Below, in pieces: positions 1 to 47,061 of a stretch of 47,061 nt of DNA. Each line of letters starts with the position of its first letter. Within the stretch, counting starts at the first letter, position 1. The translations under genes were made by a program, and so were the position numbers. A model generated the notes under the pieces. It was not told the DNA's origin and made no database searches. It saw nothing but the letters and a program-made list of their open reading frames with translations. Origin of the DNA: an uncultured Thermoplasmatales archaeon. GTDB taxonomy: Archaea; Thermoplasmatota; E2; UBA202; DSCA01. The DNA lies in NCBI GenBank assembly GCA_964514975.1, contig CAZESS010000019.1, forward strand, positions 1-47,061, given 5' to 3'.

Positions 1-20
1 GCCAGCCCTCCGCCGCGTAG

Positions 21-54
21 GAAGCCCCGCCATTCATGGCGGGGAGTACGTCAC
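21..54 (+). mobile_element. Right end of an IS200/IS605-family element (TnpB omegaRNA 3' scaffold-like); element body lies outside the window
   Basis: GAAG-CCCCGCCAT-TC-ATGGCGGGG-AGTACG-TCAC: a perfect 9-bp hairpin (25-33/36-44) followed shortly by a terminal TCAC, the typical layout of IS605-type right ends. Confidence 0.7.
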
Positions 55-1592
55 ACCGCCTCATGGAGGCGCCGTAGCATGAACTCCCGGCCCAGCGAGT
101 GGATGAAGTAGCCAGCCCGGGGACCCTTTTTCTGTCCGAGCAGGATGAGGTACAATGCCTTGAACGCTGTCCCGGCGGACAGGTCATGTTGCTCGGCTGC
201 GTCGTAGATGGTCTGATGGATGACCTCGGCGTCCCATGCCATGTCCTCCATTTTATGGCTGAGCGTTGTCAGGAAGCGCTGCTGCTCGCTGCTCAGATCG
301 ATGTCGGGCAGGCTGTTCTGCACCTCGAACTGTACCGTCTCCGGGGCATAGCTGTCGAGCCAGTATCGTACCCTGTTCCAGCGCTCCTTGAGTTTTTCTC
401 TGCCATGGCTGGAGAGCTTATCGATTTCACCGTTGCGCCGCAGAATTGTGAGCATGTCCTCGAAGCTGTCGGCTATCTGCGCCACGGTCACCAGATGCCG
501 GTAGGGCACCTGTACGGGCATGTCGCCCGGCGGGGTTCCGGATGGCTGCGACAGCTCGTAGATGCGCTTGTCCTCCTTGAGCTCCGCGTCTTCCATGCCG
601 TAGTAGGCGCGCTCGTAGCGGTCGTATTCGTCGACGAGGTCGAGCAGGCCGAAGCCGGCGTCGAACTCGATGTGCCGCGACGGCTCTGTTTTCATGAGCA
701 GAAACCGGAGCACCTCGGGCGGCGTGAGCTGGAGCATGTCCTCCGCCGCGATAGCAGTACCCGTGGAGCCATGCATGGCTCCCTTTCCCTTGAGATGGAT
801 GAACTCGTAGACGAGAGGCATCGGCGCCGCATGCTTGAAAATGTCGCGGACGATGGCCTGCCCGGTGTCCCATGAACCTCCGGCGGCTGCATGATCCTTG
901 CCGAACGCTTCAAATGTGACGTCGAACATCTGCCAGCGGGCCGGCCAGTCGACGCGCCAGGGAAGCTTGCCGACGCTGCCGTCAAGGGCGTTGACCTCGC
1001 CGCCTTCATCGCAGGAGCTGCAGTGATACGAGATGCGGGGCCAGTTGGTGGAGGTCACCTCGCCGGCCAGCCGGCCACATGCGGGGCAGCGGACGGTGAA
1101 CGGCATCCATCCCTCCGGCAGGTCCCGGCCGGCAATGCTGTTCAGGATTCGCCGGATGTCATCTGCGTGGTCGAGCGCCGTGTGGATTGCCTCGTTGTAC
1201 CTCCCCTGGCCGTACAGCTCGTGTGCCAGGTACACCGTCGGCTTTATCCCGAGCTCCTCAAGCGATGTGAGAAACGGCTGCAGAAAATGCTGGGCGTAGC
1301 TGTCATGGCTGCCGCAGGGGCAGGGTATCTCGGACAGCGGGTGGCCGACATGCTCTGCATATCTATCGGGCAGAAACGGGTAGACCTTCCGCAGCGGGTC
1401 AAAGGTGTCGCCGATGTAGATGAGCTCGGCCTCGCCGCCTGCATCGACGACGGCCCGGGTGACGGCGTCGGTGGTCAGCACCTCGCGCATGTTGCCGACA
1501 TGGATGGGGCCGGACGGCGTGATGGCCGTGGCGAGGACATGGCTGTCCCCTTGCTGCAGCAACTTCTGTGCCGTGACATCTGCCCAGTGCAT
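51..1592 (-). CDS. lysS: Class I lysyl-tRNA synthetase
   Basis: MHWAD start, TPSGPIHVGNMRE HIGH motif, GKLPWRVDWPARW, GKDH, C-terminal GPRAG; start trimmed to the ATG at 1592. Confidence 0.97.
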   Translation of the reverse strand: MHWADVTAQKLLQQGDSHVLATAITPSGPIHVGNMREVLTTDAVTRAVVDAGGEAELIYIGDTFDPLRKVYPFLPDRYAEHVGHPLSEIPCPCGSHDSYAQHFLQPFLTSLEELGIKPTVYLAHELYGQGRYNEAIHTALDHADDIRRILNSIAGRDLPEGWMPFTVRCPACGRLAGEVTSTNWPRISYHCSSCDEGGEVNALDGSVGKLPWRVDWPARWQMFDVTFEAFGKDHAAAGGSWDTGQAIVRDIFKHAAPMPLVYEFIHLKGKGAMHGSTGTAIAAEDMLQLTPPEVLRFLLMKTEPSRHIEFDAGFGLLDLVDEYDRYERAYYGMEDAELKEDKRIYELSQPSGTPPGDMPVQVPYRHLVTVAQIADSFEDMLTILRRNGEIDKLSSHGREKLKERWNRVRYWLDSYAPETVQFEVQNSLPDIDLSSEQQRFLTTLSHKMEDMAWDAEVIHQTIYDAAEQHDLSAGTAFKALYLILLGQKKGPRAGYFIHSLGREFMLRRLHEAV

Positions 1593-1664
1593 AGGCTGAA
1601 ATACCCTGTTTGTTAAATGTTTTTGGTTGGGCAACGCTTAAAACATCTCGTTTATTATCCATCC

Positions 1665-3083
1665 ATGCTTTCCAGCGAGGTTATGAACGAGCTCCGTCAG
1701 ACCGTAGCGCATGCGCAGCTTGTCACGTCGGCTGCCGGCCTGTACGCCTATGGATTCGACGCCTCCATCCACCATCGGACGCCCGACCTGGTCGTCCGAC
1801 CCCGGACAACGGAGGAGGTCAGCGCCGTCGTGAAAATCGCCGATGCACATGAGATACCCGTTGTGGCCCGGGGCTCCGGCACCGCGCTGTCGGGGCAGGC
1901 GGTTCCCATCAGGGGCGGCATCGTGCTTGACCTCTCGGGCATGGACAGGGTGCTCGAGGTGAACGTCGAGGACCTCTACTGCGTGGTCGAGCCGGGCGTG
2001 ATCTATGGGAGGCTCAACCGGCAGCTGGCGCCCAAGAAATTCTTTTTTCCGCCGTCGCCGGGCAGCAGCGACGTCTGCACCGTCGGCGGCATGGTTGCCT
2101 GCAACGCCTCGGGGATGCGCGCCATCAAATACGGCGCCACCCGTGACTACGTGCTCGGCCTCGAGGTCGTGTTGCCCGATGGGAGCGTTGCTCACATGGG
2201 CACCCGGACCATCAAAAACTCGTCGGGTTACCAGCTCGAAAAGCTCATGGTGGGCAGCGAGGGAACCCTGGGCGTTATCACCAGGATAACGCTCCGGCTG
2301 CTGCCGCTGCCGAAAAGCCGGGCTATCGCCATTGCCTCGTTCGACGAAATCGAGCAGGCCGGGCAGGGCATCTCAAACATCGTGGCGTCGGGACTTCAGC
2401 CATCGGGCCTGGAAATCATGGACAGCGTATGCATCCGGGCGGTCAACCAGTCCACCGGTGTCGGACTGCCCGATGCAGATGCGATCATCCTGGCCGAGGT
2501 GGACGGCGACGAAGCGGTCATCAGGGAGGACATCGAGGCCATCGCAGACATCTGCCGGGAGAGCGGCGCCACCAAGGTAGACTTCACCCACAAACAGGAG
2601 GAAATGGCGTCCCTGTGGCAGGGCCGGAAGAGCGTGCTGCCGTCGCTGTCGCGCTACGGCGAGGACTCCGTCTCGGTTTCGCTGGCCGACGACATGTCGG
2701 TTCCCATCTCGCGTATCCCCGTCGCTATCAAGCGCTTCCAGGAAATCGCTGACGAGCATGACATCCTGGTCGGCACCTACGGCCACGCGGGTGACGGCAA
2801 CCTGCACACCAAGGTCCTCATCAACCCCCTTGAGGAGGGAAGCTGGGGCCGAGCCGAGGCAGCCGTCGATGCCATCTATGAAACGGTGCTTGAGCTCCAG
2901 GGCACGGTCAGCGGCGAACACGGCATCGGCATCTCCAAGGCGCCCTGGATGCAGCGGGAGCGCCATGACACCCTTAAGCTCATGCATGCCATCAAGCAGG
3001 CCGTCGATCCGAAAAACATCATGAACCCGGGCAAGATTATGCAGTGGCAGGGAAGCATCATCAAATATCTGAGGTACCCGTGA
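1665..3083 (+). CDS. FAD-linked oxidase, GlcD/D-lactate dehydrogenase family
   Basis: ARGSGTALSG, GSEGTLGVIT, GHAGDGNLH, SGEHGIG, DPKNIMNPGK motifs. Confidence 0.93.
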   Translation: MLSSEVMNELRQTVAHAQLVTSAAGLYAYGFDASIHHRTPDLVVRPRTTEEVSAVVKIADAHEIPVVARGSGTALSGQAVPIRGGIVLDLSGMDRVLEVNVEDLYCVVEPGVIYGRLNRQLAPKKFFFPPSPGSSDVCTVGGMVACNASGMRAIKYGATRDYVLGLEVVLPDGSVAHMGTRTIKNSSGYQLEKLMVGSEGTLGVITRITLRLLPLPKSRAIAIASFDEIEQAGQGISNIVASGLQPSGLEIMDSVCIRAVNQSTGVGLPDADAIILAEVDGDEAVIREDIEAIADICRESGATKVDFTHKQEEMASLWQGRKSVLPSLSRYGEDSVSVSLADDMSVPISRIPVAIKRFQEIADEHDILVGTYGHAGDGNLHTKVLINPLEEGSWGRAEAAVDAIYETVLELQGTVSGEHGIGISKAPWMQRERHDTLKLMHAIKQAVDPKNIMNPGKIMQWQGSIIKYLRYP

Positions 3084-3087
3084 TACC

Positions 3088-4104
3088 ATGAAACATCTCG
3101 AGGAAATGAAACACGAGCTCATGTGCTGCACCGGCTGCGGCTACTGCAAACAAAACTGTCCCACGCTGGACATCGGCGGCACCGAGGCGGACAGCGGACG
3201 CGGCAGAGTGTTCCTCTCCTTTGGCCTCCTCACCGGCGAGCTCGAGGAGGAGCAGTCGCTGGTCGAGGCGTTGCAGCGCTGCCCCCTGTGCGGCCGGTGC
3301 GAGCAGGATTGCCCATCCAAGATTCCCATCAGCGACATCATCCAGACAGCCAGGCGTGACCTGACCATGCTGCTGCCATCTCACGAGGAACTAGCCACGC
3401 ATGTCAGAAAGCATGGCACCATCAACGGGGAGGAGCCCCAGCCGGATACCGAGGGCGGCAGCCTCGCATATTTTCCGGGCTGCGTCGCCACCTACCGGGC
3501 GCCCGAGCTCCGCGAGGCAGCCCTCGCCATATTCAACCATCTCGACGTCGACGTCACCATCCTGGAGGGATGCTGCGGCAGCCCGCTGGACGTCATCGGT
3601 GAGGACAACGGCAGGCTGCCCATGATGCGGGAGCGACTGGCCATGCATGACATCGACACCCTGGTGACCGGCTGCCCGAGCGGCCTGCTGGCGCTGCAGC
3701 CCCTCGCCGGCGAGGTGGAGCTGCTGCATCTCTCGGAGTTTGTCCTCCGGCAGGACGTCGACCTGGAAACCTTTGGAGAGCAATTGCTGTACCATGACCC
3801 CTCGGTGCTGGGCCGGAAGCTGGAGATATATGATGCACCCCGCGAGCTGCTCAGCCGGGCCGGCGGCTTCATCGAGTTCGACATGCACCATGAACTGGCG
3901 GGATGCTGCGGCGGCGACCTCGCTTTCTGTACGGCCTTCCCCGAAATGGCGGACGAAATGGCCCGCGAGCTGCGCATCGAGGCAGCCGAAAAACACGCTA
4001 TCGTGGTGACAGCGTCGCCCCAGTGCTACCTCCAGCTCAAAGGTCATAAAGGCCATGGCGACGTCATCGCGCTGGAGCAGGTCATCGCGGCGGGGCTGCG
4101 ATAA
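3088..4104 (+). CDS. Fe-S binding protein (2x4Fe-4S plus CCG domains), GlcF/HdrD-like partner of the oxidase
   Basis: [34 protein letters not shown] and CCGG motifs; starts 4 nt after the upstream stop. Confidence 0.88.
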
Positions 4105-4135
4105 GATTTTATCCCCGTCGTGCGATGTAGGGCCG

Positions 4136-4681
4136 ATGATACCTGACCGCGTCTTTCTCACCAAGGGCGTGGGGCGACATCGAGATAAGCTCCAGTCCTT
4201 CGAGCTGGCGCTCCGCGACGCCGGCATCGAGGTCTGCAACCTGGTCGAGGTCTCAAGCATCGTTCCACCTAACTGCACGATAATCGCCAGGGAGGAGGGC
4301 AAAAAACACATCCGGCCCGGCGAGATAACCTTCTGTGTGATGTCCCAGAACGCGACCGACGAGGCAAACCGGCAGATAGCGGCATCAGTCGGCATGGCGC
4401 TCCCCCGCAACCGTGACCTCTACGGCTACCTGTCCGAATACCACAGCTACGGGGAGCCAGCCAAGCAGGCCGGCGACTACGCCGAGGATTTGGCAGCGAC
4501 GATGCTTGCGACCACGCTCGGCCTGGACTTCGACCCCGAAAAGGCATGGGACGAGCGCAAGCAGGAATACCAGCTCAGCGGACACATCGTGCGCTCCTGG
4601 AACGTGACACAGTCGGCCCGCGGCGCAGCCGGCAAATGGACAACGGTGCTCGCCGCCGCCATCTTTTTGTTCGACGAATAG
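4136..4681 (+). CDS. pdaD: Pyruvoyl-dependent arginine decarboxylase
   Basis: [22 protein letters not shown] self-cleavage motif, [17 protein letters not shown]. Confidence 0.93.
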
Positions 4682-4682
4682 C

Positions 4683-5105
4683 CTATTCGAGCTGCATTTC
4701 AAGCAGCCCCTGTTCGTTCTCCGCCCGGTGGATAACCGCCGGGTCGAGACGCCGGAGCACCACTTCGTTGACCACCATCACCTCGCCGTCCATCAGATGG
4801 CCGCCCACGAGCCGGTGGTCGGAGCCCGCGAGTGCCACATGGATATGGGAGACCACGTCGCCGCTGTCCCGATGCCGCCCGATGTTTCCGTTCATCGACA
4901 CCAGCTCGACCGGCTCATCCAGCGTCTGCGTTTGATAGCCGTCGCCGTCATAGTAGCCGACGGATGCCCCGTCAAGCATGCCGATCCCGGACAGGACGAC
5001 GGCGGAATGGATGTCGTAGCGCCGCGCCAAATCCTCGATGTTCTCCAATGCTTTTCCCTCGGTAAACTTGGCGACATAGATGTCGCCCTGCTCTCTGACC
5101 TGCAT
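4683..5105 (-). CDS. PPC/DUF296 domain protein
   Basis: SGIGML, ELVSMNGNI, HIHVAL...GGHL motifs. Confidence 0.9.
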   Translation of the reverse strand: MQVREQGDIYVAKFTEGKALENIEDLARRYDIHSAVVLSGIGMLDGASVGYYDGDGYQTQTLDEPVELVSMNGNIGRHRDSGDVVSHIHVALAGSDHRLVGGHLMDGEVMVVNEVVLRRLDPAVIHRAENEQGLLEMQLE

Positions 5106-5166
5106 GACTGGAAAAAGGGGTTGTGTGGTAATATGTTTTTCCGTCCGGCTCTTTTTCTATTTTATA

Positions 5167-5201
5167 ATAACAGAAAACGTTATATACCATTTTTCTGTTA
5201 T
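5167..5201. repeat. Palindrome ATAACAGAAAA-N13-TTTTCTGTTAT enclosing the TATA-like box of the HEPN-MNT operon (left cassette end)
   Basis: Perfect 11-bp inverted repeat at 5167-5177/5191-5201 with TTATATA in the spacer. Confidence 0.85.
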
Positions 5202-5221
5202 CGTATAATAGAGATGATGCT

Positions 5222-5566
5222 ATGAAGGAAGTGGACCATTTTCTCAAAGCTGAGGAAATAATGGAAAGCATCAAGGAGCTGGCGGATGAGAACGGGAAGC
5301 ATGTCGTATCCATAGTTGAACTGTGTTACGGTGCTGCCCATCATTTCATTGCCGCCGGGTGTGAACAAAGATACGGCAGACATTATGATACACATGTCGG
5401 GACAGCCGCATTTCTTCGAGAACGGGGAGAAGATGAGACAGCAATTGCGTTTGAACGGCTGGATACCTTTCGCCACGGAAGGTGGTATGGAAACAAAGGA
5501 AATGGAAAAGTGGTGCGAGCATGTCTGACCATAGTAGGCAAGATACGGGAGTGGGCCAGGAAATGA
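5222..5566 (+). CDS. HEPN-domain protein, putative toxin (UPF0332-like)
   Basis: 114-aa helical protein with YGAAHH, THVG and RHGRWY (Rx4Y) motifs; ATGA-coupled to an MNT gene. Confidence 0.65.
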   Translation: MKEVDHFLKAEEIMESIKELADENGKHVVSIVELCYGAAHHFIAAGCEQRYGRHYDTHVGTAAFLRERGEDETAIAFERLDTFRHGRWYGNKGNGKVVRACLTIVGKIREWARK

Positions 5567-6183
5567 TATCGGATGAGATAAAGCCCGCCGTCATCGATTT
5601 CGTCTCGCGAGCTTCAGAGATATCTCATCTGGAGCAAATCATACTCTTTGGCTCTGCGGTTACCGGCGAGTTCCATACAAAAAGCGACATCGACGTACTC
5701 ATGGTGATGGACGTTGAAAACCCTGAGTTCAGCGAAGGAGCAACCAGGGCCCACAGGATTGCCTCTGACATAGCCAAAAAACACAAACTCGGGCATTCGT
5801 TTTCTATGGTATTCGTACAGCCGTCCTTTACTGATGTCGATACTGATTTCCTCTGGCAGGTGGCCAGGGCAGGAATCATCATCTGGGGAAAGCCATCCGT
5901 TGCCGCACAGGAAACACTTGAGCCGTGGATACTCATTTCATATACCTTAAAAGATATGAGCCCGAAACATAAGATGGCCGTCCATCGTGCTTTATACGGA
6001 TATAAGGTGGAGAAGAAAGTGGGAGACAAAGTATACCTCAATGAGCGGGAGGGGATGGTGAACAAAATGGGCGAAAAATTGGGAGAGGCTGTGGTTATGG
6101 TGCCTGCACGAAAAGCGGACCAGGTCCTCGAAGCACTAGATGCGTATGGGACAACGTATTCCCTCAAGAAAATATGGATGTAA
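5563..6183 (+). CDS. Minimal nucleotidyltransferase (MNT) with an extra C-terminal alpha/beta domain
   Basis: IILFGSAVTGE...SDIDVL Pol-beta motif; ATG at 5563 overlaps the HEPN stop; ~85-aa C-terminal extension. Confidence 0.85.
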   Translation: MISDEIKPAVIDFVSRASEISHLEQIILFGSAVTGEFHTKSDIDVLMVMDVENPEFSEGATRAHRIASDIAKKHKLGHSFSMVFVQPSFTDVDTDFLWQVARAGIIIWGKPSVAAQETLEPWILISYTLKDMSPKHKMAVHRALYGYKVEKKVGDKVYLNEREGMVNKMGEKLGEAVVMVPARKADQVLEALDAYGTTYSLKKIWM

Positions 6184-6187
6184 TTAC

Positions 6188-6225
6188 AATAACAGAAAAC
6201 ACGCATCATCCGGTATTCTGTTATT
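6188..6225. repeat. Palindrome AATAACAGAA-N18-TTCTGTTATT (right cassette end)
   Basis: 10-bp inverted repeat at 6188-6197/6216-6225; AATAACAGAAAAC is identical to 5166-5178. Confidence 0.85.
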
Positions 6226-6307
6226 TTATATCAGAATAAGGATGGAACATGATTTCTAGATATGGAAGCCACCGTATCGTGTTGTACTGTTTTCCCTTGC
6301 TTTGCGT

Positions 6308-7162
6308 TTACCCCTCGCCGTGCCACACACCTGGCTTTGTTACGTAGACGAAGACGCCCATGCCTCGTTCGATGGCGAAGTCCATCGCGGGCGGCGAGAT
6401 GCCGACCAGGTATGATGCAAACGTGCTGCTCGATGCGTTCCAGTAGGCCACGATGGTACAGTTGTCGATCGCGGTGCCCAGACCACTCGCGTTTGTTGCT
6501 GTCATATTGTACCAGCCGATGGTGTTCCAGCCGAGGGAGAGAGCAACCGATACTGATGGTTCGGGTGTCTCTATCACGTGGCATGTGCTGTTGCAGGCGA
6601 GGTAGAGGAAGTATCCGACCCCGGTGTGGACCGTGAAGTCCATGGCTGGTGGCGAGATGCCGACGAGGTAGGGCTGGAAGTATCCGAGCGTGGCGTTCCA
6701 GTAGGCAACGATGCTGCAATCGGAGATGTTTTCGCCAAGGCTGCAGGCGGTATGGGTGAACGTGCTGGGGATGGTGACGAGGTTCCAGCCCTGGCAGAGA
6801 TGCATAGGGAGCGGGGGGTGTATCAATGGATGTCCATCCTGGTTGTCGCCTCCGGGGATGGCGTATGGCGTGTCGCCGCTGCCGCCGCCGTCGATGGTGC
6901 AGTTTGCGGTGCCATTTTCCGATTGCAGCGTTATCTGCTTGTTGATGTTTATGTTTTCATAGAGGGTGCCGTCTCGGACGATGATGGTGTCGCCGGCGGA
7001 TGCGTTGTCAACGGCGGCCTGTATCGTGCCGTGGTCGTCCGGAACATATATTGTCGCTCTGGATGTTGCATTCTCGTTTTCGCCTCCCGCTGCTACACTC
7101 AAAGAGATCGTTCCAGCACCTATAAGCACGCCTGCGGCCAGAAAAAGCCATATTTTTTTCAT
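6308..7162 (-). CDS. Secreted NosD/CASH-type surface protein lacking its beta-helix core, with two C-terminal GWN repeats (possible pseudogene)
   Basis: GGGAGGTG SD, signal peptide, YVPDDHGTIQAAVDNASAGDTIIV cap joined directly to GDTPYAIPGGDNQD tail; two ~70-aa repeats sharing YLVGISPPAMDF. Confidence 0.7.
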   Translation of the reverse strand: MKKIWLFLAAGVLIGAGTISLSVAAGGENENATSRATIYVPDDHGTIQAAVDNASAGDTIIVRDGTLYENININKQITLQSENGTANCTIDGGGSGDTPYAIPGGDNQDGHPLIHPPLPMHLCQGWNLVTIPSTFTHTACSLGENISDCSIVAYWNATLGYFQPYLVGISPPAMDFTVHTGVGYFLYLACNSTCHVIETPEPSVSVALSLGWNTIGWYNMTATNASGLGTAIDNCTIVAYWNASSSTFASYLVGISPPAMDFAIERGMGVFVYVTKPGVWHGEG

Positions 7163-7204
7163 GGTTACACCCTCCCATTTTTTGTGGTATGAGGAATATG
7201 TGCA

Positions 7205-7505
7205 GGCCCTGCAACCTGTTTTTAATTCCATATCGAGAAGAAGACAGTTCCATCTCCCAACTAGCGGTAATGCCTCCCTCCGCTATTCCTCACATACAAA
7301 CACACAGACGCTATATATAGCTATCTGTCAACAAGGGAGGGGATGTAGAATGGCTGGTTAATGGATAGATTTTCCCAAGGTTACGAATAGTTGTTTCATC
7401 TCAATTGTATAGGCACTTCCTATACTTTTACTGATTATTCTACATCACCAACAAGGGACATGAAGGGCTTCCCGGGCTGGAAAATACGATACAGGTTGCA
7501 GGGCC
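7205..7505. mobile_element. Putative MITE-like non-autonomous element (301 bp)
   Basis: Perfect 15-bp terminal inverted repeats GGCCCTGCAACCTGT (7205-7219) / ACAGGTTGCAGGGCC (7491-7505), AT-rich non-coding interior; no clear TSD. Confidence 0.5.
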
Positions 7506-7581
7506 ATGTAGTATGTAACCGTCCCGGGAAGCCAGTGACATATCCTGTGGTGGCTATAAAATCATTGTCCCGTCGGTGTAT

Positions 7582-10245
7582 CTAGTCCCAGAACTCTCTC
7601 GTCCGGCTGTAGGTTATCTCGGCCTGGAGGATTTCTTTCAGCAGCGCGTTGCCCTCGAGCTGTTTGCCCAGGATGCGCGCCGCGGTCCGGGGGCCGACGC
7701 CGTAGCCAGCAAGCACCAGCAGCGCCCGTCTGCCGTATTCGGCGACCAGCGAGGCGCTTTTCACCAGCTCGTCCTGCCGCCGGCTGTCGAGGCTGCCCCG
7801 GGCTATTGCGATCATCTGGCTGTCGCATCGGGGGCATTGCAGCTTTGCACGCCTGACGGTGCTGTGCCATTCGTGGCCGCAGTTCATGCAGCGCAGGGTT
7901 ATCCGTGCCTTTGTCAGCCGCTGTTTGAGCGAGCGGAGCACCGCTGCGTCGACGTCGCCGGGCCGGAGGATTTCGCCCCGCGGTGATTCGCCCTTGAGGG
8001 ACATCGGGGAGACATGCTGTATCTGCACTTTGAGCGTGCCGTCGTGGAGCTCCCGGAGCGCCTGCACCGCGTGTTCGATGTCCATTTTTTCCCATATCAC
8101 CCTGTCGATGACCTCCTCCATGAGCGGCATCCCGGAGAACACGTCCATGAGCGTGTCGGTCGACAGCAGGTAGGGGTCGACGTCCTTGCTGAGCACCCCG
8201 AACTTCCGGGAGACCTTGATGAGCTCCCAGCGGATGAAGGAGCTCCTCCGGAGGATGACCCGGAGCAATGCCTCGAGGTTGTCCGGCTCGATGGATTCAA
8301 GTACCTCCCGGACGAGCGATGCGGGTATGGGCCGGGCGATGCGCAGGTAGATGCGGTAGCTGTCGCTGTCCATGCCCACGTTTTGTCCGAGGCGCTGAGC
8401 GAGCAGCGACGCCAGGATGCGGCCGATGGTTTCATTGGTCCGGGTGCCATAATGCGTGGATAGGTAGACGGTTTCCTCGCCGACCTCGATGGTGAGCAGC
8501 CGGTCGGTTGGCACCGCGAAGCCCTCCTGCTGCTGCCGGCTGACCTGTTCCATGATAACTGACTCGGCGTTGCCCTCGCTGGCTTTCCGGCGCATTTTTC
8601 CGACGGCTCTGGCGACATCGAAGGGGACGGGTATCTCCTCGCCGGCCCAGTCCGGGGTCATGCTCGTCCGCCCGGCGGGTGCCACCTTGAGTGTTTCGCC
8701 TCGTTCGACGACCTGCCAGGTCCGCCCCCGCATGATGAACCGCGCTCCTGGCTCGCAGTAGTCGACGACGAAGCTTTCGTCGAGCGTGCCGATTTGTTTG
8801 TTGCTGGACATGTCGACGACGTCGACGTTTTTTTCGTCGGGTATCATCGAGATGTTGTCGAGAAAGTACTGCCGGGATTTCCGCTTGCGGTTGACGCTGC
8901 TGCCGTCGTACCACAGGATGCGCTGCTGGTGGAGCTGCCGGAGCACCGCCTCGAACGTCTCCCGTGATAGCTCATGGAAGGGGGTGGCGCCCTGCACCAG
9001 GCTATACATGGTGTCGCTTTCGATGGTGCGGTATTCCATGGCGATGGAGATAATCTGGTTGGCGAGCACCGCCAGCGGCCTGCGGCGGATGCGGGTTGGC
9101 TCCAGGTTGCCCTGCATCGTCCGCTCGGCGATGACCCTGGCTTCGGCGTAGTCCTCCGGCGTCGTGGCGATGATGGCGCCGCGGGCCGTCGCGCCCGCAC
9201 GATGCTCGCTCCGCCCGATGCGCTGTATCAGCCGGGTGACCTGCCGGGGGGAGTTGAACTGGATGACGTAGTCGGTGCGCCCGACGTCGATGCCGAGCTC
9301 CAGCGAGGAGGTGCAGATGAGCGCCTTTATGTCGCCGTTTTTGAAGGCGTCCTCGGCGGCGATGCGGGTGTCCTTGGACAGGGAGCCATGGTGCACCTCT
9401 ATTGATGCGCCTGCCTCGTGTAGATGAGCGCCGAGCAGCTCGGCGGTGTCCCTGGTGTTGACGAACAGCAGGACCGACACGTGCTCGTCGAGCATGTGCT
9501 GGATAACGCGGAGCATCGCCGCCATCTGGGGGTCGACGCCGAGCTTTGCCGCCGTCTGGTTGTCCGCGTTGGATGCCTCGGGGAGCACGACTTCGATGTC
9601 CATGTCCTTGCCGCTCGACGTCTCGATGATGTCGACGGGACGGCCGCCGCCCAGAAACAGTGCGACCTCGTCCGGGGAGCCCACGGTCGCTGACAGCCCG
9701 ACGCGCTGCACCGGCCCGGCGATGGCCTCGATGCGTTCCAGTGCCACGGCGAGTTGCGCTCCCCGTTCGCTGCTCGCCAGCTCGTGTACCTCGTCGACGA
9801 CCACGTAGCGGACGTCCTCCAGGCTTTTGCGGAGCCGTGAGCCGGTGAACAGTATCTGGACGGTTTCCGGCGTCGTGATGAGCATGTCCGGCGGATGATG
9901 TGACTGCCGCCGTCGTTCCTTCCGGGTGGTGTCGCCGTGGCGGACGGCGATGTCGATATCAAGCTGTTCGCCCCATGACATGGTCCGGCGGAGCATGTCC
10001 CGGTTGAGCGCCCGCAATGGCGTGATATAGAGCAGGCTGACGCCTTCCGCCGTTCCCTCGTTGAGCATTCGCTGGAAAAGCGGTATGAGCGCCGCCTCGG
10101 TTTTGCCCATCCCGGTCGGTGCGATGACCAGGCAGCTGCCGCCATTGAGCAGCGGCTGGAGCGCCCGGCGCTGTGGCTCGGTCAGCTCTTTGATGCTCTC
10201 GCGGTGCATGACCTCCTGGAGCCGGGGATGCAGCCTGTCTTTCAT
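7582..10245 (-). CDS. lhr: Lhr-family SF2 helicase with C-terminal Zn ribbon
   Basis: APTGMGKT, TPLRAL, DEVH, SAT, HHGSLS, SSLELGIDVG, QRIGRSEH; CMNC/CPRC; start overlaps the DUF1614 stop (ATGA). Confidence 0.93.
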   Translation of the reverse strand: MKDRLHPRLQEVMHRESIKELTEPQRRALQPLLNGGSCLVIAPTGMGKTEAALIPLFQRMLNEGTAEGVSLLYITPLRALNRDMLRRTMSWGEQLDIDIAVRHGDTTRKERRRQSHHPPDMLITTPETVQILFTGSRLRKSLEDVRYVVVDEVHELASSERGAQLAVALERIEAIAGPVQRVGLSATVGSPDEVALFLGGGRPVDIIETSSGKDMDIEVVLPEASNADNQTAAKLGVDPQMAAMLRVIQHMLDEHVSVLLFVNTRDTAELLGAHLHEAGASIEVHHGSLSKDTRIAAEDAFKNGDIKALICTSSLELGIDVGRTDYVIQFNSPRQVTRLIQRIGRSEHRAGATARGAIIATTPEDYAEARVIAERTMQGNLEPTRIRRRPLAVLANQIISIAMEYRTIESDTMYSLVQGATPFHELSRETFEAVLRQLHQQRILWYDGSSVNRKRKSRQYFLDNISMIPDEKNVDVVDMSSNKQIGTLDESFVVDYCEPGARFIMRGRTWQVVERGETLKVAPAGRTSMTPDWAGEEIPVPFDVARAVGKMRRKASEGNAESVIMEQVSRQQQEGFAVPTDRLLTIEVGEETVYLSTHYGTRTNETIGRILASLLAQRLGQNVGMDSDSYRIYLRIARPIPASLVREVLESIEPDNLEALLRVILRRSSFIRWELIKVSRKFGVLSKDVDPYLLSTDTLMDVFSGMPLMEEVIDRVIWEKMDIEHAVQALRELHDGTLKVQIQHVSPMSLKGESPRGEILRPGDVDAAVLRSLKQRLTKARITLRCMNCGHEWHSTVRRAKLQCPRCDSQMIAIARGSLDSRRQDELVKSASLVAEYGRRALLVLAGYGVGPRTAARILGKQLEGNALLKEILQAEITYSRTREFWD

Positions 10246-10925
10246 AGTATCGCGACCAGCACGACGGAGAGGATGCCGGTGAGAAAGATGCCGTCGAACG
10301 TGCCTGCGCCGCCGATTGATGCAGCATGTGCGCCGATGTCCGCCAGCCTTGGCAGGTTCAGCAGGTCGGCGCCGACGAGCACCCCGAGGACGCCGGAGAC
10401 GAACGCGATGACGGCTGCCTCCCCGGCCGGGGCGATGAGCAGCGCCAGCAGCGACGCCAGCACTGGCGGGATGAGCGCGGGCATCGCGATACCGGTGCCC
10501 CTGACGGGGCGGGCGAGCTTGTAGCATACGAGGGAGACGACGATGGTGGCGGCCAGCACGTGGGGATACAGCACGGCGGGCAGCCGGGTGAGCAGGTACA
10601 GGGAGATGCCGATGGGGATGACCGCGCCGCCCAGGTTGAGGTTGATGGTGGTCGTTCCTTCCTCGACATGTTTCACCGGGCGGAAGGGAAACTGCGAGGT
10701 GTCATGGGAGACATGTTCCTGCTGTCCCTCCACCGTCCACACCGGCACGTTTATGAAGCTGCCGAGGAGCACCCCGACGAGCAGCAGGACGGCGGCCCAG
10801 GATGGAAACCCGAGCACCTGGAACACCTCGCCGATGGCGCCCACGAACAGCATGACCAGCAGCATGATTAGCAGGGGCAGCGCCAGGAAGAAAAACAACG
10901 TGCCGGAGGGCGCCCGGAAATGCAT
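10242..10925 (-). CDS. DUF1614 family membrane protein
   Basis: GSFINVP, NLGGAVIP, GADLLNL, SIGGAGTFDGIFLTGI; multiple hydrophobic helices. Confidence 0.9.
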   Translation of the reverse strand: MHFRAPSGTLFFFLALPLLIMLLVMLFVGAIGEVFQVLGFPSWAAVLLLVGVLLGSFINVPVWTVEGQQEHVSHDTSQFPFRPVKHVEEGTTTINLNLGGAVIPIGISLYLLTRLPAVLYPHVLAATIVVSLVCYKLARPVRGTGIAMPALIPPVLASLLALLIAPAGEAAVIAFVSGVLGVLVGADLLNLPRLADIGAHAASIGGAGTFDGIFLTGILSVVLVAIL

Positions 10926-10974
10926 GAAGAGGCTAACTGAACGGTTATTTAATAATTTTGGCGACGCGCTGCTT

Positions 10975-12579
10975 TCATGACAGATGCTCGATGATGTACC
11001 GGTGCACCTGGTCGTTGACCGCTATCTGTGAGATGTGGTCGGCGGTGCCGGATGGCCATGCCGTCCCGTTCACGATGTACAGCGGGCACCCCTCCAGGTA
11101 GGGGCTCTCGGTGGGAACGAGCCCGTCCGTGGTGTGGTTCACGCCGTCACCGTCGAAGTCCTTCGGTGCCCCGATGGTGAACCCGATGTCGGTGCCAACC
11201 GGATGGTAGTCCACGATGCCGCATCCACGGTAGCCCATTGCGGACAAAAACTTGGAATGATAGACCATGTCCTGCGTCTGGGAGGCCCACCAGGGAATCG
11301 GCAGATAGCTCAGCATGTCGAGCAGCCGGTCGTCGATGTTGGGCGGCACGCCGTGGTTCGGCGTGCCAACCATGACGAGGTCGTCTATCTGCCGGCCGCC
11401 GATAACGATGTCGCTGTCTCCGTCGCCGTGCCATGGCGTTCCCGGCATGCCCGGCTGCCAGGAATTGTTCCAGAAGTCGACGTCGGCATTGGGATGCTCC
11501 GCCATGAACCGGGCGACGAGGCCGCCCATGCTGTGCGCTACCACGTCGATCGTCTGGTCGGGGCTGTAGCCGTTCATGACCAGCGCATGCCGGATGGCGT
11601 CGCTGACCCTGGCCGCGATCCATGGAATATGATGGTCGGCCCAGCCCGGTGAATAGCGTAGATACTGGACGCCCGGCTGGCTGGTGTCAAAGTCGAGGAC
11701 GGTGTAGCCCTGGTGCTGCAGCTTCTGTGTCAGGTTCCACCATGTATGGTTGAGGATGCCCCCGGTCACCGAGCCGCCCCATCCGTGGATGAGCACCACG
11801 GGAAACGTGCCCGGCGTTTCAGGTCGTACATCGACCGTGACAGTGCAGTCGCATCCCTGGTATTCAGTGTCGCCGCTCAGGTTTTCGGGCATCTGCGCCC
11901 AGCAGAGCACCTCCATGGTCTCGTTGACATCTGACAGGAAAAACGGTGCCGTGGCCTTGCCGCCGCTGTCGGTGACCGCGGTGACGGTGTCCAGGGGCTG
12001 CAGCTCGCTGCCCCGCTGGTCGAAAAAGGTCCAGGTCAATGGCTGCCCTGCCAAAGGGCGCCATCCCTCGTGGTTGCGGACGCGGAGCGTGGACGTGAGC
12101 ATCATGGTTTCCCCCGCCGTCATGGTGGTGCGCTCGGCGTGCGCCGTCAGCGCTGTCTCATGCAGGACGGGCGTGATGACGCCCTGCGCCCGGGCGGTGT
12201 AGGTCCGCCCTCGCCATGTCGCGCTCGCCCGGACGGTCACCATGTGTCTGCGGACGTCGACATCAGCCGGTGCCTCATAGGATGCGGTGAGCATGCCCGA
12301 CGTGTTGGTTTCCGCTGCCTCGCAGTGGATCGCGCCCGTTCCCCCCGTGGCGGATATGTTCCAGGAGACCCCGGCGGATATCGGTATGTCGCCCTCGGTT
12401 AAGGACAGCGACAGCGTGATGGTGTCGCCCTCGCCGAGCGTGAACGTGTCCGGGGAGAGCGCGAGCGAGCATGCGATCTCGCCGTCGCCCTCGGATGGCT
12501 CCCAGTTGTAGGCGAGAACCGAGGTGACGAGTGCCAGGATGACGAGTACGAGCAGCAGCACCTTCTGTTTGCCGTCCAT
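10975..12579 (-). CDS. Membrane-anchored/secreted alpha/beta hydrolase (lipase-like) with N-terminal Ig-like region
   Basis: N-terminal hydrophobic anchor, PVVLIHGWGG, AHSMGG nucleophile elbow, GTPNHG, DGLVP, C-terminal His; AT-rich TATA-like box at ~12601-12615. Confidence 0.85.
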   Translation of the reverse strand: MDGKQKVLLLVLVILALVTSVLAYNWEPSEGDGEIACSLALSPDTFTLGEGDTITLSLSLTEGDIPISAGVSWNISATGGTGAIHCEAAETNTSGMLTASYEAPADVDVRRHMVTVRASATWRGRTYTARAQGVITPVLHETALTAHAERTTMTAGETMMLTSTLRVRNHEGWRPLAGQPLTWTFFDQRGSELQPLDTVTAVTDSGGKATAPFFLSDVNETMEVLCWAQMPENLSGDTEYQGCDCTVTVDVRPETPGTFPVVLIHGWGGSVTGGILNHTWWNLTQKLQHQGYTVLDFDTSQPGVQYLRYSPGWADHHIPWIAARVSDAIRHALVMNGYSPDQTIDVVAHSMGGLVARFMAEHPNADVDFWNNSWQPGMPGTPWHGDGDSDIVIGGRQIDDLVMVGTPNHGVPPNIDDRLLDMLSYLPIPWWASQTQDMVYHSKFLSAMGYRGCGIVDYHPVGTDIGFTIGAPKDFDGDGVNHTTDGLVPTESPYLEGCPLYIVNGTAWPSGTADHISQIAVNDQVHRYIIEHLS

Positions 12580-12641
12580 TATGACTGACAACATCCCCGT
12601 TTTTAATATATATTTCCGTTCATTCGTCGAAGAAAGACGGG

Positions 12642-13742
12642 TTACAGCGCAACGTAGACGTCCACGACGTCCCGTGAGATGTTTCCCGTGTCGCTGTACG
12701 CGAGCACCTCCACGGTGTGCCGTCCGGGGGGCACGTTCAGCCGCCACGTAAATGGCGGGGTGCTGTCCGTGTACCGGGGCATCCCGTCCAGGTAGAACTC
12801 GACGCGCTCCGTGTTGCTCGCGTCGACCTGCACGGTTGCATGGCCGAACACCCGGGGCATCCCTATCTGCAGCACCGCCCGTCCGAACAGGCTTGGTATC
12901 TCGTGGCCGAGGATGTAGCTGTGGTAGCGCCGCGGCCGCTCGATGTACACCCGGGGGACGTCGGGCTTGAAATTGCCGTATACGTGGTCGATGTACAGGA
13001 TGCCGGTGCCGCCGTAGCAGCCCGGGATGAACATGTCCATGTCGTAGCCCATCCAGAACCAGCCGTTGTCACCCCAGTTTTTTCCCCAGCTGTTTTTGAC
13101 CAGCCAGGCCTGCCGGTCGTCGTCATATCCCATCAGGGTGACCAGGTGGCCGCCCTCGAGCCCTCCCCATGTATGTCGGTAGACGCCGCCGCTGTAGTAC
13201 ATGAAATCCTTGTACACCCAGATGCAGATGGTCAACGGGCCGTGCTCGATGAGCGCCTCCTTGATAGCTGTATCGTCCCGGGGGACCCATCCCCATTCCC
13301 TGATTTTCACGGTCCGGTTCCGCCAGCCGGGCAATGTGTCGTTGCAGGGCTGGTCGCCACGCCGATGCGGGTCGGGATAGCATCCCTCGTCTGGGACGCC
13401 GTGCTCGACGAGATACTGCGCGGCATGCCTCACGTTGACCCCCCATTCGCAGGTGCCGCCCGCGCAGAAAAACAGGTGCATCTCGGACAGGTCGGGGTTG
13501 AAGCGTTCCCGGAGTTGATATTGCATCATGGTTTCCATCGCCGCGCACAACGCGTAGGCCTCGCAGCTCGGGCAGGGCTCCTGGTTTTTCACATCCGTCG
13601 TGTAGTCGACGCCGTCAATGTTCCGCCAGCTGAACATGTCGGGCAGCCCCGCCCCGGGTGAGGCGTCGGACGTCTGGACAGCGGACATGCTGCCTGACAG
13701 GAAAAACAATGCGACGATAAGCAGCGCGAGCGCCCGTTTCAT
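12642..13742 (-). CDS. Secreted C1A (papain-like) cysteine peptidase with C-terminal Ig-like domain
   Basis: Signal peptide, LPDMFSWR, KNQEPCPSCEAYA, DLSE, GGHLVTLMGY, WLVKNSWG. Confidence 0.92.
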   Translation of the reverse strand: MKRALALLIVALFFLSGSMSAVQTSDASPGAGLPDMFSWRNIDGVDYTTDVKNQEPCPSCEAYALCAAMETMMQYQLRERFNPDLSEMHLFFCAGGTCEWGVNVRHAAQYLVEHGVPDEGCYPDPHRRGDQPCNDTLPGWRNRTVKIREWGWVPRDDTAIKEALIEHGPLTICIWVYKDFMYYSGGVYRHTWGGLEGGHLVTLMGYDDDRQAWLVKNSWGKNWGDNGWFWMGYDMDMFIPGCYGGTGILYIDHVYGNFKPDVPRVYIERPRRYHSYILGHEIPSLFGRAVLQIGMPRVFGHATVQVDASNTERVEFYLDGMPRYTDSTPPFTWRLNVPPGRHTVEVLAYSDTGNISRDVVDVYVAL

Positions 13743-13830
13743 AGGGGAAAACGCACCACGGCTTTTAATCTTTCTGTCCATGCACGCAAGGCTTTTATCA
13801 CCTGTTCCGTTGATACCCTGGAGGCACATC

Positions 13831-14208
13831 ATGGCACATCGTCTCACCGTTTTGCAGGTCAACGACAGCCACGCCTATCTCAGGCCGCACATGGAGCTGT
13901 TCCGCGGACATGGCACCGTTATCTACCGGCAGATGGGCGGCTACGTGAAGCGATGCCTGGGTCTCACCGCCTATGTCAAGGTTGAAAACCCGCCCGGGTA
14001 TCGCATCGAGGAGCTATTCGTTGACGGTCGCCGCGTCGATGATAAAGAGAGCTACGAGGCCTGTTACATCACCGTGCAGGGCGTCCCGGAGCGCTATGGC
14101 GGCAACCGGCAGGACCTGGACGTCGACGCCGTCGGGGCATTGCGGAACTATCTCGCGGTGTACGACCCGGCCCACGCCGGGCTGCATGGCTCCATCGTGC
14201 CGGTGTAG
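13831..14208 (+). pseudogene. Internally deleted bifunctional metallophosphatase/5'-nucleotidase (SoxB-like) remnant, still in frame
   Basis: GGAGG SD; N-terminal LTVLQVNDSHAYL..H motif fused at MGGY to the family's C-terminal VKRCLGL..KVENP segment; only 125 aa. Confidence 0.65.
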
Positions 14209-14247
14209 TATGCCATTGGTATCGTGGCCGTCTCCTTCATGTGGTGG

Positions 14248-14685
14248 TCATCCGCCGAGCGCGGTGTCCACCATCTCTGCGAACGTTTTGAATGACACGA
14301 CACGGTCGACGACCTTTTCGGCGCCGACGTCGCGGAGACGGTCACCCCAGTCGGTGTCGCTCCAGGCCGTGTACCCCCAGATGACGGCATCGTCGTCGAT
14401 GTCCAGGATCGCTCTGGCGGTTCGGACGCCGTCCATCGTGCTGTCCTCGCCGCGTCGATGGGCGTCCACGATTTCCTGGTCGGCGTTGCTCCCCGACAGG
14501 TTGAGGTCCATGATAACCATGGCGGGCGTGTCGCCGCTTTCCGTGCGCTTTTTATAGATGGCGACGGCGTCTTCCCCGGAGAGCGCCTGTATTGTTTCGA
14601 CCTGTTCGAGGCGCTCGAGGTATGCTCCCAGGATTTCCTGGATGTCGGGCTCGTCGTCGACGACGAGCACATATTTTTTACTCAT
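14248..14685 (-). CDS. Single-domain response regulator (REC)
   Basis: VLVVDDE, MVIMDLNL, MDGV, YTAW; insertion after the phospho-Asp. Confidence 0.88.
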   Translation of the reverse strand: MSKKYVLVVDDEPDIQEILGAYLERLEQVETIQALSGEDAVAIYKKRTESGDTPAMVIMDLNLSGSNADQEIVDAHRRGEDSTMDGVRTARAILDIDDDAVIWGYTAWSDTDWGDRLRDVGAEKVVDRVVSFKTFAEMVDTALGG

Positions 14686-17600
14686 GTATTTCGCCTTTTT
14701 CAACAATGTTTTTGATGACGGTTTCCACCCGCTTGATGGCACGCTGCGCCCTGCTGATTTTTTCCTCGGGTTCCTCCGGTATTTCCTCCACGGCGAGCTC
14801 CATGTAGCCCTTGGCGATGGCGATGGGGTTCAAAAAGAAATGCGCCGCGTCGGCCTTGAACCGCTTCTCCAGGTCCAGCGCCCGTTCCATCTCCGCCAGC
14901 GCCTGCTTGCGTTCCTCTTCCGCCTGTTTTTGCTGCGTGATGTCTCGCACCGCGCCCATGGCAGCCTCCGTTCCATGGTAGGTGATGGCGGTCATCGAGA
15001 ACTCGCAATGACGGATATCGTCGGTTTTGGTCGTTATCCGTGCCTGATAGACATTGGGCGCCTCTTCCCCCCGGACCCATTTGCGGTGGACATCTTTCAC
15101 CATGTCGAGGTCGTCAGGATGGATGATATCCCATACGGGCATGTCTATGAGTTCTTGTTTTGTGTATCCCGTTATATCCGACGCCCGGCTGTTGACGAAC
15201 AAAAACTCGTCGCCGCGGTAGATGAAGATGGCATCGTGGCTGCCCTCGACGATGGCCCGGTATTTCTCCTCGCTTTCCGCCAGCTCCCGCTGCGCCTCCT
15301 TTCGCTGGGTGATGTCCTCGACGATGCCGATGACACGGACGTGGCCCGTTGCCTCGTCTTTTTCCATGATGCCCCCGATGTCCCGGAACCATCTATAGGC
15401 GCCCTCCCGGGTCTTGATGCGGTATTCGACCTCGTAGGTCTCCGTCCTGCCCTGCAGGTGATCTCGCATGGCCTGCATCGCCGCCGGGCGGTCGTCGGGG
15501 TGCAGCAGCTCGGTGAAGTCCTCATAGGTTTCGAAGCGCTCCGGCGCATAGCCGAGCATCTCCGCCTTCCGGTCGTCGAAGATAACCTCGCCGGACGGCA
15601 GTTTCATCTCCCACCAGGCCAGGTTGCCGGCGCGCAGCCCCGCTTCGACGCGTTGCCGGAGCGTCCGCTCGATTTTTTCCCGATGTTTGCGCTCGGTGAT
15701 GTCCCGGGCGATGGAGAGAACGAGCCGCTGGCCGTTCAACGTAAACGTGTGGGAGCTGATTTCGACCGGGATGCGTGAGCCGTTTTTTGCCATGTGCCGC
15801 ATCTCGAACGTGGCGTGTCCCTCCTCCAGCAGCTCCTGCATGATAGCCGGGACGTCCGCCGCCGTTTCACGGTCGTCGATGTCCCGGGGCGACATCTCCA
15901 TGAACTCCTCGGGGGTGTAGCCGAGCATGTCGCAGGCGACGTCGTTCACCTCGATAAAGGTACCCGGTATGCCGTCGTCGGTCAGCGTGTGCAGGAACAT
16001 CGCGTCGTTGGCGTTGTTGAATATCTCCCGGAACTTTTTCTCTCGCTCCTCGAGCTCCTGCTCTGCCTGCTTCCGGGCGGTGACGTCCTGCAGCGTGCCC
16101 CGGAAGCCCGCCACCTCGCCGTCTTCATCTAGCAGCGGCTCGCCCCGGGCCACTACCTTGCGGTTTTTCTCTTTCTCGCGGATGACTTCGAGCTCTATTT
16201 CATATGGCTCCTTTGTCGTCTGCGCTTTTTCGATGGCCTGCTGAAATGTCTCCCACGATTCGGGAGTATAATATTTTTCATGGTTTGCCACGTCCAGTGA
16301 CTCTTCGTTTTTCTCCAGGCCGACAACATTGTACATCTCATCCGAGAGATAGAGGTCTCCCGTTTCAAGGTTCCATCTCCAGTTGCCGATGTTCGCCAGG
16401 CGCTGCGCCTCCATGAGTTCTTTTTCGCTTTCCTTCAGGGCGTCCTCTGCTTCCTTCCGCTGTGTGATGTCCAAAAAGGTCGAGTAGACCTGGTAGGGTT
16501 CATCGCTCTCTTCTTTGAACTGCGGTATCGAGTTGACGATAATCCAGACGTATCCGTTCTTTTCGGGGTTGTATATCCCCTGAACGAAACCTTCGACGGT
16601 TTCCCCGGTTTTAAGGGCAACCATGGCGGGGTGTTGTTCCCCGCGTAGTTCGTTGCCGTCTGCATCAACTGCTTTCCATCGCGGGTCCATGGATGTCTTG
16701 CCCTGCATCTCGTCGAGGGAAAGCCCCAGTATCCGTTCCGCTGCGGGGTTAGCGGAAATAATGTTGCCTTCGGAATCCTGGTAGACGACCCCCTGCTCCA
16801 TGGTTTCAAAGAGCGTCCGATATTTTTCCTCGCTCTTTTTTAGTTTCTCTTCAGCCCGCTTCCGCTGGGTGATGTCCTGCCCGATGCCATACATCAGTTT
16901 TTCCCCTGCGACGGTGAGCGGGACCACGTTGAGCAGCAATGTTTTCACCCGGCCGTTCACGTAGTAATAGGTTTCGAGCGTGCGCGGCTCATCGAAGGGT
17001 GTATGCTCCTTCTTTGCTTCCTCAAGCCGCCATGGAGGGATCCAGTCCCATGCAGTTGTCTCTCTGAATGTTTCCATGTCGCATTCCAGGAAGTCGAGCG
17101 CCGCCCGGTTGGCGTCGACGTGTACACCCTCCATGTTTGCCACCAGTATCGGGTTGGGTGTTTCCTCGAAGAGCGTCCGGAGTTTCAGCTCCCGTTCCTC
17201 GAGCTCCTGCTCTGCCTGCTTTCGCTCCGTGATGTCCCGCGTGGTTCCCTGCAGGCCGACGGGCTTCCCATCCTCATCAACGATGGCTTTGCCGGTTATC
17301 TCGACGGGGATTCTGCTGCCGTTCCTGCAGATAATAGCTGACTCGAATCGTGCGTGGTCTTGCTCCGGCCACTGCTCGAGGTATTCCGCGACGGCCTGTT
17401 GCATCTTTCGGGCTTCCTCGGGCGGCGCGTGCTCGGTCGGCCTGTTGCCAATCCATTCCTCCGGGCTATAGCCTGTCAATTCTTTCAGGGAGGAGCTGAG
17501 GTACGTGAACTGCATGTCCAAATCCATCTTCCAGATGACGTCGATGGCGTTCTCTGCGAGCAGCCGGTATTTTTCTTCGGCCCTCCGGTGTTTTTCCTCG

Positions 17601-18484
17601 AGTTCGAGGTCGTAGAGAGCGAACGCCAGGTCGTCGGCTGCCTCCTGGAACAGCCCCTCTTCTTCCTCTATTGTCTGCCGCTCGGCGGGGATGAAAACCG
17701 AGAGCGCACCGTAGATATTGCCGAGGTAGCTCAGCGGAACGGTTATCGCGGTGTACGCCTCGTCGTAGCTCTCGCTCCAGGGACAATCACTGCACATCTC
17801 CCCGAGGGTTTCAACGGTCACCATGTCGCCCTCAGCCATCGCCTTTTTCATGCAGATGGGCACGTCCTTCTCCGTGCAGTCCTGTGTGCCGTCCCGGCCG
17901 GCGCAGACGCCCATGCGCGCCTCGCCCGTTTCATCCGTTTCATCCGTCAGAAAAATCCGGACGTGATGGTATCCGCTCACCCTGGCAAGAAAGGTGCAGG
18001 CATCGGTCACCATTATCTCGGGGTCTGTCTCCCGGACGATGAGCTGGTTGATGTCGCGTATCGCCCGGAGCAGGCTGTTCATCCTGCTCATCCGCCGCTC
18101 AATTTTTTTCCGCTCCATGGCATACCGGATGACGTGGGCCATCACGTCGCTGCTGATGTCTCCCTTGACCAGGTAGTCCTGTGCTCCCTCGCTCGCCGTC
18201 TCAATGGCCAGCTGTTCGTCTTTCAGTCCGGTGAGCACCACGACGGGCATGAGCGGTACCTGTTGCTGTATCGATTTTAGGGTGTCCATGCCCTGGCTGT
18301 CGGGCAATCCCAGGTCGAGGAGCACCACGTCAGCGTCGTGTTTGTCGAGAAACGTGATACCCTCCCCGAGGCTTTCCCTGACGGTGATGTCGAACCTGAC
18401 GCCGTCGAGATTGCTGAGCATCTCCCTGATGATACGCGCATCGCCGGGGTTGTCCTCTATCAACACCGTTCGGATGGTTTTCAT
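14678..18484 (-). CDS. REC-GAF-7xPAS sensor ending in a HisKA/DHp-like helix pair, with no ATPase domain
   Basis: N-terminal LIEDN..LLDLGLPD, GAF region, seven D(I/V)T.(R/Q)K PAS ends, C-terminal DAAHFFLNPIAIAKGY then stop. Confidence 0.88.
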   Translation of the reverse strand: MKTIRTVLIEDNPGDARIIREMLSNLDGVRFDITVRESLGEGITFLDKHDADVVLLDLGLPDSQGMDTLKSIQQQVPLMPVVVLTGLKDEQLAIETASEGAQDYLVKGDISSDVMAHVIRYAMERKKIERRMSRMNSLLRAIRDINQLIVRETDPEIMVTDACTFLARVSGYHHVRIFLTDETDETGEARMGVCAGRDGTQDCTEKDVPICMKKAMAEGDMVTVETLGEMCSDCPWSESYDEAYTAITVPLSYLGNIYGALSVFIPAERQTIEEEEGLFQEAADDLAFALYDLELEEKHRRAEEKYRLLAENAIDVIWKMDLDMQFTYLSSSLKELTGYSPEEWIGNRPTEHAPPEEARKMQQAVAEYLEQWPEQDHARFESAIICRNGSRIPVEITGKAIVDEDGKPVGLQGTTRDITERKQAEQELEERELKLRTLFEETPNPILVANMEGVHVDANRAALDFLECDMETFRETTAWDWIPPWRLEEAKKEHTPFDEPRTLETYYYVNGRVKTLLLNVVPLTVAGEKLMYGIGQDITQRKRAEEKLKKSEEKYRTLFETMEQGVVYQDSEGNIISANPAAERILGLSLDEMQGKTSMDPRWKAVDADGNELRGEQHPAMVALKTGETVEGFVQGIYNPEKNGYVWIIVNSIPQFKEESDEPYQVYSTFLDITQRKEAEDALKESEKELMEAQRLANIGNWRWNLETGDLYLSDEMYNVVGLEKNEESLDVANHEKYYTPESWETFQQAIEKAQTTKEPYEIELEVIREKEKNRKVVARGEPLLDEDGEVAGFRGTLQDVTARKQAEQELEEREKKFREIFNNANDAMFLHTLTDDGIPGTFIEVNDVACDMLGYTPEEFMEMSPRDIDDRETAADVPAIMQELLEEGHATFEMRHMAKNGSRIPVEISSHTFTLNGQRLVLSIARDITERKHREKIERTLRQRVEAGLRAGNLAWWEMKLPSGEVIFDDRKAEMLGYAPERFETYEDFTELLHPDDRPAAMQAMRDHLQGRTETYEVEYRIKTREGAYRWFRDIGGIMEKDEATGHVRVIGIVEDITQRKEAQRELAESEEKYRAIVEGSHDAIFIYRGDEFLFVNSRASDITGYTKQELIDMPVWDIIHPDDLDMVKDVHRKWVRGEEAPNVYQARITTKTDDIRHCEFSMTAITYHGTEAAMGAVRDITQQKQAEEERKQALAEMERALDLEKRFKADAAHFFLNPIAIAKGYMELAVEEIPEEPEEKISRAQRAIKRVETVIKNIVEKGEIHE

Positions 18485-19500
18485 GTTTTCTTGCCTCCAT
18501 GAAACGTGAGCACAACGACGGCACCACGGGGCTCGTTGTCCTCGATGGCGACGGAGCCGCCGTAGCGCTCCATGGTCTTTTTGACGATGTACAGGCCGAG
18601 ACCGGAGCCGGCGCTGCCCCCGGAGCTGAACTCTTCGTTGAACACCCGCTGCTTGATGTCGTCGGGGACGCCGCTGCCGTTGTCCGCGATTCGGACCTTG
18701 CATGTGCTGTCGTCCTTGCACATGGATATGTGTATCTTTGTTGAGCCGCCATGGTCCACGGCGTTGCGCACGATATTTTCCAGCACCGGGTAGAGGGCAT
18801 TGTCGGCCGTGACGGTGCAGCCGCCCTCCAGCGTGACGGGGACGTCAAACTGCTCAGCGACCTCCTCGGCGACCTGCCGCACGTCATAGTCCTGCAGGTT
18901 TTCGCTGGAGGCGACCAGCTGCTCCAGGTCCCTCATCTGTTGCAAAAGCCTGATGGTGTCTCCGATGCATTTCATGGCCTTCTGCAGCATCGCCTCGTCT
19001 GCATCCCCCCTGGCGAGGTCGAGGGCACTCTGCGCTATCTGGAGCTTGTTGATGCCGTCGTGCCGGATGAGCTTGTTGATGGTGCGGAGTCCCTCGGCGA
19101 CCTGTTTCATCTGCTGCTGGGTCTGATGTCGCTCAATGGCATACACGATGCTTTTCCTGAGGAGCATCGGGCTGAGCTCTCCCTTTACCAGGTAGTCCTG
19201 TGCCCCCTGCTGGACGAGCCGCAATGCGAGCTCCTCGTCGTCGTGGCCGGTGAGCACCACGACCGGTGCGTCAATGTCATGTTCGGCGACGCTGTCGAAC
19301 GTCTCGGCGCCCTGGCTGTCGGGCAGGTTGAGGTCGAGGAGGATGACGTCGGGCTGCATCTCAGACAGCTGGTCGAGCGCCTCTGACAGCGTGTCGGCAG
19401 CGGTGATGCGGTAGCCGGATGCGTCGCGGCCGCAGAGCATCTCCTCTACCAGCCGGCTGTCGCCGGGGTTGTCTTCCACGAGGAGCACGTCTTTTTTCAT
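18481..19500 (-). CDS. Hybrid REC-histidine kinase
   Basis: LLVEDN/LLDLNLPD; RHDGINKL H-box; ENIVRNA, DNGSG, GSGLGL. Confidence 0.92.
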   Translation of the reverse strand: MKKDVLLVEDNPGDSRLVEEMLCGRDASGYRITAADTLSEALDQLSEMQPDVILLDLNLPDSQGAETFDSVAEHDIDAPVVVLTGHDDEELALRLVQQGAQDYLVKGELSPMLLRKSIVYAIERHQTQQQMKQVAEGLRTINKLIRHDGINKLQIAQSALDLARGDADEAMLQKAMKCIGDTIRLLQQMRDLEQLVASSENLQDYDVRQVAEEVAEQFDVPVTLEGGCTVTADNALYPVLENIVRNAVDHGGSTKIHISMCKDDSTCKVRIADNGSGVPDDIKQRVFNEEFSSGGSAGSGLGLYIVKKTMERYGGSVAIEDNEPRGAVVVLTFHGGKKT

Positions 19501-19502
19501 TT

Positions 19503-19967
19503 TCAGCGCTGTTGTATGTTTTTAGCTCGTTCGTCGGGTAGCTTGACGATGGTGAACCAGAAATCTTTCACTGATTTCACCACGTCGATGAACTTTTCCA
19601 GGCCCACCGGCTTGGTGATGTAGGCGTTGGCGTGGAGGTCGTAGCTTTTGACGATGTCCTCGTCTGTTTCCGACGTGGTCAGGACGACCACCGGGATGCT
19701 CCGCAGCTCTTCATCTTTCTTGATGTCCTCGAGCACCTCTCGCCCGTCCTTTTTCGGCAGGTTGAGGTCGAGCAGCACGAGGTCGGGGCGGGGCATGTCC
19801 GCGTATTCTCCCCGCTGGTAGACGAAGTCCATGGCTGCCTCGCCGTCCATGACGACGTGGAGGTTGTTGAGGAGCTTGCTTTCCCGCAGTGCCTCCCTGG
19901 TCAGCCGGACGTCGCCCGGATTGTCATCCACCAGCAGTATTTCGACCGGTTTTCCTATCTCACTCAT
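19503..19967 (-). CDS. Response regulator, Rcp1-like
   Basis: [37 protein letters not shown]. Confidence 0.94.
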
Positions 19968-21826
19968 TTTTTTTCACCCTGTTTTTCATTCAAGTCTTTT
20001 GGAATGGTAAAGTAAAAGGTGGCGCCCTCATCCTCCCTGGATTCAACCCAGATGCGCCCGCCATGCCGCTCGACGATGCGCTTGCACAACGCGAGGCCGA
20101 TGCCCGTTCCCCCGCCTGCCTCGTCGTGGCCGTGCAGCCGCTTGAAGATGACAAATACGCGGTCCTGCTGCTCCTCCGGGATGCCGATGCCGTTGTCCGC
20201 GACGGCGAAACGCCATGCGTCCTGCTGCTCCTCAAAGCCGACATGTATCTCGGGTGGCTCGTCGCCCCGGTACTTGATGGCGTTGCTGACCAGGTTCTGG
20301 AAGACCCGGCGGAGCTGCGACCGGTCGGCATGGATGGTCGGCAGCTCGTCGTAGGTGACCGTCGCCCCGGTATCCGCTATCCGGTGCTGGAGGTCATCAC
20401 GGACCTCCTCCATTACCTCGTTGACATCGACCGGCTGGAAGGGGTCTCCGCGGGTGGTCACTCGCGAATATTTCAGCAGGTCGTTGATGAGCTGCTTCAT
20501 CCGGCGGGCGCCGTCCACCGCGTAATATATGAAGTCGTCGGCGTCCTCGTCGAGCTCGTCCCGGTAGCGGCGCTGCAATAGCTGCAGGTAGCTTGACACC
20601 ATGCGCAATGGCTCCTGCAGGTCGTGCGACGCGACATAGGCAAACTGCTCCAATTCCTCGTTGGAGCGCTTCAGGTTCCGGAGCAGCTTCAGGCGTTCCT
20701 GTTTCATGTGCTTTTCTCTGATGATGTCTCCCACCTGGGCGGCGATGGTGTCCAGCAGATAGCGTTCCTGCTTCAAAAACGGGCCCTCGGCCTCCGCGGG
20801 TTTTTCTTCGAGGATGCCGACGTCGATGCGCCCGACGGTTTCCCCGTTTACCACGATGTCCTGGCTCATCATCCACGGCGTCGTCTCGAAGTTGTCCGTC
20901 GTATAGGCTGCGCCGTCAACGGTCAGACGGGCGCACGTTATTTCTGGATACTGCCAGCTCGGCGGGATGAGCTCGACGATTTCCTGGAACAGCTCATCCA
21001 TCGACAGGTCATGTCGCTGCCCCAGCTCGTTGATACGGTAGAGGCAGTTTAATTCCTTGACGCGCTCCCGCAGCTCGCGGGTTCGCTCATCCACCTGCTG
21101 CTCCAGGTTTTCCCGGGATGTCTGCAGCTGCCGAGCCATTTGGTCGAAGGAGCCGGAGAGCTCGCCTATCTCGTCGTCCCGGTCGATGTCGGTCCGATAT
21201 CCAAGGTTGCCCTCGGCGATGACCTCGGTGCCCCGCCGGAGTTTCTCCAGCGGATGCAAAACACTCCGGTTTATCATGACGCCGGCGAAAACCAGCGAGG
21301 CCGCCAGCGCCGCCACGAAGCCAAAGCCGTACAGGCTGGTCTGCTGCTGCACGTGCCGATAGTCATGATGGATGTTGTCACTGAGCCGTTCGGCCGTCAA
21401 CATCATTGTATTGAGTTTTATCATCAGCTGCCCCAGCAGCAGGTTTTCCAGCCTCACGTTGTAGCCCCCGCTTTTGTAGTTGTCTACCAGTTGCTGGAAC
21501 GTATGGTTGAGGTCATCCGCCTGGTCGTCCAGCTGCTCGACCAATTTTTTATTGTCGCTGTCGAATCCCTGGTCATCCTGCAGCAGCCCGGTCAGCGCCG
21601 CATGTTCAGACTGCCATTGAACCCTGGCTCGTTCCCCGTGACCGGTGGCATAGTCGCTGGTCAGCAGGCTCAAATCGAACACCTGGCGAAGGATGGCATG
21701 CGCCACCTCTGACCGCTCGGAAACGGTGTCTTCCTCCTGCGCCAGGGCGTAGAGCGCGCCGCCGAGAGCTCCGACGAGCAGAAGCGCGATGACGATGGCC
21801 GCGAAAAATTTTTGCTTGATATTCAC
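19964..21826 (-). CDS. Membrane sensor histidine kinase (TM-HAMP-GAF-like-HisKA-HATPase)
   Basis: Two TM helices, [42 protein letters not shown]; GTG start overlaps the upstream stop. Confidence 0.93.
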
Positions 21827-22860
21827 CGTTTTCCTCCCAGAATGGTGACCGCGTTCGGCTTTACCTCGAGGAGGCCCTGCTGGTAGATGTCATGGTAATA
21901 GTTGGGAATCGACGTGGCGGCGGTGAGACCCTGCTCGATGAGCCAGCCGGCCTCCTGTTCCATGGTTAGGAGCAGCGCCTGCGGCAGGGTCACCTCGAAT
22001 TGCTGGACGGGCCAGATGGCGTCGAGGTAGGCCGAGGCATAGTTAAAATAGTCGCCGATGTACTCCCGGACCTTGGCCTCGTGCGAGCCGATGTATCGCT
22101 CGGCGTCCACGAGAGCGGCGAGCAATCGTTCCGTCTCCCCGGTGTGGTTGGCAATCCACGTGTCGTGGCTGGCGAGCACGAAATAAAAGTCCTGGCCGCT
22201 CTGCCCGGGCCAGGTGACGGCGTCGCTGCCCAGTTGCTGCTGTATCCGGTAGATGTTTGGCTCCCAGGTGAGCGCGGCGTCGATGTCACCGGCGGTCATG
22301 TTTTCGACGAGCTGGCTGGGTGTCAGGTCGACGATGGCGACGTCGGCAAATGAAAGATTGTGGAAGAGGAGAAAGGAGCCGAGGTAGAACTCGGCGGCGC
22401 TTTTCCGCGTGACGCCGATGGTCTTGCCGGCGAGGTCTTCCGGCGCCGTTATGTCGTGGTCACGGCGGGCGACCAGCTTGGTTATAGTGCCGGTGGTGGC
22501 GATGCTGCCCATGATGCTCGTGTTGTGGTGCGTGAAGCTGTGGCGGACGTACACGAACTCGGCGGCCGTTGCCACGTCAGCCTCACCGTTCAGCAGGGCG
22601 TCATAGGCGAGCTTGCCCGTCTCGTATTCTTTGAACGTGACGTTGAGCCCATATTTTTCGAAAAACCCCTGCTCGCGGGCGATGTAGCAGAGCGAGGAGG
22701 TGTCGCCGGCGTAGACGCCCAGGGTGAGCGACACGGTGTCATATCCGCCGCCCGCGCCATCGTGGTCCATCTCGTTCCAGAGGGCGGCACCGGCAATCGC
22801 AAGAATGGCGATGACGGCGATACAGATAAGAACACTCGTCCGCTTGTTCCCCGTTAGCAC
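21823..22860 (-). CDS. NMT1/SsuA/NrtA-type substrate-binding protein
   Basis: N-terminal anchor, IAREQGFFEKYGLNV, DLAGKTIGV, DAALTWEP. Confidence 0.88.
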   Translation of the reverse strand: MLTGNKRTSVLICIAVIAILAIAGAALWNEMDHDGAGGGYDTVSLTLGVYAGDTSSLCYIAREQGFFEKYGLNVTFKEYETGKLAYDALLNGEADVATAAEFVYVRHSFTHHNTSIMGSIATTGTITKLVARRDHDITAPEDLAGKTIGVTRKSAAEFYLGSFLLFHNLSFADVAIVDLTPSQLVENMTAGDIDAALTWEPNIYRIQQQLGSDAVTWPGQSGQDFYFVLASHDTWIANHTGETERLLAALVDAERYIGSHEAKVREYIGDYFNYASAYLDAIWPVQQFEVTLPQALLLTMEQEAGWLIEQGLTAATSIPNYYHDIYQQGLLEVKPNAVTILGGKR

Positions 22861-23023
22861 ATGTTAAAAATGACCTGTCGATATATAACTCTGGCGGTTT
22901 TGATTGCGATTTGATGCCAGCGCTGTCTCAGCGCAAAAAACCTTTTAAAACCAGGGTGGTAATAAAAAATACCATGACAGCACAGAGCGCAACAATCAGA
23001 CAGACCACCGGTGGAGGCAGAAC

Positions 23024-23533
23024 ATGAGCCGCATCGCCGTCGTCATCGACGACCTGTTCGAAGACATAGAGTACAGCCGCCCGGCCAAGGCCTTCAAACA
23101 GGCCGGCCACGAGCTGGTCCACGTCGGGCTGGAACAGGGCAAAACGGTCACCGGCAAAAAACAGGGCACCCAGGTCACCATCGACATCGCAGCCGACAAA
23201 GCCTCACCCGATGACTACGATGCATTGCTCATCCCCGGCGGCTACTCGCCCGACAAGCTCCGCGCCCACGAGGCGCCCGTCACGTTTGTCCATGACCTTG
23301 TGGAAAGCGGCAAACCCGTGTTTTTCATCTGCCACGGCGCCCAGCTGCTCATCACCGCCCGGGTGGTCGAGGGCAGAGCAATGACAGGCTGGCGGTCCAT
23401 CATCCAGGATATCAAAAACGCCGGCGCCATCTACCACGACCAATCTGTCGTCGTCGACGGCAATCTGGTGTCAAGCAGGCACCCCGGCGACCTCGACGAC
23501 TTCATCCAGGCATCGCTCGACAAGCTCGACTAG
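23024..23533 (+). CDS. pfpI: PfpI/DJ-1 family protease/deglycase
   Basis: FEDIE, LLIPGGYSPDKLR, ICHG, VVVDGNLVSSR; GGAGG SD. Confidence 0.93.
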   Translation: MSRIAVVIDDLFEDIEYSRPAKAFKQAGHELVHVGLEQGKTVTGKKQGTQVTIDIAADKASPDDYDALLIPGGYSPDKLRAHEAPVTFVHDLVESGKPVFFICHGAQLLITARVVEGRAMTGWRSIIQDIKNAGAIYHDQSVVVDGNLVSSRHPGDLDDFIQASLDKLD

Positions 23534-24870
23534 TCAACCGCATAGCCGGCCTGCTTCCACGCGGCGATGCCGCCGACGAGCTCCGCCACGTCATCAAAGC
23601 CATGCCGTTTGAGCAGGCTGGCCGCGGTGCCCGTCTTGTAGCCCGCGTCGCAGAACACGACAATGGTATCATCGTTGGGCAGGTCGTCCAGCCGGTCGGG
23701 CAGGTCGCCGAGGTAGACATGCCGGGAGCCCGGGATGTGGCCGTTGCTGCTGCGGCTGTGCCCTGTCCGGACATCAAGGACGAACACGTCATCAAGCCGC
23801 GCGTTGAGCCGGTCGGCGTGCCAGAGCGCGATGCTGCCCATGGGTCGTCCGGACTGCTGCCAGGCGCCGATGCCCCCCAGCGGCATCGCCAGGTCGTCGT
23901 AGCCGAGCCGGACGAGGGAGCGCAGCGCCGCACCATCGTCGCCGATGAGCACCACGGGCCGGTCGTAGGACAGGAACCAGCCGGCGATACCCGCCAGGGC
24001 ATGGCTCCACATGTTCAGGCTGCCCGGTACATGCGCCGCTGCAAAGCAATCTGGCCGCCGGACGTCCACCAGCTGCATCTCGCCCGTCATGCCGGCGACC
24101 TCGCTGACCGGCAGCGCCGCAGGCTTCGGCATCCGGTGCAGCAATGGCGGGCCATGCTGGTTGTAGGCCTCCATCTGCCGGAAATAGGGCGGCCGGTGGA
24201 GCTGTTCATGCTGTTTCCGCTCGATAAAATCCTGCCTGTCGAGCTGCAGCATCGGGTTGCTCCGCCGCTCGTAGCCGATGCTCGTGAACGGAAGGTCGCC
24301 GATGGAGCCGCCGCACACCGACCCCGAGCCATGGGCCGGGCAGACGATGACCTGGTCGCCCAGCGACAGCAACTTTTCATGCAGGCTGTTGTAGAGCATG
24401 GCGGCCAGCCGCTCTCTCTCATCGGGGCCATAGAGATCGGTGCGGCCGACGTCGCCGGCGAACAGCGCGTCGCCGGTGAACACCATATAGGGCTCCGAAG
24501 AAACGGCGGCGTTGGTGACCACGATGGAAACGCTCTCGTCGGTATGCCCCGGGGTCTCCAGGACGTCGAGCCGGAGGGAGCCGATGGAAAAGCTGTCGCC
24601 CTCCTCAACGGGGACGCCGTAGCCGAAGTCGAGGGCCCCGCCGTGGTACACGTCTGCATCGGTTATCTCGGCGAGCTCGAGGGAGCCGATGACGTAGTCC
24701 TCGTTGCGATGGGTCTCGAAGATGTGGGTGACGCGCAGGTCGTTGTCCCTGGCCACCTCCGCATATCGCCAGGCGTCCCGCCGGGGGTCTATGACCGCTG
24801 CGCTCTGCTGCGAGCCCAGGATGTAGGAGTTGTGCGCCAGCCCGGGGGAAATGATTCGTTCGAACAGCAT
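23530..24870 (-). CDS. MBL-fold hydrolase with two rhodanese domains (persulfide dioxygenase-like fusion)
   Basis: ETHRNEDY, TPGHT, FTGDALFAGDVGR, PAHG; C-terminal CDAGYKT rhodanese loop. Confidence 0.9.
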   Translation of the reverse strand: MLFERIISPGLAHNSYILGSQQSAAVIDPRRDAWRYAEVARDNDLRVTHIFETHRNEDYVIGSLELAEITDADVYHGGALDFGYGVPVEEGDSFSIGSLRLDVLETPGHTDESVSIVVTNAAVSSEPYMVFTGDALFAGDVGRTDLYGPDERERLAAMLYNSLHEKLLSLGDQVIVCPAHGSGSVCGGSIGDLPFTSIGYERRSNPMLQLDRQDFIERKQHEQLHRPPYFRQMEAYNQHGPPLLHRMPKPAALPVSEVAGMTGEMQLVDVRRPDCFAAAHVPGSLNMWSHALAGIAGWFLSYDRPVVLIGDDGAALRSLVRLGYDDLAMPLGGIGAWQQSGRPMGSIALWHADRLNARLDDVFVLDVRTGHSRSSNGHIPGSRHVYLGDLPDRLDDLPNDDTIVVFCDAGYKTGTAASLLKRHGFDDVAELVGGIAAWKQAGYAVD

Positions 24871-24871
24871 T

Positions 24872-25741
24872 TTAGGAGGGCTCGGGGCCGGTGACCGTTG
24901 GATTGTCGGGATGGCTGGTCCATTCGGTGAACGAGCCCTCGTAGAGGTGCACCTCGGGGTAGCCGAGGTACCATTTGAACAGGAGGAACTCGTTGGTGGC
25001 CTCCCGCCCGGTGCCACAGGAGCAGATGATGGTCTTGTCCTCCGATATGCCACGGTCGTTGAGCACCGCCTGGATGCCTTCGTCGGGTTTGAGCAGCATG
25101 GCGTTGCCCTCCTGCATGAGCGTTTTCCAGGGCAGGTTGATGGCTCCCGGTATATGGCCGGGCTTCCGCCAGGGCCCCTGTCCCTCGTAGAACTTGGGCG
25201 GCCGGGCGTCGAGCAGCATGACGTTATCGTCATCTTTCATGTCTTTGACCCTGTCCATGTCGACCACGTAGTCGTGCTGTACCTCTATGGGAAAGTCGCT
25301 TTCCGTGATGTCGGGGAACTCCTTGACCAGCGTTCGCTGCTCTGTCTTCCATGTGTCGATGCCGCCGTTGAGCACGTGGACGCTGCGGTGGCCGTAGCGG
25401 GCAAGCGTGAAGGCGACCATGGTCTGCTCGAGCCCGTCGCCCCAGCCGCGGAAGGCGCCCGTGCCCCCGTAGACCACGACCGGTGTGTCGGGCATAAGGC
25501 CGACGCGGCTGAACAGCTGCTGGATGACGCCGTCGGGCACGTAGACGCCCGGCCTGCCTTTGTGGGGCACGCGGAGCAGTCGCTGGTTGAAGTAGACGGC
25601 GCCGGGCACATGCTCCGTAATGTAGTCATGGATGTCGGGCTGCGTGTCGAGCACTGTGACCTCCCGGTGGTGTTTTTCGAGCCATTCCGTGGAGACCCAT
25701 TTCACTGTGCTTTCTTTTTCGGGATATGGAATTGTTTTCAT
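24872..25741 (-). CDS. Tandem-domain sulfurtransferase (rhodanese/TST)
   Basis: VSTEWL, HVPGA, LNGG, GHIPGA, CGTGREA active loop, YEGSFTEW; GGAGGT SD. Confidence 0.92.
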   Translation of the reverse strand: MKTIPYPEKESTVKWVSTEWLEKHHREVTVLDTQPDIHDYITEHVPGAVYFNQRLLRVPHKGRPGVYVPDGVIQQLFSRVGLMPDTPVVVYGGTGAFRGWGDGLEQTMVAFTLARYGHRSVHVLNGGIDTWKTEQRTLVKEFPDITESDFPIEVQHDYVVDMDRVKDMKDDDNVMLLDARPPKFYEGQGPWRKPGHIPGAINLPWKTLMQEGNAMLLKPDEGIQAVLNDRGISEDKTIICSCGTGREATNEFLLFKWYLGYPEVHLYEGSFTEWTSHPDNPTVTGPEPS

Positions 25742-25858
25742 ATTACCTCCACAGATTTAACAATTGTAACTTTATATAGTTATGCCTCTCTAACAGCGTG
25801 CCTGTCATCACATGATTTAAAAACTGGCCGGAGATGTATGGATGGGTGAGGTGATAGT

Positions 25859-26329
25859 ATGAACGACAAAGAAAACAAAAATAGAAAAAAATTAACGCTG
25901 TTAGCAACAATTGCAATAGTGATAAGCGTGGTGGCAATCGCCCTCGGCGGCTACGGCGCCACTACAGAAGGAGCGGAAGGCCCACAGGGGCCAGAGGGGC
26001 CCGAAGGTCCTCCGGGCGAGCCGGGCCCGAACAACATCGTTGCCATGGGCACATACCATTCATCGGTCGGATTGATCGAGGGATACAACGTTGAATCGGT
26101 CACGTGGAACTCCGGCTGGCACGAATACCGGATCAACATCACGGATACAGCATATCATTCCTGGGATTATGTGACCATGATCACAACCATGGACACGATA
26201 GGGAACAGCTACGGCTGTTATTCCAGCCAGGGCGACCTCCTCGCAATAACGCTCTATGATGCAGCCGGCAACCAGCTCACGACCGACTCAGGCGCCTTCT
26301 CATTCATGGTCCTGGAGATGCCGGAATAG
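25859..26329 (+). CDS. Membrane-anchored protein with a short collagen-like repeat
   Basis: GAGGTGA SD; TM helix then GAEGPQGPEGPEGPPGEPGP and a beta-rich domain. Confidence 0.8.
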   Translation: MNDKENKNRKKLTLLATIAIVISVVAIALGGYGATTEGAEGPQGPEGPEGPPGEPGPNNIVAMGTYHSSVGLIEGYNVESVTWNSGWHEYRINITDTAYHSWDYVTMITTMDTIGNSYGCYSSQGDLLAITLYDAAGNQLTTDSGAFSFMVLEMPE

Positions 26330-26384
26330 AAGGTTCCACAGGCAGTTCGAGAACATTTATAAATCACCGGCGGTTATGAGCGCC

Positions 26385-26507
26385 ATGACAACATGCGACG
26401 TCTGCGGGGCAGAGGTATCCGACGACAACATACGCCACGTCCACATCAAGGGCAAAGAACGAAACATCTGTAAAGGCTGCGTCACCGCCATCAAGGGCCT
26501 CGCGTAG
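26385..26507 (+). CDS. 40-aa CxxC/CxxC zinc-finger microprotein
   Basis: MTTCDVCG...ICKGC; TTTATAAA box ~22 nt upstream (leaderless arrangement); alternative ATG at 26376. Confidence 0.65.
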   Translation: MTTCDVCGAEVSDDNIRHVHIKGKERNICKGCVTAIKGLA

Positions 26508-26560
26508 CCGGCTGAACGACGGGGAAACCTACAAGTAATCCGCCATGTTATCCACATGGT

Positions 26561-27802
26561 ATGGAACATCAGCTCACAGCCGCTGAACAACAAGAGGTCA
26601 TCGAGCTGACGAAAAAGCTCATCGGTATCCCCAGCACCGCCGGCGACGGCCCCGAGATCTACGGCTACGTGGAACAACACCTCCGGGAGCACGGGCTCGA
26701 ACCAACGGTGCAGGCCATCGAAAACCCATACATCAGCTACATGAACTACGCCGGCCGCGACCACCACAACATATACCTCAAAATCGGCACCGGTGACGGC
26801 CCCCGCGTCATGCTCAACGGCCATCTCGACACCGTCGGAGCCCACGGCGAATGGTTCTATCCGCCGCACGAGGCCACCGAAGAAGACGGAAACATCTACG
26901 GCCTGGGCGCCTGCGACATGAAAAGCGGCTGCGCCGCCGCCATAACATCCGTGCTGGCGCTGCTGCAACGACGGGACGACATCAACGGCGAACTCTTCCT
27001 CAGCTTCGTCTATGGCGAGGAATCCCCGTTTTCGCTGGGAGCGGACACCCTGCTGCGCGAGCACGACCTGGACGGCTACGACCTCATCATGGTCGCCGAG
27101 CCCGCCCCCGCCCTGGGCGCCGACAGCTACTGCTACACCCACAAGCGCCGCCACACGCCCTCGTTCCCCGTGCCCGTCATCGGGGCAGAGGGCCGCGTCA
27201 TCTACGAAATCGAGTTTTTCGGCACGTCCTCCCATGCATCGCATCCGGACGGCGGCATCAATGCCCTGGAGGACGCAGCCGCGCTCATCACCAAGATCAA
27301 GGATTTCGACATGTTCTCGAACATCAAGATGGGACGCGGCCATTACGTCGTGCTGAACATCACCGGGGGCGACCAGACGTTCACGGTGCCCGGCTACTGC
27401 AAAATTTTGGTGAACCGGCAGCTGACGCTCGGCGAGGACGAGGAAACGGCGACGGAGGAGCTCCAAAAAATCATCGAGCGGCTGAACCTGCCGTCGCGGG
27501 TATCCGTCCAGAAGCGGTTTTCGCCGATGCCGGAGCTCGAGTACCAGCCCTATATATCGGAGTCAAGCGAATACATCGACCGCTTCGTCGACCTGCTGCC
27601 CGAGCCGGACGAGGGAGACAAATGCCGGTTCACCACCACCAGCGTCGGCGACTTCAACATCTACGCCGCCCAGACCGGCGTACCAACCCTGGTGTTCGGC
27701 CCCGGCGGCGGCAACATCCACGCTCCCAATGAATACGTGCACGGGCAGCAGATAATAGACACGGCAAACTATTTCCTCTCCTTTTTCATGGACCTGTTTT
27801 AG
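26561..27802 (+). CDS. M20 family metallopeptidase/deacylase (ArgE/DapE-like)
   Basis: NGHLDTV, GLGACDMKSG, GEE, AEP, HAS, FGPG..IHAPNEY. Confidence 0.92.
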   Translation: MEHQLTAAEQQEVIELTKKLIGIPSTAGDGPEIYGYVEQHLREHGLEPTVQAIENPYISYMNYAGRDHHNIYLKIGTGDGPRVMLNGHLDTVGAHGEWFYPPHEATEEDGNIYGLGACDMKSGCAAAITSVLALLQRRDDINGELFLSFVYGEESPFSLGADTLLREHDLDGYDLIMVAEPAPALGADSYCYTHKRRHTPSFPVPVIGAEGRVIYEIEFFGTSSHASHPDGGINALEDAAALITKIKDFDMFSNIKMGRGHYVVLNITGGDQTFTVPGYCKILVNRQLTLGEDEETATEELQKIIERLNLPSRVSVQKRFSPMPELEYQPYISESSEYIDRFVDLLPEPDEGDKCRFTTTSVGDFNIYAAQTGVPTLVFGPGGGNIHAPNEYVHGQQIIDTANYFLSFFMDLF

Positions 27803-27820
27803 ACGTAAAAAGGTGAGGAC

Positions 27821-27877
27821 GGGAAATGGGGCGCAGATAAAAATGTAAGGGAGGCATTTTTTTTTGCCCCATTCCCC
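27821..27877. terminator. Probable terminator region between convergent genes
   Basis: T9 tract (27857-27865) within an imperfect inverted repeat GGGAAATGGGGC/GCCCCATTCCC. Confidence 0.45.
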
Positions 27878-27970
27878 TGGTATATCTACAACGCAAAGAG
27901 GTATATATAGTTTGCTCATGTTTTGCTATCAAACAGCGGCAGCGCGATGTTTTTTTCCCTTGCAGCAGGT

Positions 27971-29449
27971 TCAGCTATCCCGTATCTGCGCCTTCTGAAG
28001 CTGCCCGCTGTAGTCGATAAACACCGTCTTCGTCTCCGTGAACTCACGGATGGCCGCGCTCCCGGCCTCCCGGAGCCCGTTGCCCGTGTTTTTCACCCCG
28101 CCAAAGGGCAGCTGTATCTCCGAGCCGATGGTCGGCGCGTTGACATAGACCACGCCCGCCTCGAGCCGACGGATGGCCCTGAAGGCACGACTGACGTCAC
28201 GGGTGTAGATGGAGGCGGACAGCCCGTAGTCGACAGCGTTGGCCTTCCGGATAGCGTCGTCGAAGTCACGCGCATGGATGACCGACAGCACGGGCCCAAA
28301 AATCTCCTCCACGGTGATACGCATGCCCTGCTCCGCCTCGAACACCGACGGCTGCACGAAAAAGCCATCATCATACCGCTCGCCCCGAAGCCGGTCGCCG
28401 CCATACCGCAGCGTCGCATCCTCGTCCCTCCCGACGTCGATGTACTCCAATGTCTTCTCGAGCTGCCCCTGGCTCGCCATCGGCCCCATGTCCACGTCCG
28501 GGTCGAGCGGGTCACCGATCCGCATCCGCTCCACCTGCTCCAGCAGCATCTCCATCGCCTCATCGTAGATGTCCTCGTGCAGGACAAGGCGGCTGGCCGC
28601 GGTGCACCGCTGACCGGCCGTCCCAAAAGCGCCGAACATGACACCCTCGATGGCCAGGTCGAGCATTGCGTCATCCATCACGATGAGCGGGTTTTTGCCG
28701 CCGAGCTCCAGATGCACGGGCTTCAGCAGCTCCGCCGCACCTCCATAGATCGTTTTCCCGGTCGACACCCCGCCCGTGAACGAAATCGCCGTCACGCCGG
28801 GATGCTCCACGATCGCCCGGCCGACCACGGAGCCCCGCCCAGTAATCAGGTTGAGCACACCCGACGGCACCCCGGCCTCCTCGAATATCTCGACGAGACG
28901 GGCCGCACACAGTGGCGTCAGCGACGACGGCTTGAACAGGATGGCGTTGCCGCCGAGCAGCGCCGGGGCGAGCTTCCAGCAGGGTATCGCCGTCGGAAAA
29001 TTCCAGGGCGTTATACATCCGACGACGCCGACGGGCTCCCGCACCGTCATACAGAACTTGTCCGTCAGCTCCGAGGGCACCGTCTCCCCCTGCATCCGGC
29101 GGCCCTCACCGGCCACGTATTCCACCATGTCGATGGCCTCCTGCACGTCGCCGAGCCCCTCAGAGATCACCTTGCCCATCTCCCGGGTGACCAGCTCACC
29201 GAGCTTTTCCTTCCGACGGCGCATGATACGCGCCGCCTCGAACAATATCTCACCGCGCCGCGGCGCCGGGACACGCCGCCAATCATCGAGGGCTCCCCGC
29301 GCCGCCCGGACAGCCCGGTCGACATCCCCCGCCGTTCCCAGGGGGAACCGTGCCAGCGTCTCCCCCGACATCGGGCTCACCGTTTCAAACCATTCCCCGC
29401 TCTCCGACGGACTCCACGTCCCGTCGACATACAAATCATAGGTCTCCAT
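27971..29449 (-). CDS. NAD(P)-dependent aldehyde dehydrogenase
   Basis: ITPWNFP, FTGG, LELGGKN, AGQRCTA, EEIFGPV, PFGGVKNTG. Confidence 0.96.
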   Translation of the reverse strand: METYDLYVDGTWSPSESGEWFETVSPMSGETLARFPLGTAGDVDRAVRAARGALDDWRRVPAPRRGEILFEAARIMRRRKEKLGELVTREMGKVISEGLGDVQEAIDMVEYVAGEGRRMQGETVPSELTDKFCMTVREPVGVVGCITPWNFPTAIPCWKLAPALLGGNAILFKPSSLTPLCAARLVEIFEEAGVPSGVLNLITGRGSVVGRAIVEHPGVTAISFTGGVSTGKTIYGGAAELLKPVHLELGGKNPLIVMDDAMLDLAIEGVMFGAFGTAGQRCTAASRLVLHEDIYDEAMEMLLEQVERMRIGDPLDPDVDMGPMASQGQLEKTLEYIDVGRDEDATLRYGGDRLRGERYDDGFFVQPSVFEAEQGMRITVEEIFGPVLSVIHARDFDDAIRKANAVDYGLSASIYTRDVSRAFRAIRRLEAGVVYVNAPTIGSEIQLPFGGVKNTGNGLREAGSAAIREFTETKTVFIDYSGQLQKAQIRDS

Positions 29450-29649
29450 ACTGTGCGCCTCCGTACCACGCCAAACAGCAGCGCGTTTATATAGCTTTGT
29501 CAGACGGCACCCCCGCATGCAGCCCGGGGGAAAACCGGCGGATGGCAGCGGGCACATGGCAGCAATATTATATATCCACGTCCAATTCACCACACGGCAC
29601 CACGGCATCATACAGCACAGCATGCCACGCCACACATTGGCCATACGAT

Positions 29650-29723
29650 GGGCCCATGGTCTAGCTGGTTATGACGTCGCCTTCACACGGCGGAGGTCCG
29701 GGGTTCGAACCCCCGTGGGCCCA
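29650..29723 (+). tRNA. tRNA-Val (anticodon CAC), no intron, CCA not encoded
   Basis: Acceptor stem GGGCCCA/TGGGCCC, anticodon loop TTCACAC, GTTCGAA T-loop, followed by T5. Confidence 0.95.
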
Positions 29724-29903
29724 TTTTTGGCTCTCTAAGAAAAAAAAAAAAATCGACAGAGATTATATTTACGGGGATATCACATGTTTGCCTACGGCAG
29801 CGGTCAGCAGAGATATACCCGAGTTTTCCCATTACCCATCTCCGCACTGCTCCCAAAACGTTTAATACGCGGTGTGCTTTCCTGCCGGCTGGAGGACCAT
29901 ACA

Positions 29904-30074
29904 ATGATGAACAAGCGCATTCTCGCCATCGTCGTCGCCATTGTCATCGTCATCGGAGCGCTGGCTGGCATCGTTACCGGTGTCATGGATGTCCCGTCAG
30001 GGGTTGCATCCGCCGTAGCCGGGAGCGCCGCCGGGGCCTTCGCCGGCATCATCGGGAAAAACCAGCATCAGTAG
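29904..30074 (+). CDS. Small Gly/Ala-rich two-helix membrane protein
   Basis: GGAGG SD; 56 aa, strongly hydrophobic. Confidence 0.6.
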   Translation: MMNKRILAIVVAIVIVIGALAGIVTGVMDVPSGVASAVAGSAAGAFAGIIGKNQHQ

Positions 30075-30090
30075 TTTTTTGTGCCAGGTG

Positions 30091-30636
30091 TTACCATTCC
30101 CTGGGCTTGGCCACCACGTCGACGACCCTGGTGTCCATCAGTCGTTTGCTGTGCGCCGCGTCGATATGCAGGACGGTGTCGGCGCCGTGGCCGGTTCCCG
30201 CGATGGAGAGAACATCCCCGGGCGGGATATGCCCGGCGTCGGCGGCCATCGCCGCGATCTCGACGGCGACCTTTGTCCCCTGGCCGAACATGCGCAGGGT
30301 GTCCGCTATGATGGTGGTAGGCATGATGCTACCCTGTTGTTTGCGGTAAAAGTCGTTCCACGTGTGGAATATCATCGGCCCGGTGAACACCGCGCCATCG
30401 TTGTCCACGATGCGCTGGCGATGTCGTTCCTCCAGCTCCTGCTCGCCGGGTTTCCGGAACCCCGTTGCATGGGTCACCGTGACCACGTTGAAGCCCTCGT
30501 CGAACAATGCCGCCGCCTTCGCGCCTGTCTCGCCGGATGTCGTCGCGACGACCACGTATCTGATGTCGTGTTTTTCCGCGTAGCTTTTGGCGATGTCGAG
30601 CACGCTGTCAGTGTCCATGCCGGTTGTATCTTTCAT
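30091..30636 (-). CDS. Pyruvate kinase C-terminal-like alpha/beta domain protein (MTH1675 family)
   Basis: VVVATTSGETG, VTHATGF, LRMFGQGTKVAVEIAAMAADAG, GTGHGADT. Confidence 0.88.
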   Translation of the reverse strand: MKDTTGMDTDSVLDIAKSYAEKHDIRYVVVATTSGETGAKAAALFDEGFNVVTVTHATGFRKPGEQELEERHRQRIVDNDGAVFTGPMIFHTWNDFYRKQQGSIMPTTIIADTLRMFGQGTKVAVEIAAMAADAGHIPPGDVLSIAGTGHGADTVLHIDAAHSKRLMDTRVVDVVAKPREW

Positions 30637-30682
30637 GCTATCATGTGGCTAATGGTATGGTGCTGAAAAAAGTTGTGCTGGG

Positions 30683-30991
30683 CTAGTCTGCTTCTTCGAC
30701 GACCTTGACCCTGAGCAGGTTGCCGATTTTCCAGTCGCCGCGTTCGTATTCCTCGCGGGTGAGCCGGAACTTTATCATTGGTTTTTGCTGGTAGCGGAAC
30801 ATGTCGCCCATGTTTTCGAGCATCCCGCGCATGCCCGGCGGGACGTTGCCCATCACGGTGAAGTTGGACTGGTCGTCGCCCTCGTACTGGACGGCTTCCT
30901 CCATCGCGGTTCCGGTGGCCAGTACCTCCATGGTGCCGTCGCCCATGCTGTTGACTTTTTCGATGGTGAAGCGGAGCTCGACAGCGGTCAT
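30683..30991 (-). CDS. Hypothetical archaeal protein (arcadin-1-like pattern, tentative)
   Basis: 102-aa ORF with host codon usage; C-terminal LTREEYE..WKIGNLLRV. Confidence 0.6.
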   Translation of the reverse strand: MTAVELRFTIEKVNSMGDGTMEVLATGTAMEEAVQYEGDDQSNFTVMGNVPPGMRGMLENMGDMFRYQQKPMIKFRLTREEYERGDWKIGNLLRVKVVEEAD

Positions 30992-31096
30992 TTTTTCACT
31001 GGGGTTCTATGAGACCGGGGTACATAAATGTTGGCGTCTCCTGCCGTGATGACGACATGTTTTAATGGGGATACGGGTTGTATCGGTGGAGGAAAA

Positions 31097-31492
31097 ATGA
31101 AAACCAAAATCGTATTGGGGGCCTGTTTTTTTCCTGTTTGCGATGCTTCCCGCGGTGCAGGCGCTCGAATGGTGCAGGCGCTCGAATATGACACCACCGC
31201 CCGGGAGACCCGGGAGCAGTATGTCGAGGAGCAGCTCGCGAAGCTGCAGGCGGCGCTCACCGGCGACGGAGAGCTGCCATCCTGTCTGCTGATGCCGTTG
31301 AAATGGCTGGTTCATCTTGCTGGTCAAGGGGCTGATGATGCCGGTGAAGCTGCTGTCCATCCCGTTCCGCCTGGTGCTCACCCGGTTGTATTGTTCGCCA
31401 GGCTGATATCGCTGCCCTTCCGCGCGCTGGAGTTTTTCATGATGCTGCTGAACCCGTTTGATGGCTGCTATGGTGGATGCTGCCCCGGGTAG
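31097..31492 (+). pseudogene. Secreted/membrane hypothetical protein carrying two pairs of compensating frameshifts
   Basis: GGAGG SD; T7 tract plus 17-bp tandem duplication; second shifted block ~31310-31382 whose +1 frame has host-like G/C-ending codons. Confidence 0.55.
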
Positions 31493-31538
31493 CCGGGCAC
31501 GACAAAACTTATAAAACGACGTCGGATACGGACACTGT

Positions 31539-31754
31539 ATGATAAAAGAATTTACCTCCTCCTCGGGAGACATGACGATTAAGATAGACTACGACAAGTG
31601 CGACGGCACCGGCAAATGCGTCGAGGACTGTCCCGTCGATGTCTACGAGCTCGAGGACGGCAAGGCTGTGGCGCCGCGCGTCGACGACTGCATCGAATGC
31701 TGCCTCTGCGTTGAATCCTGCCCGAACGACGCCATAGAGCACAGCTCCTGCTAG
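31539..31754 (+). CDS. Dicluster ferredoxin
   Basis: CDGTGKCVEDCP and CIECCLCVESCP; TTATAAAA box upstream; alternative start at 31572. Confidence 0.9.
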   Translation: MIKEFTSSSGDMTIKIDYDKCDGTGKCVEDCPVDVYELEDGKAVAPRVDDCIECCLCVESCPNDAIEHSSC

Positions 31755-31850
31755 CCAGGCCTCTTTCCCCCTCTTTCCCCTTCCGCCGATACGGCACAAA
31801 TTATATATTTAACGATTTATTACTTGCTCACGTTTCAACAGGAGTAAAAT

Positions 31851-32573
31851 ATGAAACCGCAGATGGCATACGACAGGGCGATTACCGTTTTTTCGCCCGA
31901 CGGCAGACTCTTTCAGGTAGAATACGCCCGTGAGGCGGTCAAGCGCGGCACAACGACCGTCGGTCTCAAGTTCGACGATGGCGTGGTCCTGCTCGTCGAC
32001 CGGCGCGTGACGTCCAATCTGGTCGAGCAATCATCGATAGAAAAAATATTCAGGATAGACGAACACGTGGGATGCGCCACCTCGGGCCTGGTCGCAGATG
32101 CCAGGGTGCTCGTCGACCGGGCGCGCGTCGAAGCGCAGGTCAACCGTATCACCTATGATGAAAAAATACAGGTCAAAACGCTGGTGAAAAACATCTGTGA
32201 CTTCAAGCAGACCTACACCCAGTATGGCGGCGTCCGTCCATTTGGGACGGCGTTTCTCATCGGCGGCGTCGACGAGGCAAACGGCGCCCGGCTCTTCGTC
32301 ACCGATCCATCGGGTGCGATGATGGAGTACAAGGCAACCGCCGAGGGCAACGGCCGCGAGGCAGCCGTCGAACACCTTGAAGAAAACTATGAGTCGCTTG
32401 ACAGAGACGCGGCCATCGAGATGGGCATCAGGGCGCTCTACAAGGCCACCGAGGAATCGCTGGAAAAAACCGGCGTTGAGATCGGCATCGTGACCACCGA
32501 CGAGGAATTCCGGATCCTGCCCGACGAGGAAAGCGAAGCATACTTCATGTCGGCGGTCGAGGTCGAGGACTAA
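31851..32573 (+). CDS. psmA: Proteasome alpha subunit
   Basis: YDRAITVFSPDGRLFQVEYAREAVKRG, GGVRPFG. Confidence 0.98.
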   Translation: MKPQMAYDRAITVFSPDGRLFQVEYAREAVKRGTTTVGLKFDDGVVLLVDRRVTSNLVEQSSIEKIFRIDEHVGCATSGLVADARVLVDRARVEAQVNRITYDEKIQVKTLVKNICDFKQTYTQYGGVRPFGTAFLIGGVDEANGARLFVTDPSGAMMEYKATAEGNGREAAVEHLEENYESLDRDAAIEMGIRALYKATEESLEKTGVEIGIVTTDEEFRILPDEESEAYFMSAVEVED

Positions 32574-33268
32574 TGGTATCCCTTGACGAGGCGGTCATCG
32601 CCCGCTACGAGCGAGAGGGCATGCACTTCGAGATTCTGATTGACCCGAAGGCGGCGGAGGAGTTCGTCGACGGCGCCGACATCACCGTAACCGAGCATCT
32701 CGCAGCAGACCACATTTTCAAGGACGCCAACAAGGGCACCAAGGCCTCGGAGGAGGCGCTCACCGAGATATTCGGCACCACCGACCTCGAGCAGACAGCG
32801 GAATACATCCTCAAGCATGGCGATATCCAGCTCACCACGGCGCAGCGCCGGGCGATGCGGGAGCGCAAGTACAACAAGCTCATCGACATCATCGCCCGCA
32901 ACTCGATGAACCCGCAGACTAACATGCCGCATCCCAAGGACCGCATCGAGCGGGCTATCGAGGAGGCCGGTATTCATGTCGACGCCTTCACCCCCATCGA
33001 CGAGCAGGTGAAAAACGCCATCGACGCCATCCGTCCCATCATCCCGATTTCGACGGACAACGTCGAGGTCGAGGTCAGGATTCCGCCCAAGTATGCGGGC
33101 AAAGCCTACGGAAAGGTGAAGTCCATCGGCACCATGACACATGACGAATGGCTGTCCGACGGCTCGTTCAAATGCAGGATCGAGCTGCCGGCGGGCATGC
33201 AGCGCGAGCTGTACGACAAGCTCAACAGCGTCACCAAGGGAGAGGTTGAAACACGACTGATAAAATAA
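32573..33268 (+). CDS. sdo1: Ribosome maturation factor SBDS/SDO1
   Basis: FEILIDP, IFKDANKG, GDIQLTTAQRR, NPQTNMPHP; conserved position after psmA. Confidence 0.95.
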   Translation: MVSLDEAVIARYEREGMHFEILIDPKAAEEFVDGADITVTEHLAADHIFKDANKGTKASEEALTEIFGTTDLEQTAEYILKHGDIQLTTAQRRAMRERKYNKLIDIIARNSMNPQTNMPHPKDRIERAIEEAGIHVDAFTPIDEQVKNAIDAIRPIIPISTDNVEVEVRIPPKYAGKAYGKVKSIGTMTHDEWLSDGSFKCRIELPAGMQRELYDKLNSVTKGEVETRLIK

Positions 33269-33307
33269 TGCTGCCATATATTGATAAAATAATGTTGGAG
33301 AGAGAGA

Positions 33308-33976
33308 ATGAGTGAAACACGAAAAATAGTAATTCCCGGAAACAAGATTGGTTCCCTGGACGAGTACAAGCAAGGCCGCGGCGCGTTCAAGGAAGGCAAC
33401 GACATCTACGCCTACCGCCTCGGCATCCTTGACGAGCGCTCCGGATACCTCAACGTCATCCCGCTGTCGGGTATCTACGACCCGGCGGAGGGTGACACGG
33501 TCATCGGCGTTATCGACCAGGTGTCGAAGATGAACTGGATGGTGAACATCAACGCGCCCTATCCGGCGATGCTGCGCGTGGAAGAGGTTCCCTGGCATGT
33601 CGAGTATGGCGCCGCCGCGAAATATCTCAACATCGGCGACGTCATCATGGCGAGCGTGGCCGGCGTGAACGAGATCGGCAAGATCGATCTTTCGATGCGG
33701 GGCAAGCATTACCGCAAGGTGGAGGAGGGCATCGTCATCGACATACAGTCGTCGAAGGTCCCGCGGGTCATCGGCCGCAACGGATCGATGGTTTCGATGC
33801 TGCGCGACAAGACGGGCTGCTGGATTTTCGTCGGCCAGAACGGCCGCGTCTGGATCAAGGGCGACGATGACAAGCTGGCGCTGCTGGTTGAAGCCATCCG
33901 CAAAATTGAGCGCGAGGCCCACAAGCAGGGGTTGACCAATGAAATAGCTGAGTTTTTAGAGAATGAAGGTGAATAA
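33308..33976 (+). CDS. rrp4: Exosome RNA-binding subunit Rrp4
   Basis: [15 protein letters not shown]1 domain plus KH ([19 protein letters not shown]). Confidence 0.95.
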
Positions 33977-33977
33977 A

Positions 33978-34688
33978 ATGGAGTTAATGAAAGATGGAAA
34001 GCGTACGGATGGACGAAAACGTGATGAGCTGCGGCCCATAAAAATCGAGGCGGGGCCGCTGTACAGGGCCAATGGTTCATGTTATCTTGAATGGGGCGGC
34101 AACAAGGTGATGGCCGCCGTCTACGGGCCGAAGGAGGCCATTCCCCGGCACATCCAGGATCCCCGGAAGGCGATCATCGAGGCGAAGTATAACATGGCGT
34201 CGTTCAGCGTCAGCGACCGGAAGCGGCCGGGACCTGACCGGCGAAGCCGCGAGATCTCGAAGATTACGTCGGAGGCGCTGGAGAACGTGGTCCTGGTGGA
34301 GATGTTTCCCCGGGCGTCCATCGAGGTAGAAATCGAGATTTTGGATGCTGATGCGGGCACCCGGTGTGCCGGTATCACCGCCGCTGCGGTGGCGATGGCC
34401 GACGCCGGTATTCCCATGCGTGACATCCCGGTTTCCTGCGCCGCTGGTAAGGCGGCCGACACGGTCGTGCTCGACCTGGTGGGCACCGAGGATATGAAAG
34501 GTCAGGCGGATGTGCCGATTGCGATTGCACCCCGCACCGATGACATTTTGCTGCTGCAGATGGACGGTCACATGACCCCTGAGGAGCTCGACGAGGCACT
34601 GGAGCTGGCCATACATGGCTGCCATCAGATAGCCGAGATGCAGAAAGAGGCGCTGATGACCAAATATAAGACTTTTGAGGAGGAATAA
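33978..34688 (+). CDS. rrp41: Exosome nuclease Rrp41
   Basis: [36 protein letters not shown]. Confidence 0.97.
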
Positions 34689-34690
34689 AA

Positions 34691-35488
34691 ATGAGCGAAC
34701 CAAACAGTATTGCCTGTATCAAGCGAGATTACCTGTACCGTCTGGCGAAGGAGGGCAAGCGGCCGGATGGCCGGAAGGCGAACGAATATCGCCCCATCGA
34801 GATCGATGCGGACTTCATCGACATGGCCGAGGGCTCGGCAAAGGTCCGCCTCGGGAACACGCTGGTGGTCGCCGGCGTCAAGATTATGGAGGGCGAGCCC
34901 TATCCGGATAAGCCCGACGCGGGAGCCATTGTCACCATGGTTGAGCTCAACCCGCTTGCGTCGCCTGTCTTCGAGCACGGGCCGCCGCGTGAACGTGCGA
35001 CTGAACTGGCCCGGGTCGTCGACCGCGGCATCCGGGAATCCAACACTATTGCCCTTGAAGAGCTGTGCATCGAATCCGGCGAGAAAGCCTGGATCGTGTT
35101 CATCGACATCGACGTCCTGGACTACGACGGCAACCTGTTCGACGCCTGCTCGTTCGCCGCGTCCGTCGCCCTGCAGACAGCGGTTATCCCCAAGGAGCGG
35201 TATGACCGCGGTGAAAACGTGCCGTTGCCCGTGGACGACCCACCGGTAAGCTGCACGTGGGTCAAGTACAACGACACCATCGTCGTCGATCCATCGCTGG
35301 ACGAGGACGAGGTCGCGGATGCCCGCCTGACCGTTGCCATTGACAAAAACGGCGATATCAGGGCCATGCAGAAGGGCCTGAGCGGCAGCTTCACGGCCGA
35401 CGAAGTCAAAAAGACTATAAGGGAGACGGTTTCTTTGGCTCCCGAGCTGCGAAAAAAGCTGGAGGAATCCTATGGCAAAAAGGACTAA
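34691..35488 (+). CDS. rrp42: Exosome subunit Rrp42
   Basis: RPDGR, AEGSAKVRLGNT, ELARVVDRGIRES, DYDGNLFDA. Confidence 0.97.
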   Translation: MSEPNSIACIKRDYLYRLAKEGKRPDGRKANEYRPIEIDADFIDMAEGSAKVRLGNTLVVAGVKIMEGEPYPDKPDAGAIVTMVELNPLASPVFEHGPPRERATELARVVDRGIRESNTIALEELCIESGEKAWIVFIDIDVLDYDGNLFDACSFAASVALQTAVIPKERYDRGENVPLPVDDPPVSCTWVKYNDTIVVDPSLDEDEVADARLTVAIDKNGDIRAMQKGLSGSFTADEVKKTIRETVSLAPELRKKLEESYGKKD

Positions 35489-35747
35489 GAAGGCAGCCGG
35501 CACCGGCAAGTTCGGAGCACGGTACGGCGTCAAAGCACGGAACAAGTACAAGAAAATCGATCAGAAGCAGCGCCAGTCCTATCCCTGCCCCGCCTGCGGC
35601 CATAAAAAGGTGCGGCGGAAGGGAACCGGCGTCTGGGTGTGCGGCAAGTGCGGCACCAAGATGGCCGGCGGGGCATATATCCCGCAGACCAATACGGGTA
35701 TCGAGGCGAAGAAGACGATTAAAAGCGTGCTGGCCGAGGAGGAATAA
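35472..35747 (+). CDS. rpl37ae: 50S ribosomal protein L37ae (eL43)
   Basis: GKFGARYG, CPACG...GVWVCGKCG..MAGGAY. Confidence 0.97.
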   Translation: MAKRTKKAAGTGKFGARYGVKARNKYKKIDQKQRQSYPCPACGHKKVRRKGTGVWVCGKCGTKMAGGAYIPQTNTGIEAKKTIKSVLAEEE

Positions 35748-35887
35748 TGCCGTCCTATCGCTGCGGACGCTGCGGCCGGACGGTCGACATCGACCCGGAA
35801 AAGATGGGTATCAAGTGCCCCATCTGCGGCGGCAAGATGTTCTACAAGGAACGGGGCACCGTCGCCAAGAAGCTCAGGGCCAGGTAA
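35747..35887 (+). CDS. rpoP: RNA polymerase subunit P (Rpo12); absent from the ORF track
   Basis: Manual translation MPSYRCGRCGRTVDIDPEKMGIKCPICGGKMFYKERGTVAKKLRAR; conserved position after rpl37ae. Confidence 0.93.
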   Translation: MPSYRCGRCGRTVDIDPEKMGIKCPICGGKMFYKERGTVAKKLRAR

Positions 35888-36123
35888 TGCACACCGCCTC
35901 CATCGTCATTACGCACAGGAATGCGGCGCTCCTCTGTGCGGCCGTCGGACAGGAGGAGGTGCCGCGCGCAGATGTCGATGTTTCCTGCAGCGATGACGTG
36001 CTGCGGCTGACGGTCAGCGCGGACAATGCGGCGCATCTGCGGGCGGCCTGCAACTCGTTTTTGGAATGGATATGGCTGGCGGAACAAATCGGCGAGATGG
36101 TCGAAACCACCGGGGCTGGGTAG
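35887..36123 (+). CDS. pcc1: KEOPS complex subunit Pcc1
   Basis: LRAACNSFLEW motif, 78 aa, canonical position after rpoP. Confidence 0.85.
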   Translation: MHTASIVITHRNAALLCAAVGQEEVPRADVDVSCSDDVLRLTVSADNAAHLRAACNSFLEWIWLAEQIGEMVETTGAG

Positions 36124-36160
36124 CACAACCTCTTTAAATCTTGTGTTCATTCTGCTTTTC

Positions 36161-37702
36161 ATGCATAATGCGGTTGGACGCGACATTCCGGAAGAGATAG
36201 CCGGGCGGACGTTGCAGCCCTACCAGGGGGCGTTTGCCACCCGTCCGTCAGGGCGGCGATATGGCCCGCCTCTCAGAGCCACCTATCCCTCGGACAGCAA
36301 GCTTCTCGGCTCCATCAGGGAGGCCATCAAAAAAACGGGAATCGAGAGCGGCGACACGATATCGTTCCATCATCACATGCGGAACGGTGACGCGGTGGTC
36401 AACATGGTGGTGCAGGAGCTGACCCGGATGGGGATCCGGGACATCACGCTGGCGCCGTCGGCGCTGTTCCCCGTCCACGAGCCCCTCGTCGGCCACATCA
36501 AAAACGGCGTCGTCTCGGCCATCCATGGCAGCATGAACGGCCCCGTCGGCGCCTTCGTATCGGAGGGCGGCAAGCTCAAGGAGCCCAACGTGCTGCGCTC
36601 CCATGGAGGTCGCGCTCGCGCCCTGGCGTCGGGCGACCTGCATGTCGACGTGGCGTTTCTTGCCGCTCCGATTGCCGATGACTACGGGAACTGCAACGGC
36701 TGCATGGGTGACTCCGCGTTCGGGGCGATGGGGTTTCCCTATGCCGATGCGATGTATGCCGACAGGGTTGTCGTGGTGACGGACAACCTGCAGCCCTACC
36801 CGGTGGCCCCGATTTCGATTTCGCAAACCTGGGTCGACCACGTGGTCGAGGTTGACTCCATCGGCGACCCGAGCGGCATCAAGACCGGGACGATGGAGAT
36901 TACGAAAAGCCCGTCGCGGCTGCTGATGGCCGAGCACGTCGTGCAGCTTCTCGCCGAGATGGACATGCTCGTCGATGGGTTTTCCTTCCAGGCCGGGGCG
37001 GGTGGCACCTCGCTGGCGGTCACCAAGTTCCTCCATGACTACATGCGTGAGCATGGCATCGTCGGCAACTTCGTCATGGGTGGCATCACCGGGTTCGTGG
37101 TCGACATGCTCGAGGACGGCACCATCAACACCATCCTCGACGCGCAGAGCTTTGATTTAAGGGCAGCCGAGTCACTCCGCACCAACATGGCTCACATGGA
37201 GGTGCCCCATGTCATGTTCGGCGACCCGCACACTGGCGGCTGCATCGTCGACCGGCAGGACGCCTGCTTTTTGGGAGCCACCGAGGTCGACGTAGATTTT
37301 AACGTCAACGTGAACACCCATTCCGACGGCATGCTGCTCCACGGCATCGGCGGGCATCAGGATGCCGCCTCGGGCTCCGAGGTCACGGTCATCCTCGCGC
37401 CGCTCATCCGGGGGCGTATCCCCGTCGTCCGGGAACAGGTCACTACGGTGTCCACGCCCGGCGACGTCGTCGACGTCATCGTAACAGATAGAGGCATCGC
37501 CATCAACCCGGCCAGAGACGACCTGCTCGACATGGTGCAAAACACGGAGCTCGACATCGTCGACATCGAAACGCTGCGGCAGGAGGCGGAACACCTCTGC
37601 GGTACGCCGAAGCAGCCAAACCTGGGCGATGACATCATCGCGCTGACCGAGTACCGCGACGGAACCACGCTTGATGTGGTATACAGCGTGACGGGATGGT
37701 AG
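36161..37702 (+). CDS. citF: Citrate lyase alpha subunit (CoA/ACP-transferase) family
   Basis: NAVGRDIP, TISFHHHMRNGD, RSHGGRARA, FQAGAGG, GATEVD..FNVNV, GGHQD, EYRDGT. Confidence 0.92.
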   Translation: MHNAVGRDIPEEIAGRTLQPYQGAFATRPSGRRYGPPLRATYPSDSKLLGSIREAIKKTGIESGDTISFHHHMRNGDAVVNMVVQELTRMGIRDITLAPSALFPVHEPLVGHIKNGVVSAIHGSMNGPVGAFVSEGGKLKEPNVLRSHGGRARALASGDLHVDVAFLAAPIADDYGNCNGCMGDSAFGAMGFPYADAMYADRVVVVTDNLQPYPVAPISISQTWVDHVVEVDSIGDPSGIKTGTMEITKSPSRLLMAEHVVQLLAEMDMLVDGFSFQAGAGGTSLAVTKFLHDYMREHGIVGNFVMGGITGFVVDMLEDGTINTILDAQSFDLRAAESLRTNMAHMEVPHVMFGDPHTGGCIVDRQDACFLGATEVDVDFNVNVNTHSDGMLLHGIGGHQDAASGSEVTVILAPLIRGRIPVVREQVTTVSTPGDVVDVIVTDRGIAINPARDDLLDMVQNTELDIVDIETLRQEAEHLCGTPKQPNLGDDIIALTEYRDGTTLDVVYSVTGW

Positions 37703-38196
37703 CGCAGCGCTGGCTGGCGGTGGCCGTCATTGCCATCGTTGTGGCGGCGGGCGCCGCCGCTGGATTTGTCTACTATCGTGATGTCTCCGCCATCCGGGAT
37801 GTCGAGGTCACCGTCACCGATGCATCGCTGCCCGACAGCTTTCTCCTTGAAATCGTCCGGAACCAGTCGGTCACCATCACCATCCACATAATGCTCCGCA
37901 ATCCATCGAGCCGGGATATCTCCGGGATGCAGACCGATTTCGACGTGTTCATCGGCAGCACCCGGGCTGGCACGGGCGGGTTTTCCGGTGTCGCCGTCCC
38001 CGCACATGGCAGCGCCGTGAAAACCATGAACGTGACGCTGTCGCTCACCGATGTCACCGCCGGACTGCTGGATGCCGTAAAGGAAAAACGGTTCACCGTC
38101 ACGCTGGACGGCCAGGTCAGCGGCGACGTCCTGTTCGGCCTGGCATCCTTCCGGCAGTCGTTCACCGCCGGCTACGCGTTTCCATCAGGCCGGTAG
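37696..38196 (+). CDS. LEA_2/WHy-like membrane-anchored protein
   Basis: N-terminal TM, RNPS motif, beta-rich VPAHGS pattern. Confidence 0.7.
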   Translation: MVAQRWLAVAVIAIVVAAGAAAGFVYYRDVSAIRDVEVTVTDASLPDSFLLEIVRNQSVTITIHIMLRNPSSRDISGMQTDFDVFIGSTRAGTGGFSGVAVPAHGSAVKTMNVTLSLTDVTAGLLDAVKEKRFTVTLDGQVSGDVLFGLASFRQSFTAGYAFPSGR

Positions 38197-39242
38197 CGGA
38201 GCAGCGCTGCCAGGTGACCGAAGTTTTCCAGTGCCTCGCTGTCGAGAAATTCGATGGCGGCGTCGGTTCGCTCAGCGAACTCGATGATTTCCTCGACCAT
38301 GTCGACCTTTGACATGGGGCTGCCGCAGTTGCTGCACGTGGTTGCTGTCCCGGGATGGACGAGCTGGCATCGTTCGCATATCCAGCCCGGCAGCCGGTAG
38401 CCTTTTTCGACGAGCAGCACCTCAACCTGGCCGTTGCGGGCCGCCCGCTGCACTGCCTCGGTGCCATAGGCGGCAAGGCCATCCGTCAGCACCTCTTTTT
38501 TGAGCCGTGCCAGTAGCTCGTCGTGGTGTCGCTGCTCGTGCGCCGTTGCCTCTGTGAGCGATGCGTCCAGCAGCGAGCGCTCGTCGTCCATCTCGGTGTC
38601 GATGACCGCCACGACCCGCTCCTGTACATGGCCGGGCAGCCGGTTGTACAGCTCGTTTTTTGCTTCTCCCGGCCCGGCGAGAATCAGCGGGCCGTCGGGC
38701 AGCTCCGCCGTGACATTGTCGAAAAAGCGGTTGATGGCACCCGTCCGGATGCGCTGGAAACGGGCCTGCGACCATCCGCCCTTGCTGTGCTTGCTCTGTA
38801 TCTGGGTTGACAGCTCATCCTGCACGGCGACCTCGCTGCATGACACGTCGTAGAGCCTCGCATGATGGTGGTTGAGCAGCAGCAGGGAGAACGCCCGCCA
38901 TTCATCGGCGAGGGCTGCCAGGGGACGGATGTAGGGCGAGGAGTCAACAATGAGCGCGTTGTCGGGCGACACGGTGGGCTGCATCGCGTACCAGAAGTCA
39001 TGGCGGTCGGAGGCAAATATGGCTCTGGGGCTGCCGTGCCCGTCGAGGTATGCATGTATCTGTTCCATGGTGGCGTCGAAGTTTTCTCGTTCTTCTCCTT
39101 CGAGTGCGCGCCGTATTTCTTTTGTCCGGCGGCGGAGAAATTTGTGGTCCTGGCCGTCGTGGTAGAGGCTGATGTAGGTGTTTCTGCTTTCCGGGTCATA
39201 TATCTCTGCGAGGTCGTGGAGTGCCTGGCTGCATGATGGCAT
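38172..39242 (-). CDS. aeRF1-superfamily release-factor paralogue (baeRF/VLRF1-like) with Zn ribbon
   Basis: YISLY, PYIRPL, KHSKGGWSQARFQR catalytic loop, LILAGPG, CERC/CSNC, C-terminal AALLRY. Confidence 0.85.
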   Translation of the reverse strand: MPSCSQALHDLAEIYDPESRNTYISLYHDGQDHKFLRRRTKEIRRALEGEERENFDATMEQIHAYLDGHGSPRAIFASDRHDFWYAMQPTVSPDNALIVDSSPYIRPLAALADEWRAFSLLLLNHHHARLYDVSCSEVAVQDELSTQIQSKHSKGGWSQARFQRIRTGAINRFFDNVTAELPDGPLILAGPGEAKNELYNRLPGHVQERVVAVIDTEMDDERSLLDASLTEATAHEQRHHDELLARLKKEVLTDGLAAYGTEAVQRAARNGQVEVLLVEKGYRLPGWICERCQLVHPGTATTCSNCGSPMSKVDMVEEIIEFAERTDAAIEFLDSEALENFGHLAALLRYRPDGNA

Positions 39243-39280
39243 GGATAAAAGAAGAACGGCCGGCTATTTAACGCTGCTCG

Positions 39281-39487
39281 TTAGGTCTGCCGGATTTGTT
39301 CGAGCCGCTGTTCCAGTTCGTCGAGCTGTTCGCGGGTTGCGTCGCGGAGCTCCTCGAGCCCTTCCGCGGTCTCGTCGTCGCATTGATCGAGCATGATGTT
39401 GAGCCGGGTGAGGCTTTTCTGTACCTTCGTGCGTTTCTCTCGTAGTATCTCTGCCTGTCTGGTCTGTGTCGACGCGGCCTGACCCAT
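39281..39487 (-). CDS. Small coiled-coil hypothetical protein
   Basis: 68 aa with heptad pattern; TATA-rich sequence upstream. Confidence 0.6.
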   Translation of the reverse strand: MGQAASTQTRQAEILREKRTKVQKSLTRLNIMLDQCDDETAEGLEELRDATREQLDELEQRLEQIRQT

Positions 39488-39532
39488 TGCTATATAGAGT
39501 ATATATACATATATATTCTTTGTGGTTTTTGT

Positions 39533-41158
39533 TCAGGTGAACTGGTCCAGGCTGGCCTGCCCCGACAGCTCCCCGCCCCCGGACGCCATGCCTCCATCGT
39601 CCGCATCCCCCTGATCCGGCTGCCCCTCCGATACAGGTGATTGCTCGTCCGCAGGGTCATTGAGCTCCCGCTGCAAACGGAGTATCTGCCGGTACATCTT
39701 TTTCTCCTTGTTCTTGCTGCTCCAGTAGTAGGCCTCATCACGCGAGTCTTTCATCACCAGTATCACGACGTTGCCGGGCACGCCGTCCCGGGCCGTTCGG
39801 CCGCGCCGCTGGATATGCCGAATCGCTGACGGCACCGGCTCATAAAACAGGACGAGCGAGGTCGCCGGAATATCGATGCCTTCCTCGCCGATGCTCGTCG
39901 ACACCAGCACGTTGAACGCCCCGGCGGCAAAGGCATCCAGGGTTTCCTTCTGCTCCTCCTGGCTCATCCCGGTATCGCTGCCCCCGGACTGGCCGACAAA
40001 CTTGCGCGCCTCGACCCCATCCATCATGTTGAGCTCCCGGGTCAACAGGTCGATCGTGTCACGATATTCAGCGAACACCATCACCCGTCCATCTGGATGC
40101 CCCCGAAAATGCGAGGCCAGCAGCTCCCTCGTCTTCTCCAGCTTCGGCTGCGCCGCATCCGTCGACAGAATCTCGCTGCGGATGGCACGATACAGCTTTT
40201 TCTTCCGAATCTTGCCGGCGGCCTTCGAATCATCGAGCTCGATCTTCGCGAGGTAGTTCTCAGCCGAATCGATGCCCTGGCTGGTCAGCATCTCCTTCAA
40301 ATGCGCCAGCTTAATCGTCGCCGACACGAGGCTAATAGCCGCATACAACGTCCCGCCCCGCTGGCCGAGCTGACCGCGCATCCGCCGCTGAATGTCGATG
40401 AGCACCTTCTTGCTGAGCTTCTCCGCCTTCAGATACCGGGCCTGCTTCGTATGCTGCTTCAACTCCGCCAGAAACTCGTTCAACAGCGCATCGATCCGCC
40501 GGGCGATATGCTTCACCTCCTGCGGCATCTCAATCGGAATCCACCGCATCTCCCGCTGCGACAGATACGGCCGCACGTCGTCGTCACGCTCCGTACGCAC
40601 CTCCACATGCTCAATCCCCAGGTTGTCCGCCACCTCCACGAGCTTCTTATAATCGCTGCCCGGGGAGGCGGTCAGCCCCAGGGTCTGCGCACCCCGCTCC
40701 AGATAGCGCCGGGCGACCCCCACATAGGCATACCGGCCGACGGCGCGATGCGCCTCATCGAACACAACGAGCCGGAAATCACCGACATCCACCCCACGGT
40801 CGAGATCGTTCTCCACGCTCTGCGGCGTCGCCACGATGACACGCCCGCTCCGATACGCCGCCACCCGCTCCTCCGGCGAAAACTCCTCACCGGTCACCAC
40901 CACCACGTCATCCACCGTCGTCATCGCCGCGATGGAGGCGGCATGCTGCTCACACAGCGGCTTCGTAGGCGCCAAAAAAAGCACCCTGCCCCGCCGGAGC
41001 GTGTCAGCCAGCACCAGCACCGCAACGATGGTCTTTCCCAGACCCGTCGGCAGCACCACCAGCGCATTCCGATCCCTGACCGCCCGAAAAATATTCCACT
41101 GATATGCACGACGTTCAACTGCCCCATCCCTCACATACTCGAGATCAACATAGGTCAT
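39533..41158 (-). CDS. hef: Hef/FANCM-like helicase, helicase-only, with C-terminal PIP-box-like motif
   Basis: LPTGLGKT, PTKPL, DEAH, LTASPG, EEGIDIP, QRRGRTAR; ends QASLDQFT. Confidence 0.92.
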   Translation of the reverse strand: MTYVDLEYVRDGAVERRAYQWNIFRAVRDRNALVVLPTGLGKTIVAVLVLADTLRRGRVLFLAPTKPLCEQHAASIAAMTTVDDVVVVTGEEFSPEERVAAYRSGRVIVATPQSVENDLDRGVDVGDFRLVVFDEAHRAVGRYAYVGVARRYLERGAQTLGLTASPGSDYKKLVEVADNLGIEHVEVRTERDDDVRPYLSQREMRWIPIEMPQEVKHIARRIDALLNEFLAELKQHTKQARYLKAEKLSKKVLIDIQRRMRGQLGQRGGTLYAAISLVSATIKLAHLKEMLTSQGIDSAENYLAKIELDDSKAAGKIRKKKLYRAIRSEILSTDAAQPKLEKTRELLASHFRGHPDGRVMVFAEYRDTIDLLTRELNMMDGVEARKFVGQSGGSDTGMSQEEQKETLDAFAAGAFNVLVSTSIGEEGIDIPATSLVLFYEPVPSAIRHIQRRGRTARDGVPGNVVILVMKDSRDEAYYWSSKNKEKKMYRQILRLQRELNDPADEQSPVSEGQPDQGDADDGGMASGGGELSGQASLDQFT

Positions 41159-42111
41159 CGCCGTCTCCCCGCCACAACCATGGCAGCCAGCAGCGCCTCG
41201 ATCTGAATCCGCTCGTTGCTGCCCTCTACGATACGGAAATCCGCCTCCCCGATCTTCTCGACGAGATCCGCCTTCGTCTTCTCCTGCACCGGCAGATCAA
41301 ACACCGCGCCGTGCATCCCCTTCAACACGTCCTCGCCCGACAGCCCATACTCTATCAGCAGCATATCCAGCAGCTCACGCGCCTCCAAAAAATTGCCCTG
41401 CAGCGCCGTCTCCATCACCTTCTTCGCCTCTTCGGGCTTCGCCGTCGCGGTCGTCCGATAAATCGCCTCAGCATCGATATGCTCCGACAGCGTCCCCGAG
41501 GTCTGCAGCGCATTGATCGCCTTCCGGAGATCGCCGCCCGCCACATACAAAAGCGCCTCCATGCCACCCTCCGATACCTCCAGCCCCTCCGCGGCGGCGA
41601 TACGCTCCAGATACGGCCGCATCTCAGCGTCATCCAGCGGCGAAAACCGGAACACCACGCAGCGCGACTGGATCGGTTCAATAATTTTCGAGGAATAATT
41701 ACAGGAAAGAATAAACCGGCAGATGTGCGCATAGCGCTCCATCGTCCGGCGCAGCGCGGACTGCGCATCGCTCGTCAGCGAGTCTGCCTCATCCAGAAAA
41801 ATAATCTTGAACTCCGCGTCGCCGAGCGGCGCCGTGCGGGCAAAGTTCTTGATCTTACCACGCACGACATCGATGCCGCGCTCGTCGCTGGCGTTGAGCT
41901 CCTCGAAGTTGTCCCGCCACGCATCGCCATATATCTGCTTGGCCAGCGCGATGGCACAGGTGGTCTTCCCGGTCCCGGCGGGGCCCGCGAAGAGCAAATG
42001 CGGGATGCTGCCCGAGGCCGCATAGGCGCGAAGGCTGTCAACGATACCCGTCTGGCCGACGACGTCGTCAAGCCGTGATGGTCGATATTTCTCTGTCCAC
42101 AGGTCTCTCAT
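41155..42111 (-). CDS. rfcS: Replication factor C small subunit
   Basis: WTEKYRP, GPAGTGKT, ELNASDERGID, DEAD, SRC. Confidence 0.97.
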   Translation of the reverse strand: MRDLWTEKYRPSRLDDVVGQTGIVDSLRAYAASGSIPHLLFAGPAGTGKTTCAIALAKQIYGDAWRDNFEELNASDERGIDVVRGKIKNFARTAPLGDAEFKIIFLDEADSLTSDAQSALRRTMERYAHICRFILSCNYSSKIIEPIQSRCVVFRFSPLDDAEMRPYLERIAAAEGLEVSEGGMEALLYVAGGDLRKAINALQTSGTLSEHIDAEAIYRTTATAKPEEAKKVMETALQGNFLEARELLDMLLIEYGLSGEDVLKGMHGAVFDLPVQEKTKADLVEKIGEADFRIVEGSNERIQIEALLAAMVVAGRRR

Positions 42112-42407
42112 GCTCTATCCTTCCCGATGGCGCTGAGCTTCGACTCCATCGTTGCATCCTTGTCCCGGCGGTGGTCGACCCTGAGGTCGATGTGAATCCG
42201 CCGTGCTCCCATCTCCTCGATGGCCTCGTGCATCCGGGTGACGACGTCAAAGATGTCATCGAGCGACTCGGCCTGGATGCAGGTGGCCATGGCGCTGCTC
42301 TCATAGTCCAGCCCGCTGTCCACCAGCACCTCGAGCGCCTGCTTCACGTAGCGGCTGACAGACACGCCCTCTGAGGTGGGAAAAATGGCCACTTCGGCGA
42401 TTATCAT
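42108..42407 (-). CDS. MTH1187/YkoF thiamine-binding family protein
   Basis: MIIAEVAIFP, SVSRYV, MAT.I, RVDHRRDK; ATGA-coupled to rfcS. Confidence 0.88.
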   Translation of the reverse strand: MIIAEVAIFPTSEGVSVSRYVKQALEVLVDSGLDYESSAMATCIQAESLDDIFDVVTRMHEAIEEMGARRIHIDLRVDHRRDKDATMESKLSAIGKDRA

Positions 42408-42553
42408 ACATGGAAAAAACGACCAGGTTAATAAATGTTTCAATACCGCTATGGAAAGATCTCGTCCATTTTCACCGAAGGAGCCTCCGGATATTATGCC
42501 GTCCAGTGGCATGGTTTTTATATGGATAGCCCTTATTGTCATGGCGGTGCGGC

Positions 42554-43078
42554 ATGGATAAAAAAGTTGGGAGGCCTTTTGACGAGCAGGACGTGCTTAA
42601 CGAGCTGCTGCTCGACTGCCGGCGGAGCATCCGTACCATGGCATCGGCATGTGACAGGGGACGGCAGCAGGTATGGCGGCAGATCAAAACATTCGAGGAA
42701 GACGGGGTAATCTGGGGGTATACCGCGATCGTCGACGAGAGCAAGATCGGATGCACGCTGTACCTGGCGCTCATCAGGGGCGGACCGCCGCGGCAGGAGA
42801 TCGTCGACAAGATCATCGACCGCCACATGGATTTCAACCAGCCAGGGCTGGAGCATATACGCTTCGTAGACAGCCTGTTTCTCAACGGAATATTTGACTG
42901 GGCGATCGTGTTCGCCGCTCCGGGCATCATCGATGCGAAACGGTACTGCGGGTTCCTCGAGGTAACATATAGTGATTATATCGAGCAACTGGAGCTGATG
43001 GAGGTCATGTTTTCGGCGGCCCGCTGCGGACATATCAACCCGGATATCCAGAAACTACGTGATTTCGCGGTAGACTGA
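42554..43078 (+). CDS. Lrp/AsnC family transcriptional regulator
   Basis: RRSIRTMA...RQQVWRQIK.FEEDGVIWGYTAIVD HTH pattern. Confidence 0.85.
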   Translation: MDKKVGRPFDEQDVLNELLLDCRRSIRTMASACDRGRQQVWRQIKTFEEDGVIWGYTAIVDESKIGCTLYLALIRGGPPRQEIVDKIIDRHMDFNQPGLEHIRFVDSLFLNGIFDWAIVFAAPGIIDAKRYCGFLEVTYSDYIEQLELMEVMFSAARCGHINPDIQKLRDFAVD

Positions 43079-43271
43079 CAGGCGCTATCGGCAAGGATGG
43101 CAGCGCAACAGGGTGGCCTCTATGACAGATGGATATATTTATGGCGTTTTCAGCGCCATTTGTCACCGGTGATAATGACATACTTTTATATGCATAATTT
43201 TTATTAGAATAGTACAGGTGATTTTGAATATGGGAGGCACGCCCGCTATCACCTGAAAAGGGAGGTTGAAC

Positions 43272-44939
43272 ATGAGGCAAAAAAATCATAAAACGATGGT
43301 GGCGGTCCTGCTGATAGCGGCCATTTTCTTAGCGCCGCTATCAGCAGTAGACGACGGCGCAACAGATACGGAAAGCCCGACAGGTGGCATCGCCTTGGCC
43401 GCCGAGCAGCCGGCTGTCGAATGGGAATACACATATGGCGGCGACGAGTTTGACTATTTCCGCTGCATCCAGCAGACCAGTGATGGCGGCTACATTGCGT
43501 TCGGAGAGACGGAGCAAGACGACATGAACTATGCCTGGCTGCTGAAACTCGATGCAGACGGCAACGAAGAATGGAGCCTGGTCAACCATGACCTCAACGG
43601 CAGCGCCTACAACAGTGAAGACCTGGCGAACATGGTCATAGAAACAAATGATGGGAGCTTCGTCGCCTGTGGATACAGCATGGCATATTACAGCGAGTAC
43701 AGCATATGGTCTGGTGCAGGATACCTCTGGAAAGTGGACACATCAGGACAAACAGACTGGCTGAAACGATACCAGGTTATATCCGAGCCTGAAATGATAT
43801 TATCAATATTTCCCTTTGACATCATCGAGCTCGACGACGGCTACGTCATGGGCGGCCTGTCACTGGTGATAACTGATCCAGATACGGGAGCCTACACCCT
43901 CGATGGCGCCCTGATGAAAACCGACGAAAACGGCAACCTTGCATGGTACCAAACATGGGATGGCGGCAACGACTACGAAGCACTTCCCTCGCTCTGCGCA
44001 ACAGATGACGGCGGCTATTTCCTCTCAGGAATGAGCCAGACATTTGACAATTCAGTAGGAGCATGCTGGGCGCTGAAAACCGACAGCGATGGCAACAAAC
44101 AATGGGAGAAAATGTTCGACGGGCCCGAACTAGATTATAGCGCAGCCCGGGGATGCGGCCAGTGCACTGGCGGCGGCTACATCATAGGCGCCACCACCGG
44201 CTCATATGGCGCTGGAAACTGGGAAGTCTGGGTCATCAAGACCGACGCCACGGGCAATAAGGAATGGGATACAACCTTCGGTGGTTCGGGATACGAGCAA
44301 TGCTGGGGTATGCAGATACTGCCGGACGGCGGCTACGTGTTCGGAGCCGTGTACAACATGGCCGGGTACACTGGCACACAGGCCGACACATGGATCATCA
44401 AGACTGATGCCGACGGCAACGCGGAATGGAAATACCAGATAGAGGAGTCAGGAGTACAGCTCCCCGCCTATATCGCCCAGACAGCCGACAATGGATATAT
44501 CGCTGCGGGACGAACTGGAAACGCGGATTCGAAAAGCACCGACGCTTTCATCGTGAAAGTCGGTGCCTTCGACAACAATCGGCCCGACAAGCCCGCAACG
44601 CCATCAGGGCCTGCACGCGGAAAAACCGGCACCGAGCAGACCTATACATGCAGCGGCACCGACCCCGACGGCGACCAGCTCTACTTCAGATGGAACTGGG
44701 GCGACGGCAACCACAGCGAATGGCTCGGCCCCTACACCTCTGGGGACACCTGCGAAGCAACATATACATGGACCGTTGACGGCAGCTACACCATCACCGT
44801 CACCGCCATGGACGAGCACGACGGCGACAGTGACACATCCGACCCGCTGCCAGTGAGTATGCCCACATCATTCCGGCCATTCTGGACAACGCTCCTCGAA
44901 CGACTCTGGACGCTGCTGCAGCAATTCCTCGCCACATAG
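43272..44939 (+). CDS. Secreted beta-propeller repeat protein with C-terminal PKD domain
   Basis: Signal peptide; repeated QT.DGGYI / KTD.DGN..W blades; DPDGDQL...WNWGDG PKD motif. Confidence 0.88.
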   Translation: MRQKNHKTMVAVLLIAAIFLAPLSAVDDGATDTESPTGGIALAAEQPAVEWEYTYGGDEFDYFRCIQQTSDGGYIAFGETEQDDMNYAWLLKLDADGNEEWSLVNHDLNGSAYNSEDLANMVIETNDGSFVACGYSMAYYSEYSIWSGAGYLWKVDTSGQTDWLKRYQVISEPEMILSIFPFDIIELDDGYVMGGLSLVITDPDTGAYTLDGALMKTDENGNLAWYQTWDGGNDYEALPSLCATDDGGYFLSGMSQTFDNSVGACWALKTDSDGNKQWEKMFDGPELDYSAARGCGQCTGGGYIIGATTGSYGAGNWEVWVIKTDATGNKEWDTTFGGSGYEQCWGMQILPDGGYVFGAVYNMAGYTGTQADTWIIKTDADGNAEWKYQIEESGVQLPAYIAQTADNGYIAAGRTGNADSKSTDAFIVKVGAFDNNRPDKPATPSGPARGKTGTEQTYTCSGTDPDGDQLYFRWNWGDGNHSEWLGPYTSGDTCEATYTWTVDGSYTITVTAMDEHDGDSDTSDPLPVSMPTSFRPFWTTLLERLWTLLQQFLAT

Positions 44940-45234
44940 ACAACAGGGGTCAATACCACACAGCGGAGCCAAAAGAACGAGCGACGGGGAAGCAGTATGA
45001 CCCCCATTATCTTGCCTTTTCCTTCCCCGTCCTCTTTTTAACGCTGTGAAGGCAGCGGATGCTTTCTATTGGATTCGCGACGTTTCCGGTTTTCATTTTG
45101 TAACAAACGTTGCCGTCCGCCGGGAAGGTGCAGCGTCTCCAATACACCGATACGACACGCTAAATTATTTATATCATGACCCATTATAGTATAGAATGCT
45201 ATCAAAATGATAACAAATAGGTTTGAGCGGTAGT

Positions 45235-47061
45235 ATGCGATTCATCCCAGCAAGACGGAAAAAAAGCGTACTCCCCGCCGTCGCTCTCCTCACCATATTC
45301 TTCATAGCCATCCACACTGGCTCCCTTTTTCCGCCAGGCACAACACCGGCACAGGCCACCTCCCCCGCAACAGAGACACACGCCGGCGACACACAAACGC
45401 GCAGCACCGCCCTCAACCTCAACGCGCCATACTACGGATTCGCCTGGAAAGACAACGGCGCCACCCCGTACAACTATGTCTTCAACACCGGAGCAAATGG
45501 TGCCCTGCAATACGTAGGCGTCGGCTCCGACCAGGACGGCAGCCATGAACGATACCGCGGCTTCTCCCAGTGGGATACCGCAAGCATACCAGACAGCTCA
45601 AACATCACAAAGGTAGAACTCAGCCTCTACGTCACCCCATACCAAAACGATCCCTTCGGAATAGACAACTGGGACACCCAGCAATGCCACCTCGAAATCT
45701 ACGAAATGACACACCAGCCATCCAGCTACGACACCACAACAGAAGGAACAGATGGCAGCAGCCCCGCTCTCTACGACGATGCAGCCGACGGCACCGCCTA
45801 CATGAGCTCTGACCTCGTCCAGGCAAGCAACTCCGGCTGGACACCATACTACAATCTCGGCTCCAGCGCAGCAGACACGCTCGAAAACCAGCTCGCAGAC
45901 AACTGGTTCTCAGTCGGATACCACGACCACGAAGAAGGAACAAGCGACCAGGGTATCTGCCTCTACGCTGGAGGCAACTATGCAGACCTCCGGGTCACCT
46001 ACAAGCCAGCGCATCCCGACCTCACCATCCAGGACATACAAACCACGCCCTCCCCGCTCATAACAGGAGAGAGCGCAACCGTGCACGTCACCATCAAAAA
46101 CCAGGGAGAAGCATCAGTCAACAGCCTGTGCCGAACCGAGGTCACCGCCGAAGCAACGGGCACCACCAAGAGCACCTATCCTACTCTCGACCTGAACTCC
46201 GGCGAAACAGCCACCTACGATTTCACCTTCGCCGGCACAGAGATAAGCACGCCCTCGTTCAACGTCACCGCATGCACCGACGTCTACCTCGATGTCACCG
46301 AATCAAACGAGAGCAACAACTGCCGGTCTGAAAGCCTGCCCGTCGACAGCGACACAACGCCGCCAGCAATAACCGCCGTGACAGCCCAGCCAGATCCCCA
46401 GAATGCAGAAGGCCCGGTCAACATCACCTGCACTGTCACAGACAACCAGGCCGTCGACAGCATCCACGTCCACATCACCTATCCAGACAGCAGCACCCAC
46501 AACATCTCACTTGCCCAAAGCCAGGACAGCTACTACCACCAGGCCACCTACACAGACCCGGGCATCTACCAATATTACATATGGGCAAACGACACCAGCG
46601 GCAACGGCAACACATCATCAGCATACACATTCGAAATAAACGCGCCACCCGTCGCCCACGACGACGATGCATCCACGGCAGAGGACACCGCGACATGGAT
46701 ACATGTGCTGGCCAACGACACCGACACGGACGGAACCCTCCAGCCGTCAACCGTCACCATATCAGATACGCCAGCGCACGGCACCGTCTCCATCAACATG
46801 TCCACGGGCGACATCCAGTATACCCCACAGGCAGATTACCATGGCACGGATAGCTTCACATACACCGTTCAGGACGACGACAGCGCATCATCAAACACCG
46901 CAAACGTATCCATCTCAATACAGGATGTAAACGACCCGCCGACGGCAGCCTTCACGGCGGAACCATCAACGCCGTCAACATTTTATACGATATATTTCAA
47001 CAGCAGCAGTTTGGACAGCGATGGCTCGATTTTGAACTGGTCGTGGGATTTGGGTGATGGG
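45235..47061 (+). CDS. Large secreted multidomain surface protein (CARDB, Ig-like, cadherin-like/Big_9, PKD); runs off the window end and is absent from the ORF track
   Basis: Manual translation open to the end: MRFIPARRKK signal, PDLTIQDI..KNQG..ESNESNN, DTTPP, NAPPVAHDD..LAND.D.DG..GTDSFTY, NDPPTA..WSWDLGDG. Confidence 0.88.
   Translation, partial: MRFIPARRKKSVLPAVALLTIFFIAIHTGSLFPPGTTPAQATSPATETHAGDTQTRSTALNLNAPYYGFAWKDNGATPYNYVFNTGANGALQYVGVGSDQDGSHERYRGFSQWDTASIPDSSNITKVELSLYVTPYQNDPFGIDNWDTQQCHLEIYEMTHQPSSYDTTTEGTDGSSPALYDDAADGTAYMSSDLVQASNSGWTPYYNLGSSAADTLENQLADNWFSVGYHDHEEGTSDQGICLYAGGNYADLRVTYKPAHPDLTIQDIQTTPSPLITGESATVHVTIKNQGEASVNSLCRTEVTAEATGTTKSTYPTLDLNSGETATYDFTFAGTEISTPSFNVTACTDVYLDVTESNESNNCRSESLPVDSDTTPPAITAVTAQPDPQNAEGPVNITCTVTDNQAVDSIHVHITYPDSSTHNISLAQSQDSYYHQATYTDPGIYQYYIWANDTSGNGNTSSAYTFEINAPPVAHDDDASTAEDTATWIHVLANDTDTDGTLQPSTVTISDTPAHGTVSINMSTGDIQYTPQADYHGTDSFTYTVQDDDSASSNTANVSISIQDVNDPPTAAFTAEPSTPSTFYTIYFNSSSLDSDGSILNWSWDLGDG

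Follow-up and report, generated by a model that had tools for sequence, protein, structure and literature searches.

The analysed window, that is, the whole stretch of 47,061 nucleotides from contig CAZESS010000019.1, contains a two-gene toxin–antitoxin (TA) cassette (Table 1). We refer to this cassette as W, while L and G numbers designate the loci and genomes compared with it. GC content is 0.385–0.51 over positions 5100–6300 versus 0.59–0.675 in the adjoining genes. Two open reading frames lie inside the cassette, one for a HEPN-fold protein and one for a minimal nucleotidyltransferase (MNT), and no recombinase domain is encoded. The original prediction of a HEPN–MNT pair that is AT-richer than its neighbours and lacks a recombinase is thus borne out.

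Table 1. Positions of the cassette and associated features in the window.
Feature	Position	Strand	Description
Block absent as a unit from same-genus genomes	5107–7582		2476 bp
Cassette as defined by homology	5152–6238	+	5' array, HEPN-like gene, MNT gene, 3' array; ~1087 bp
5' array (module B), four half-sites	5153–5214		Inverted repeats; contains palindrome 5167–5201
HEPN-fold protein, presumed toxin	5222–5566	+	114 aa; model fold match
MNT antitoxin-type protein	5563–6183	+	206 aa; Pfam, structure match
3' array (module A)	6176–6238		Inverted repeats; contains palindrome 6189–6224

The two cassette proteins

The upstream open reading frame has no Pfam, NCBIfam or PDB sequence match. The top Foldseek row for its AF2 model (pLDDT 85.8) is the HEPN protein 2hsb (TM 0.70 and probability 1.00, with an E-value of only 1e-2), and the other top rows (1wwp, 1ufb, 1wol, 3o10 and HepT 7bxo_F) are HEPN proteins as well. 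As modelled, the small protein adjoining MNT has a HEPN fold. Its gene ends in an ATGA overlap with the MNT start, and in 20 of 21 related loci a helical open reading frame stops where MNT begins (the remaining one, L037, is cut by a contig end). An alignment of eight HEPN-like homologues (A3) contains the invariant residues H54, D56, H58, G60, R84, G86, R87, W88, Y89, G90 and K92. The Rx4-6H RNase motif is not conserved among these eight sequences, as H85 is replaced by Q in three of them and R79 is variable. Tyr89, which is invariant beside R84/R87, is the sole candidate feature for AMPylation-based neutralisation. MNT-associated HEPN proteins without the Rx4-6H motif can still be toxic, according to a survey of the family (PMC3710099).

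Residues 20–110 of the MNT protein match the Pfam families NTP_transf_2 (1.2e-8) and Polbeta (2e-8) above their cut-offs; the protein also matches the NCBIfam MntA_antitoxin model at 3e-8, below the family cut-off. In a model with a pLDDT of 90.6, this N-terminal domain matches the MNT antitoxin 8xeh_E (Z 13.0, rmsd 2.2, 100 residues aligned), and 23 sequences all keep the catalytic G-S and DxD residues (G30, S31, D42 and D44). Residues 115–206 are predicted to form an extra basic domain of ferredoxin-like fold, in which the model places a Lys-rich beta-hairpin. The domain matches small beta-alpha-beta folds (Z 6.5–8.7), an arrangement that the search tool rates as common, and against the ESM Atlas it reaches scores of only 0.80–0.81, to unnamed archaeal clusters. 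All 23 homologues have a positive net charge in this domain, and 22 of them reach +6 or more. Neither the HEPN-like nor the MNT protein has a recognisable DNA-binding fold. The MNT-plus-domain architecture may already figure in the tables of PMC3718332 or in Additional file 1 of PMC3710099.

W is a cassette of the type VII HepT–MntA kind, though an atypical one. Like the Shewanella pair SO_3166/SO_3165 and archaeal HEPN–NT pairs, it joins a Pol-beta-type MNT to a small HEPN-fold protein in overlapping genes. It differs from HepT–MntA systems in that the HEPN-like gene precedes the MNT gene (MNT is usually upstream), in the missing Rx4-6H conservation, in the additional basic MNT domain of ~90 aa, and in a second array of sites after the operon. 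Sulfolobus HEPN–NT pairs are described in PMC3718332 as multi-copy and partly located in variable regions.

Half-site arrays at the cassette ends

The motif ATAACAGAA has exactly four exact copies, at 5167 (+), 5193 (−), 6189 (+) and 6216 (−). They form two inverted pairs, which makes up the 35-bp and 36-bp palindromes that had been proposed for the locus (5167–5201 and 6189–6224). With up to one mismatch, the motif matches nine times in the window against 3.33 expected, and none of 100 shuffles reaches nine. The outermost arms, ATAACAGAAAAC and ATAACAGAATAC, are as described in the original prediction, and so are the TTTATA copies directly flanking the palindromes (5161–5166 and 6225–6230). 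A direct repeat longer than TTTATA is also present, 5162–5178 matching 6184–6200 at 16 of 17 positions.

Further half-sites lie outside the palindromes (TTTTCTATT at 5153–5161, ATAATAGAG at 5205–5213 and ATATCAGAA at 6228–6236), so the palindromic structures extend to ~5153–5214 and ~6176–6238. Each ATAACAGAA palindrome makes up the inner half of an array with four half-sites, built from two tight palindromes ~38–40 bp apart. At the 5' end, unit 1 (5153–5177) and unit 2 (5191–5214) are ~38 bp apart from centre to centre and bracket a TATA element (TTATATA, 5180–5186), which is enclosed by the 5' palindrome; the array stops 8 nt short of the ATG at 5222. This array is kept column by column in four cassettes (W, L028, G083 and L103), and as a whole it folds into a single nested palindrome (z −5.9). 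The 3' array comprises unit 1 (6176–6197), whose degenerate left half overlaps the MNT stop codon, and unit 2 (6214–6238), with no TATA box between the two. In L028 and G083 the same array comes directly after the MNT stop codon. Judged from sequence, palindromic sites that overlap the core promoter and are conserved together with the operon have the form of an autoregulated TA operator.

Half-site type varies among cassette subfamilies. A sister subfamily carries TGTCAC-type units instead: L189 has them at each end, L188 at its 3' end and L194 at its 5' end. More distant cassettes (L034–L040) have a like layout with TTCGTTATA-type half-sites, 39 bp apart around TTTAAATA. MNT identity to W is 45–46% for the TGTCAC type and 26–28% for the TTCGTTATA type. 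Records from Thermoplasmata and from Methanobacterium both contain the ACAGAA type, so the motif travels with the cassette. Two genomes (G062 and G063) each contain one ACAGAA-type and one TGTCAC-type cassette, so one host factor cannot explain both motifs. Since the sister subfamily has its own half-site and both types coexist in one Methanobacterium genome, the protein that binds them is probably cassette-encoded.

Cassette limits and the flanking hexamers

In alignments with L028, G083 (= L179) and L103 (A4 and A5), similarity runs from the outer left half-site to past the outer right half-site. Homology starts at the outer half-sites in four contexts (W, L028, G083 and L103) and also stops there in the three whose 3' end is assembled (L103 being cut by a contig end). 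L028 is the closest homologue and has a layout identical to that of W. The G083 copy is 69% identical, is homologous from one outer half-site to the other and lies in a different context. In G065 and G066, the two genes that flank L028 adjoin without a cassette. The cassette is a discrete, horizontally acquired mobile two-gene unit without a recombinase. This much of the proposed non-autonomous TA cassette moved in trans is upheld; its interpretation of the ends as transposon termini or sites of a trans-acting recombinase is not.

The region missing from relatives is larger than the cassette. The whole block is absent from all four same-genus genomes (G001, G002, G003 and G004), in which ~30 bp separate the PCC/DUF296 start codon (window position 5106) from the helicase stop (window position 7583). 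In addition to the TA cassette, the block holds a minus-strand gene for a 307-aa secreted-type protein, a 111-bp MITE and intergenic DNA. The single TTTATA anticipated at an empty DUF296 locus is found in none of the four ~30-bp empty sites. The MITE (7339–7449), 1.1 kb from the cassette, is genuine: it has 13-bp terminal inverted repeats, a 9-bp duplication and three identical copies in the genome, and one strain lacks it. Two public runs contain related sequence. A 1262-nt contig from another study (X2) spans 5076–6337 with 56 differences, which places the cassette at the same position in a strain ~95% identical, and a 383-nt fragment of the MNT gene (X3) has four differences.

The TTTATA copies are not the target-site duplication that had been suggested. 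Both align inside homologous cassettes, where left and right hexamers differ: the left copy aligns to TACACA, TATACA or TATATC, and the right to TTGTAA or TTGAAT. The sequences outside 5152 and 6238 resemble each other no more than shuffled DNA does (109 of 300 shuffles reach the same score), and L028 likewise lacks both a target duplication and a flanking repeat (183 of 300 shuffles reach its score). The seeming 'terminal inverted repeat' and 'TTTATA duplication' are probably by-products of the symmetric site architecture. W resembles MITEs and other transposons with terminal inverted repeats and target duplications in having short inverted sequences near its ends, no transposase and no counterpart in relatives. 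It differs from them in being a single copy, in the position of its inverted 12-mers inside the conserved unit and in the lack of a target duplication, and the neighbouring MITE shows the form that a real one takes here.

Nor does the palindrome mark a general cassette system or bound other cargo in this genome. Within its 1,955,736 bases the pattern occurs at this locus only, 4 of the 12 exact half-sites lie at the cassette, and half-site pairs on contigs C31, C41, C7 and C2 include none like the arrays. A metagenome scan with the exact pattern returned at least 119 stretches; among the 80 loci listed, each with one palindrome, 79 are unrelated, and only L103 is related by tblastn, its palindrome being the promoter of a homologous HEPN-like gene. 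Eight loci representing recurrent types were inspected; besides L103, the remaining seven have bacterial or other unrelated surroundings. When relatives were scanned with one mismatch allowed, 10 other genomes matched, against two for a reversed-pattern control. Of the four matching genomes that were inspected, G040:C133 is related, and the palindromes in G023:C33, G024:C12 and G031:C57 are coincidences within one orthologous coding gene. A transposon was rejected on four grounds: the internal position of TTTATA, the mismatch of the empty site, the single copy and the unrelated metagenome palindromes.

Flanking repeats are present in the wider family. Direct repeats with at least 20 matching bases, counted without a shuffle control, flank 12 of 21 family loci, and the repeat at G083 is matched by none of 300 shuffles. 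These repeats are target-derived and 20–150 bp long. They correspond to the 5' 20–30 nt of tRNA-Lys(CTT) at L034–L036 and L038–L040 and to 46–57-nt copies of gene 3' ends at L042, L043 and L046, with targets differing between the near-identical cassettes L042 and L043. Distant members are 1.1–1.35-kb units between target-derived direct repeats, with no integrase inside. In this respect they are like integrase-less, CIME-like elements flanked by att repeats, having the tRNA-Lys 5' part or a gene 3' end as target repeat, whereas W has no flanking repeat. Integron cassettes, in which TA cargo is common, are another point of comparison. W shares with them an imperfect palindrome after the last gene of a promoter-proximal gene unit. 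It differs in being solitary, in repeating its 36-bp palindrome at the 5' end and in having a cassette-specific motif; the attC core consensus is not matched.

Role of the arrays

We consider it probable that W is an acquired HEPN/MNT TA cassette whose arrays are sites for one of its own proteins, with autorepression at the 5' end. From the architecture, its conservation, the co-variation of motif and subfamily and the folds, we infer the following scheme. The four-half-site arrays would be bound by a cassette-encoded protein, most likely the MNT antitoxin or the TA complex; the HEPN-like and MNT proteins would be expected to bind each other, as is known for the family. The favoured binder is MNT itself, whose basic C-terminal domain is the candidate reader. 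The 5' array lies on both sides of the TATA box and overlaps the predicted start of transcription, so its occupation would silence the operon. The 3' array may be an auxiliary site, perhaps looping with the promoter array, or alternatively a roadblock that would insulate the cassette from neighbouring transcription. In support of an operator, the two palindromes bracket the TATA box at the same spacing in W, L028, G083 and L103. A precedent comes from Shewanella, where the MNT antitoxin SO_3165, without a recognised DNA-binding domain, binds its own promoter carrying two palindromes, as reported in PMC4621449. The motif follows the cassette subfamily and not the host, and its 5' copy brackets the TATA box; on this sequence pattern, an operator fits better than a site for a trans-acting recombinase. 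Some observations sit less easily with operators. TA operons do not usually carry an operator behind their last gene, and its role here is putative; half-site type and MNT similarity do not correspond in a simple way. The absence of a recognisable DNA-binding fold in both proteins, with only generic ferredoxin-like matches for the MNT C-terminal domain, also counts against this reading.

Homology that ends exactly at the outer half-sites in three contexts would also be expected of mobilisation ends. The arrays could accordingly be the functional ends of a non-autonomous mobile cassette, with excision and integration probably proceeding via a circle and promoter control secondary; a host tyrosine recombinase or transposase would act in trans, or an own protein would bridge the ends. 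This is possible but on balance unlikely. It would accommodate the adjoining L028 flanking genes in G065 and G066 and a circular permutation of the arrays, which a purely regulatory role does not predict: L031 has the second array ahead of the promoter array (A-B-genes), W, L028 and G083 have it downstream (B-genes-A), and L029 and L030 have further half-sites upstream. The family's direct repeats, including those from tRNA-Lys(CTT) and gene 3' ends, point the same way, with no integrase beside the G047 copy, and the host genome has nine tyrosine-recombinase matches and one Y1_Tnp (IS200/605 TnpA) match, on contig C18. The 9-bp arms around 3–7 bp presumably also resemble recombinase core sites. 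Against such ends stand the shuffle results for the flanks of W and L028, the internal TTTATA and the same-genus empty site, which does not coincide with the cassette ends. Within one genome, cassettes carry different motifs, which makes a shared trans-acting host enzyme unlikely; the arrays occur nowhere else in the genome and not near its recombinase genes; and the flanking repeats of L029 and L030 do not abut the arrays. In four public runs, no sequence joined the two flanks without the cassette and none closed a circle, although these were contigs, in which rare forms are invisible. In a related scheme, a self-recognising cassette without a recombinase, MNT would bind both end arrays and join the ends, and the resulting circle would move via host recombination. 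We regard this as doubtful. It would explain the stop of homology at the outer half-sites, the subfamily-specific motif at both ends, the permuted arrays and the 20–150-bp target-derived repeats, including the tRNA-Lys 5' part.

Two further explanations concern the 3' palindrome or the nature of the palindromes altogether. A leftover promoter-operator from a lost neighbouring cassette or gene in a former tandem TA island, with no function in W itself, would suit L188, where the 3' array precedes another small MNT gene in an MNT/HEPN-like gene cluster, and G040:C133, where a homologous array separates a gene set containing AbiEii from the start of another gene; a TATA-like TTTATAT also follows the 3' palindrome in W. 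This origin is nonetheless very unlikely, given that the 3' array lies 0–11 nt past the MNT stop in W, L028 and G083 despite unrelated downstream DNA, and that in W the array's neighbour is the 3' end of a convergent gene, with no conserved open reading frame following the array. Least probable of all is that the palindromes work as RNA hairpins, as terminators or stabilisers, or that they arose by chance in AT-rich DNA. Both regions do fold better than shuffles (z −3.5 and −5.9), and a T-rich run follows the 3' palindrome in W. The 5' copy, however, precedes the expected transcript start, conservation extends to the half-site sequence and is not confined to pairing, and the minimum-energy RNA fold of the 3' region bypasses the N18 palindrome. 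L028 and G083 have no T-run past the array, Rfam gives no match at E ≤ 1 within 4900–7700, and the motif count exceeds that of every shuffle.

HEPN/MNT pairs are among the most abundant archaeal TA modules and have been called mobile, yet to our knowledge little is known about how two-gene HEPN/MNT units move and are regulated in archaea. A literature search listed no paper on palindrome-bounded HEPN/MNT cassettes. This locus and its relatives offer a defined cassette boundary and a candidate operator code that varies by subfamily, for which the basic antitoxin domain is a candidate reader. If the 3' array is only regulatory, it would be a clear case of a symmetric operator that mimics transposon ends; should its role go beyond regulation, the family would serve as a model of how archaeal cassettes move without a recombinase.

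Genes and half-site arrays of the cassette

The cassette contains only two genes, encoding a HEPN-like and an MNT protein. The nucleotidyltransferase domain of the latter is recognised by profile searches (Pfam NTP_transf_2 1.2e-8, Polbeta 2e-8; NCBIfam MntA_antitoxin 3e-8, under cut-off), and its AlphaFold model (pLDDT 90.6) matches MNT antitoxins (8xeh_E Z 13.0; Foldseek 2.3e-5). A second domain (aa 115-206) is modelled as a beta-alpha-beta fold into which a Lys-rich hairpin is inserted; its structural matches are generic ferredoxin-like only (TM1266 Z 8.7, NikR C-domain 7.1, Cas2 SSO8090 6.5), and its net charge is positive in 23/23 homologues, reaching +6 or more in 22. Sequence-level searches with the HEPN-like protein returned no match, and the top Foldseek matches of its model are HEPN proteins (2hsb, TM 0.70, E 1e-2; also 1wwp, 1ufb, 1wol, sacsin HEPN and HepT). 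Across eight homologues the Rx4-6H motif is not conserved, and H54, D56, H58, G60, R84, G86, R87, W88, Y89, G90 and K92 are invariant. The gene order, HEPN then MNT, differs from the opposite order, which a passage of a HEPN survey terms almost universal (PMC3710099).

The original prediction described the motif copies, palindromes, TTTATA hexamers and AT-richness of this region accurately. ATAACAGAA has four exact copies; when up to one mismatch is allowed, the window has nine matches against 3.33 expected, a number reached by 0/100 shuffles. The palindromes measure 35 bp (5') and 36 bp (3'); the former contains TTATATA, 36 nt upstream of the HEPN-like ATG, and the latter starts 6 nt past the MNT stop codon. 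GC content is 0.385-0.51 over 5100-6300 versus 0.59-0.675 for flanking genes. Comparison with homologues shows that the building block is a tight palindrome, in which 3-7 bases separate TTCTGTTAT from ATAACAGAA, and that two such units ~38-40 bp apart form an array, of which the 35-36-bp palindromes are the inner half-site pair. In the 5' array the two units bracket the TATA box, and the second overlaps the expected transcription start. This array can be aligned column by column across the window's cassette, its closest homologue (L028), a copy in genome G083 and a metagenome locus (L103); the 3' array is alignable in the first three, always immediately 3' of the MNT stop.

Coordinates of the cassette, neighbouring elements and flanking repeats (window positions unless a locus is named)
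Feature	Coordinates	Size	Remarks
Exact ATAACAGAA copies	5167(+), 5193(-), 6189(+), 6216(-)		
5' array	5153-5214		outer half-sites TTTTCTATT and ATAATAGAG
TTTATA copies	5161-5166, 6225-6230		
TTATATA	5180-5186		
HEPN-like protein	5222-5566	114 aa	helical-bundle model, pLDDT 85.8
MNT protein	5563-6183	206 aa	Pol-beta-type minimal nucleotidyltransferase domain, aa 20-110
3' array	6176-6238		outer right half-site ATATCAGAA; outer left degenerate, overlapping stop codon
Secreted-type protein	6308-7231 (-)	307 aa	weak NosD-like match at N-terminus
Upstream part of its gene	6872-7534		86-93% identity to another locus (C128) of same-genus genome G004
MITE	7339-7449	111 bp	terminal inverted repeats GGGGATGTAGAAT and ATTCTACATCACC, 12/13 complementary
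MITE-flanking duplication	7330-7338, 7450-7458	9 bp	AACAAGGGA
Upstream-gene 3'-end repeats, L042	3497-3542 / 4601-4646		
Upstream-gene 3'-end repeats, L043	2922-2978 / 4023-4079		
Upstream-gene 3'-end repeats, L046	3346-3399 / 4602-4655		

Homologous cassettes

An MNT protein bearing the extra domain is found in 6/61 related genomes at E <= 1e-3 (genome G000 counted), full-length in five of them. A species-level genome collection yielded 21 near-full-length MNT loci from Thermoplasmata, Methanobacterium, Hadesarchaea, Nanoarchaeota and Methanosarcinales records; at 20 of the 21 a small helical ORF ends at the MNT start. The window-type HEPN-like protein is rare (7/197 genomes of the class). 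More distant cassettes (L034-L040) keep the layout, with TTCGTTATA-type units that flank TTTAAATA at a spacing of 39 bp. A sister subfamily, its MNT 45-46% identical to the window's, carries TGTCAC-type units at both ends (L189), the 3' end (L188) or the 5' end (L194). Two genomes (G062 and G063) each contain one ACAGAA-type and one TGTCAC-type cassette, and the ACAGAA type is present in two archaeal classes. In the window's cassette, L028 and G083 the genes are followed by the second array; locus L031 has a complete second array upstream of its promoter array, an order that is circularly permuted relative to these three, and L029 and L030 have extra half-sites upstream.

At L188 (G062:C32, reverse strand 2100-4330), an MNT and HEPN-like gene cluster in Methanobacterium, the TGTCAC-type cassette has a broken HEPN-like frame and an intact 3' array, followed by a further small MNT gene. 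At L006 (G040:C133, 115-180), a homologue of L031's upstream array, its spacer also conserved, lies between an AbiEii-toxin gene set (Pfam 5.2e-24) and a gene start at the contig end; this array type is therefore not strictly bound to HEPN/MNT genes.

Movement of the cassette

The cassette is mobile as a unit. L028 (MNT identity 49%) has the same layout and sits between two convergent genes that are adjacent, with the cassette absent, in genomes G065 and G066; the G083 copy, 69% identical to L028's, occupies another site. Flanking direct repeats with at least 20 matching bases (judged on matching bases alone) occur at 12/21 wider-family loci. In six Thermoplasmatales records (L034-L036, L038-L040) a related cassette is bounded on one side by the intact tRNA-Lys(CTT) gene and on the other by a partial copy of its 5' 20-30 nt (e.g. 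L036 3482-3511, 4689-4718); among the six records the partial copy is 96-100% identical. Hadesarchaea/Nanoarchaeota cassettes lie between 46-57-nt direct repeats that match the 3' end of the gene upstream, and two related ones (L042 and L043) are inserted in different genes. Repeats of 37-150 bp flank L029, L030 and L032, and a diverged 44-nt repeat flanks the G083 copy (0/300 shuffles as good). Such features are hallmarks of site-specific or homology-based integration rather than of transposition with terminal inverted repeats and target-site duplication. None of them is present at the window's own cassette, and no integrase lies near the copy in genome G047.

At L028's cassette site, G066 has an unrelated ~170-bp insert (L181, G066:C11, ~1300-1500) flanked by two ~35-nt copies of the upstream gene's 3' end, possibly a scar or some other mini-element.

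In all four same-genus genomes (G001-G004), ~30 bp separate the PCC/DUF296 start codon (window 5106) from the helicase-gene stop (window 7583). The extra DNA of this genome is therefore 5107-7582 (2476 bp), comprising the cassette, the secreted-type gene and the MITE. The relatives' spacer contains no TTTATA and has no similarity to 5107-5166; the clean empty site with a single TTTATA envisaged in the original prediction is thus not seen in these genomes. Because they are only 76-85% identical, the block may have a multi-step history. A 1262-nt contig from another study's run spans 5076-6337 with 56 differences, placing the cassette at the same position in a ~95%-identical strain.

The C-terminal ~150 aa of the secreted-type protein is a multi-copy module here (>10 loci, 67-80% nucleotide identity). 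The MITE is genuine, with three identical genome copies (C19, C11, C5) and a fourth, 84% identical, on C1; public run X2 has a contig that skips 7338-7466, and run X4 has very high depth across the element.

Both TTTATA copies fall at in-cassette positions (spacer or half-site) in homologue alignments, the left aligning with TACACA, TATACA and TATATC and the right with TTGTAA and TTGAAT, and so are not duplicated target; flanks beyond 5152 and 6238 share no sequence above shuffles (109/300 as good). The 12-bp arms taken for terminal inverted repeats belong to the half-site arrays within the conserved cassette. A general cassette system fared no better: in the 1.96-Mb genome the palindrome pattern occurs at this locus only, four of the 12 exact half-sites are here, and no other half-site cluster resembles the arrays. 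A metagenome scan found at least 119 stretches with the palindrome; each of the 80 loci among the matches listed has one palindrome, and L103 is the sole related locus among these 80, its palindrome also enclosing a TATA box upstream of a HEPN-like gene 44% identical. No sign of other cargo or of a general system was found in the genome or among these loci. The 31-bp ATAACAG...CTGTTAT palindromes at L199, L200 and L201 (G023:C33, G024:C12, G031:C57) are a cassette-unrelated coding coincidence, lying inside one orthologous gene within the peptide ...RIDHNSNITLFSVIQ.... The evidence supports a discrete, recombinase-less, horizontally moved cassette with palindromic bounds; it does not support transposon anatomy.

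Proposed recognition of the arrays

Homology between the L028 and G083 copies runs from outer half-site to outer half-site (L028 614-1730), and the main rival reading holds that the arrays double as ends used in mobilisation. The genome contains nine matches to tyrosine recombinases and one to IS200/605 TnpA; no arrays lie near any of these genes and the pattern is confined to a single locus, which argues against the predicted trans-acting transposase. We consider a role as mobilisation ends unlikely.

The motif changes jointly at both ends, differs between cassettes of one cell and crosses hosts, a pattern of sequence variation that points to a binder encoded by the cassette itself. Neither cassette protein has a classical DNA-binding fold, and the basic extra domain of MNT would be the best candidate. 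A precedent for promoter binding without a recognised DNA-binding domain comes from a Shewanella MNT antitoxin, which, in a passage of its description, shifts its own promoter, a region containing two palindromes (PMC4621449). The best reading, which we hold to be fairly probable, sees here an atypical HEPN/MNT toxin-antitoxin cassette with both symmetric arrays read by its own product, in which the 5' array would act as an autoregulatory operator across the TATA box and the 3' array as an auxiliary site.
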